A DNA stretch of 64,000 bases from Carcharhinus longimanus (lineage: Eukaryota): contig JASCQW010000130.1 of the NCBI GenBank assembly GCA_030264375.1, positions 25,875,010-25,939,009 of the forward strand, read 5' to 3'. Each line of letters begins with the position of its first letter. The first letter of the stretch is position 1. Of the stretch, positions 1-64,000 are shown in pieces. A program made the position numbers and the translations under genes. The notes beneath the pieces were generated by a model. It was not told the DNA's origin and did no database searches. It saw only the letters and a list, made by a program, of their open reading frames with translations.

Positions 1-380
1 GCAAGACCTCCCTGCTTTTATACTCCATCCCTCTCGCGATAAAGGCCAACATTCCATTTGCCTTCTTGATCACCTGCAAACTGAGTGTTTTGCGATTCAT
101 GCACAAGGACCCCCAGGTCCCTCTGCACAGTAGCGTGTTGTAATTTTTCACCATTTAAATAATAGTCCATTTTACTATTATTCCTTCCAAAGTGGATAAC
201 CTCACATTTGAGTTGTGTTTCAGCCTCAAACACCAATTTAAGCAGTGAATTCCAGATGTCTGCCACCCTGTGGGTGAAAAGGTTTTTCCTCATGACCACG
301 CTAATCCTTCTCTGTCAGATGAATGCCCCTGATAATTGATCCCTTAGCTAGCAGAAATAAGTATTTACTGTCTACCCTAA
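1..380 (-). mobile_element. CR1-type LINE fragment (RT C-terminal region plus 3' portion)
   Basis: Minus-strand translation includes KCEVIHFGRNN..YYLNGEKL..VQRDLGVLVHES and FTHRVADIWNSL, typical of CR1 ORF2. Confidence 0.85.
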
Positions 381-710
381 ATGATTTCTCTATTCATGCA
401 AGGAATGTGGGTTTTGCTGGCTAGGCCTGCATACGTTGCCCATCCCTAATTGCCTGCATATGTTCTAGATTGGTGTAGAATTCACTATCTTTCCTGGTAC
501 CCCACTTGCTCGTTGCTTTAAATTTGACGGTCCAGTCCTAATTAGGACTCAAAGTTGTACACGGATGTTGGAAGTTTGCAGGGGCTGATGCTGTTTGGCT
601 GCAAGTTTGCAATGCTTTTTCTTGTAATTACAATTTCTACATTAACACCAAAGGATAACTAATACTGTCACCACCACTGAAAATCATTACAAGCAATTTT
701 CCCAGACATA

Positions 711-2375
711 CTGGCTGGAATTCTCCCAAAAAATTCCAAATGTTCATTTGGAATACTGTGTGCAATTCTGGTCACCCTACTATAGAAAGGATATTATTAA
801 ACTAGAAAGAGTACAGAAAGGATTTACTGGGATGCTACTGGGACTTGCCGGTTTGATTTAGGCTGGATAGACTGGGACTTTTTTCCCTAGAGCGTAAGAG
901 GCTTACGGGTGATATGATAGAGATCTATAAAATAATGAGGGGCACAGATCAGCCAGATCATCAATATCTTTTCGCAAAGGTAGGAGAGTCTAAAACTAGA
1001 GGGCATAGCTTTAAGATGAGAGGGGAGAGATACAAAAGGATCTGGTGTTGCAATTTTATCACTCAGAGAGTGGTGTCTTGAAAGAGCTGCCAGAGGTGGT
1101 AGTAGAGGCGGGAACAATTTTGTCTTTTAGAAAGCATTTAGATAGTTACATGGGTAAGATGGATACAGAGGGAGATGGGCCAAATGTGGGTAACTGGGAC
1201 TAGCTCAGTTATAAAAACTGGGCGACATGGACAAGTTGAGCTGAAGGTCCTGTTTCCATGCTGTTAAACCTCTATGACTTTAGGTGAATTTGCATGAAAA
1301 CTGGAGTAAATCACACTGGTGTTTTCAGTGAGAGTTCAGAGAAGAATCTCCCACACTCTGTGCATTGCTGAGTGCATGAGTGTGAATCACACTGAAATTC
1401 AGTGAGCCTATTCCTGCTGGAGAGGCTGGCAGCATAGCACTGAGTGGGCTTCTACGCATACGCTGATTTCTCAGCATTGAGATCGGTGGTCCCACACTGT
1501 CGGCCAGTCCACTGGCCAGTCCTGCAACCCTGACATCACCGGCCGTGCAACTCCCCCCATGGCCAGGCCTGATCGCTGGCCCCTGACCATGTCCGGCCCA
1601 ACCTCCACCCTACCCTCTCCTGCAGCCCCAACCTCCTGCCTCCTGCTCCTATCACCACCCGCACCCCCCCCCCGCCCCGCCCCGCCCCGACACCAGCTGC
1701 CATGAACCCCCCCTCCTTGCAGTCCTGATGCCCCCCCCCCCCCAAAAAAGAATGGCACCCCCACCCCAATAGCTAGCCTTGATCGCTGACCTCCCTCCCT
1801 GCCCCACCGATCCTGACTGCAGAGTGACGGTGGGAGCACTCACCCCAACCGATTGTCTCCCATGTGCCCCACCCCTTGGCATTGCCCACGAGACAGTGCC
1901 TGGGTGCCCCCTGGCATTAGCACTATACCCCTTTGGCAATGCCAAGGGGCCCAGGCTGGTATTGCCAAGGTGCCAGTGCCCAAGGGGCACCACCTTCCTG
2001 CGGCCCGATCCTCTGCAGGGCCCCGATTGCCCCCTCTCCACTCCAGCTGGGTCGGGCCATCAGTTCCCTGAAAGTGGGGAACTATAGTAACCCGCTGGAG
2101 TGAAACATTCTGCTGGGATGGGTGGTGGGGGTGGGGGTGGTGAAGGATACTATCGGGCTCAGAGATTTNNNNNNNNNNGAACACATTTAAAATATATGGT
2201 AATGTGTATTACCATAATTTATGTGACTCCCCACTGATTTCTGGCATGGGTGTGACAGCACCGGGAACCCAGCGCTGGGAGATGCTAGCGGGCCTGGGAC
2301 ACCCAGTGCGGATCCCGCACACCGGGCGCTGCTGGGATCTCCCAGCCAGCTGCACTAAAAGATTTTCAGGAGATC
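711..2375. mobile_element. GC-rich non-autonomous TIR-type element interrupted by the CR1 at 745-1279
   Basis: Terminus-like ggctggaattctccc at 713, a C-rich body resuming after the CR1, and ending near gattttcaggaga. No credible ORF. Confidence 0.5.
745..1279 (+). mobile_element. 5'-truncated CR1 LINE 3' end
   Basis: Encodes HLEYCVQFWSPYYRKDIIKLERVQK and ends in a CTCTATGACT-type tail. Near reverse complement of the copy at ~37245-37800. Confidence 0.9.
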
Positions 2376-2394
2376 TGATTCACTGCAGTTAAAG

Positions 2395-2712
2395 GGGAGC
2401 TGGTAGAAGCTTAGTAGCTTTCTTACTGAACCAGTAATCCAGAGACCCAGACCAATGCTCTGGGGCCCTGTGTTCACAGCTGATGACGATATTTGAATCC
2501 AACAGAAATCAGGAATTAAAAATCTAATGTTGATCATGAAACTATTGCCAATTGTCGTAAAAACACAGCTGGTTCACTCGTGTCCTTTAGAGAGGGAAAT
2601 CTGCTGTCCTCCAAGTGACTGCAGATCCATAGCAATGCAGTTGACTCTTAAATTAGAAATGGGCATTAAATGCTGGTCTGACCAGTGATGCCTACATCCC
2701 ATGAATGAATAG
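2395..2712 (+). mobile_element. tRNA-derived SINE with LINE-like ...CATCCCATGAATGAAT tail (family B)
   Basis: Shares ctggttcact..gtcctttag..ggaaatctgc and aaatgctgg..catcccatgaatgaat with copies at 8425, 33615, 40475(-) and a fragment at ~392-455(-). Confidence 0.75.
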
Positions 2713-4309
2713 ATCAAAATAGTTAGCGAAGAAACCTGTATTTGAAGTTCCTCAGGTGTTTGAAAATATTTATTGCTAAGTGCCCAATTAGTCGGAACAG
2801 ACAAGTCAAAATTTGCAGTTTACATTATTAGTGTTAAATCTGGTATTGTTCCCGGGCTGTCTCAGTGCACTGTGTAGAGGCCTGGTGGAACAAAAGCCAA
2901 GGGGAAGGCCCCAGTGCCACAGCAGTCTGCAGAAAGTGGGACAGACATGTTGGCCGGAGTTTTACTGACACACTCGCCCCTGCCCAAGCGAGATTGTAAA
3001 AGAGGATCAGCCGTTGTGTAGGGATTCCTGTGTTAATAGGAGCTACAACATGTGCTAGAAATGTTGTTTTCTGTGAGAAATTGTTGTCATGGTATTTTTC
3101 AGATATATTTTGTAAAGATTTTGTTGGTGTGATTTGTTTCTATATAGTTTAGACAGGTAAAACCTGTGGCAAACATTAATGAATTGTGGTTTTATGTCCA
3201 GACTATTGGCACTTGGTGAAATGCCCGGACTCAGAAGCCTTCTACATTTTAAGATTCATTCACAATATCAGTTACTGTTTCTGCACAATCTTTTTTAGTA
3301 CGAAATCATTGACCTAATCTGGCAAAAAAAAGTGTTATTTGCTGGTTTTAGGTACAGACCTGTTGTGGTCACAGATGTTCCAGCAGGTGAAAGAGTGATA
3401 AGAAGTTTTACAGTCCTCTACTAGCAAGTAAAATTCCTTTCCCATTGCCTTCTCACCCACTCCAAACTGCCTGCAGTTTTACGTGTGATGGGCAAGGCCT
3501 AAGGCAGGGTCCCTGCCTGTGCCTCAAATTGAGGGCCTTAAATAATCACCACTGGAGGGCTGCTTCCTGCTTGGTTTCCATTTTGAGGCAAGTGGGAGAG
3601 TTTCAGGGGTAAGAGGGAATCCTGACAAGTTGCCCTGCTTGGGCCTGAGGTGAGAACAGCTGGGGGGAGGGGGTGGGGTGGGGGGTCACCTCCTTCAGTA
3701 GCTGTCTTCCCGCATTGGGAAACTCTCTCCTTTGCAAAGCCTGTTTCTTGTGGTGCACCCTGCCACCCAAACTACCCCACCTCGCTGTGAAACTCTCCAC
3801 ACTTCACTGATTTTTGTAAGCAGAAGAAATCTGGCCATTTTCCCCACATTGTGGGGTAAATACCAGTGTTGCAGCTGTACTGGAACAGGTTGGCTGGGGG
3901 TGCGGCTAGTTTTACAGCACAAGTTTTCAGTACTGTGACTGGGAGGTTTTCAAAGGATACAGCAAAAGCCGTGTGCCATGTGATCAGAGGTTGCAAGCCT
4001 CGTGCTAGATTTTGCGTGGGGACAAGGCACAAATTAATTTTAAATAACTAATCGATCGCATGCATTAAAATATTGGAGAGAACAATGGCATACAGACTCA
4101 TTGTTTTACATTGCATCTTACATTGTATTTTACAATGTCCACTGGAACAGCACCAGCTGAGATCAGTTAATCAGCACAAGCTCACAATTGAACCTGGGAT
4201 ACCTGGACTGTGTAGATCAGTCTGGATCTGGATCTGTTGAGCGTGGGACCAAGTAACTGGTTTGTGAAATGCATTTGATTGAAACCCCACTTTGTCTTCC
4301 CTATTTCAG

Positions 4310-4468
4310 TTCAACAATCAAGCAAATTCTGTCAGCTGCTTCAGACATCTTGTGCAAGCCAATGTGAGGAACAAGAAGGTCCTCAAAGATGCAGTGAACA
4401 AAATACAGGCGAAAGGAATCACTGACTATAAAAAAGGGTTTACGTTTGCTTTTGAGCAATTGTTAAAT
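4310..4468 (+). CDS. CACNA2D1: CACNA2D1 internal coding exon (159 nt; ~human exon 11), VWA domain
   Basis: Splice sites ttcag|TTC...AAT|gtaagt. Translates [53 protein letters not shown], close to mammalian alpha2delta-1 [53 protein letters not shown]. Confidence 0.97.
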
Positions 4469-4748
4469 GTAAGTAGCATCATTTCTGCTCCCAAATGATT
4501 GCATGGATGAAACTACATCGAATTCAATTCTGAAATTATGCTAAATGCTTAGTAGTCATATTCAGTTTTAAATCCATAGAGTTGAATGCGAAGAATGCTG
4601 GATAATTTCAAATTTAGAAAAAATGAGTAAACATCAGTGTTACAATTGNNNNNNNNNNNNNNNNNNNNNNNNNNNNNNNNNNNNNNNNNNNNNNNNNNNN
4701 NNNNNNNNNNNNNNNNNNNNNNNNNNNNNNNNNNNNNNNNNNNNNNNN

Positions 4749-4935
4749 AGTCCAACAAGTTTCTATGGGATCATGGGCTTTCGGAGTGCTGCTCCTTTAC
4801 TCAGGTGAGTGACTCACCTGATGAAAGAGCAGCAATCTGAAGGCTTGTGCTACCAAATAAACTTGTTGGACTTGAACCTGATGTTGTGAGACATCTTACT
4901 GTGTTTACCCCAGTCCAATGCCGGCATCTCTGCAT
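4749..4935. mobile_element. Head-to-head palindromic Penelope-like terminal repeat with hammerhead-like core
   Basis: tcaggtgagt-g-actcacctga centre at 4811; arms agtccaacaagttt / aaacttgttggact; CTGATGA at 4818. Confidence 0.75.
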
Positions 4936-5395
4936 CATGATCAATGAGCAGTTAAGGGACAACTCAGTTCATATTCTCATCAATGCAGCAACCTAAAAAC
5001 AAAATAAATTCAGATACTCCAAATAAATTGGAGTTGTATTTGAGACACTCTTATATAGAATCAGAGAGCAGACTTCGACGGCCTCCCTGATGTTCTCCCA
5101 TCCACCCTCAACTTGTCCCATTATTGCCTATTCTCCTGGTCTATAGAGAACATGTAAATGCCTCATCCTGCCCTGCCTGCTGCCATTTTACCCTCATCGG
5201 GGGTAGACAATATCTTGGCAGATTTTACTGGGTAAGCTGGTGTTGGGCAGGAGGAGTGGGGGTGATAAGGCATCATGCAGCCCACCTTAGGCCTATTCGG
5301 ACTCCAACTCCAGAGATATACAGTTAATGTTTTGAGACCAATATGACTCTTCTTTGGAACTGCTTGTATTAATGTTCCCTATTCTTCCATTGCAG

Positions 5396-5500
5396 TTCAA
5401 TGTGTCCAGAGCTAATTGCAACAAGATAATTATGCTATTTACGGACGGTGGTGAAGAGAGAGCCCAGGAAATCTTTACAACGTATAACCAGGACAAAAAA
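5396..5500 (+). CDS. CACNA2D1: CACNA2D1 coding exon (105 nt; ~exon 12), VWA domain including LFTDGG MIDAS aspartate
   Basis: Splice sites ttgcag|TTC...AAA|gtaagt. Translates [35 protein letters not shown], phase 0-0. Confidence 0.97.
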
Positions 5501-5959
5501 GTAAGTGTCCATAAAAATATTGCTTTTGACAGAAGAATGCAGTGGCTATTAAAATTGATATTTACACAGTTGGGATGATTAAAACTTACCTTCGTGAATA
5601 TAGCTCCCATGCAATCTACTGTGACCCAAATAGAGGGCAATTTTTGTCTTGCTTGCAAAAGTTAACGTATTGGGACCAGATTTAAATTTTTTTTGGCCAA
5701 TAATTATTCAGCATATCTTAAAAACCTAAAGTGAGATATTCCCAAAATAATAATGTTGTAAACCTGCAAATGTAAACGCTTCCCTAGAGATGAATAATTT
5801 TTCTTAATTAGAAAGTGAAACAATAAATGGAGTCAGACTAATCTCTCTGCAGCATAGTTCTTTGAACTACTGTAACAATAACTCTTCAATATAATGATGC
5901 AATGTAATGAATGCATCCGTGAGTCAAATGTGTTATCGGAGATATTGGTGTTAACGTTC

Positions 5960-6110
5960 ATAAGGACATAAGAACTAGGAGCAGGAGTAGGTAATTCAGC
6001 CCCTCGAGCCTGCTTCATCTTTTAATACGATCATGGCTGATCTCATCTCGGCCTCAACTCCACTTAACTGTTCATTCACCATAGCCCTTCAAATCCTTGT
6101 TAATTCAATC
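5960..6110 (-). mobile_element. CR1 3' tail fragment
   Basis: cataag repeats followed by gaactaggagcaggagtagg; reverse complement of the tail at ~26215-26312. Confidence 0.75.
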
Positions 6111-6161
6111 TGTCTTTCGCTGGCCCATAACTTAAATAAAAACAAGGTGCTTGGTACACAT

Positions 6162-6460
6162 GGGCAGCGTGGTGGCACAATGGTTAGCACTGTTGCCTTT
6201 CAAAGCCAGGGATCCAGGTTCGATTCCTGGTTTGGGTCACTGTGCGGAGTTTGCACATTCTCTCTGTCTCTGCGTGGGTTTCCTCCGGGTGCTCTGGTGT
6301 CCTCCCGCAGTCCAAAAGACGTGCTGGTGAGATGCATTGGCCCGTGCTAAGTTCTCCCTCAATGTACCTGAACAGGTGCTGGAACGTGGCGACCAGGGGA
6401 TTTTCACAGTAACTTCGTTGTAAGCTTATTTATGACACTAATAAATAAACCTAAACTTAA
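6162..6460 (+). mobile_element. HE1/V-SINE-like tRNA SINE, tail type 2 (…gacactaataaataaac)
   Basis: A box tggcacaatggttagc, B box ggttcgattcc, V-domain-like gtggagtttgcacattctc...gggtttcctccgggtgctc. Confidence 0.85.
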
Positions 6461-7149
6461 CTTAATGGTAGAGTATGTAGAACAGACTTCATTGATATCT
6501 AGTGATTGTGACATTGAGACAGTGATTGACTGAACTGTGTACAGAGAGAGCAGTTTTCTGGTTTCTGTATCCTTTGAGTGACCTGAAAAACTATTGAAAA
6601 CCATTCTCTTTAACACCCATATTATGCCTACATCAGAGGTATGTGTCACAACTAAGACAAACATTACCCTAGACACTAATATTACACTACAATTACCAGT
6701 GTTACTATTGCACATTTCCTTGCATAAGAACTTATATTAACATTTAGGCCAGGATTTTCCTCTATCAGCAAAGGCCAATCTCTGGAAAAAGCAGCGTTTG
6801 TCTGTGGCTTCCTCAGCTGTGTAGGACAGCGTTTTGAAAAGAGAAGTTCAAGTCATGGGTTCCGTGACACATTGCTGGCAGGACAGCTTTTGATTCGTTC
6901 ACCTTGCTGGCAACTTCGAAGCCATGAGCATCGGGGCACGATTTTCAAAGGCCGAGTCAGGGCAAAATGAGCAAACCAGCTCACCTGGCTACCCCACTGC
7001 CACTGCCTGGGCATCTCGCAGCACCATCTGGACACCATTTGTGCACTGCCTAGGGCTGAGCTGTCTGGGTGAGGGGAGGAGGGGCGGTGCCAGGCTAAAA
7101 TTCAGACATGATTCTACTCCCTCTCAATGCTGCACTCACCTGAGCTCCC

Positions 7150-7822
7150 CTGGAAGCCTTCAGAACTTCAGGCTCCTTCTTCAGGTGTGTTCACAAACAG
7201 GGCATGTAGACACAAACTCAATTTACAAAATAATGGTTGGAGTGCGAGACTTTACAGGTAAGCAAGCCTTAAAGGTACAGACAATGTGAGTGGAGAGAGG
7301 ATTAAGCATAGGTTAAAGAGATATGTATTGTCTCCAGACAGGACAGTTAGTGAGATTTTGCAAGCCCAGACAAGTCGTGGATGTTACAGATAGTGTGACA
7401 TGAACCCGAGATCCCAGTTGAGACTGTCCTTGTGTGCGGAACTTGGCTATTAGTTTTTGCTCAGCAACTCTGCGTTGTAGTGTGTCGAGAAGGCTGCCTT
7501 GGAGAACGCTTACCAGAAAATCAGAGGCCGAATGCCCATGACTGCTGAAGTGTTCCCTGACTGGAAGGGAACAGTCTTGCTTGGTGATTGTCGAGCAGTG
7601 TATATTCATTCGTTGTCGTAGTGTCTGCATGGTCTCCCCAATGTACCATGTCTCGGGACATCCTTTCCTGCAGCATATCAGGTAGACAATGTTGGCTGAG
7701 TTGCAAGAGTGTGTGCCGTGTACCTGGTGGATGGTATTCTCATGTGAGATGAAGGCACCCGTGTCGATGATCTGGCTCGTCTTGCAGAGATTGCTGTGGC
7801 AGGGTTGTGAAATATCGTGGTC
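7150..7822 (-). mobile_element. Penelope-like retroelement 3' part with GIY-YIG endonuclease
   Basis: ORF 7313-7864(-): SANIVYLICCRKGCPETWYIGETMQTLRQRMNIH...VREHFSSHGH...RRVAEQKLIAKF, a GIY-YIG pattern. A related copy lies at 42278-42580. Confidence 0.88.
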
Positions 7823-7823
7823 T

Positions 7824-7990
7824 TTGATCGAACCCAAGATGGGATGCAATGTCATCTTATTCACATGCGCTCCAACACGCGAGGATGTGTGCAGTATAGC
7901 AGTGACTCTAGATAATGCTTGGATCTGGTTTGTCCCTTATGTGGGGACCATGATTAAACTTAATTTGGATTGGTTTTCTGAATAGAATTG
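7824..7990. repeat. Unclassified interspersed repeat (also at ~9430-9555 and ~49540-49690)
   Basis: Shared blocks cccaagatgggatgca, gcgctccaacacgc.aggatg.gtgcagtatag and gtggggaccatgatt. Confidence 0.7.
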
Positions 7991-8424
7991 AAGTACCATT
8001 AAAAAAGAGTGAAAGTCCTGTCAGAGTGGCCACCAGCAATTGAGATCGCAGTTGAGAGGAATTTACACTCGAGGTGGATTGGGGTCCCGGGATGGCAGTG
8101 AACCAGATTACTTGTGTGAGTGCACTCTTCACTGAACATTTTCGAGGAACTGATGGGGCTGCGAGCAATCAGTGTTCACATTACTTTTTATAGGACCCTT
8201 ATTCCCATCCTAAAAGGGGACGTTCATTGAATCAGGCAAGTGCTTTGGCGCTGTCGGTAGGCTCCTTGTAAAAAAAAAGTACAGGCCGGGACCACATTTT
8301 GAGGCTGCATTGCCCCATTAATACAAGGTGAGGCAGGAACTGGCTATCTGCAGCCCAGTTTACAAATTCACTGATTTAATCAGCAGGCACAGTTGCCCCT
8401 GAGAACAGGAGGACGTTCTACTGA

Positions 8425-8640
8425 ATGACCACTAAACCATCTGTGAGTGTTGGGAAAACCTGTCTGGTTCACTAATGTTCTTTAGGGAAGGAAATCTGCC
8501 GTCCTTACCTGGTGTATCCTACATGTTGCTCTAGAGCCACAGCATCGGCTCTGAACTGCCCTCCAGAGGCAACTAGGGATGGGAAATAAATGCTGGCCAG
8601 TCTGCGAAGCCCATGTCCCATGAATGAATGAAAGAAAGAA
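8425..8640 (+). mobile_element. SINE family B, 5'-truncated
   Basis: ctggttcactaatgttctttagggaaggaaatctgccgtccttacc...gggcaactagggatggg...cccatgaatgaatgaa. Confidence 0.8.
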
Positions 8641-9961
8641 ACGTTTTGTTACAGAGAGTGATGTAAAAACAATTAAAATTCACTGTTAACTTTATTTCGT
8701 CCTTTTACACATTCACCATGTCACATTAGAGCATTCATCAACTCAACCTTCTGCAACATAGAGAAAGGTATGAGGTCAAATGAACGTTATAATTTTCAGT
8801 TCACATAAAATGAGATTTCATTTATCAGTGGTTAAAGTGAAGGAGCTCAGAGCGCTGCATTCTGCTCAGTCTCTCCATCTCTAACACTGTGTGGGTTCAT
8901 AGTTCTTGGTATATTGTTCAGGCTCTGGATAACTGTTGTGCTACATCCTGAGGGTCATGCTGCTGTGTGCCTAGATATAGGGCAATGAACATGAACTCCT
9001 AACTGTAGAAGACTGCTTGTAGTGTCCAGTGACATTAAACCCCAGAGAATTTCTAGTGAGAACCTGGGATTTGTGCTATTCCCTCTGAACCAAAGTGTGA
9101 TGTTATGTACACACGACCCAGTAATAACGCATTGTCCTTGTGGCTGTATTTACTCACATACTCCCTTGTGAATTCCTGGAAATTAGAAAGACTCTAATGG
9201 TCTCTGGTTTCAGCTAGAAATGACAGAACAGATTTATGAGCGCAGTAACAATAGACAATACAACACATTTATCTAAATCTTTTCAGCACAAAAGGTGAAA
9301 CCATTGTTTATTCCATCTCTTACAGACCTGAGGGGGTTTAATTTAAACAGTCCTGATTCCTCCCCTCTCCGTGAACAGAAGGGTGTTTTAGTTTTTTATT
9401 TCTGCCTTTTTAAGCAGTGGCATATTCCCCAATCCCTCTGCTCTGGTGCGATCCAATTTTTTTATTAATAACCCCACAGCAAACTCAAGATAATGTAAAC
9501 TCGGAGAGGTGGTTTATTCACAAGCGCTCCAACACGCAAGGATGCGTGCAGTATAGTCTCCTATTTTACTCATACATTAAAGAGGTGTGGTCAGAGAAAG
9601 GAAGGTTTAGCAGCAAAGACTGGAGAATAAAGAATTGATTTGATTCAGTCTGGAGACAAGAATCAAAGTCCAAAGGTGTATTCTTTCATAGAGTTTGGCA
9701 GGATGAAGACTGGTACTGGATAATTCACATTTTCCAGTAGAGATGACTTCCACAATGGGATAGCCAAAGAGAGATGAATGAGTTTTGTAAGTGATGGTAT
9801 AGAAGTTCAGATGTTCCAGCAGAAACAGTATAGATGAGGACTGGCATTTACCGGGACAGGGACCGAGCTCGAGCACTTGTTCTGAGCTGTTGCTTGCTGG
9901 ATGAAAGATGGCTGACTAACTGACTGTACAGCAAGCAGAGTAAGGAAGCGGATGAGGAACA

Positions 9962-10084
9962 GTGTGATGATGTGACCCTGTCTGTGTACGGGGCGGTGTG
10001 ACGGTGCGACCCGGTCTGTGTACGGGGCGGTGTGACGGTGCGACCCCGTCTGTGTACGGGGCGGTGTGACGGTGCGACCCTGTC
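9962..10084. repeat. 34-bp GC-rich minisatellite running into an assembly gap
   Basis: Unit gtacggggcggtgtgacggtgcgaccccgtctgt starts at 9986, 10020 and 10054, followed by an N gap at 10085-10669. Confidence 0.92.
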
Positions 10085-11393
10085 NNNNNNNNNNNNNNNN
10101 NNNNNNNNNNNNNNNNNNNNNNNNNNNNNNNNNNNNNNNNNNNNNNNNNNNNNNNNNNNNNNNNNNNNNNNNNNNNNNNNNNNNNNNNNNNNNNNNNNNN
10201 NNNNNNNNNNNNNNNNNNNNNNNNNNNNNNNNNNNNNNNNNNNNNNNNNNNNNNNNNNNNNNNNNNNNNNNNNNNNNNNNNNNNNNNNNNNNNNNNNNNN
10301 NNNNNNNNNNNNNNNNNNNNNNNNNNNNNNNNNNNNNNNNNNNNNNNNNNNNNNNNNNNNNNNNNNNNNNNNNNNNNNNNNNNNNNNNNNNNNNNNNNNN
10401 NNNNNNNNNNNNNNNNNNNNNNNNNNNNNNNNNNNNNNNNNNNNNNNNNNNNNNNNNNNNNNNNNNNNNNNNNNNNNNNNNNNNNNNNNNNNNNNNNNNN
10501 NNNNNNNNNNNNNNNNNNNNNNNNNNNNNNNNNNNNNNNNNNNNNNNNNNNNNNNNNNNNNNNNNNNNNNNNNNNNNNNNNNNNNNNNNNNNNNNNNNNN
10601 NNNNNNNNNNNNNNNNNNNNNNNNNNNNNNNNNNNNNNNNNNNNNNNNNNNNNNNNNNNNNNNNNNNNNTGCATCGAATGCGAGGTGCTGCCAGCTGCCC
10701 TTGTGTCCCAGCTGATTATCTTAATTTGACATATTTTAGGTGTGCTGAAGAGCTTTCTACTACTTTTGCTTAGTGATAATGACTTGAAAGTGAGAATTGG
10801 ACATTGCTATGAAGGAACCCCTCAAAACAGAGCAGCTAACATTGAAAACTTTCTCAGTGTTAGCAAATACACATTGGATGAATCAACACCACTTCAAACT
10901 CACTTTTCTTATTCAATTTGCAAATTTAGTTAATTTTAAGCCATCAACCATTGTGCTTTGTTGCATTCATCCACTGCGATTCTGGAGGAGAATGGACACA
11001 CACTGGCTTTTTTGATCTGTAAGTGTAAAGCTAAGTGTCTTTGTCTAAAATAACAAGGCTTTATCAGTTCTATGAACTGCTGTAGCTATTCCCAGACATA
11101 CAGTGATGTTGTCTTTGTTCTTTTGTTGTGATTGTATACAATGTCATTTGGATCTAGACCCATTGAGCATGAACTCTCTAAACTGGCAGCCAAGGACTCT
11201 TCCAGTAACTAAATTTTTCGGAGAATATTGTGTGACATAGCTTGTTTTAGGCCTGCAAGTAACTGGAAGTTTGATGTGGTCTTTGCTGTTGATATTAGAT
11301 GTGGAAAAAACAAACATTGCCACATGGCCACAGTTACTGTAACTTACAGTGAGAGCCACCAACAGTATTATATTGATATGATTCTTACAATAC

Positions 11394-11915
11394 GCAGCAG
11401 GTCTGGCAGTATCTGTGGAAAGAGAAACAGAATTGATGTTCCGCTCAATGATCTTTCATCGAAAATGGGAAAACTAATAGGTTTTAGGCAAGATGAGAAC
11501 GGAGGAAGAGCAATAGGGATGAAAGAGGAGGGGTAATCAATGAAATTGAAGATAGGGATGCAGAGATAAAGGAAGTTCTACTGGGACATGTAAAGAAAGA
11601 AGGCAGAACGAAAGCAAAAATGAGTAAAACTGAAACCTGCAAAGATCAGGGAAGCAAAATTGATGCAAATTACGTTTTGAAATTGTTGAACATAGTGATG
11701 TGTCCAGCAGCCTGTGAAATGCCTAAAGATGAGAGAGCCATACTTAGTGGAAGCCAGGGCTTTGCCTGATAGCAAAGTAAAAACAAAATGCCACTGATGC
11801 TGAAGGTCCATAACTCTTTGAAGAAGAATCAAATTCGACCTGGAACGTTAACTCTCCACAGATGTTCCCAGACCTGCTGAGGTTTTCCAGTCCTTTCTGT
11901 TTTTGTTTCTGGTTT
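11394..11915. mobile_element. Penelope-derived element with inverted termini and purine-rich interior
   Basis: Left cagcaggtctggcagtatctgtgga pairs with right tccacagatgttcccagacctgctg; degenerate TGAAGA...GGAAC core at ~11818-11846. Confidence 0.6.
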
Positions 11916-11969
11916 AGATGTCTGGGCTGACGTCTCACATCTGGATGATGTGGATGATTTTGCCACATA

Positions 11970-11970
<1 letters not shown>

Positions 11971-12001
<31 letters not shown>
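11971..12001. repeat. (CA)n microsatellite
   Basis: About 15 perfect AC units. Confidence 0.95.
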
Positions 12002-12002
<1 letters not shown>

Positions 12003-12406
12003 TGTAATGTGGGGTGAGTGAGAACATGGAATCCTTTCTTATCATCCTGTTAGCTTGTATAAAGCTGCTTGCAGGCAGTGAGGATACATTGATATTGGAA
12101 GAGGCACAGTAATAGTGACAAAGACAAGGGTGTTTGAGATTCAGCAGTGAGTGTGGGACTAAGTTTAAAAACCTGACACAGTCCTGTCCCCTTTCAGTGC
12201 ATCAGTTTCAAACTGTAGGTCCTACTCCACAAGCTAATCCCTTCACACTGCTGCAGTTTTCTTCAGTCCTATGTTCCTGCACCTCGTCTAATGACTCTGC
12301 CTCCTTTGCTTCTTCTCCCTTTCTTTGCTCCACCTCCAGCTGTGAAGGTTTCCTCTAGCTCAACTTCACACACTCTGCCATACTCTTCGTAAGCAGTCTG
12401 AGATGT

Positions 12407-12542
12407 GGACTGGAACTCTCTGGCTGTTCATAAACCGCCAACGCTGCCAGCGAGGATGGAGAATTTGGCACTCAGCCAAATCTCCCTTCACTGTAGCGGG
12501 ATTGGAGAATCCCAGCTGTGGGTGAGATTGGAGAATCCGGCC
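12407..12542. mobile_element. ~130-bp MITE
   Basis: Imperfect TIR ggactggaactctc / gagaatccggcc; internal sequence similar to 58974-59110 and to the reverse of 15613-15741. Confidence 0.7.
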
Positions 12543-12919
12543 TGTATTCTTTCTGTCCTGTTTTCTCTGAAAGGGGATAGTGGCATTGGCCCAACATCCA
12601 TGTTCTGGTGTGTATTTTAGCTAATTTCAGGAATTGCCATGAGAAACCACCTGCGATTAAATATATTCCTGGAGGATTCATCAAATGACTTACTCCCACA
12701 CTCCAGCCATTAGTTGGCCAATACGTGCATCCTCATGATATGCTGCCTTCCTATCTGAATTGAAAAGCAAAAAGACTCATTATCCAATTGGATGATACTT
12801 AACTATCAGCTAAACAGCCTTTTATTTCCAATTTTCAATACTTTTAAACTTCGTAAAGAGGAGTATTCAAAGAAAAAGACAAAAGAAAACCATCTTTTTA
12901 AAAAATATTCCAAAGATTT

Positions 12920-13007
12920 TTCTCCAGGGTCTCACACAGCTGTGTCCTGGAGATTGATCTTTAATTCCTGGAGACTCCAGGCCAATCCTGGAGGGTTTGC
13001 AACCCTA
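12920..13007 (-). mobile_element. hAT (Blackjack-like) terminal fragment
   Basis: Ends ...ctggagggtttgcaacccta, the reverse of a TAGGGTTGC(C)A-type TIR, with subterminal ctccagg/cctggag repeats. Confidence 0.45.
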
Positions 13008-13047
13008 ATTGCTCCAAGCATAGCCTAGCAACAAAGCAGGTCAGATG

Positions 13048-13164
13048 TGGGGCAGAATTTTTCCATAGGAACTGTAACAGGTGTGCATGGACCATGGAAA
13101 GGTCTGTTGACCTTGGGTAGAATTTTCCAGGCTTGGGGTGAGCGTGGCTAGAAAATCCTGCCCC
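13048..13164. mobile_element. ~115-bp MITE
   Basis: TIR ggggcagaatttt / aaaatcctgcccc; related copies at ~24850, 36336 and 55509. Confidence 0.7.
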
Positions 13165-13502
13165 GTGGGGTTTGTTAAATGACCTGAATGAGTTGATTGT
13201 ACATGCCTTGTACAGAATGTATTGTCCACCATACTTCAGACATCATCCTTGCACTTAATATATGCAGCCTTTCTACATACATGCACCTGATTAGCTCAAA
13301 TTTGATATTCACAGAACAAAAACAAAATCATAATTAAAATGGGCTATAAATAAGGAGGACTCGACAGATAAGTTTCCATTGACAGAATGCTTGGAAACTC
13401 GTCAATCCAGAAGGTGAAATCAAACCCTACCACCAAAATAAGGAAGCAGCAGAATCAATAAAACAATAATCTTCCCAGCCTCTCACTTTAATTTATATTT
13501 TG

Positions 13503-13705
13503 TCACAGGAGTCCCTTAGGATACTGTCCTTGGCCCAACTATATTCAGCTGCTTCATTAACAACCTTCCCTCAGTCACAAGTGGGAATACTCGCCGATGA
13601 GTGTGCAATGTTCAGTCCCATTCGCGACTCCTCAAGATGCTGAGACAGTTCATGTTCAATTGCAACAAGATCTGGACAATATCCAGGCTTGAGCTGACAG
13701 GTGGC
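13503..13705 (+). mobile_element. LINE (CR1/L2) RT fragment
   Basis: Degenerate GVP.DTVLGPTIFSCFINNL and ..ADE.. RT motifs. Confidence 0.7.
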
Positions 13706-14814
13706 ATTTCTCTGTCATGGCTTTGTTAGAATAATTTTTCTTGGTCAGTGATGTTATCAATGGATGGGTACCTAACGGAAGTCAGGATTTATACGCACAC
13801 GCTCATGTTTTGAACAAATTAGTGCTTTCAGGTGGTGTTTCTCTGCCAATCTTTTTCCTCTTCCCTTTCACCACCTTTCAAATTACACCTGCATTACATT
13901 ATTACTCAGACTGAACAGGGTGTTCTTGGTAAAGGAACAGCCATGATTTCCATATTGAAAGATTCAACTGTTTGAGAATGGATAAAAAGGGATGGGTAAC
14001 AAATGAGGTTATGCTTTCCATGAAAAAATAGCACTGCAAAATCAAAGAATGGAAGGACTGGCTTTTACCTTTGACTTTTTCTTCAGTTCTTTTCCCAAAG
14101 ACAGGTCTGACTTTCAGCATCTTCAGCTCTACCATCGGTGCGGCAAGTCCCAAATCACACTCCACCCCGTGCCGTTGGCACCAACCTGATCCACGCCAGC
14201 CAACTGAGCCGATCAACCTCACAGTCCATGTTGTTGGGGCAACATATTGTCACATTGTAGCTTCCCACAACAGGTTATGATTCTATAGACTGTGGACCAA
14301 GTGCTGATAAATGAGGTTAGGTGGGAGGTCAGGTGTTTCTTATGTGTTGTTGCAGAATTGATGGGCCAAAGGGCCTCTTCTGCACTGTATGATTCTAATG
14401 GAAAGTCTTGTTTGAAGTTCCAATTTTCTTTCCATCATGTGGCTGACCAGGGATCGCTCCCAATCATACCGCCTGCAATTGGTACATGTTGGAAGGATTT
14501 TGCAAATAGATAGTCTGTTTGACTGTGTTACGAACACAACTTTTTTTGGCTATCAAGTCCAGGACAGGTACTTGAACCTGGAGACGCTGTCACAAAAGCA
14601 GGGACACTATGCAAAACAATACAAGACCTTCACATATCTCCACTTATACTAGTGTATTCACCTGATAAACCAATAAAAGTCACAATGTTATAAATTACAT
14701 TTCCTTCTGTTCTGATTTGTTTCAAAAGTTTCAATTTGCTTTCAATAAACCTGAAGCAGCCAGCATAATAAAGCACCAATGTTCAAAGTGTAGCACAAGA
14801 TCTTGTGGGAAGAA

Positions 14815-14985
14815 GGAAAGATTGTGAATTTAGATCGCACTTCTCATGCTCTCAGGAGATCCTTGCAGCCAATTAAGTGTTTTTTGAAGTGTGGGCATGA
14901 TTGAACTGTAGGAACAAACGGTAGCCAATTTGTGCACGGCAAGGTTCCAGCATTAACCAAATGACCACAAAATCTGTTTCAGTGA
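14815..14985 (-). mobile_element. Deu-SINE (SacSINE1/AmnSINE1-like) 3' tail
   Basis: Reverse of a ttgctgtgcgcaaattggctgc...cacttcaaaa...aattggctg-like tail; similar fragment at ~27670-27795. Confidence 0.55.
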
Positions 14986-15406
14986 TCATAAAATCATAGA
15001 ATGCCTATAGTGCAGAATGAGGCCACTTGCTCATCAAGTCTGTACTGGCCACAATTCCATCCANNNNNNNNNNNNNNNNNNNNNNNNNNNNNNNNNNNNN
15101 NNNNNNNNNNNNNNNNNNNNNNNNNNNNNNNNNNNNNNNNNNNNNNNNNNNNNNNNNNNNNNNCCAGGCCCTATCCCCATAACCCACATATTTACCCTGC
15201 TCGTTCCCTGACACTAAGGGGCAATTTAGCATGGCCAATCAACTAACCGACACATCTTTGGACTGTGGGAGGAAACTGGAACACCTGGAGGAAACCCATG
15301 CAGACCCAGGGAGAATGTGCAAACTCCACACAGACAGTGACCCAAGCTGGGAATTGAACCCAGGTCCCTGGCACCGTGAGGCAACTGTGCGAACCACTGT
15401 GCCACC
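14986..15406 (-). mobile_element. HE1/V-SINE copy (gapped)
   Basis: Reverse complement of the HE1-type head and core: tctttggactgtgggaggaaac...aaactccacacagacagtgacccaag...aaccactgtgccacc. Confidence 0.88.
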
Positions 15407-15479
15407 CCAATTTGTGTCTGTGGATTTTCAGAAGGTTTTGATAAAGTACCACGTAACAGATTTCTGAACAGAAATGAAG

Positions 15480-16705
15480 CCCGTGGGCTTAAAGTAACAG
15501 CAGCAGCATGGATACCAGATTGACAAAAAGCAGAGTAGTAATGAGTGATTGTTTGTTGAATTGGAAGTAAGTATACAGTGGTGTTCCCTCAGGATTGGTT
15601 TTGACACTACTGAGCCAGAATTCTCCGGTAGTTCACACCAGCGGGATTCTCCCATCCTGCTGCAGTGAGCAGAAATTTGGCCAAGCACAAATTCTCAGTC
15701 CTCTTTGGCAATGGGTCATGAACAGACAGAGAATTCTGACCCTGATCTTGTTGATATATATTGTTGACCTGGACATGGCTTGATAGGGTAGAATTTCAAA
15801 GTCTGTGGATGTCACTTAACTTGGAAATGCAGTTAACAAGAAGGATGGTGGTAGCAGATTTTAGGAGGACGTAGACTGCTGTGATGGGCAAACATTTGGT
15901 GAATGAAATTTAATGCAGAGAAATATGAAGCAATGTATTTTTGAAAGAATAATGAGGACAAGCAATATAAACTAAGCAATATAATTTTATAGGGAGCACA
16001 GGAACAGAGAGACCTGAAGATCATATACACAAATCTTCGAAGGTGGCAGGGTAGGTCAATATGGCAGTTAAAAACAAAAGTATGGGTTGTTGCTTTTAGA
16101 AAGAGTGCAAAGGCAAGGAAGTGATTGTAGACCCCTGGTTAGGTTTCACCTGGAGTATTGTGCCCTATCCTGGATGCCACACTTCAAAGCCTTGACAGCT
16201 TTCTTAAAACAGAGTACAGAGTTTTATTCGAACTGGAGCGGAGATGAGGGCTTTTGGTTGGGTGGCAAGACTTGAGAAGCTGGGCTTGTTATCCTTAGAG
16301 TAGAAAACAGTAAAGGAAAATTTAACAGTGAAGTTTAAAATTGAGGGGTTTTTACAGAACAGATGGGGTGAAGTTGTTTCTACTGGCTTGAGAGTCAGAG
16401 GACACAAGTTGGGTTTTCGAAGGGCCAAATAGCTTTCTTCTGCTCTTATCTTCTATGTTTCTATGTTTAAAATAATTGGCAAAAAACATGTCAGGGAAAT
16501 GAGAATTTTTGAATGCAATCAGTTGTAGTAATTTTGAATAAGAAGCCTGCAAAGGGGCTGGCAGCAAATCGGTATTAACTTTGAAAAGGAAATTTAATAT
16601 AAACTTAAAAAGGAGACCAATTGAAGGACTATAGGGAAATAGTAGGTGAAAGTGCTTTCAATGTGTTGTCACACACACATGGGACTGATGGCCTTCTTCC
16701 GTGGT
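15480..16705 (+). mobile_element. Old degraded CR1 LINE (RT to 3' end)
   Basis: Remnants of GVPQG..L..IYIVDLD, PLVRFHLEYCALSWMPH and a ...gatggccttcttcc tail. Confidence 0.75.
15613..15741. mobile_element. MITE nested in the CR1 RT motif, flanked by a CTG duplication
   Basis: ctg|agccagaattct ... agaattctgacc|ctg. Confidence 0.75.
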
Positions 16706-16832
16706 TGTATTGTATAACCACACTACAAATACATACTGTAGCATAATACCATAGCTCAATGAAGATTTCCACACTTATAAAATAATGTATTAAGCTAATA
16801 CTAAAACTAATAGTAAAATCTTTTCATTTTAG

Positions 16833-16911
16833 GTACGAGTATTTACCTTTTCAGTTGGTCAACATAACTATGATAAAGGACCATTGCAATGGATGGCTTG
16901 CACCAACAAAG
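16833..16911 (+). CDS. CACNA2D1: CACNA2D1 coding exon (79 nt; ~exon 13)
   Basis: Splice sites ttttag|GTA...AAAG|gtattt. Translates VRVFTFSVGQHNYDKGPLQWMACTNK(G), phase 0-1. Confidence 0.96.
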
Positions 16912-17046
16912 GTATTTGATGACTTGTCCTTCATTGTTATAATATATCGAAAGAATTGTTGACAATTTTGAATTGTTCCACTTCCACATTTTCAATTTAT
17001 AATAAATTATTCTGAACACATTAAATATTTTCTTTTTATATTTTAG

Positions 17047-17096
17047 GCTACTTTTTTGAAATTCCCTCCATTGGAGCAATACGTATTAATACACAG
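17047..17096 (+). CDS. CACNA2D1: CACNA2D1 coding exon (50 nt; ~exon 14)
   Basis: Splice sites ttttag|GC...CAG|gtaata. Translates (G)YFFEIPSIGAIRINTQ, phase 1-0, restoring the frame from the previous exon across a 135-nt intron. Confidence 0.96.
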
Positions 17097-17929
17097 GTAA
17101 TAATATTGTATCATAATATTGCTTTTATAATAATATTGTAGTTTAATTTACTAGATTCAAAAAATCAATTTACCAAATAGCTGTGCTATGAATTTTTAAA
17201 AATATTGAGGGACAGATTGAATAATAGATCATTTGTTGGCAAATACTTGGAAATTTAAAAATTGTTTCTGTGATAGAGACCTCAAATAACAAACTATTTG
17301 GTTGGAGACATTGTACTGCACCAAAAGCTGTTCATTGTCAATAATATAGTTTACCTTTATCTTTCACACTCCTGTTGACATCAGTCTAATGTATTTTGAG
17401 AGACTTTTGCCACAGAATTTGATTGGTAGCCCTTGTGTCTTCAATGCTATGGATACCACTTTAGTACTAAAATGCCATCTGTGCCACACTTGCCAACATC
17501 TGGCTTAGGCCGTGCCTGTGCCATTTTGGGTAGGTTGTTGGGAACGTGTACTGGAAGACATACCAATCTAACAGTGTCATTTTCCACCTCAATGCTCCAG
17601 CTAACTTCTCTAAAATTCACACAATTGGGCATGTGTTCAGCAACAGGAAGAACAGCCCCACCAGCTATATTTAAACGGATCATCAATCACCTCTTGTTGG
17701 ACACTGATTTTCATTGATTGTTGCAGAGTTGCTCCAAGTATGTGGAGTTTAAAGTTGCTGAAGGTTACAGGGAGGGACATGGCAAGCGACAGACTCTGTT
17801 GTTGCAGCTTCATAGGTTCTGCTCTGACTACTTGTTCCCCATCTCAGGTGCAGTGGATTTGATCTCTTTTGGGCTGTGGTTTGACTAGGAGAACAAGCAG
17901 AAGTGACCCAGTGGGGAACAATCATGAAA

Positions 17930-18062
17930 GGGCAGAGGTTTATCATCTCATCCAAAAGACAGCATTTCTGACAGTGCTGCACTCCCTCAGTACAGTGCTA
18001 ATGTTTCAGCATTGATTTTTGTGTTCAAGTTGGACGTGAACCTTCAACCTTCTGACTTGGAT
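17930..18062 (-). mobile_element. Deu-SINE (SacSINE1-like) head/core fragment
   Basis: Reverse of gtactgagggagtgcagcactgtcagaaatgctgtcttttggatgagatg, the Deu-domain-like block. Confidence 0.65.
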
Positions 18063-18259
18063 GCTAGAGTGTGGCAACCAATCATATTGCTTTAATGTCA
18101 TGTCATTTACATTGCATATTCTTTCCAATGTGGATCTAGGGTTGTTGGGACCTGAAGTGAAATTCGACAAAAGTGCTGCCAACACAACCACATTTAAGGG
18201 AGGGGGCAGGGTTTTGAGTTGAAGACCTTATCCATCCAGCACCTTCTAGGAGAAGGTGA

Positions 18260-18684
18260 GCGGCATGGTGCCACAGTGGTTAGCACTGCTGCCTCTCAGT
18301 GCCAGGNNNNNNNNNNNNNNNNNNNNNNNNNNNNNNNNNNNNNNNNNNNNNNNNNNNNNNNNNNNNNNNNNNNNNNNNNNNNNNNNNNNNNNNNNNNNNN
18401 NNNNNNACAGTGGTTAGCACTGCTGCCTCTCAGTGCCAGGGACACAAGGTTCAATTCCAGCCTTGAGTCACTGTCTGTGTGGAGTTTGTACCTTCTCCCC
18501 GTGTCTGCATGGGTGTCCTCCGAATGTGTCAGTTTCCTCCCACAGTCCAAAGATGTGCAGGGAAGGCGGATTGGTCATGGCAAATTGTCCCTCAGTGTCA
18601 GGGAGATTAGCAGGGTAAATACATGGGATTGCTGTTGCGGAGGCTCGATGGGCCAAATGGCTTCCTTCTGCACTGTAGGGATCT
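18260..18684 (+). mobile_element. HE1/V-SINE copy (gapped) with CR1-type tail
   Basis: cacagtggttagcactgctgcctc...gtggagtttg...gatgggccaaatggcttccttctgcactgtagggat. Confidence 0.88.
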
Positions 18685-20366
18685 AAGGAGCTTGCTCCTC
18701 CATTAAATGCAACAAAGAACTGTTTGTGCAGTATCTCTATTTTGTTCACAAGGTGCTTTGTGAAAACTGTCACTTGTTGTAGGTGTGTTGCAGTCTCAGC
18801 AGAATAAGGATGGTATTGTCACTGGCTGTGCGGGTGACCAAGGCCATGAATTTATTTTGCCTCAGGCACCCCGTCTTGGCTGGAGCATGCAATATTTCCA
18901 ACATCTCCCAGTTTGCTAGCCCCTGTTGCATGAGGCAGACCACTGAAGTTACAGGTACAGAGAAAGCTAAATACATTTCATTCATTCTTGCCAGAGAGAA
19001 ACCGATGGAGTGAGCATGCGTCTCACCAGAATCATAGGATTCACATCATTTTGCCAGTGCCAGATGTAAATTCTTATAGCAACTCATACGATACGCTGTG
19101 TTGTAACAATTGTCACATTTTACCGCGCAGCAAGAAATAGATTTTTACATTGCTGTGGTGGAGCTGGTGATTGCAAATGTCAGAACAAGTGGCAGCAACC
19201 CTGTATCATCAATTTCTTCTTCTTTGAGCACTCCTTGCTCCCTCACTACTGCCTGGCTAAGTGGCCGTTCTTGTGTATCTGAAAGGAGAAAGACACCAGG
19301 ATGTTGTTGTGGTGAGAAAGTGGGAACATGTCTACAGCACCTGCAGCTTACAACTCAGAGAATTGGTGGGATGTGGGAAGGAGGATTTGTTCTGAACAAT
19401 ATGCAGCCTCATTCCTGCTCTAGTAATGGCGAGCGCCGCCTCTTCCTTTCGGGTGAGGACGTGCAGCCATGTTTGTCATCATTGTTTAGTTGTGGCTGCC
19501 TGTGGTTATGTGCCACCATATCCTGGCGAGAGAGAAGGAAGTGTGTCCAGCTCATTCTATTTAGGTCATGGTTCAGTAACTGATGATGGACTCAAGCTGC
19601 AAAATGGTGGTGGGATACTTGCAGCAGTGCTAAGTATATGATGGTGTGAGGAAGCAATGAATATGAGGTGTGCATCATGCCTCATCGAGATTGTTGATAG
19701 AGGTGTGTGATTAGAAGAGGTAGGTGGAGTTAATTATGCACAGTGATTCCTGCGCACGTTTTTTGCTGATATCCAATTACGCCCCCACTATGTCACCATA
19801 GATGTGTTCCTGCTCAGTTCCTTCTATCTTTGTTATTTATAAAGAAAAACATATTATTTCCAAATTCAGATGAGAGTGAATGTACTGGAGTTCAGGCACA
19901 TTAAGTGTAAACACAGTATGCTTTCACCTCTGTGACCTGAGCTTCAGGCAGCTAGATTGCCGGGAAGAAGCTATTTTCTGAAACGTCCAAGGTTCGAAGG
20001 GAGAGCTGAGTTAATCTAAACCCAGTTCCTTGGGCTCAAATCCACTGCTCGATATTGGGAAAAGTTTACAATTAATGAGCACTGTTTCACAGAGTTCACC
20101 AAGCGGGCTGGCATGGCCTTTTCTTTGAAACAGAAGATTACAATATTTTGGGTTAGAGTGAAGAGATTTTCATTTAAGACTTGACAATGGAATTGTACCA
20201 GTAAATGGGCAAATATAGTTCATGCCAGCAACCAATAACCCTGATACCTGCCAACATACTCTGCCATGTAAACGTTTTGAGACGTCACAGGGACACATTT
20301 GAGAGTCCACTGTTTTAAGGTGATTGCTTAGATGTGATTAAAAAAATGTTTTTTTTTGTCTAATTC

Positions 20367-21119
20367 TTTTACCATTTTAATTCTAAGTGCTGGACAGACT
20401 TGAAACTGGGAATGTTTCGGATCCGACTTTTAGACCCATTTTCACATGCCCACATATGCACTCTGCCTGAAAAAATATCAGCAATTCTGAATCGCACTGC
20501 ACAAGCCTGGATGGGGCTGAACACACCCGAAGCCCTGCAGCTCCGATCGGTGCCTCCAACTACACGAGCAGAAAAAAAATGATAGAATGCTGCTCCCCTG
20601 TCACATCCCTCCTGGGCTGGATAATGTCTCCCCCTGGCCCCCACAGACATTGCCCCACCCCCACAACATTACTGACCCTCTCATCCCCCCCAACCCCCTG
20701 CTACCCAGATCAATTGTGGGACCCTCCCCCTTTCCCTTCACTGATCACAGGCAAAATGGCAGCAGACCTCCCCCCACTGATGTCAAGCAGAGAGTTGTCT
20801 GATGCTCAGCATTTACCTCCTCACTAGTTGGAGTGCCAGAAACACGCTTTTTTAGAGTATGTCTGTTTTGTGCCAATCTGGATGGGCGAACACGGTGGTA
20901 AAGGGGGAATTGCCTGTAAGATTGGGTGTGCAGCCCACTACATCAATTTAAATGCATGCATGCCATTTTGGGCACTGTCTTGATCGTGGCCATTTTCGGG
21001 CCCTGCTAAAGGGGGAACTGGTGCAGAAGCGGGAGTGGATCACACTACTCGTGTCAAGCCTTACTTTACCAAATTTTCACACCCGAAAATGGGTGCAACG
21101 CGATGGTAAAATCAAGCCC
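20367..21119. mobile_element. GC-rich TIR-type non-autonomous element
   Basis: Termini ttttaccat... / ...atggtaaaatcaagccc; its last ~140 bp recur, diverged, at 22182-22320. Confidence 0.6.
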
Positions 21120-21289
21120 ATTATATCCACTGATCCCCCTTTCATCCTGCAGGATGTGTCAAACTCAATACCCTCCAATCATGTGGCTAAGCAAAGTCAA
21201 CACCGAGTTATGATGTTCTAAAGTTACCACATTCCTATTAACAGATTCCAATATTTTGCAACTGCTGATATTGAGCTGCCAGGCCATCA

Positions 21290-21990
21290 CTTCCTGTTTT
21301 CTCTCTTCCTTGTTTCCTAAATAGCATGGTAATATTTGCTACCTCTCAATTCTTGGGAATGGTTTTAGAATTCCAGGAACTTTGGAACATCAAAACTAAC
21401 GTATCTCTGCAGTTGCCTCTTTTAATACCTTAGCAAGCAGACTGTCATGTTCTGGCCATTTGTTGTCAGTTTCTGTAGTATTATTTATTTACTTAAAACT
21501 GATTTCTTTAAATTCCTCACTGGACCCTTGGTTGCTTATTATTTATAGAATACTTTTTTGTGCGTTCTGCTGTGAAGACAGAGCAAAGTGTCTCTTTTGT
21601 GCCTCTGAAATGTTCTTATTCCCTTTTATAATTTCACCAGTTTCTGTCTCAGTGTGGCCCACATTAACTTTCACTAATCTGTTCCTATTTACATAGCTGC
21701 TGAATTACTTGCAATTTATTTTCATGCCCCTTACAAATCTAGTCTCATTATTCCCTTCTCTTTTTTTGTCTCGCTCCTTTGTTGAATTATAAAATCCTCA
21801 CAACCGTCATGTTTATTCCTTTTTTTGCCAATATTATAAGCTTTTTACTTTGATCTTTGATCTTTAATTCCCGCCATGGTTAGATCACATTTTCTGTGAG
21901 GTTTTAATGCCTTAAAAAATGTGTATTTGTTGTAAGTTATGCATTAATTCATTAAATACGACCCATTGCTTGACTATGTTGATTCTTTTC
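21290..21990 (-). mobile_element. Degraded CR1 LINE fragment
   Basis: T-rich reverse-strand sequence resembling the CR1 ORF2 region upstream of the RT; no intact ORF. Confidence 0.5.
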
Positions 21991-21994
21991 ATAT

Positions 21995-22081
21995 AGTAAG
22001 AAGTCTCTCAACACCAGGTTAAAGTCCAACAGGTTTATTTGTTAGCACGAGCTTTTGGAGTGCTGCCCCTTTGTCTGGTGA
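21995..22081 (-). mobile_element. Penelope-like terminal repeat fragment
   Basis: agtaagaagtctctcaacaccaggttaaagtccaacaggtttattt...ggagtgctgcccc; same family as 4749-4935 and 42278. Confidence 0.75.
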
Positions 22082-22776
22082 NNNNNNNNNNNNNNNNNNN
22101 NNNNNNNNNNNNNNNNNNNNNNNNNNNNNNNNNNNNNNNNNNNNNNNNNNNNNNNNNNNNNNNNNNNNNNNNNNNNNNNNNGATCGTGACCATTTCCGGG
22201 CCTTGGTAAAGGGGAAACGGGTGCGGAGGCGGGCACGGATTACACTACTCGCCTCGCATCTAACTTTACCAAATTTCCATGCCCAAAAATGGGCACAATG
22301 TGATGGTAAAATTAGGCTCTAAGTATGAGATACTAACCAAGGCAGTGAGTTAGAGTTTTATGGCATCAGAAACAGCTGCACGGTTGCAGGCAGAATAACG
22401 TATTATGTGTTATATGGTAAAATGCTGCGTCTCTGCTTGCTGTATTTTCTGACTTGCAATAAGCAATGCTGATNNNNNNNNNNTCTATACTTTGCATCGA
22501 GTATTTGCCACCTGTGGTACGTCTCAAATCTTGCAGTTCACCTGAGCAATCATCTTAAACTATATTAAAAAAAGAATGGAAACTTGTCATTTTCTGCTAG
22601 TAATTTATCTTTGATCAGCTTGACTCCCAGCAAGGGCTCCATTTTAGCAGTGCAGCATTACAATTTCACTTCAGATCCTAACAACCCCAGATCAACATTG
22701 GAAAGAGTAGCAATGTGAACGACATGACATTAAAGCAGCAGGATCAGTTGCTACACTCCAGGCAACATGTTTTAGT

Positions 22777-23860
22777 GTCACTGAAAACAGACATGTCGAA
22801 GCTTCTCATCCTACACTGATCCGGACATTCACAAGAATACCAAATGTAAAGGAACAACGATTAATACTTTATTAGAAGAGATTGCTGATTGGCTGGCAAG
22901 TGGACTCTGATGGAGACATTACCAAAGAGAATGCACCAGTTAACTGACAACTGACAGGGGATTCTCTACTACTGTCTACCAGAAGTCTATTTTCACTGCT
23001 TAGTACCTGCATTGGGATTCCTACAGTTCCACGTGCATTAAGATTGACCTTACTAACAACCTCATAAACAGGGCTCAAGCCATTTGCTCACTCTGAAAGC
23101 TTGATGCTGAAATAGGGCACAGCAGAGCGAGGTAATGGCTATCCCGATCAGATCATTGCTTGCTGTAGCATCTTGAGTGGTGCTGTTTGTCAAGCCAAAA
23201 AGTTGTTCTGCCCTTCACTCAATTGTGTAATGTGGTATGTGAATTTAAGTGTTGTTTGATGCTAGGTAGGTGTGTTGTATGCTTCTAAGACTGACAGGCC
23301 TCTTCAAACAGTATGTCCCTCGGCTATTCGCAAAATAATCAACCATACCCAACCAGCCTGTGCTTGCAAAGCTTACTGTCCGACATTAGGTGCGATTCCG
23401 TGATCGAACAACATTTGCTAAACAATCCTGAGTGTGATAAGGATTATGCTGACAACCAATTTAAGATTATCAATTGGGCTCAGAGTGTGGCACGCTTCCA
23501 TGTGCTAGAAGGTACATTTTTAATGCACAGGACCCAGTTCTTTGCAGATAGAAAGTACAGGTACACACATTGCATCTGTTTCAACTGGACACGGTAAGTG
23601 ACAGCCATTCTCTGTTCATTCCCCAGAGCATTGCCCGGGCTAGAGTCAAGCTGCCTGCTTTGAATTTTAACAAAGTTTGGTAGTCATCAGTTAACTGGTG
23701 TATTCTCCATGGCAACACCTCTACCAATCGGAGTCCGTTTGCCAACCATTCAGTATACTCTTGTCATATAGTTAACCCCTTTACATTTGGTATTTTTGTG
23801 AATCTCCAATGAGTGCAGGACAAGAAGCTTCATCATGTGACTTTTTTTCAGTGATGCTCA
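22777..23860 (+). mobile_element. Penelope-like element with ~180-bp inverted terminal repeats and a decayed GIY-YIG region
   Basis: 22777-22950 is the reverse complement of ~23684-23856. The interior encodes DSVIEQHLLNNPECDKDYADNQFKII...FHVLEGTF. Confidence 0.75.
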
Positions 23861-24630
23861 AGTTCTGGACTATCAAATAACAATTTATACGCAGTAGACT
23901 TTATTAAAGATGTCATACACAATGTTGGTACTTTTGAGATAAATCTGAAATAGAAAAGTCCACTCTGCATTCCAAAGTTACTGCACTATCTGCAGTTGCT
24001 TACAACAATTTAAAGTTTCTGATTTTCCAGGCTTCGGCCATCTTGAACACAAACACAGCTCAGCAGCAGAGTAATGGTGTGTGGCGTAATAATGTGCTTG
24101 TCTTTAGGAAATTGGAAGGTGTGGGAATTAAAATGAAGGCCGTCCGCTTACTGCTCTTTCACACTCACTGGAACTGAGGTTGTACAGAGCCTTGGGCAGA
24201 ATACCTCAGGAGGTTTCATGTTGGCCTGAGAGAAAGTACGCCAGAGATACACCAGCTCTGGGGCTGATAACTTATGGGACAGGGTGTTTTAAACCCTGGC
24301 TTGTTTTACAAAGTGTTTACAAGATTGAAGGGTGATTGGTGTTGAAAATGATCTAGGGATTTGAAAGGGTAAATGCAGAGAAACGAATTCCTCTGGCTCA
24401 ATCCAGGACCAGAGGGCACAAATAACATCCCCCTGACCTCATTCCCTCTGCCTATTGTCATCCATTTAGTGTATGCAGCCCGCTGGCTCTATATAAATGA
24501 GGCTCAGTCATTTACGTTCACTGGGTCACCCACCACACCTCCGGGCTGGTCTGGTGCCACATACTGCCAGACAGGAGTCTGAGAATTCAAATTACTCCAG
24601 AATCACTCAGAGCGTCTCCATAGGAGGTCC

Positions 24631-24835
24631 CAGTAAGTCTAACAGCATCTGTGGAGAGAGAATAGAGCTAATTTTTTAAGGCTTGTAGATCCTTTGTCCT
24701 CTGACAAAGAGTCATCCAGACTCAAAACATTAGCTCTGTTTTCGCTCCACAGATGTTGCCAGACTTGCTGAGATTTTCCAGCATTTTCTGTTTTTGTTTC
24801 AGATTCCAGCATCTGCAGGTATTTGCTTTTATTTT
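24631..24835. mobile_element. Palindromic Penelope-derived short element with degenerate hammerhead-like core
   Basis: Arms 24631-24671 / 24730-24770; core CTGACAA-agagtc-atcca-gactc-AAAAC at 24701-24728. Confidence 0.65.
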
Positions 24836-25173
24836 ACATGGACATTGGGATGGCACCGGCCATGCTGTCCCCAAAACTGGAGAATCCCACCAGGGTCAGT
24901 GGACCTTTGCGTTGTCTGCCTCCCGTCCACTACAATTCCTGTGGTGAATGGGAAGGGAGAATTCCTCCCCCTTATTCTGCAGTCTCTCTATGAGGAAATT
25001 ATGATAATCCAATCTTTTGTGGAAGAAACCCATATGTCTATTGTGTATTTTGTTCTTTAAAATTATCATATTTCCACATCTAAAAAAGTGTAGTAGAAAG
25101 TAATTATTTTCTGCGATTACCATTGTGGGAAGCTTTGACTGCTGTGATCAATTTATACTGTTCATTTTTCTAG

Positions 25174-25296
<123 letters not shown>

Positions 25297-25564
25297 TAGC
25301 ATTTGCGTGGAGCGAGCATTTTTTATTTAAGAGCAGTTTAAAAAATAGACATTGCACAGCTGGTAATGAGGGATACTGGAAGAATTTGTTCTTTGTAACA
25401 CTCACCTTGCCTGCATTCAAAATTGCAGTAATGTGAGCAGTTATCAATAATACTTCTCTCAGACACATTCAACTGTTTTTTTAACCTGAAATAAACAACA
25501 TGTGATGCCGTTGAGCACCTGCAAAGGGAATTATTTTGAATTAGGTATATTGTATCAAGTGTTT

Positions 25565-26312
25565 AGGAAGGATAGGCGGGAGGAAAAAGGGGGCGGGCGT
25601 AGCTCTGCTGATTAAGGATAGCATCAGGGCGGTAGCAAGGGATGATATAGGATCCAAAGAGCAGAAAGTGGAATCGTTGTGGGTGGAGATTAGGAACAGC
25701 ATAGGGAGGAAGACGCTGGTGGGTGTTGTCTATAGGCCCCCAAATAATGATCTGGAGGTGGGGCAGGCTATTAACGCGCAAATGAATGCGGCATGCAGGA
25801 ATGGAACGGCGATAATTATGTGGGATTTCAATCTACATATTGATTGGTCGACCCATGCTGGACGCGATGGGCTTGAGGAAGAGTTCTTGGAATGCTGCCT
25901 GGACAGTTTCCTTGAACAGTGTGTGTTGGAGTCGACGAGGGAGTGAGCTATCTTGGATCTGGTGTTATGTAATGAGGCAAGTAGAATTAGGGACCTTGTG
26001 GTGAAGGATCCTCTTGGGAAGAGTGATCATTGTATGGTGGAGTTTCTGATGCAGATGNNNNNNNNNNNNNNNNNNNNNNNNNNNNNNNNNNNNNNNNNNN
26101 NNNNNNNNNNNNNNNNNNNNNNNNNNNNNNNNNNNNNNNNNNNNNNNNNNNNNNNNNGTAGGCAAGGGGATTAAGGGTTATGGGGAGAAAGCGGGAAAGT
26201 GGAATTGAGCCACTTCAGATCAGCCATGATCTTATTGAATGGCAGGGCAGGCTCGAGGGGCTAGACGACCTACACCTGCTCCTACTTCTTATGCTCTTAT
26301 GTTATGTTCTTA
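25565..26312 (+). mobile_element. CR1 LINE: APE endonuclease region, then gap, then 3' tail
   Basis: ESLWVEIRNSIGRKTLVGVVYRPPN..IIMWDFNLHIDW..FLEQCVLESTRE..DLVLCNE..LGKSDHCMVEF; tail cttatgttatgttcttatg. Confidence 0.9.
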
Positions 26313-29300
26313 TGTTCCACAGCCCCTCAAGGTCATACACAGAGCCTGGGTGAGGGGTTGGCAGATATTGAGGGATGGGGAGCTGGGGGGAGGAGAAGAA
26401 TTTGGGAGATTGTTAAGGGGAGATGGAAAGGGAGTTGGAGTGGATGTTGTAAATAGGGAAGCTTGGAGGGTGGTTGAAGTGCTCTTAGGGCAGAAATTGG
26501 AGGCTTAGAGAGGTCTGAAGGGGATGGGCATAGAATGAGTGGTGGTTTAAAGGTGGGTGGAGGGGATTTGTGATTGGAAGGGAGTGGGAAGAAGTTGGAG
26601 CGGGTGAGGGAATGTTGAGGAGATTTTTGAAGAAGATTGAAGGGAGGTCTGGGAAGGTTAGAGAGGAAGTGGTAGGGTGGACTGAGGGAGTTGGGGAGAG
26701 AGGTTGGTGGAGGCTTTGTGGGGAGGGAGGGTCACTTCAAATGTTTAGTACCTGAAATTAAATTAAATACAGTTTATTTCTGAAAATTCTGCTTTAAATT
26801 TAAATCAACATATGATTAGCAGTATAAGTTGCCATTGTGCCCTAAAGTTGATACGATTCTTGTGACATGCTACATTAATGTACTAGAGACTTGAGAATTT
26901 TGAGTCTCAAAATAAATGTAAAAACCAGGAGTGATGCAGAAAAGTGTTTTGACTCACTTTCATCCATTTTATTATTCTTATAAAGTCTGGGAATGAAACC
27001 TCTACTGTCATTAAGAAATTGCTTAAGGTTTTACAAATCTCTACTCCATCCTCGGTTTACCCCACCCTACACTTTCCTATTTAAATATTTAGTAGATATT
27101 ACTCACGTGAGACAAAAATATTTCTTGGAATTTCTCAATTATTCCTAATCATCCATTGTAACCTTGGCAAAGAAAATCCATTGAAATCCCAGAGAAACAA
27201 CGTAAAGCCCTTTTACCACAAAGGGCCTTTGTAGGAAGACAATTCTTAAGTGCTTCTATAAATGATTTCTCTCAGAATTTTGCTAGTACATTTTTTCTCT
27301 GCTATTGGAGTTTCTAATTTATTAATTACAGTTTTATACTTAATTTGCCTGTTTTTCCCACCCTCAAGCAGCAATTAGATTTTTAAAATTATACTACTTG
27401 CACATTTATTTAGTACAAATGTAACACAACATCATATGGAACCTGTGGCTGGTCTGTAAATTCACACTGTACAACACAATTATATAACAATGGGTTAGCA
27501 TCAGAAAAGTCATGATAGAAATGTTGACTTGTTTTGTAGTGATTTCTTTGTAACCACTTTCCTAACATCAGTTGATTGCTCTGTGATTAATTATCCTTAA
27601 AGAATCAGAATTGGCTTCCAACTTCATTATTTCAACAGTCATGCTGCTTACCACATGTAAGTATCATGAAAAAAATCTGCATTTATACAACACCTTGCAC
27701 AGTGTCTCAAATCACTTTACAGCCAATTATGTACTTTTGAGTTTTAGGTATTGGTATAATGTAGAAAATGTCATCAAGTGACAGAGCAAGGTCAAGAGTT
27801 GATTGACTTACTACTGCTCCTAATAGATATGTTTGTGTGTCAATGAATGAGTTGAACTGGGTTAAATAGCCTTGGTCATCCATAACTATCTTGGGAACAG
27901 AGGGTAGAGTTGTGGAGGTCTTTTCATTTTGTTGCTAATGAAAATTTACTTGTGCACAGGCTTTTTGGGGGTGAAATTGCCAGGTCAGGGGTATGTAATG
28001 GGTTCATAGTAAATCAGGAACCTGCTTTACGCTCACTCACAAGAATCTTTTTCATTGATTTCAACCTTGTCCTTTTGTCTACTTACCTATTATCCCGCTC
28101 TAACTTGGTGCTTTTTATGTATTTTTTGAAGTATTGAAATATCGTGATAAAGTTGTGTTGAATAGTAGATAACAAAAATATGTCCTGGTGATACAACAAT
28201 CAGTAGTGTCTTCGAACTTGCTGATCAAGAAAACACAGATATAATTGTGAACCATTCGGTCATTGTCCTTTGGCTTCTTGAAAGTTGTGTTGCACAGAGA
28301 CATCTGAGGGATCTAATTCTTCTCACTGACTGTGAAGACATACGTTATTCAATATTTCCACAATGTATTGAATCACTTCTCCAAATGTGAATTTACTGTC
28401 AGTGTTCCTATGGTACAATGAGCATACCCTTTTAATGAGGGCTGAAGCAGTCACCAAAATCAGTGTTATTACCTGCACAGTGTTATAAGTAACTATTGGG
28501 ATATTTTCCTGTCAAATTAATGATATTGCACAATGTGTTGAAATCAAATTTGTACCCTCTGGTTTGTTTAAAAGTCTCACCGTGATCACCCATTTAGTTC
28601 ACAAAAACTAACACTGCATTATATCGATACTACTCTTAATAGTAATATCCCATGCTGCATTTATATCAGATGATTTGTAACAACTGAGAGCATCATTTTC
28701 CTCAGATCTTTCTGTAATTTTCTGGTGAATTGATTTGTGACTCTTGAAAGGTGAAAAAATATCATGCATGATTGGGGTTTCAAGTGTTGGAGAGATGCAT
28801 GAAATAAGGGGCCTAGAAAAAGAAGAAGCACCAGGACCTACAGTTTCTCTCCCTCGCTCAGGTCATACCCCCTCACCCCATGACCCTCAAACCCAAGCCC
28901 TTACCCACTTTTTCCCAGCCAGTCAGACACCCTGCACTTACCTGAAGTCTGGCATCCATTACCTTTCCCTCTTCAGGACTGCCTATAGTGGCCATGGCTT
29001 GAGCCTGATGCTGGGAATACAGGATTGTCAGGCAAACAGATTGGCTAGGATCTCTCCAAGGCAGGACTTCAGATAGGAGTGGAAGACTCAACTTTCAGGA
29101 TGGATTGTTAAATAGCTTGGGGCAGCCAGAATTGGTGGGGTGTGTACCCTATCAACTTCTTGGGTGGTGTGTTTGGAGACCTCACCATCTGAAAAAATCC
29201 AACCCCAAATCTCCTAAATGAACTTTGGAATGGTCCTCATAAAACCAAAAGTATCTACTTCAAGACTTATTCTAGTGAAGGGGTGATTCTAATTGGGAGT

Positions 29301-30336
29301 GTATTTGTATAGGCTGGAATGGGAAGGCATCAAATCCACCTGACATTGTCAGTTTGAAGCTCCAGTTTTTTTTAATTGCTGGACCTCATCTGGGCCATGG
29401 AAGGCAACTTCCTGCCTATTAGTAGGAAATAAAACCAACATCCATAGTTAACAATGGAATGAAACTTGTTTAGAAATTTGGTAATGCGGGGGGAGGGGAA
29501 GGGGTCATACATCCCAATCTTGGCATCTACGTTCAAATCCAACCACATTCATGGGAGGACAATTTCTTCTGCCGATCAGCTTTAGGTTCCCGATGTGAAA
29601 TGAATTTCAACATTTTGAGCCCATTTCCACTGACCATGGACTTATCATTTAAGCTGACTGCCATCTCATTCATTGAGATTACAAATTGATAGATACTGAA
29701 GAGTTAAAATGCCATCTTTTCTCAGTGCTTTTTGATTTTGTGATTACGCCGCATTATTGAGTCAGAGCAACTGTAACTATGCTATGCATCTTGAAACTGA
29801 CATTGACAGCTCAAGATGTGAAAATATTCCACATATGTTAAATTTCCACTCAGTTTCAGCACAAACTAAGACAGATATAAAACATAGAGGTTGTTGTAAA
29901 AAGAAACTGCACCTCTTTTCTATCCACTAATTATAAAAACTGAAAAATTACGGAATGTGGGATGGAATATAGGAACATGAGTTGGTTATTCAATCCCTTG
30001 AAACTATTCTACTAGTCAGTTAGACCATGACTGATCTATACTTTAATTCCAATCACCGCCTTGGTTCTGTAGCCCTAGCCTTGTAAAAGTACAACAGATG
30101 GACAGCATACATTTGCAATTTTACAGTTAATATTTCTTAGTACAGCTGACTTTCTTGTTTTATCAGCTAACATTTGTAATGCTTATTTGAACTCACCTTT
30201 GGATCTTTTCCCTCAGAGGAAGTAAATATTTGAACAGGATACCAATGTTGGATTTTTCCTTACCTGCAGTGTTGGTGATCCAAATGGATGAAAACTTTTC
30301 TTTTGGACAATTGTGTAAAATGTTTTATGTGTGTTT

Positions 30337-30546
30337 TAAAGTTTATTTCATTAGTGTCACAAGTAGGCTTACATTAACATTGCAATCAAGTTACTGTGAA
30401 AATCCCCCAGTCGCCACATTCTGGCAGCTGTTCGGGTACACTGAGGGAGAATGTAGTGTGGCTGATGCACCTCACTGGTGCATCTTTCGGATTGTGGGAG
30501 GAACACCTGGAGGAAACCCACACAGACATGGGCAGAATGTGCAGGC
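30337..30546 (-). mobile_element. HE1/V-SINE-like, tail type 2
   Basis: aaagtttatttcattagtgtcacaagtaggcttacattaac...gtgaaaatcccc, the reverse of the 6162 and 51161 tails. Confidence 0.8.
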
Positions 30547-31348
30547 ATGGATTCTGTGTATGTCACTCAGTTGAGACATATAACGCTGACATCAATGTGG
30601 ATGAGTCATGTAGTCCTGCCTCTCTAGTATCATAAATCAAACAATACTTTAAATAACACTTTTACTAAGAAACAGAGTTCAAGATGTCCTCACCTCACAT
30701 TAAGTCTATTTCTTAATTATCAGTTATCCTTCATTTGTTTTCCTTTAATTTGACCATTGGGTTTTGGATTTCTGTTTGAATTTTGAAATGTGGATCCAGG
30801 TGCAGGGAAGCTGCTCATTCTCATTGAGCTCAGTAAGATAGGTCAGGGATAGGCACAGCAATCCTTTAAACAGTCCTCATGATTAGGAGAATGGTGGTTT
30901 TGTGGCCTCGCTGCCAGTTTGAGCTGTGCCCATCTCTACTAGTGGGGCTGCCTTCTGAGCCTTCAGCCCCAGGAACCCAACTGCCATCTTTAGTTGGATG
31001 GTGGAGGCAATTCAGAGGCAGAAGATCTGACTGGAATGTGCACATTAAACACGTACAGGGTCAGATCTATGAATGGTCCCAACTCCTGAAGCTATTCAAT
31101 CAATCGGCACAACTTTCCACCCGTGCTGTGCTGCTTCTTTGCTTCTCTTTCAGTGCAGTGAGTTAACATTGAATCACATCCACTCAGCATTATTTTGAGG
31201 GTAACTTGTTAGTCAACAAGAACAGGTGGCTTCTGCATTTCCTTTCTTGTTCTCTTAAAACTTGCACCTGCCAGGTCACCGACAGACACATTGCTCCTGA
31301 CCCGTTGGTAGCATTGTGAGAATGAGCACTGAATAAACTATTTCTCTC

Positions 31349-31584
31349 TGAAATTACTCCTCAGAGGCTAATGTCCCTTCAACAGATTCTCTTTTATTTA
31401 CAAACTTATCTTCATTCCTAAGAGCGCTTCAGGTACACAGTCAGAATCCAGAGGGTCAGTCAACCTGGCACTCCTCATTATATACACAGGTAAGACTCCC
31501 TGATTGGGTAAGCAATCATTACCTCAATCAGGAAGCTCATACTCCAAGAGGCCCAAACTCCTGGGCCTCATTGAGGTTATTACA
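31349..31584 (-). mobile_element. Solo LTR (236 bp) with 5-bp target-site duplication
   Basis: CTCTC|TGAAATTA...TTATTACA|CTCTC; the minus strand has CCAATCAG, TATATAA and AATAAA in order. Confidence 0.7.
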
Positions 31585-31714
31585 CTCTCCCTGCTGCAGG
31601 CCTGTGGCCAAGGGGATGCTGAGTGGAGTTGAATGCTCCATTTAACTCTTTCCTGCAGAAACAGCAGAGAGACTGTGTCATGGTTGGGGAGAATGTAGAA
31701 TTCAAAGACATTTA

Positions 31715-31998
31715 TGGAATCATAGAATCCTACAGTGCAGCAGAAGGTCACTCTACTACAATCCCACCCAGGCCTTATCCCCATAACCCCGTGCGTTTAT
31801 CCTGGTTGGCCCCCTGACACTAAGCAGCAATTTAGTATGGCCAATCCACCTAATTCAGCCATCTTTGGACTGTGGGAAGAAACCCGCGCAGACATTGGGA
31901 GAACGTGCAAACTCCACACAGATAGTTACCCAAGCCAGAATCGAACCCAGGTGCCTGACGCTGAGAGGTTGCAATGTTAACCACTGTGCCACCATGCC
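31715..31998 (-). mobile_element. HE1/V-SINE copy
   Basis: atcatagaatcctacagtgcag...tctttggactgtggg...aaactccacacag...aaccactgtgccaccatgcc. Confidence 0.87.
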
Positions 31999-33614
31999 TC
32001 CTGGCACTAGTCTTATTGAATACTAAGTACTGAATCTGATTCTCCAACCACAGTAACACTTCTTCTGACATCAGCGGTGTAAAGCAATAATTTGCCACCA
32101 GTAGAGAGCATAGGAAGCTGTTAAACAGCTGTTCAGGAGCTTATAGCTGCTACCTGTGGAGCCATGCACTTTGTTGTTTGTCCTTAAGTATTCAACTCAA
32201 CCTCTAACACACTTGTCCTATTAGAGGACTACTCCAGCTTTCTACAGCATATGGCATCTCACGTGACACTGTCGATAAATGAGAGCAATCTCTTAATGAA
32301 ATCATAAATATTGAGTTAGTACAAAGGGGTAACCACATTGCTTTTAGTCAGGCGCTCAACCGGTTTAGAGTAAAGTGCTATTTATCTTATTAGCCAGCAC
32401 ATTCTTCATGAAACGCAAGAAAGCTCTCCACCTGAATATTTATTCCCCTGGTTCAAATTAGTCTTGCCTTTCTTTCCTCCTAATTAAATTGCTGAGAATT
32501 TTCCTAATTGCGGCATTTTCATGTGGGATTCAAAGAACAATGACCAGATTTACTAAGCTTTAGATAACTGGCTTTACTGGAATGGTCTGGGATATTTTAG
32601 GAATCTTTCCTTTGTCCCGCCATGGTTCTATTTTTGTTTAATTTGCTCAGCCTCTTTGGGGGAAGATTACCAAGTACAGATAATAAATCCAAATCATTGC
32701 ATTTTTTTTCCTGAATATTGTGCATTAATAAACATACTGAAGGATCCAGATTTTTTCCCCATGGTTATAAGAACATTGGTGATATTTCCTTGATGTAAGA
32801 ATTATTAATGCTTTATTTCCTTTTGCCAATTTTAATTTTCTTCCAGAAAAGATCTTATTATTTGCACAGTAATTAGGAGATATCAAATTGCACACAAATG
32901 CGCTTCAGCTGTAGATTAATACATGTGTTATACAGTATAATGTCCCTATTATATCCTACAACTTAATGTGATCAGCACCATGGGAAATCCATTAGTGTAT
33001 TGAATAAGATGCACAATTATTAGGAGAACTATATAAATAATTGCTATCTAAAAGTATATTATTTAACTATAATCCTGCCCCTTTTCTCTTCCAGCATTTT
33101 AAAGCGTCCCCAAGTTTACTCCGTGACCGAGTCTTACCCTCTAACCAAATGTCTAATTATGGCCAACTTGGGCTTTGGAAGTCTTTTCTTTAATTAAAAC
33201 GTGTAAGCAGGAAAGGCACATGTATCAGAGATTGACAGCGAGAGGGATTAATATATACTAGAGTGAGGAAATTGACAGCAGGAGAGCCCTAAGAGAAAGA
33301 GGGAGAGCAAAATAGTGAGGTCAGAGAAGCAAAGGGAGGGAAAATGACAAAACTGGGAGGGGCACACGGGTAAGTCAAAGAGTGAAGAGCAGAGAGAAGC
33401 AAATGTTTTTTTTGAATGTGTGAACAGTCTCAGAGCAATTCGACATATTTATTCAAATGACCCTCGCATCTTTGTGATTTCTTCAGACACTAATAACATG
33501 TGGTTGCCATTCATTAAAATATCTATTAAGCCAGTCAAGCATCTTGCTGATGGCAGTTGACAACTCAATATGGGAGGAAGTCGACGATGGAGATATTCAG
33601 TAAAGAAACGGATA

Positions 33615-33962
33615 TGTCAGGATAGTGCTTGGACTAGTAATTGGACTAAGATCTGAAGACATGAGTTCAAAGCCCCACATCGCAGCCGGGGAAATTAATT
33701 TCAGTTGTAGAAATAAAGTAGAAGTTGTTATTGGTAATGTTGACCATGAGGTTACCAGATTGTTCATTAAAATCTGGTCTATGTGTGGCTCTAGATTCAC
33801 AGCAATGTGGTTGGTTCTTAATTGCCCTCTGAAGTGGCCTGGAAAGCCATGCAATTGTATTCAAAGCAACAACTCATCACCATCGCCTCGAAGGCAATTA
33901 GGATTGAGCAATAAATGGTGACCAGCCAGTGACATCTGCGCTCTGCAAGCGAATAATAGAAA
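33615..33962 (+). mobile_element. SINE family B, degraded
   Basis: ttggactagtaat...gagttcaaagccccac...acagcaatgtggttggttcttaattgccctctgaa...ggcaattaggattgagcaataaat. Confidence 0.7.
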
Positions 33963-36061
33963 GAAATGTTTGTAAGAGTGTTTTCACCAGAAGCTTTGCT
34001 CAACATAGAATGGAAACAGCAAAGTTACAAGTGTGAGAATAATTCATTTGCTATTTTATTGACCATTAGAGGGTCTGTTGAGTCCATTACATTTCCTTGG
34101 TTCAACCTGCACCAGAATTAAACACCCCGCCTCTCCCTCCCCCATGGCCAGTAATGACAATAAAATCTCGGACATAATGGTCTGTAATTTGCAGTAGGAG
34201 TGAGTCTAACGATCTGCCATTATTTATACTTGTCCTTGCCCACTCAATCTCAATGTTTTCTTGTACCATGAGTTTGCAAAGCGTGAGGGAAAGCAGGCAC
34301 CTGGGATCTGAATGAACACAGTGAGCGAATGTGCATCTCCTCAAATAATTAGGTTGAGCATTTGTCGAATTAGTGTCGGGAGGATTGAGATGGAAGCCAA
34401 ATCAGGTGCAGGAAGGGAAATAAAAATGAAAAGTTGGATATCAAGAGAAAATAAAGAATACAAAGGAAAAAAGAAATAAATGCTTTGATTATAAACTTCA
34501 CATTTTAAAAATTATGCAGCATTTAGAATTAGACTTACAACTGTTAACTTTTGTTGCCAGAGTGTTTCTAGGCAGTCGTTAACAAATAGCGCATAATTAA
34601 AATCTCCCTCAGCTAATGCAATTTTAAATAAATATGTACAAACCCCAAATGACACAGGCTCTTGCATCGCTTCAGACCAATTCTAATTTACTGCGGTGAG
34701 TTTAGTCTGTGCAAATAAAGCAACTCCGTAGTGAGTCAGATGGTGAGAAGCTTGTGACAGAGTGCTGTAACACAAACATAAATGTTTGGGTTTCTTTGTA
34801 TAACCAGGCATGTGTCCACACCTGAAGTAGCTGTGGCATTTGTGCAAAAATAATGGACAGTGTTATTAGTCTTGCCATTACTTTGACAGCAAGTCATGGA
34901 CCACCAGCACTGCCACCTGGACTGTATGGTAAGAACATAATTTATCCAGAAAGTGGAGACACCTGCATTTGGCATTTAAAATAATAGCAAGAAGTTCCTT
35001 TTCTAAACCTTCAACAGCAAACTTTAAAGACTGCATTTTTATACTCCCAGCAGGTGGGTTTGAAGGGGGGCTCATAATATCCACCCTCAGGAAAAGAACT
35101 TTCTCTCAAACTCCCTATTGGAATAGTGACTATCTCATTTCTGCCCACTAATTTTGGTCTTCCTGCAAGTGGAAACAGTTTATTTATGCTTAGACCTTCC
35201 GGCTACTTAGCTGCACGCCCCCTGTGTAAAATGTTATGTAGAGAAGTAAATCCATCCCCAACTACCTGTGGGTCTTGTAAGGTGCTGAAAAGGCTACATA
35301 ATGACACATATAAGGGCTTCATCCCATCCCCGCTACTATTTTATCCACAACAAGGGGGGAGCCCGTGCAAGCATAGTCTGGCAGCTTTCGTTGTGCTAGC
35401 TGGTGTTGGGCAAATGGGAAAGAGCTCTTGCAGGCCCCCCTCTACCCATCGGTACACCTTACTGACTACATCCCTGAGATCATACTTCCTCCTTCACACT
35501 CCTCCCCCAGACTCTCAGACCCCGTCCTTCCCACACCCTTGCCAGCTTGAACCCAACGAAACATCCTCACTTACCTCGGTGTCTGGCTACAGCGATGATT
35601 ATTGAGGACAGCCTGTAGTCCCAGAAGTGGCCATCACTCCTGCCTGGCACTGCTGAGTCTCCAAAGTTGCCATCTGATTGGCTGGCAGCTTTCTAAAGCA
35701 GGACTTCCTGTCACCAAGGGGCAAAAATCCTATCTCCAGCCCAATAAATGAGTGGGGCAGCCATTCTATGATTACTAATGACCATGATGCTCCATAAATC
35801 CCAGCCAGTAGACAAATTTTTAAAAAATTGAGTCCTCCAGCTATTTTCCTATCTAAAACCTGAGCATTTCAAGTATATGTTTCTGGTTTTAAGTAGTGCA
35901 ATGACAATATTGTGTGAAAATAAGGGCATTTGATGTTTCTTTTTATCAGCTAAATTTTCACTTGGGTGCTGTGTACAGACCTCTTGTGCAATTTTAAAAG
36001 TAAATTCTTATTGCCAAAGCTTCTTGGCACAACTTGAGATTACAAATGAGTGAATGATGTA

Positions 36062-36200
36062 AAGGGGTCCGTTAGCTCAAGTGTTTAGATGCTATGGGGG
36101 CAGCATAGAGTATTGCCAAAAGCCTGCGTGCAACCTCTGTACTGGCTGAAATAATTCTTGGGGCCCACCATGATTAGTCACCTTTAGACCATGAGGGAAG
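36062..36200 (+). mobile_element. Degraded tRNA-headed SINE (family C)
   Basis: ggggtccgttagctcaag...tgtactggctga; similar to the reverse of 61402-61600. Confidence 0.5.
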
Positions 36201-36335
36201 CAAGATGAGAGAGAGAGGATGATGAATGGTGCATTCAAGGATTTTTATGAGGAATAAGAGGAATACAGTGGCCTAATTCAATGTGCACGTGGCATGTTGA
36301 TGCATTTTGTTACCTTACAGAAATTTAGATACTTT

Positions 36336-36451
36336 GTGGGGAGTTTTCCCATTCCACCTGCCACGGGAATCGGAGCAGGTTGCGGGGATGTGGAAACGCA
36401 AAGATCTGTTGACCTTGTGTGGGAATTTCCGGTGGCTGGAAAATCCCATCC
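36336..36451. mobile_element. MITE
   Basis: tggggagttttcc ... ggaaaatcccatcc; internal tctgttgacct shared with 13048. Confidence 0.6.
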
Positions 36452-37241
36452 TTTATCTTCAAAGATGATGCCACATTTAAAAGGTTCAAATTCTACCGGT
36501 CTAATCGCTATTCTCATTAATTTTTGAATCAATTTTTGTTAACTGCACAAAATAAAATGTTTCATGGGATTGGCAGTTTTACAATTCTTTAAACTGTACT
36601 GCTGGAGTGAAAGACGTGGTCAATCTGCCATATTGGAAGGGGAATTAGAGACCATTTTAGTTTGCATAAATCCCAATTTGTCATTTATAAAAAATTAAAA
36701 TGAGCCATTCCAATTAGCATTTCAAAAACGTTGGGGAAAATGTAAATCCTAGCTGATTGCTTTTGCAGGCATCCATCATCATTGGCCCTTTGTCTGTCAG
36801 AGTGATGTCTGTCCACACCTCAAGTGAAATATCAACAAACTGTACTACCAACCTACTTTCACGACAATGAAATCCTTGTTATCTGCACTTATACTCAAGT
36901 ATGTCAGTGAAAGGAGAATTGTTACAGGTGAAGTGGGACCCGGGGGATTGTCAATTTATTGATGATCAGAAAATTGCAGAGGTATTTAGTGAGCACTTCA
37001 CTTGTTACTGAAGTGAAAAATATTGGAAAGGAGGATTGTACAGTCAGAGTGTGAGATGAGCAATGTTATGATGAATAAAAGGCTAAAGCAAGACAAAGCA
37101 ACAAAGCCACACAGGATACATCAAAGGAGCAGAGCTGCACAAGAGACAAACTTAGGTGAATCAGGCTGTTTTAAAAAATAACAAATGAAATTCTTATGTT
37201 GAGGTAAATTGCGTGTTTATACCACCTCCCACCTCATAGAG

Positions 37242-38790
37242 GTAGAATCACAGAGGTTTATAGCATGGAAACAGGCCCTTTGGCCCAGTTTGTCCATGCT
37301 GCCCATTTTTTAAAAAACCCCTAAGGCTAATCCCAATTGCCCGCATTTGGCCCATATCCCCCTGTGCCCATCGTACCCATGTAACTATCTAAGTGATTTT
37401 TAAAAGACAAAATTGTCCCCTCCCTTACTACTACCTCTGGCAGCTTGTTCCAGACACTCACCACCCTCTGTGTGAAAAAAATTCCCCTCCGGACACTTTT
37501 TTATCTCTCCCCTCTCAACTTAAACTTATGCCCTCTAGCTTTAGACTACCCTATCTTTGGGAAAAGATATTGACTATCTGGCTGATCTATACCCCTCGTT
37601 ATTTTATAAATCTCTGGAAGATCACCTCTCAGCCTCCTACGCTCCAGAGGAAAAATGTCCCAGTCTATCCAGCCTCTCCTTTTAACTCAATCCATAAAGT
37701 CCTGGTAGCATCCTAGTAAATCTTTTCTGCACTCTTTCTAGTTTAATAAGATTCTTTCTATAATAGGGAGACCAGAATTGCACACACTGTTCCAAATGTT
37801 ACCTTACCAATGTCTTGTACAACTTCAATAAGACATTCCAACTCCTGTAGTCAATGTTTTGACCGATGAAACCAAGCATGCCGACTGCCTTCTTCACCAC
37901 TCTGTCCACCTGTGACTCCACTTTCAAGGACCTCTGAACATATACCCCTAGATCTCTTTGTTCTGTAACTCCCCCCAACGCCCTACCATTAACTGAGTAA
38001 GTCCTGCCCTGGTTCAATCTACCAAAATGCATCACCTCACATTTGTCTAANNNNNNNNNNNNNNNNNNNNNNNNNNNNNNNNNNNNNNNNNNNNNNNNNN
38101 NNNNNNNNNNNNNNNNNNNNNNNNNNNNNNNNNNNNNNNNNNNNNNNNNNNNNNNNNNNNNNNNNNNNNNNNNNNNNNNNNNNNNNNNNNNNNNNNNNNN
38201 NNNNNNNNNNNNNNNNNNNNNNNNNNNNNNNNNNNNNNNNNNNNNNNNNNNNNNNNNNNNNNNNNNAATTGAAAAACAACTCCCTACAACCACTCAGAAG
38301 CCAATTTTGTATCCATTTAGATATTTCACCCTGGATCCAGTGAGATTTAACCTTATGCAACAATCTACCATGCGGTGCCTTGTCAAAGGCCTTGATAAAG
38401 TCCATGTAGACAACATCAACTGCACTGCTCTCATCTACCTTCTTGATTACCCCCTTCAAAAAACTCAATCAAATTTGTGAGACATAGTTTTCCATTCACA
38501 AATGCATGCTGACTGTTTCAAATCAGTCCTTGCGTCTCTAAATGCCTGTAGATCCTATATCACAAAATACTTTCCAACAATTTACCCACCACGGATGTGA
38601 GGCTCACTGACCTGTAGTTTCCAGGCTTTTCCCTGCAGCGCTTTTTAAACACTTGCCACTCTCCAACCTTCAGACGCCTCACCCATGACGATTGATGAAC
38701 CCGCAAATTCCTCCCTAGCCTCCCACAATGTCCTGGCATACACTTCATCAGGTCCCAGGGATTTGTCTATCTTGATGTGCTTTAAGACTT
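37242..38790 (-). mobile_element. CR1 LINE, RT to 3' end (gapped)
   Basis: PGNYRSVSLTSVVGKLLESIL; AVDVVYMDFIKAFDKAPHGRLLHK; DKCEVMHFGR; EQRDLGVYV. Confidence 0.93.
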
Positions 38791-38849
38791 CGCTTCACTA
38801 AACCCCAACAAGATATTAGTCTATTCCTTTCTCCTATTTTTCTAGCCTT

Positions 38850-39700
38850 CCCTTCAATGCATCTTCACGGTTCATCTCAGTTATTCCTTGTGGTAGCACA
38901 TTCCACATTCTAACCATTCTTACTCTTGGGGCAAAGTGCTTTTTCTCAAATTCCCTGTTTGATTCATTTGTGATAATCACATATTTCTGGCCATGAGCTC
39001 TGGTCTCCGTGCAAGTGGAAACAACTTATTTACGCCAACCTTATCAAACCTTTTCATAATCTAGAGGGAAGTATCCTGTGCCATTCAATTTTTCTTGGTA
39101 TGACTTCTCAGTTAATTTTTTTGCACTATCTTCAGTGCTTTTATATCCTTTTATAATATGGAGACCAAAACTATTTGTAGGACTTCAAATGTGACCTAAC
39201 CAAGGCGCAACAGAAGTTTAGCACAATCTCTTAGCTTTTTATTTTGATTTCTTCCAGCAATGTACCCCAGCCCTTTGTTTTTTTTATGACCTTGCATTGC
39301 TACCTTCAGTCATTTATGTATCTGTCCCATTCAAACACTAATCCAAAGTGTGTGTGGCATCCATATCACTCTTCTTGATATTGAAATTAACTCTCCTATT
39401 AAATGCCTGTCCTCTAAGTTTACAAATATCTTCTTGTATTTTGTAGTATTCTTCCTTTTGTATGAACTATATTCTCCAATTTGGTGTCATCCACAAAATT
39501 AAAAATTGTACTCCAGACTTCCAAGTCCAAGTTGTTAATTGAGTTGAGAATAGTGGTCCCAGCACCAAACCCTGTGAGACACCACTTGCCACCTTTCTTG
39601 CCAAACTGGATAATTCATGTTAACCCTTGCTGTCCACTTTGTCTTGTTGTTATCCATTTTTCTATCCCTGCGCTGACTTCATACGCCCTGATCTTAGTTA
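38850..39700 (-). mobile_element. Older degraded CR1 fragment
   Basis: Reverse-strand ttggtgtcatccacaaa (ADDTK-like), ggtcccagcaccaaaccctgtg (QGSVLGP-like) and ggagaccaaaact motifs. Confidence 0.65.
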
Positions 39701-40474
39701 TGATTCTACTGCATTCACCCTTTCTCTTATTGTCTGTGTATTAAGTATATATTGTTTCCATTGTTCCACACTTACCATCCTTTCCTTAATCGTCCATGGT
39801 CTTTATTTATCGACTCGTTGCCTCTTGTCTTTCTAGCAGAATATATTTCTCTTTAACTCCATTNNNNNNNNNNNNNNNNNNNNNNNNNNNNNNNNNNNNN
39901 NNNNNNNNNNNNNNNNNNNNNNNNNNNNNNNNNNNNNNNNNNNNNNNNNNNNNNNNNNNNNNNNNNNNNNNNNNNNNNNNGAATTTTCCTGTCTAAGTGT
40001 AAGGCTCAGACTGAAAACTGCCTTGTTGCTCTCCAGCTGCACAGCCCAGGTTTCACTCCAGATCTTCAGCCTCTCTCAGTAAAAAAATAAATGAGGTTTC
40101 TGTCATCACTCTGGCAGGGTGGAGCCCGAAAGAGCTGACAGGGCTGGCTCCACAGAGATTGGGGTGCCAACTTTAAAGTATAACTCCTCCTGCCATCACC
40201 ATGGAAGTATTACCCAACATTTCCCACCCCACCTCCTCGCACCTGTTCTTAGTGTGCCTACAAGTTCCTCCCTCATTTGTCAAAGAGTTTTGTTTAAAGT
40301 ATTTGTAGTGCCACATAGAATATGACTCGGTTGTCCTGATGTTTGGGCGCTGTTGTATTGGCATTCATGAAGTGCAGACCGGGCTCGCCTACCTTCAAGT
40401 AGTTCAATGTGGCCCAGTGAAAATGAGAAGGATATGATATAGGCCATGACACCAAAAGTACTGTTTTGTTTGTT

Positions 40475-40850
40475 GGTGTATGTGATGTGGGCGTTGCTGT
40501 CAAGGGCAGCAGCTATTGCTCATCCCTAATTGTCCTGGAGAAGATGGCCTTTTTGAATGGCTTTCTCAGCAGTTTCAGAGCACAGTTAAGGGTTAACCAC
40601 ATTGCTGACAGTCTGGAGTCACATATAGGCTAGACCAGGTAAGGATGGCTGATTTCCTTCTCTAAAGGACTTTGTGAACCAATTGAGTTTTTGCAACAAT
40701 CCAGTAGTTTCATGGTCATCATTACTGATTATTTCAAATCGACTTAATAGAATCTAAGTTCCCTGGCTACCATGGTACGATTTGAACTCATGTTCCCGGA
40801 TCATTGGTAGGCTTCTGGATTATAGCAACATAACTACAGCATTACCATAC
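40475..40850 (-). mobile_element. SINE family B
   Basis: tattgctcatccctaattg...accaggtaaggatggctgatttccttctctaaaggact..gtgaacc...gatttgaactc. Confidence 0.78.
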
Positions 40851-41019
40851 TTGAATGATATATGTATTTGAGTTATTTTTGCTCATTTGAACCTGATTTA
40901 ATATGTTTTGAATTGCATTTTTCTAAAGATATTCTAACCTGTTCTGTTTCTATGTGCATCTATGTGTGTCTTCTATTCCTGCCTGTCTATATGTGCCTGT
41001 CACTTTACCGTTACAATAG

Positions 41020-41088
41020 GAACTCGGTCTTGTTATCACAGGAACACTGCCCGTCTTCAACTTAACTAAAGATGCTAGTGGAAACCAG
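41020..41088 (+). CDS. CACNA2D1: CACNA2D1 coding exon (69 nt; ~exon 16)
   Basis: Splice sites caatag|GAA...CAG|gtatgt. Translates ELGLVITGTLPVFNLTKDASGNQ. Confidence 0.95.
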
Positions 41089-42277
41089 GTATGTTGTCCA
41101 GTGCAAGAGTTTAATACGTCATTCTTGGGCATATATTGTATTTATTGTGTATGAACTTTCAATTCAATCTTCGAAAATACTTGTAGTAATGATACTATAT
41201 TAAAACTATAATATTGTTATGAATTATACATAGCACTGTACTGGGAAATGGCAGTTCAATGAAAGAAGATAGAAATTCTCTAAATTACTGGAATAGATTT
41301 ATATCATTTGCCATTTGTAGCAAAAGTTTAAATATGTGCGTTGACCTATACAGTTTGAAAGATCAGCTTGGAACCTTTGAACTTTATGGGAGAAATTAAT
41401 GCTTCAAATGCAGTCTTGGTATTACAGATTTTATTATAGAAAATGATGCCCACAGGTAACACAGACAATGAAGGCTGTGGAGATCCCAGTGTTACAATCG
41501 TCGGGTTCTGGGCTGTGCATCTTCCTGGTCCTTACAATGGTCTCGATTTTTAATTTCATCTGAAAGGTTATTACAACATGCCTTCTCTGTGATGCTTGGG
41601 GCTAACATATAAAGAATGTCATGTCCGTTGCCGTAAGGAGGCTGCCCAGAAATGCATGTGAGAGATCCTCTTCATGCTGCATCATGGCTTGACTGCATTT
41701 CAGGATGCAGTAATGTTGCTCTTCTAAACTCCATGTTGCTCCCCTTCAGCCCCATCTTTTCCTACAACCTCAGTCCCTGGCCTGCAGCCATTTTCATCTC
41801 TTTCTACTGGAGTAACAGTGGAACACTGCCAAAATAGCTCCAGATTTCCATGTATCTATCCGCTCAGCATTTAATTGGTGGTAGGGACACTCACTGGGCT
41901 AATTTAATATCTTGCATCATCCAGATGCACCAGGGGTCACCAATAACATAATCAGTTGAGCAGTAGCACTTCCTGTGTGACAGTAAATATTGTTTAATGG
42001 TTGGCTTTTAAATATCTGGCATTGATTAGTGTTTACACATCTATGCTTAGGAAAGCTAATCTTATAAAGCATTTCTTCAGCGAACCCATGGTGAAATGGG
42101 TACAGTAATAATGAACTTACAAGCAAAAAGATATTGGAAAAATTAGAGTCGGTTATTTAATTAATGTTTGATCAAAAATAATGTTGAAATTAAAACCGAA
42201 GAAGGAATGGGAATGTAGAAAGTAACAATGATTTTCATTTTTCGCAACTTTAATGTAATAAAATGTCCCATTTCAAT

Positions 42278-42580
42278 AGTAAGAAGTCTCTAAACAACAG
42301 ATTAAAGTCAAACAGGTTTATTTGGTAGCACTGCTCCTTTGTCAGGTGAGTGGGTTTTCAGTTCACAAACAGGCGTATAAAGACACAAACTCAATTTACA
42401 AAATAATGATTGGAATGCGAGTCTTTACAGGTAATCAAGTCTCAAAGGTACAGACAATGTGAGTGGAGTGAGGGTTAGGCACAGGTTAAAGAGATATGTA
42501 TTGTCTCCAGCCAGGACGGAGGACTTGGCTGTGCGGGTCTTGGCTATTAGTCTTTGCTCAGCGACTCTGTGCTGTCGCGT
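42278..42580 (-). mobile_element. Internally deleted Penelope-like element (same family as 7150-7822)
   Basis: Near-identical to 7190-7345 and 7430-7475, plus the terminal repeat agtaagaagtctc... Confidence 0.85.
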
Positions 42581-42669
42581 GGGGATGTGTCCAGGGCAGT
42601 GGATAGAGGAGAGCCGGTGGATGTGGTCTTTCTTGATTTTCAGAAGGCGTTTGACAAGGTACCTCACAA
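42581..42669 (+). mobile_element. CR1 RT fragment before a gap
   Basis: AVDRGEPVDVVFLDFQKAFDKVPH. Confidence 0.88.
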
Positions 42670-43450
42670 NNNNNNNNNNNNNNNNNNNNNNNNNNNNNNN
42701 NNNNNNNNNNNNNNNNNNNNNNNNNNNNNNNNNNNNNNNNNNNNNNNNNNNNNNNNNNNNNNNNNNNNNNNNNNNNNNNNNNNNNNNNNNNNNNNNNNNN
42801 NNNNNNNNNNNNNNNNNNNNNNNNNNNNNNNNNNNNNNNNNNNNNNNNNNNNNNNNNNNNNNNNNNNNNNNNNNNNNNNNNNNNNNNNNNNNNNNNNNNN
42901 NNNNNNNNNNNNNNNNNNNNNNNNNNNNNNNNNNNNNNNNNNNNNNNNNNNNNNNNNNNNNNNNNNNNNNNNNNNNNNNNNNNNNNNNNNNNNNNNNNNN
43001 NNNNNNNNNNNNNNNNNNNNNNNNNNNNNNNNNNNNNNNNNNNNNNNNNNNNNNNNNNNNNNNNNNNNNNNNNNNNNNNNNNNNNNNNNNNNNNNNNNNN
43101 NNNNNNNNNNNNNNNNNNNNNNNNNNNNNNNNNNNNNNNNNNNNNNNNNNNNNNNNNNNNNNNNNNNNNNNNNNNNNNNNNNNNNNNNNNNNNNNNNNNN
43201 NNNNNNNNNNNNNNNNNNNNNNNNNNNNNNNNNNNNNNNNNNNNNNNNNNNNNNNNNNNNNNNNNNNNNNNNNNNNNNNNNNNNNNNNNNNNNNNNNNNN
43301 NNNNNNNNNNNNNNNNNNNNNNNNNNNNNNNNNNNNNNNNNNNNNNNNNNNNNNNNNNNNNNNNNNNNNNNNNNNNNNNNNNNNNNNNNNNNNNNNNNNN
43401 NNNNNNNNNNNNNNNNNNNNNNNNNNNNNNNNNNNNNNNNNNNNNNNNNN

Positions 43451-43706
43451 CTTACATTAACGCAGCAATGAAGTTATTGTGAAAATCCCCTAGTTGCCAC
43501 TCTCCGGCACCTGTTCGGGTACACTGAGGGACAATTTAGCATGGCCAATTCACCGAACTAGCACGCCTTTTGGACTGTGGGAGGAAACCAGAGCACCTGA
43601 AGGAAACCTATGCAGACATGGGGAGAACCTGCAGACTTCGCACTGACAGTGACTCAAGCTGGTGCTGTGAGGTAGCAGTGTTAATGACTGTGCCACCATG
43701 CTACCC
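43451..43706 (-). mobile_element. HE1/V-SINE-like, tail type 2
   Basis: cttacattaac...gtgaaaatcccctag...ttggactgtgggaggaaacc...tgtgccaccatgc. Confidence 0.85.
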
Positions 43707-43973
43707 TCAGTGCTATTGCTATGATATTAATGCCTGCTGTTCAGCGTAACAGTGCAATACTGGGTAGGCTTTAACAAAAGGAAGACTGCAGTTCCCAAGA
43801 TCTAGCATAGTTTTACTGAGTTAATGTTAATACTTGGTGGGAAAAAAGTCTCGCCTGGCTCCAATTCACCAGGCCAGCGGTTTTCCCAATAGTTTTACAC
43901 AAAGCAAATTTAAGATAAAACTATAATGCAAAAATGTACATTTTTGAAAGGTATTGTTTATTTTACTTCTCAG

Positions 43974-44048
43974 AATCAGTTGATTCTTGGAGTGATGGGC
44001 ATTGATGTGTCACTTGCGGATGTGCAGAGACTCACACCACGTTACACT
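43974..44048 (+). CDS. CACNA2D1: CACNA2D1 coding exon (75 nt; ~exon 17)
   Basis: Splice sites tctcag|AAT...ACT|gtaagt. Translates NQLILGVMGIDVSLADVQRLTPRYT. Confidence 0.97.
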
Positions 44049-44302
44049 GTAAGTATCAGCCAGAAATCCAATATGTTCATTTATTTTCACTGTGCGCACA
44101 GCACTCAGCCCTACTTCTCTGAATCCATAATTTCCACACAGCATATTATGGGGTCTTCTCCCTATGCCTGTGTTTACTCTGTCATGTACATCATATCTGT
44201 AACCTTTCCCTCAACATTCAGTGTAATAGTGTCCAAAGTGCACTATGACCTATGCTCGTGAAGGAAACATCTCTGCTTTATCTTCAGTGTTAGCTTATAT
44301 CA

Positions 44303-44568
44303 TGTGATAACCCCCAAGACTCGAATGGAGAATCACTGATTGACCTCCCTGTAGGAAGCATTGAATATAAGCTCGCTGGGGATTTGTAGTTAACTCACCA
44401 GGTGAAGCTTGTATATAAAGCAAGTCCCTGAGTGGGTCCATTATTCCATTGTCCTGGTTGGAGCTTGTTGTTTTCCTCACAAGCTTGCGGTTTTTGCTTT
44501 ACTTTATTTTATGCAATAAAGCACTGTTCCTTTACAGCCAATTCCTGGGGTTATTCAGCATCATTATA
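44303..44568 (+). mobile_element. Probable solo LTR
   Basis: Starts TGTGATAA, TATA-like gtatataaag at ~44411, AATAAA at ~44515, ends ...tcattata. No clear target-site duplication. Confidence 0.4.
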
Positions 44569-44893
44569 TTGTTTAATGATCAAACAAAATAGTTATCTCA
44601 ACATTAAAAAAAAAACACAGACTTGAGTTAAAAATTAAAGTCTTTCATGGATTTGCAGTTGATTTAGAGTTGGCCCATCCCCTTAAATGCTGAATTATTT
44701 TTAATCCCTTTGCTTTTAATGTGTAATTGTACGCAATTACTGTCACAGTGTTTCAGCATAAAGAGAATCTAAACTCTAAAGTGTGCCCCACCTGGAAACG
44801 TAAAATTATTCATGTTTGTAAGAAAAATCAAAAAATCATACATTAATGCTATTGCAATTAAATAAATTGGAGACCAGGCACACATTATATTGA

Positions 44894-45055
<162 letters not shown>

Positions 45056-45917
45056 TAGATTAAAAAATGTGCATTATAATGGTTAATGCATGGGGACCTA
45101 CTATCTTGAGCCATTAAAAAGAGACTTCTGTTGAAATCGTTAAAACTGGGTGTCCTAACAAGTGCCAAAATGCAGCATTCCAGCTACTTATTGATTTGGT
45201 TCCTTCGCCTCTGATTAGAGTGAAATCTTCACCACATCATCTGCAGTGAATTAATATCAGGATCTCTTTATAGTGTGACTATGATTGAGAGGTTTTGCTG
45301 GAACCACAAAATGTTGTAACACAAGAGCTGTCCAAATCAGAGTCATTAATTTTAACAAGACAGCAAGATTGGGCATTTTTGTTACATTTTGTGTACGTCT
45401 TTGAGGGGCCAGGGTGAGAGGGGGAGTTCATTCAATTTTATATAACAGTGAAAAAAATTTACTGAGAATCTAGGACCCTGTAGAGTATTTGAATTGAAAT
45501 AACTAGTATCCGGATCATAGTTTTGAAGGTATATGCATGTATCGATTGGTGAGCAGGAACAGAAGAATGAGCAAATCTGCCCATTCGCCTTAAATTGGTT
45601 CTTCCTATGTCAAATCACCTAAAAGCAGCAGCTGTACAATGACGCATTAAACTCGTTTGGTCCTGAGAGAAATTTTGGAAGCATGAGCAGTAATGTACTC
45701 GCGCTCCAATAAAATGACCAATACAGTAAGCTACATTAATTGAGTCTAATTGTATTGTGCAGCCATTATCAATACAACTCTTGCTTATTGGACGTCTTCC
45801 ATCCAATTTGATAAATTCATGCAATACTTGTTTATAATCAATTCTTATTTCCAGTGAACCTAAGAAAAAAGAGTGTTCTGCCACTGATGTGTTAGATATC
45901 ACTGCTAGACATTGATA

Positions 45918-46219
45918 TCACTGCTGCTTCACAATACCAAGGACCCGGGTGCAATTCCCACCTCGGGTGACTGCCTGTGTGGAATTTGCACATTCTCCCC
46001 ATCCCTGCATGGGTTTCCACTAAGTGTTCCAGTTTCTTCCCACGCTCCGAAGATGTGCGGGTTAGGTGGATTGGCCATGCTACATTGTCACTTACTGTAA
46101 GGGGGATTCACAGGATAAATACGTGGGATTACAAGGATAGGACTGGGTGGGATTATTGTCAGTGCAGGTTTGATGGGCCGAATGGCCTCTCCTGCACCGT
46201 AGGATTTGATGATTCAATG
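45918..46219 (+). mobile_element. HE1/V-SINE copy
   Basis: cactgctgcttcaca...ggacccgggt...gttaggtggattggccatgcta...gatgggccgaatggcctctcctgcaccgtaggatt. Confidence 0.85.
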
Positions 46220-48147
46220 ATATTAAATTAAACCTACCCTGTATACAAGACTATGTAAGAGTGTGAACTCTGCAAGTGATGGAGGTGAGGTATAGTGGTG
46301 TATGGAAGTTAAGCCAATTCTGAATTTGGTGAAAATTCACAATGGTGGGAGCAAAGGTTATCATTTTTGCTCTTTAAAAAAGACTTGTATTGGGCAGTAT
46401 TGAACATTGGTACGCCATTGTTATTTTGTTCGCTGTTTGAGCCTTAAGGCAAAGTGTCAAGAAAATTGAGTTTGGAAGTGGCACCGTTTACCGAACCTTT
46501 AACCAGGCCAGTTTACACAATCTTAATAAAATCCCCATGCTGATGAGTTTTTACAATTTTGCCAGTTTGTTTATGATGCTGCATGGCAGAGAGACTGCTA
46601 AAGGAATTCTCATCCGAGGATAAGGTACTCAGCAAAGGTAGCTGAAGCATTGGCTGCCTTTGGTTAACTAGTTGACTAACATTAGCTTGAGCTAACCAAA
46701 ATCATTTACTGACTTTTCAGAGCTTCAATCTTTTTTTTTACTAGAAACTGCTTCTTAGGCCTAAACTTATTAATATGATATCATACAATGAGGTGAGTGT
46801 GTGCGTGTGAGTGTGTTTAAAACAGAGTAGAACTGAACCTTTTCCTGATGGAGTTGTAGCAGTTAAGGATTGAAATTTACCAGGCCAGGTGATCATTCAC
46901 ATCACGTCAGTAACTAATAAATTCAAAATCCCACTTATTTGATTGAAATCAGACATTGGTACTTGGCCAGTAGGAAACCATTGACTCCACTTTCATTAAT
47001 TACACACATATCCATGGACTTGCACCAAAGGTTGGGGTGTTCTTGGGCCTGCCTCTCAGCTGGTATATTGAGTTTAACACTTCTTTACAGTGAGAGAACA
47101 TTGCTATCATATGGCAAGAGAATATATATTTTCCAAACCCCTCAGCCATCTACCCTGTGGAGGTGGGTGTTGCTTGTTTCTTGACATAGAATGTAGGTGA
47201 TTGTTTTCTAATGTCTCTGGCCATCTTATTCTTAAAATCTGTCTCTGCCTCCTTCAATGCCATCAATCACAGAATACATTTCCAAATCGTGTGCATCGTT
47301 TACATCCAGAATAAACCTTCGTTAAATGATCTTAATATTTCTTTCAAAGAAATCTGTCAAAGGCATTCCTGCTTGTCAAAAGAGCCATAAACATTTTTCA
47401 TTCCCAGTGAGACGAGCAGGCCTGTGTTCTTCCCACAACTGTCAGCAAGGACATATCGCCTCACGAATGCAATCTCCAATTATGATGCATCTTGTCAAGG
47501 CCTCAACTTAATTAAAGGACTGTTGTGCCCTTAAGCAGTATCTGTGCAAAGAAAGAGGCAGCAGTAAAAAAAAACTAAATATTACCATCCAGACTGATTT
47601 TATTAGAAGTAATTAACACCACAAAAATGGCAGGGACAGAGACTGCATCCTGCAATATTTTCTCTATTATTTCACTCTTTTGTCCCTGTGCATTAATTAT
47701 TTGGTGGCGGCAATAGGTCAGAACTCAGTTCCGGCATTTAAGTCTATGCAAGCTACAAGGATTGTTGCAGAGAAGCGATTAAATCGTTGCAGTACAATCC
47801 ATTTGGCCCTCAGCCTGTAGCACGACACTAATTTACCAGGAATTGGCAATCTGGGCAAGGGACAACATGGAAGAGGTGTTTAAAATTACAGCCAAGCTGC
47901 CGCGGTTGTAGCAAAGCTGCTATCCTGAGACATTCTCATTATTAACTTGATTCATTCAAAACTGCACTCCCTTATTTTCTGACCCTCTGAAATGGAAATC
48001 TTCAGAAACAGTTGATACATATTCCTCACCCAGCATTTGCAACAAATTATGCAACATGTAGAGTGTTTTCACAAACCAGTAGAAGTTGGAAACCCAAAGG
48101 TCCCCCCCTCAACTCATCACTCCGAGAGTTTCCTAATCTCTCAAGTT

Positions 48148-48610
48148 TCATAACATACAGGAGCAGCATTTGGTCATTCACCCATTGAGTCCTCTCTGCC
48201 ATTTGATCATGGCTGATATGCGCCTGAGCCTCATTTTCCTGCCTCCTTTACATAACCCTTCAACCCATTACTAATTCAAAATCTGTCTAACTCCTCCTTA
48301 AATTTGCTCATTATCCCAGCATCCACAGATTCACAACCCTTTCGAAGAAGTAGTTTCTTAGTTTCTCCTCAACTGTTTTAAATTTGCTATCCTTTATCCT
48401 AAGATTATGACCTCACAGTCTAGAATACTGCACAAGAGGAAGAATCCACTCCAAGTCTACTTTATCCATACCTTTTATCATCATGTAAATCTCAATTTGA
48501 TCTTCCCTCATTTTTCTAAATTCCAGAGAGTATTGGCCTAAACTGTTTGATCTCTCTTTTTACGACATTACCGCCGCCCCCATATCTCTGGAAACAATCT
48601 AGAGAGGTTC
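48148..48610 (-). mobile_element. CR1 3' end fragment
   Basis: cataacatacaggagcagca...gatcatggctgat...acagattcacaaccct; reverse-strand CR1 3' region. Confidence 0.75.
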
Positions 48611-51160
48611 TTGGAGCTGGGGTTAAAAGATTGGATGTCCCATTGTAGATCCCATTGTCCTGTTAGTGGTACAAGAGAAGGAGCTCCTGCTGAGGGAAAG
48701 CAGGAACATACAGATTAAGTTAAATTGTGAAGAGTTGCTATCTGGAAAGAATTGGAAGGAATGCCATAAGTTTCTGAAAGACCACATTTGTGATAAAAGT
48801 AAAGACTGAGGGAAATTTTAGTGACTAAAAGGAAGAGAAAGGAAGTGCCATGAAAAAAAGCAGAAAGAGAAAACACCCTGAGATAGAAAATAAACTTCAT
48901 GCAGTTTGTCACTTATAAAAACTGATTCATTCTGTGCTGCACCCCCTTATTTTCTGATTCTCTGAAATGGAAGCCTTCAAAAACAATTCATTCAAATTAT
49001 TTGAGCTGCAGAGAGATCTGTACTTAGTATAATTGTACGCATTTTATAGGCCTAAAATATGCACAATAACATTCAGTTTAATAGTGCAGAGGCCTGCACC
49101 TTATGTGCATGGTCATTCAAACTCCTGTTCGGTTGATTGGACCCTTACAATTAGCTGGACTGGTGACCAGCTGAAATGAGTACTGGTCTTATCTCAATAT
49201 TGCAATGAGGCTCCTGTGCTCTTTGCAGACCTAGATCACTAAGTTAGTTTGATTTTTTTTGGAGCATGCTATATGTACCCCTACCCCATGTGCCCCTCCT
49301 GCTGCACCTCACTCCACCGCCATCTTTGCTTGACCTAATCCCCAATTTGCCTGGCAGGGCTGACACCATGCTCAGGCAGGGGACAAGGCTAGCCCATAGC
49401 ACTTGGGATGTGCTGATCCTTGGTTTGCCTGAGATGGGGCAGAGTAAAGAATCAGGGTAGCCAGAGATTAAACCGAGGCTTTACCTGATGCAATTTTTTC
49501 AATGTCATTTGATGACCTTGAAGATGAGGCATTAGGTCGAGTCCAGGAGGGGGTGCAATACCTCAGCCTGTCAGCTTGGATCTTGTTTGATCAAGCCCAA
49601 GATGGGATGCATTGGATCTTGTTTACCCTTCGAGTGGGGACCATGATTGGACTTGATTTGAATTGACTTTATTGATTAGAAAGGAAAAAGAAAATTCTCC
49701 CCCACACGCAACCCTGTCTATAGATCTCCGTGATGGACATAGTTAAGATATCAACAGACGGTAGAGGAAGCGAAGGATTAGTCCCCATTATACCATTATT
49801 TTCAAAATTCATGGGTTTAATTTTGGGGAGCTCACCTCATCGTTGGCGAACAAATTTTAGATATTTGAAGAGGATTTTGTCTTCAAATTCTGACCATTGG
49901 CTGGCTAACTCGACAGTCATCCTTGTCACTTCCCCAGCAAGCTATAATTTCACCTGGTTTTCTGCCTTTATTTTACACAGCTCAGGTAGCCAATAAATCT
50001 TAGATAGTTGGCAATTTATAACACTTGTGTGGCCTCTAAAGTGTGGAATTGTTTTTCATCGGTCCACGCTTGCGACACTGTGGGTGCATCAGTATTGTAT
50101 TCCCTAAGTAACTGTTACCAGAGCAACAGAATCCTTCTCAGTCGCAACAAAAATTAAACTGTCAAAGCCACTTCTACTGCCACATTTATCCTACCTAAGC
50201 AGTGCCAGTTGTAAAACAACTCTCACCTCCAAACTCCCCTGTCAAGGCTGCCGTAGATTTCTCATATGTTTTAATACAGTGCGCAGATTAAAATGTATCA
50301 ATCTAAGCCCTAGACAGGCTGAACACAGCCTTGAATTTTTGTCAAAATGTTACAGATTTCAGGCTTTGCTTCCTTCTTTCGATCATTCAGGTTTCTTTGG
50401 CACCTTCTCCCATCCTCATTTTCATCCTTCTGTGTCAAGAGCACAAGCAAGGTGTTACAGAAAAACCATCTCATGGTGACCTTATTATAAAAACTCTCCA
50501 CAGTCAATAAATATCCTTTCAAACAATTACTGCAAAATATTCTCCATTAAAACATTAGAAATGGAATATTCTTGCAGGACCTGGTGATCCTGTTGATAAG
50601 TAAATTGAGCATCTTGGATATTGTGCCAATGCATAATACAGGCATCCATAATTTACAAGGTGGTAATAATTAGATTGGTTTGTTGCAAATACATTTTGCG
50701 TATGAAGCCCATTGCTGTTACCATGTGACCATTAAACAATGAAGTAATTTGAAATATGTCGGTAGTGACTATTACATTTTAGTTAGACATTTGCCAAATA
50801 TTTAGCAATTTGACAATTGCCAAGTATTTATTCATGTCCCCCTAAAGTCAAATAGATTTTTTATTTAAGCTGTGTTTTTACTATTTAAGCTGAAAACAAT
50901 TTGTGATAAATTAAAGTGCAGTTCAAATCGAGTTCAATGAGTACTACATTCAGACACTTCCAACATAGAATTTGAGCTGTTTCTGTCAGTGTAAACAAGA
51001 CCAAGTGCATTGTGCCAGAACAGCACATCCACTGAATATATTTATACCAAAGTTTAAAAGTTTATACAAGCAACTGATCTTAATCGACTGCACTGTGACA
51101 GGGTTTAAGACATGGCCCCATTGGTGATCTGCACAGTTAACAAAGGCCCCTACTTAAAGT

Positions 51161-51454
51161 TACAGTGATTAGCACTGCTGCCTCACAGCACCATGCATCC
51201 AGGTTCCAATCCTGTCTTGGGTCACTATCTGTGCGGAGGATGAACGTTCTCCCCGTGTCTGCATGGGTCTCCTCCAGGTGCTCCGGATTCCTCCCACTAG
51301 TCTGAAAGATGTGCTGGTTAGGTGCATTGACCATGCTAAATTCTCCCTCAGTGTACCTGAATAGGCGCCAGAGTGTGGCGACTAGGGGGTTTTCACAGTA
51401 ACTTCATTGCGGTGTTAATGTAAGCCTACATATGATACTAATAAATGAACTTTT
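51161..51454 (+). mobile_element. HE1/V-SINE-like, tail type 2
   Basis: ttagcactgctgcctcacagc...ctcagtgtacctgaataggcgccagagtgtggcgactagggg...actaataaatgaactttt. Confidence 0.87.
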
Positions 51455-54400
51455 AAAATCATTTCAAATAATAACCTTTTGAGTGGAGATACATTTGTAC
51501 TCTATTTTCGAACAGTTGAAGTGGCAGTCCTGGTCCTTGCACATTTTAAAAGATGTTTAGAAATGTGAAAATGTGCTTATTAGCATTTGCAACAAATACT
51601 CCGTTAACATAAAGAACTAGCAATACAAATTGTGATACTCTTGATCCCATAGAAGGGACAATGCACCAGGCCTGCAAATAATAAGTATCAATGTCTGAGC
51701 CTTGAAGGTTTACAGTACCTCAAACGGTTTAATCTACAAACACATTTGATTAATACAAATTGACTGCTGTTGAAAAATATAGCAAACCTGAAGAAACAAT
51801 TCATTACAATGTCTTAAATGTACTTTATAGATTGCCTGATTTATAAGTCCATCTAAAGTTGCATTTGAAACTGCATTTCCCAGGCAAATTTCAAAACCTC
51901 TGTGACTAGTTCATAGTTCTGACGCTGCTTCCAAGATGTAGATTTAAGTTTTAGATTTCCAAAGAGTTTATTTATACATTGATGCACTTGCCAATCCTTG
52001 GTTTCTGCAACCCTTTCACATCAAATTGCAGGAGGTGGGGAGAGAATGAGCGTAGTTTCTCCAGGCCCAGGTTCCATTATTTCTAACAATTAGCTCAGGA
52101 GGGGGATGGTGCTGCAGGTAAGAACATTATTGGCTGAATGTTCACCGAGTCGGGATGACTCAGGAGCCCTTTAAACATTGCGGGCGGCTCGTGGTTTGGG
52201 GATTTCTGACCTCATTCCTGGGCTGTCTGATTTTAAAGGATGGGGGCTGCTTCCAGCCGATAGCCCATGGCTGGAATTCCCAATCTGGCCAGCTCCATTG
52301 TGGCGATGGGCATGTCCTCCTTTACAGTTTTCCTGGCATTGAGCCAAATTTTTAAAGAGTTTGTGAACCCTAATCTGCCTGAGGGGATCTTTTAAAAGTG
52401 AGTCACAAAAATCCTTCTCATGCCACATACACCAAGCTATTCATTCCAGCAGGCTCCCTTGCCATGGTTCTTCATGCCCCCTATGCCAAGCCACAACATG
52501 TCAGTGCTCCTCATTATCACTATGCCAAGTTATAGCACCCCCCCCCAACATGGCCCTTCATGCCAAGATGTGGCACTCACATGCCCATTGGCTCACTACA
52601 CACTGTAAAAAATCAATGAATCCCATAGTGACGCTAATATGTATAAAAATAGATTTTAAAAAGTAATTCTTTCATTTGTTACTTTCCATTATGTTAAATA
52701 AATCACTAAAAGGCAATAAAATATCGAGTATCTAGCTACTTTGAATAACAGAAACCACAAACCCTTGAAACCATGTAATCTTGTGTAAATAAATAACAGT
52801 GAAATTTATCACAGAGATCAATGACCTCAATCTGTCAATCAACTAATGTTTTCTGTGGAGTGCAGCTGTTGCCACAGGAGTAATGGATGTCTGGGCACTC
52901 ATCATTCAAGGAAATATTACTTTGCCATGCCAACATTGACAAACAGAATTAGTTTTCCTGATTTTTGTATTTCTAAAAAGTGATATGTATTTACTGTACA
53001 TTTTTATAGCAATTATACTCTGTGTGTGTGTCCGTGTGTGTGCAGAAGTATAGATGCAATAGAGGTAATTATTAGAAAATGTAAGTAGCATAGTTGGCAT
53101 TTCATGAAATAATGGTGGTTAATGAAACAAATATTTTGTTTTAAAAAGCCAATCCTCAGAGTAATTGATAAGAATTTTTAACATGGCACAATCATTTGAA
53201 TAGTCTTCACATTGCATTGTAGTCATTTGCCTGTTCAATCATTTTCAATGTTTCTGCATTAAAGCTCATATTTCCATTAACACGAGTTGCATATCAAATA
53301 CACAGTACAAGAACCAAGCAAAACCAATAGAAATCTATCTCTGATCCAATCCTACTCAGCACCGGCGAGCATTATTAACTTTATCAAATAGTCTGGTTGC
53401 ATGGAAGTTTTCGCATTGATACTCATATTGGAGCTAATACTTGGGGAATGTGATTATCCAAAAATAAAGATATATGCCTAGGTATTTTTCTAAAACTTTC
53501 TGATAAAACACCTGAACTCACAATGAGCTGGGCATGGATGAAGGAACATTTTATTTTGAAGCTACATTTTGCAACCATTGCTTTGCAAAGTTGTTACTAA
53601 TTATTTTTGATGAGAATATTTGAAGGGGAAGTTGAAGAAAATGAAGAGGATTGAACTCTCCTCCCTGCATGATATTGAGGGAGTGAAAAAAAACCTGGTT
53701 ACAAACAACAGTGGGAAGACCTGTGGTCTTACATGGCTTGAAAATATTTGTATGTTAGTTGTCAACAATTCAGTCATAAGCCCCTGAATTGTGCTTTTCT
53801 ATGTATATTTTATTCTAAAACTAAACCCAAAAGAAGAGCTTTCTCCTGAGATGAATTTAATTCCTAAGTAGTCATATTTCTCGATAAAATTAATGTAATT
53901 GATAGAATTAGAAAATATGTATTTTGAGAAACTGTTTGTGAATGTCTTCAATACATGAGCAAATTTAAGTTTGTGTATGTTAATGCAATAACAATAATAA
54001 TAAGCTGAGAATAAGGACATCTAATAGCTATGTTGCCTTTGATTTAGCCTTTATCGAGTTGATTTTTCTCACTCAAACCTGCTAATTGTTATAATGGTGC
54101 TGAAGTGTTCTTCATATCAATTTATTATCAGCCCGCACCTTCTCTCCCAATGTTTGGTTTTGAAAAGATAGGTAGTAAGAGGGGAATCTCAGAGTATCCA
54201 ATATTCTTGCAGCTCGTTTAAAATATTGACTGATAGCATGTCAGTGTAAAGAGAGATTTATAGGGACTTCTTGCCTGGCCCCATGCATTGAAACTTTCCT
54301 CATTCAAGAGGGTGGAATCCGGTTCCTGAATTTCTGGATATCTTTATGACAATTGGATAATACCAAAGATGACCTGTAGGGCATGTTTGATTACAGCACG

Positions 54401-55508
54401 GAAGGAAGATTGACTCCTCTCCCATCCTCCCCACCCCTCCTTCCCAGTAATGACCAAGACCTGAAGCTAACCTTGCCACCTGGGGTTAGATACCAGTCAA
54501 AATTAACTGGATAGAGATCAATTTGAGCCCTGCAGGACTCGCCTTGATGGGGAGGTGCAAGGCCAGTGTGGAATTAGGCATCAGACCTGGTTTCGATAAT
54601 CTGAATTCTAGTTGCTTGTCGGCATCCATCTATCACTAACAATGACGTCTGGGCCATTTGCCTCACTGGGAGTAGTGGGGCCACAGTGGAGGGAGAAAGG
54701 CATTCATTTAATGCTGGTACAGACTGTCAAAAATACTTCTGTGCTGGGAGGAGTAACTTTTGGCTCCTTGTGGCTTTAAATAACACCATTGTATTTAACT
54801 TTGCCATGTTGCCTGGAATAGCGTCATTTTGCTAGGAGTTACTGATCGATCTTAAGCCTCTCATTAACAGTTGCTCGAGGCTGATAGCTAGTTTTTAGAT
54901 TGTTGCCCTTNNNNNNNNNNGCAGCTGAAAAATAACCCAACCTTCTTTTGGGGTGGACATTTTTCAGCAACCTTAAAACACAACATGTTAGTCCCTGAAA
55001 TTAAATGTCATGGTGCTCAATTTGTGCCCATAAAATGCAGGCAACAAATGTCCAATTTCACATTTAAAAAAAAAATTATTTAAAAATCAACCATGAGGCC
55101 TGATGATAGAGGAGTAAAAATTTCTCTTCAAAACTTTCCACCCTCATGCGTGTCAGATTCCAATTGACTCTGGAAGCAGGGTAGCTGATGGATTTGTCAC
55201 TCACTAACTTTTAAACTTGTTCTTTACAACCATTGAGGGATTTTGTTGACTTGCCAGCTTTGGGATTGATGACTAGATTCCCAGGCCCGAGATTTCAGAT
55301 CTCAGGGTAAGCTTGCATTTGAACCCAGATCCTCACAGAAGCATGATGGAGCCACCAGTATATTTTAAAGAAAAATGTGATTGAATGTGAATTGATCCAT
55401 ATTGGGCTGTATTTCATAATCAAACTGTACAAAATAAATGGTATAATTTGTTAATCATGGAAACCATGATTTCAGAGGATAAACATTATAGTCTTGTTCT
55501 GACATTAT

Positions 55509-55640
55509 GGGCAGGATTTTCCAGTCCTGCCTGCCTGGGGACTGAAAGTTCTCGTCTGAAGTGAATGGACCTTTTCACGGTCTGTTAAATTCTCCGTCCT
55601 ACCCCAATGATTCCCGTGGCAAGCAGGACCGGAATATTTG
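55509..55640. mobile_element. MITE ~200 nt upstream of exon 18a
   Basis: gggcaggattttccagtcc ... ggaccggaatattt. Confidence 0.6.
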
Positions 55641-55841
55641 GGTTCACGTTTTGGCATCTGAATTGCACGCTGCATATTCTATTTAAAATTCATTTAAAAT
55701 GTCATGTGTATCCTGATCGATTTCAGACCTGAAATAACATGACTTGATCTCCATCTCATTAATATGCCATTTTAATCATAATATCTTTCATACTGATGAT
55801 TGCCATGTTAACCTAAAAACCATACTTTCTTATTACCTTAG

Positions 55842-55898
55842 TCAATTGGTGTAGGGATCCCAAAGATTAATTTAAGACAGAGACGCCCTGGTACACAG
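55842..55898 (+). CDS. CACNA2D1: CACNA2D1 alternative cassette exon (57 nt), orthologue of muscle-specific exon 18a / region A
   Basis: Splice sites ccttag|TCA...CAG|gtaatg. Translates SIGVGIPKINLRQRRPGTQ (19 aa, phase 0-0) versus the mammalian insert PIGVGIPTINLRKRRPNIQ, at the expected position after ...NLQPK. Confidence 0.92.
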
Positions 55899-58800
55899 GT
55901 AATGTCGTTGAAGGTACCATCAGTGCTGCAAAGCTGCCAGTATTGAAGCTTTTGGAAGGAGCAATGGCAAGCTTATGTTTAAATGTCTACCGTTGGGCCT
56001 GGCTACGAAAAATATCCTGAAGCATGCATTTCTACTTGCTTAGCCGATAATTAACCCATTACCCAAGGAGCTTGGCTCATTCTATGATAACATTTTGGGC
56101 AGTTCTCTTGTCTTCTAATGGCAGTGAAATATTAAAAATAATGTCAGCGTCAAGGTAAATGTTGTTTAGAATTGCTATGGCTGATTAAAGATTTAAGTGT
56201 AGCAGAATGGTTAGTTTTGTGTTTGACAGCTTGTCCTGTTTATTACAGAAACTGTATGTGGTCCATCCATTCCTTTGATGACTAGGGTATACTTTAATGT
56301 ACCATGCCATAACTGTGGACTGCATGTTTTCTGTTGCTGTCTATTCCTTTGGAAATGCAATTTGTCCATCCATCGTAAACTATTTTTAGAAAAATAAGTT
56401 TTTATTCATCAATATAATCTCAAAGTCATATTATGTATCTCTAGAAGAAGTCAATACGGATGTGCCTTGACTGTTTTCACTGCAGTGGGTCTGAATGGAA
56501 TGGCACAGTCATTGCAAAAATTCACATTGCCAAGTAATGGGAATCCCTTGGAAAAGCCAATTCACTTCATTCATTTCTGTTCAATGCTTGATATATCACT
56601 GATAATTACAGAAACGTATTTATCACTCGGTAAAATAATTGGCATTTTGCTTCATGTAAAAGAAAGTGTCCATGATCTAAGTCTTGTTCAGTCTTAGTAC
56701 CCAGGAGCAGATGACATTTGTTGGTTTACAATTAAAAGCTATTCAGGGTGAGCAATAGTGGAGATCCAAAATGATCTCAGTTCAGAGTTTGTTTTGTAAT
56801 TGGATTTCAATATCACGGATCTGAAGTTGTATCCTGGTAAAACTTGGCTTGACTAAAAACAAAATCACAGGTGCTTTTAGGATTGCACTCAGCAACAAAA
56901 TAGTTAATATCTACTTTCAGGCGCTAATGACACTTTAACCCAACACTTAGATTTGAATTTTTCTCTACACATTGTGAGCATAGCTGACGTAAACTGAGCT
57001 GTGGGAATATGAGGACAGAGCATGTGCATGGGTCATCAAATGCGTTGAGAAGTCCTTGGTTTTCATCTCTATCATCTGGAGTCATTGAATTCCACACTTG
57101 ATCTAACTAGCTGACCCATGAACCCTCTCGCAAGACCAGGATTGGTAGAGAAGCTGCACTCTGCATTTCAGGTTGGCGCCATTTTTTTTGAAGCATCACA
57201 TGGACAGTGTGTAACTTGACCATTCCTCCCTGTAGACAAGTAATTCAGCGACAGCTCCCAACTGCTCCACGTGGCCCAGTTCCAGTAAGGTGCTCCGAGC
57301 AGCACTCTGTAACATAGCATGCTGCCCGTGACCACACAGGGCCAAAGACATTGTCCCAAGCACGCAAATAATTTAGAATAAATTGGTGACATATGCTCAA
57401 ATTAGAGCAGCACAAATGATGACTTCCCAGAGGTTTTGCAGCACAGATTATTATAATCAGAAACAGGTTTAGACTCCGGAGTCAGAACTGAACTGATTTG
57501 CTCATCCCTAATAGCTATTAAGAATTCTAATATGAAAAATGGTTTTGCTTTCCTTCTGAATATTATTTAATAAATTTGTTGTAAAGTTTGCATACATTAC
57601 ATCTGACTGCTCAGAAAAATGAATATCAATGTCAGTACAATTTAACCATTTTTCTGTTCAGCGTGTATGAGTTAATTAAGATCTCTGCATATTGCATTTT
57701 TAGGCCACTTAGATGTTCTTTGAAATATAAGAAATACATCTGTGAAGAATTATCCTTTTTTTTGGTGCTGTATAAATATGTCATTGTCAGATATTCATTG
57801 CTATATCATTATTATTTTCATTCAAAGTATTTGCATGAAATTAATGCGAACTTCATTTAAGAGATCAAAGTGTGTACGGAAAAAAAAATCCCCCCTTTTC
57901 CAGACTTCATGCATCACTGTCTGAAATACTTTGAATTCTTGAGCTCCTTCCCTTTGCAATGACATCTCTTTGGAGGCTTTTGATTTTGTTGGTGTATGAT
58001 GTGCTGCTTTTATCAGTTTCTTTTTGTCTTAGCGAGCCCTGTGAAGTATTTGCATGAGCCTGTTGTGGAAAATAGCCATTGTAAACTTTCTGCCTGTAAT
58101 AAGATTTTGGGTAAGTTATCATTTGACAAATTGAAGTACAGTGGAAGAAACTGAACAATTTGTGAGGCATTGGTGCAATAGCATCACAAAATCTTACTGT
58201 TTAAGAGATGGATCGCAGTATTTGGGAATCTTGAACAAGCATTAGCTAAAAAAGGACAGCTTTCCACATTTGATTTTAATGCTATTCCCTACCAATTTTG
58301 ACCCGGTATTCCACAATTTCACTATACAGGTTTTAGACTCCAGTTTCCATGATAAATTCCTATATTAAAATTTATGCTTGGATTCAAGACTACTGGAAGG
58401 ACAAATGAAAGAAACATATACCAAACATGGAAACATATACCAAACATACAGCCCCACCCAATCTGCTGCCCAACTGTTAGCAATTGTGTCTCATCATGTG
58501 TTTCTCTTCGAAATATTCACTCAATATTCTCCCTGAAGATGTCTGAGCTACTTACCTCCACAATCAATGGCCACCATTGGTGTTTCCATGCGTGCTGCCT
58601 GAATCTACAGCTCAGTTTGCGCTCAAGACACTTTGTTCCACTTTCACGCTAATGCAATTAGCTGTGATTAATCGGCACAAAGGTTGTACCTCCAATTCTG
58701 TCTTAAGGTCAGTAAATAAAGTGTAGATCTTTTACTGAGATGGATGTATCCTGCACGAGAATGAGGTTCTCATCTGTAAGAGTTTGGATATATCTACCAA

Positions 58801-58973
58801 CAGGCATCAGTAATAAAATCAGCGACTACAGGCAGGATCTGAGAAAAGAAGTTAATGTTTCAAGTGTAATCCTCCTTCAGAGCGCCTGTTTATAAACTTC
58901 AATCCACAGGTTTTGGCTGTTGACACAAAACTTTAGAAAGAGGTTCTCTTGGATGCATAGATCCAAAGTTTAT

Positions 58974-59110
58974 GGCTGGGATTTTCAGTCTGTTCACACC
59001 CCACTGTTGCTGCAAGTGAGGATGGAGAATTTGGTGCTCAGTCGACTCTCTGTTCACTGCAGCGGGATCAGAAAATCCCACCAGCGTGAATGGCTGGAAA
59101 ATTCCATCCA
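58974..59110. mobile_element. MITE (family of 12407)
   Basis: ggctgggattttc ... gaaaattccatcc; shared gaggatggagaatttgg core. Confidence 0.7.
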
Positions 59111-60249
59111 GATAGCAGCGAATCATCCAAACCTCAGCACACACGAAATGCCATACAGTTCATTGAAATAAAATGCAAAATAACCAAGTGGCTGATGCCA
59201 ACGTATTAAAACCATTCTGACTCGGGGAAGGGGCAGATTGGGGGCGGGGGGGGTGACTCAGGGGAGGAGAAATCATTTACTCCAGCATTTTCTGATAACA
59301 AGAATTCCTGTTCCCGTAGTTGGAGCTCTAGATCCAAAAATGTATTTTTATCGAGGGACTGCTGGCTAGATTTTAAATCTGGGGCCAGGAAGCCAAGAGC
59401 CAGATCGCTTCTAGGTTTGACCTCTAACTGTATCAGCATCAATGATGTAACGTGGCTTTTAAAGAGACAGGCTATTGGCCGAGAGGCACCCAGTCAGCAG
59501 TTTCAGATATAGTTTGGAGGCAGGACCTTGTGATGGAGGGTGATTTTAAAAGGAAAACAACAGTAGTTACCAGGGGAATGGAGCAGGCAGAAAAACAGAT
59601 GGCGGGCAGACTTATGGCTGACAAAAGTGCCTAAACGCTCAGGCCTCAAGTTTTGAACCAGCTGAAGAAGCAGTGGTAAATTTGGTGCCATTACCTGAAC
59701 ACCTCTGTTTGACCATCCTTCTTTTAGACAAGATCTTTTGTCAGCAGCATAGTCAGTGCTGTGCTCCTGAAAGCTGTGCCCTGATATGTTCCAGGCAGTT
59801 CATTCTTCCCATTATTGATTTTGAAGATTTGATTGTCTCTCACCAACATGTTAATAAGCTCTTCAATGAGCTCAACAGCAAGTTAATTGGAGAATGAGGG
59901 TTGCTGACACACCCCTGCCCGCCGCCTCCCATTAAAAATTCCACTGCCACAAAGACATTAGAGGACTGATGCATCACCCAAGTGTGTTATTTTTACAGCA
60001 CCCGTCTGCCCTCAACCTCACCCCCATGGGTGATTGAAAATCCAGCCCAGCCTGTAGGTGCATCATTGTTACAATCCAGGAGGTCGAGTGGAAGAAGCGT
60101 GAATTGGTGCCTTCACCCTAGCAAATATGGGCAAAATTGTCTTGAATTACTCTACAGTATTCTTGCAGCCGAAATCTGGTATAATACAGAGATTGAAGCA
60201 TTGTTAGACTCTCATAGAGACGCTTGTGTGCCTCCCTTATCGACAGCAG

Positions 60250-61102
60250 TCAGGGCATCAAGTTTACAAGTCGGCAAATTATGTTACAATTATATGTAAC
60301 GTCCTGTAGACCACATTTGGAATACTGTGTCCAATTCTGGTCTCCACCCTACCAGAAGGATGTGGAGGCTTTGGAGAGAGTGCAGAAAAGGTTTACCAGG
60401 ATGTTGCCCGGTATGGAGGGTATTAGGTATGAGGCGAGATTGAATAAACTGGGATTGTTCTTCCTGGAAAGATGGAGACTGAGGGAGCAACCTGCTAGAA
60501 GTTTATAAAACTATGAGGGACATAGATAAGGTGAACAGTTGGAAGCTTTTTCCCAGGGCAGAAATGACAATTACAAGGGGGCACAAGTTCAAGGTANNNN
60601 NNNNNNNNNNNNNNNNNNNNNNNNNNNNNNNNNNNNNNNNNNNNNNNNNNNNNNNNNNNNNNNNNNNNNNNNNNNNNNNNNNNNNNNNNNNNNNNNTGGG
60701 GTCTTTTAAGAGACTTCTGGATGAGTACATGGGGTTTAATGGGATTGAGGGTTATAGATAGGCCTGGTAGGTACGGATACGATTGGCGCAACTTGTGGGC
60801 CGAAGGGCCTGTTTGTGCTATAGTGTTCTAAGGTGTATGGAGAAAAGTTTCGAGGAGATGTGTGAGGCAAATGTTTTTACACAGAGGGTGGTGAATGTCT
60901 GGAACGTGCTGCCCCGGGAGATGGTGGGAGCAGATACAATCGCAGCATTTAAAGAGCATCTAGATGAATACATGAACAGGATGGGAATGGAAGGATAAGG
61001 AATCCGAAAGTGCATACAATTTTAGTTTTGGCGGACATCATGATTAGCACAGGCTTGGAGGGCCGAAAGGCCTGTTCCTGTGCTGTACTGTTCTTTGTTC
61101 TT
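60250..61102 (+). mobile_element. Two CR1 3' ends in tandem (gapped)
   Basis: RPHLEYCVQFWSPPYQKDVEALERVQKRFTRMLPGME; FTQRVVNVWNVLP; two gggccgaa.ggcctgt tails at ~60797 and ~61059. Confidence 0.9.
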
Positions 61103-61261
61103 TGACAGATAACTGGAACACAACATACAGGGCAGCAAAAAAGGGCTGCATGTGACCAAGAGAACAAGGGATTAAGAAAAGAAACAAAACTTCAGAAATA
61201 CATCAAAGGGAAATAAACCCTGACCAGTAAGAGCTCAAGTTTTTCCACAGCCAGTGGAAGT

Positions 61262-61335
61262 CCAGCTTTTCACAGTTACTTCATTGCGGTGTTAATGTAA
61301 GCCTACTTGTGACACTAATCAATAAATAAATAAAT
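61262..61335 (+). mobile_element. Tail-only fragment of the type-2 SINE
   Basis: ttttcacagttacttcattgcggtgttaatgtaagcctacttgtgacactaatcaataaataaa. Confidence 0.8.
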
Positions 61336-61401
61336 GTTCAATGGTGATGAGCGCAGGCCAACACAGTTGCATTGCTCACGCTCATCGTTGTTGAATGAGA
61401 A

Positions 61402-61600
61402 GGTAAATTTGCCACAGTCCCAGCTGACTGTAGGCTTTTCTCCCCTTTGAGGGTGAGAGCTGACTGGTGAGGATCAGACAGGGTTGAGAAGGCAAAACCT
61501 TTATGAGTAACCTCAGCTGGTACGGGAATTGAACCTGCACTGTTGGCATATCTCTACATCATGAACCAGCTGTCCAGCCAACTGAGCTAAACCAACCCCC
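61402..61600 (-). mobile_element. tRNA-headed SINE (family C)
   Basis: Minus strand ggggttggtttagctcagttggctgg (A box) ... caggttcaattcccgtacc (B box). Confidence 0.75.
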
Positions 61601-62623
61601 TGGAAAAGGCAGCGAATTACACATTAGTACGCGTGCACGTTCAAGTTCAGAGTGCCAATCAGTGGTCACCTCTATTGCCCAGATTCCCATTTATAGAATA
61701 AAGCTGACAAGACAGTCTGCGGTGTGCTGAGGCAGCTGAATAATTTAAACTTAAAATGTGGCTGTACGCTGTTGAAACTAATGGCGTGCAGTCTTGCCAT
61801 CAGCCCTGAACTGCTGATTTGTGCAGCATTATGTTGTGTGCGCCTGGCGGTCCCCTGATTCCAAATAGGACCCAAAGAATGTCACTCTGAATTTAGTCGA
61901 ATGAAGTTCTTTTCTCGGGTTGACCCCATCTCTATCTGGACCTAACAAAGTGTGACCACCTGTCGTCACGGAAATAGCATATCCACATTGCTGTTTGAAA
62001 ACTTCCACTAAAATGATTTGACTGGATTTACTTAACCCTGCACACACACATACGCTTTCATATTATAAATGACTGGTACTTTTAAGGCCATCGTCAAGTG
62101 CATAGTTTCTTCCTCTGTAATTCATTATTTTTATGTTGTTGCCATGTAAGATATTCTTTGCAGAATTGCTTCTGACTCTTATTTTTCTTTCCATGGCCCA
62201 CATGTATCGGAATGTGACGTGACCTGCTTACCTCCTCATACCAATATCTTGATGCATGCTGCATGGTTGGTAATGTCGTGGGATCTTCTGTGCATGTAAA
62301 CTCTCTCCATTTAATTCTGTCTGATTTATGATTTAATTTGGATGATTCTTATGTTATTATAAAATATAACAAACTCCAGTTGTATTCTTGTTACGTCAAG
62401 AGGAACTATGCGCTGTAGTATCTTGCAAACTATCTGTAGAGACAGGATTGAATCGGGCACCTGTAATCAGGTGCTCTTTGGTCCGTGGATATAAAATCTC
62501 CGATCTTTACCAATACTCTTTCATTAGGAATGCACGCTAAAGAAGCACTTTATGAAACCAATGCAAAATTGGCATTTTGTTCATAGATATGCTAAGCGAT
62601 AGTTGGGTAAAACAGTTCAGTTT

Positions 62624-62920
62624 GTCACAATGGCACAGTGGTTAACAATGTTGCCTCACAGCACCAGGGACCCAGGTTCAATTCCAGCCTCAGATGACCG
62701 TCTGTGTGGAGTTTGCACCTTCTCTCCGTGGCTGCATGGGTTTCCTCCCATAGTCCAAAGATGTGTAGATTCGGTGGATTGGCCATGCTAAATTGCTCCT
62801 TATTGTCAGGGGATTAGCGCAGCGCATGAGTAGAGTTATGGAGTTGGAGCCTGGGTAGAATTGTTGTTCGTGCGGACTCAGTGGGTCGGATGACCACCAC
62901 CTGCACTGTAAGAGTTCTAT
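62624..62920 (+). mobile_element. HE1/V-SINE copy
   Basis: tggcacagtggttaac...ccaggttcaattccag...gtggagtttgcac...ctgcactgtaagagttctatg. Confidence 0.85.
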
Positions 62921-62987
62921 GAAGAGAGACTAAATTGTTGCAGTCGTGTTTTCCTTCCCGATCTTGGATTAGCAGTTAGGGTGATAT

Positions 62988-63435
62988 GGGTGGCATGGTT
63001 TCACAATGGTTAGCACTGTCGCCTCACAGCACCAGGAACCCAGTTTCAATTCCAGCTTCAGATGACTGTCTGTATGGAGTTTGTACATTCTCCCCATGTC
63101 TGCTTGGGTTTCCTCCGGGTGCTCCGGTTTCCTCCCACAGTCCAAAGATNNNNNNNNNNNNNNNNNNNNNNNNNNNNNNNNNNNNNNNNNNNNNNNNNNN
63201 NNNNNNNNNNNNNNNNNNNNNNNNNNNNNNNNNNNNNNNNNNNNNNNNNGTGGGTCTCCACTGGGTGCTCCCGTTTCCTCTGTAAGTTAGGTTGATTGAC
63301 CATGCTAATTTGCCCCTTAGTGTCAATGGGACTTGCAGAGTAAATATGTGGGGTCACTGGGATAGGGTCTGGGTGAGATTGTGGCCAGTGCAGGTATGAG
63401 GGGTCAAATAGTCTCTCTCTGCACTGTAGGGATTC
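62988..63435 (+). mobile_element. HE1/V-SINE copy (gapped), in tandem with the previous copy
   Basis: gggtggcatgg..tggttagcactg...ggtttcctccgggtgctccggtttcctcccacagtccaaagat...ctgcactgtagggattc. Confidence 0.85.
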
Positions 63436-64000
63436 AACACTACTATTATGTTGGGGTTTTATTTTCTGGTCCCCTGTCTGACAAGTCCCCTGTCTGCCGC
63501 AAGTTGAATACCAGAGTGATTGGATGAGTGGCTTAAGTGGGCATTAATTGCCTAATTAAGGGGCATTAGGGCAGAGACTTCATGCTCAGACTTAATTAGG
63601 TGGAGGTGGCGAAATGGCAGGAAAGTAATGGGATACCCATCCCACATCCTCCCATCTGGTCAAATACAGCCCTCAGCCTCCAAATCTGCCTCGAGTAGCA
63701 TTAAATTCCATCCCATGTATGATTTACAAAATCATCATTACCTTCAGAATGCTGAGGCACAAATGTAAGTTAAAAGAAAAACACACCCAAACCCCGATCC
63801 ACTATCTTGAAAAATATTTTTCTTTCCCGTCAATCACAGAATTTTCCTGAAGCATTTTCCTTCATTTTGATTTTATCTCACCTGTGATAATTTTCCAGAT
63901 GGTTACATTAATCCATTGGCTGAATGTGAGATTATGAAGTAGAAATATTTTGATTTTGCAAGCATACTGTCGCAAGAGGTCTCTTGGCAGCATCCTTGCC

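Follow-up and report, generated by a model that had tools for sequence, protein, structure and literature searches.

The region A cassette exon of CACNA2D1 in a cartilaginous fish

Region A in mammals and in the shark gene

The closest described counterpart of the exon studied here is region A of mammalian CACNA2D1 (exon 18a of Lana et al. 2014, PMC3988960; a 57-bp exon 19 in PMC5577920). In rat and mouse, region A is included in skeletal muscle and skipped in brain (PMC3988960, PMC9901441). Passages of PMC3988960 describe +A+B-deltaC as the sole variant of rat skeletal muscle and deltaA+B+C as the cortex form, and they also place +A variants in rat heart, so that region A is not strictly skeletal. 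According to the same passages, gabapentin binds +A+B-deltaC with high affinity and deltaA+B-deltaC more weakly (KD 153 nM); with C present, A leaves the affinity unchanged, and the authors assign A no direct part in binding. Within the first double-cache domain (dCache_1), regions A and B are located in a loop, and the role of the inserts is called unknown (PMC9901441). Depletion of alpha2delta-1 is reported to speed activation of CaV1.1 while excitation-contraction coupling is spared (PMC4672716).

The mammalian exon is regulated during muscle development. In mouse muscle, inclusion of the 57-bp exon 19 of Cacna2d1 increases by 53 PSI between postnatal days 2 and 28 (PMC5577920). Exon 19 is described as MBNL-dependent (PMC5538435, PMC6942047), with a shift of 0.57-0.59 in congenital myotonic dystrophy and in Mbnl1/2 knockout muscle (PMC5538435); PMC7913682 gives CACNA2D1 by gene name only. 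Because size and position match, region A is probably what the myotonic dystrophy papers call 'exon 19', and the exon described below is then probably the same one that serves as a mis-splicing marker in that disease (PMC5538435, PMC6942047).

The window, that is, the whole stretch of 64,000 nucleotides that was analysed, contains an ortholog of this exon (Table 1). The first-pass annotation had proposed a 57-nt, phase-0 AG/GT exon lying 10.8 kb into the intron after ...NLQPK, and both the sequence and its translation confirm that structure. The exon is preceded by ...ttcttattacctTAG and followed by GTAATG, and it translates without a stop to SIGVGIPKINLRQRRPGTQ. The upstream exon ends in phase 0. 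The next exon, located by tblastn with protein queries in the window and the 120 kb that follow it in the genome, lies outside the window beyond a downstream intron of 11,055 nt and is also in phase 0. The cassette exon is thus a separate one, with the NLQPK exon before it and the exon that has region B at its start after it, and with 57 nt and phase 0 on both sides it keeps the frame whether it is included or skipped.

Table 1 Features of the CACNA2D1 locus around the cassette exon. Plain coordinates refer to the window; those beginning with L002 or L004 lie elsewhere in the same gene.
Feature	Position	Strand	Remarks
Earlier CACNA2D1 coding exon	41020..41088	+	tblastn limits
Preceding CACNA2D1 coding exon	43971..44048	+	tblastn limits
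Upstream exon	44975..45049	+	75 nt, ends ...NLQPK, GTAAGT donor; 23/23 aligned residues identical to PDB alpha2delta-1
Upstream intron	45050..55841	+	10,792 nt
Pyrimidine tract and TAG acceptor of cassette exon	55826..55841	+	read from sequence; TAG = 55839-55841
Cassette exon, region A (exon 18a / exon 19)	55842..55898	+	57 nt, phase 0-0, 19 aa
GTAATG donor of cassette exon	55899..55904	+	
Downstream intron	55899..64000	+	extends beyond window to next exon, L002:2954
Region B	L002:2954-2968		15 nt at start of next exon, between tandem acceptors TAG and CAG
Region C, candidate microexon	L004:1954-1965		12 nt, non-canonical GC donor (GCAAGT)

Several pieces of evidence identify the exon as region A: (i) It agrees with the mammalian exon in its gene, its length of 57 nt and its phase 0, and it follows the NLQPK exon and precedes region B in both cases. 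(ii) For most mammalian inserts 14 of the 19 residues are identical, with Ser1, Lys8, Gln13, Gly17 and Thr18 unlike the common mammalian form. (iii) When 1200 six-frame intron segments were scored with a profile built from the inserts of ten bony-vertebrate proteins only, the exon ranked first (E = 1.8e-11), and the next-best segment reached E = 1.0. (iv) All 11 sequences matched by the exon peptide in the PDB at E <= 10 are alpha2delta-1; the matches are individually weak (E 0.028-0.042), and the exon falls on residues 532-556 of 7mix_D, directly after the match of the upstream exon (508-530). (v) A shark alpha2delta-1 protein matches 29 exons of the gene in collinear order, and the named hits of the protein search are alpha2delta-1 or carry generic names. 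The earlier assignment to region A of CACNA2D1 is upheld by the profile score, the position and the identity to mammalian inserts. In its own genome the exon has at least one match by DNA search and at least one by protein search. It is a new copy of a known exon, which public models of related species already contain.

The whole A/B/C system is encoded in this gene. The second acceptor of region B is used in 5 of 42 cartilaginous-fish models. Including the candidate microexon of region C would yield the peptide of the Chiloscyllium model P0250, and skipping it yields the form seen in P0246 and P0256; rat region C comprises 7 residues (PMC3988960), whereas the shark microexon has 12 nt.

Host, distribution and conserved residues

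The host had been taken for a probable cartilaginous fish from the window alone, and comparison of the encoded protein agrees. Traced with the Heptranchias sequence as guide, this protein is 84.5-96.5% identical to 14 chondrichthyan proteins but 65.9-74.7% identical to 11 bony-vertebrate proteins (up to 735 columns). In a tree built without alpha2delta-2/3/4 sequences it falls within the shark-and-ray clade with support 95, its nearest neighbour inside that clade having support 40.

Region A is present in models of 10 of the 12 cartilaginous genera sampled. By model, 19 of 42 include it and 23 skip it, and 7 genera have models of both kinds; the model clusters were seeded by exon-containing models, the largest cluster is represented by 15 of its 50 members, and Pristiophorus includes two UniRef models whose names are truncated, placed there by cluster and identical insert. 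The conservation in other chondrichthyans that was to be expected is therefore found. The further suggestion that the exon may be missing from automated annotation fails as a general point: XP_ models are automated predictions, and the NCBI XP_ and UniRef models of these 10 genera show that automated annotation already detects the exon in the group. The window exon is identical to the 19 cartilaginous inserts at 12-18 of 19 residues, and to none of them in full. The closest is that of Heptranchias perlo (XP_067861039.1, 18/19); further examples are those of Scyliorhinus (XP_038667405.1, 17/19) and Callorhinchus milii (XP_007889125.1, 13/19), all three with the same flanks.

Beyond cartilaginous fishes, a search with the elephant-shark insert and its flanks gave 152 hits, the best 120 of which come from cartilaginous fishes, bichir, paddlefish, lungfish, amphibians, reptiles, birds and mammals; these 120 include no named teleost and no lamprey or hagfish name. 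All the bony-vertebrate groups among these hits, and sturgeon as well, have models with classical region A, whose presence in both cartilaginous and bony vertebrates bears out the proposal that the exon is older than their split. Survival from shark to mammal points to selection. None of the titles returned by a literature search, with most subscription papers outside its coverage, concerns region A in cartilaginous fish or the second insert described below, and the passages of PMC12303104 contain nothing on region A. A preprint on tissue-specific exons covers 20 species including elephant shark (bioRxiv 10.64898/2026.09.05.749416); its main text, as far as available, does not name CACNA2D1, and its supplements may include the region A exon.

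Which residues are held constant was examined in 41 distinct 19-residue variants from 106 of the 120 proteins, with seven proteins lacking an exact anchor and seven of a 17-residue form left out. Gly3 and Pro16 are invariant (41/41), and Arg12, Arg14 and Arg15 occur in 38, 39 and 34 of the 41 variants, respectively. The basic RxRR patch had been regarded as conserved. The window exon does read RQRR, but only 3 of the 19 cartilaginous inserts have RxRR versus 16 with RxRH, and the bichir, sturgeon and paddlefish inserts are without the first Arg of the patch. The constant features are Gly3, Pro16 and a loosely basic stretch, with no fixed RxRR motif. Conservation thus picks Gly3, Pro7, Arg12, Arg14 and Pro16 as residues to mutate, and RxRR as dispensable. 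Several snake and lizard models (P0232-P0236, P0239) carry a region A of 17 residues, two shorter than the usual form.

RxRR is also a furin-type cleavage consensus. Cleavage of this type was considered as a conserved role and rejected, because 16 of 19 cartilaginous models have RxRH.

Splicing in cartilaginous fishes

With including and skipping models side by side in 7 cartilaginous genera, the exon is very probably spliced alternatively in this animal. The reading we favour, by analogy with mammals, is that the exon is the shark and ray copy of the frame-preserving region A exon, probably adding its 19 residues to alpha2delta-1 in maturing skeletal muscle and being skipped in brain. Skipping would be the default, and it is likely that inclusion increases during muscle maturation in an MBNL-dependent manner. 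The added basic surface loop could tune the contacts of alpha2delta-1 within the CaV1.1 complex, and it may offset the lack of region C. An AlphaFold2 model of the Heptranchias isoform (46-row alignment) has a mean pLDDT of 50.7 and is uninformative on the region A loop, since residues 473-561 fall below 50.

The strongest alternative accepts a real, alternatively spliced exon but holds that it is not restricted to muscle in cartilaginous fishes, muscle control having arisen later, in bony vertebrates or in tetrapods. This is unlikely, at roughly one chance in five by our reckoning, and three observations speak for it. Sites for MBNL, RBFOX or QKI are not enriched downstream of the exon: 250 nt contain 3 YGCY against a background mean of 2.88 (a count reached by 54% of 416 windows), together with one GCATG (a count reached by 30% of windows), no TGCATG and no ACTAAY, although motifs this short give such counts little power. 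Non-neural tissue-specific splicing is often poorly conserved, according to the available text of the preprint (bioRxiv 10.64898/2026.09.05.749416), but the same text treats vertebrate muscle as an exception with notable conservation. Finally, none of 215 teleost models has the exon, which shows evolutionary change at this site. Against a late origin of muscle control stands, besides the exceptional position of muscle and the little power of the motif counts, the presence of the complete A/B/C system in the shark gene.

Muscle-regulated inclusion is challenged far less by the remaining alternatives. That the exon is constitutive in this species would suit its canonical AG/GT sites and clear pyrimidine tract, but it is skipped in 23 of the 42 cartilaginous models and both forms are present in 7 genera, which makes constitutive splicing highly improbable. 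Equally improbable is that the exon is a silent remnant or a chance match which splicing never includes: the PDB E-values are weak when taken alone and the joints listed include no junction read, but the frame is open, the splice sites are intact, 18 of 19 residues are identical to the Heptranchias model and the profile gives E = 1.8e-11. The joints in question come from four of six runs, all contigs, aligned over window positions 44900-63000, three of which cover the intron evenly in a DNA-like manner; among the 15 joints listed (beside 3848 others) none links 45049 to 55842, a result that is neutral on splicing.

A second basic insert at the same site

Some relatives carry a different Lys/Arg-rich insert at the region A site, for which we coin the label A'. 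It is in frame, of KRI type and 8-20 aa long, and its site is equivalent to window 45049/55842. Carriers are one sturgeon model, three frog genera and many teleosts (P0280, P0111, P0073, P0427, P0428, P0430). As the sturgeon (P0280), teleost (P0111) and frog (P0427) inserts illustrate, A' shares its insertion site with classical A but differs from it in sequence, and a profile of A' scores classical A inserts at <=2.3 bits. Pairwise and profile scans of the shark introns did not find A' (best E 1.7-1.9; 210 of the 21,904 intron bases are N), and none of the cartilaginous or amniote models fetched has it. In sturgeon (P0083, P0280) and in the frog Hyperolius (P0427, P0432), A and A' occur in separate models, and no named model with both anchors carries the two in tandem.

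Among 215 teleost models (230 less 15 without anchors), A' occurs in 68, an unrelated insert in 12 and classical A in none, and the remaining 135 lack any insert; the sample is biased, 37 models having come from a search for A', and the elephant-shark insert hits being the best 120 of 152. The CaV1.1 channel of euteleosts is non-conducting for calcium, whereas sterlet CaV1.1 conducts and osteoglossiform channels are without the blocking changes, as stated in passages of PMC5538450.

A tentative scenario, which we consider improbable as a whole, would join these observations. A would be a muscle switch dating back to the origin of jawed vertebrates and serving a conducting CaV1.1; bony vertebrates would have gained the mutually exclusive A'; teleosts would have lost A and retained A' while the calcium conductance of their muscle channel disappeared, amniotes would have kept A and dropped A', and the shark would show the ancestral A-only state. 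The link between the teleost loss of A and the loss of CaV1.1 conductance is a single correlation, a hint that serves only as a lead. If the exchange of A for A' in teleosts is true, it provides a natural experiment on the role of the loop, and it warns that zebrafish may not model the region A exon. Such an exchange would matter more than the shark exon itself, where the gain is modest, public gene models already containing shark region A.

Both introns around the cassette exon hold very high-copy interspersed repeats (~45500-46700, 50900-51500, 60000-61800 and 62400-63000), over which contig depth reaches about a million, versus about 10 for unique DNA. Another organism (X2) has a small run of 4.2 million letters, in which a 230-base contig spans the exon and part of the downstream intron (window 55815-56026) with 1 difference in 212 positions; the other listed pieces of X2 fall on repeats. 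A further organism, C, shows 87 differences in 2812 bases around the exon.
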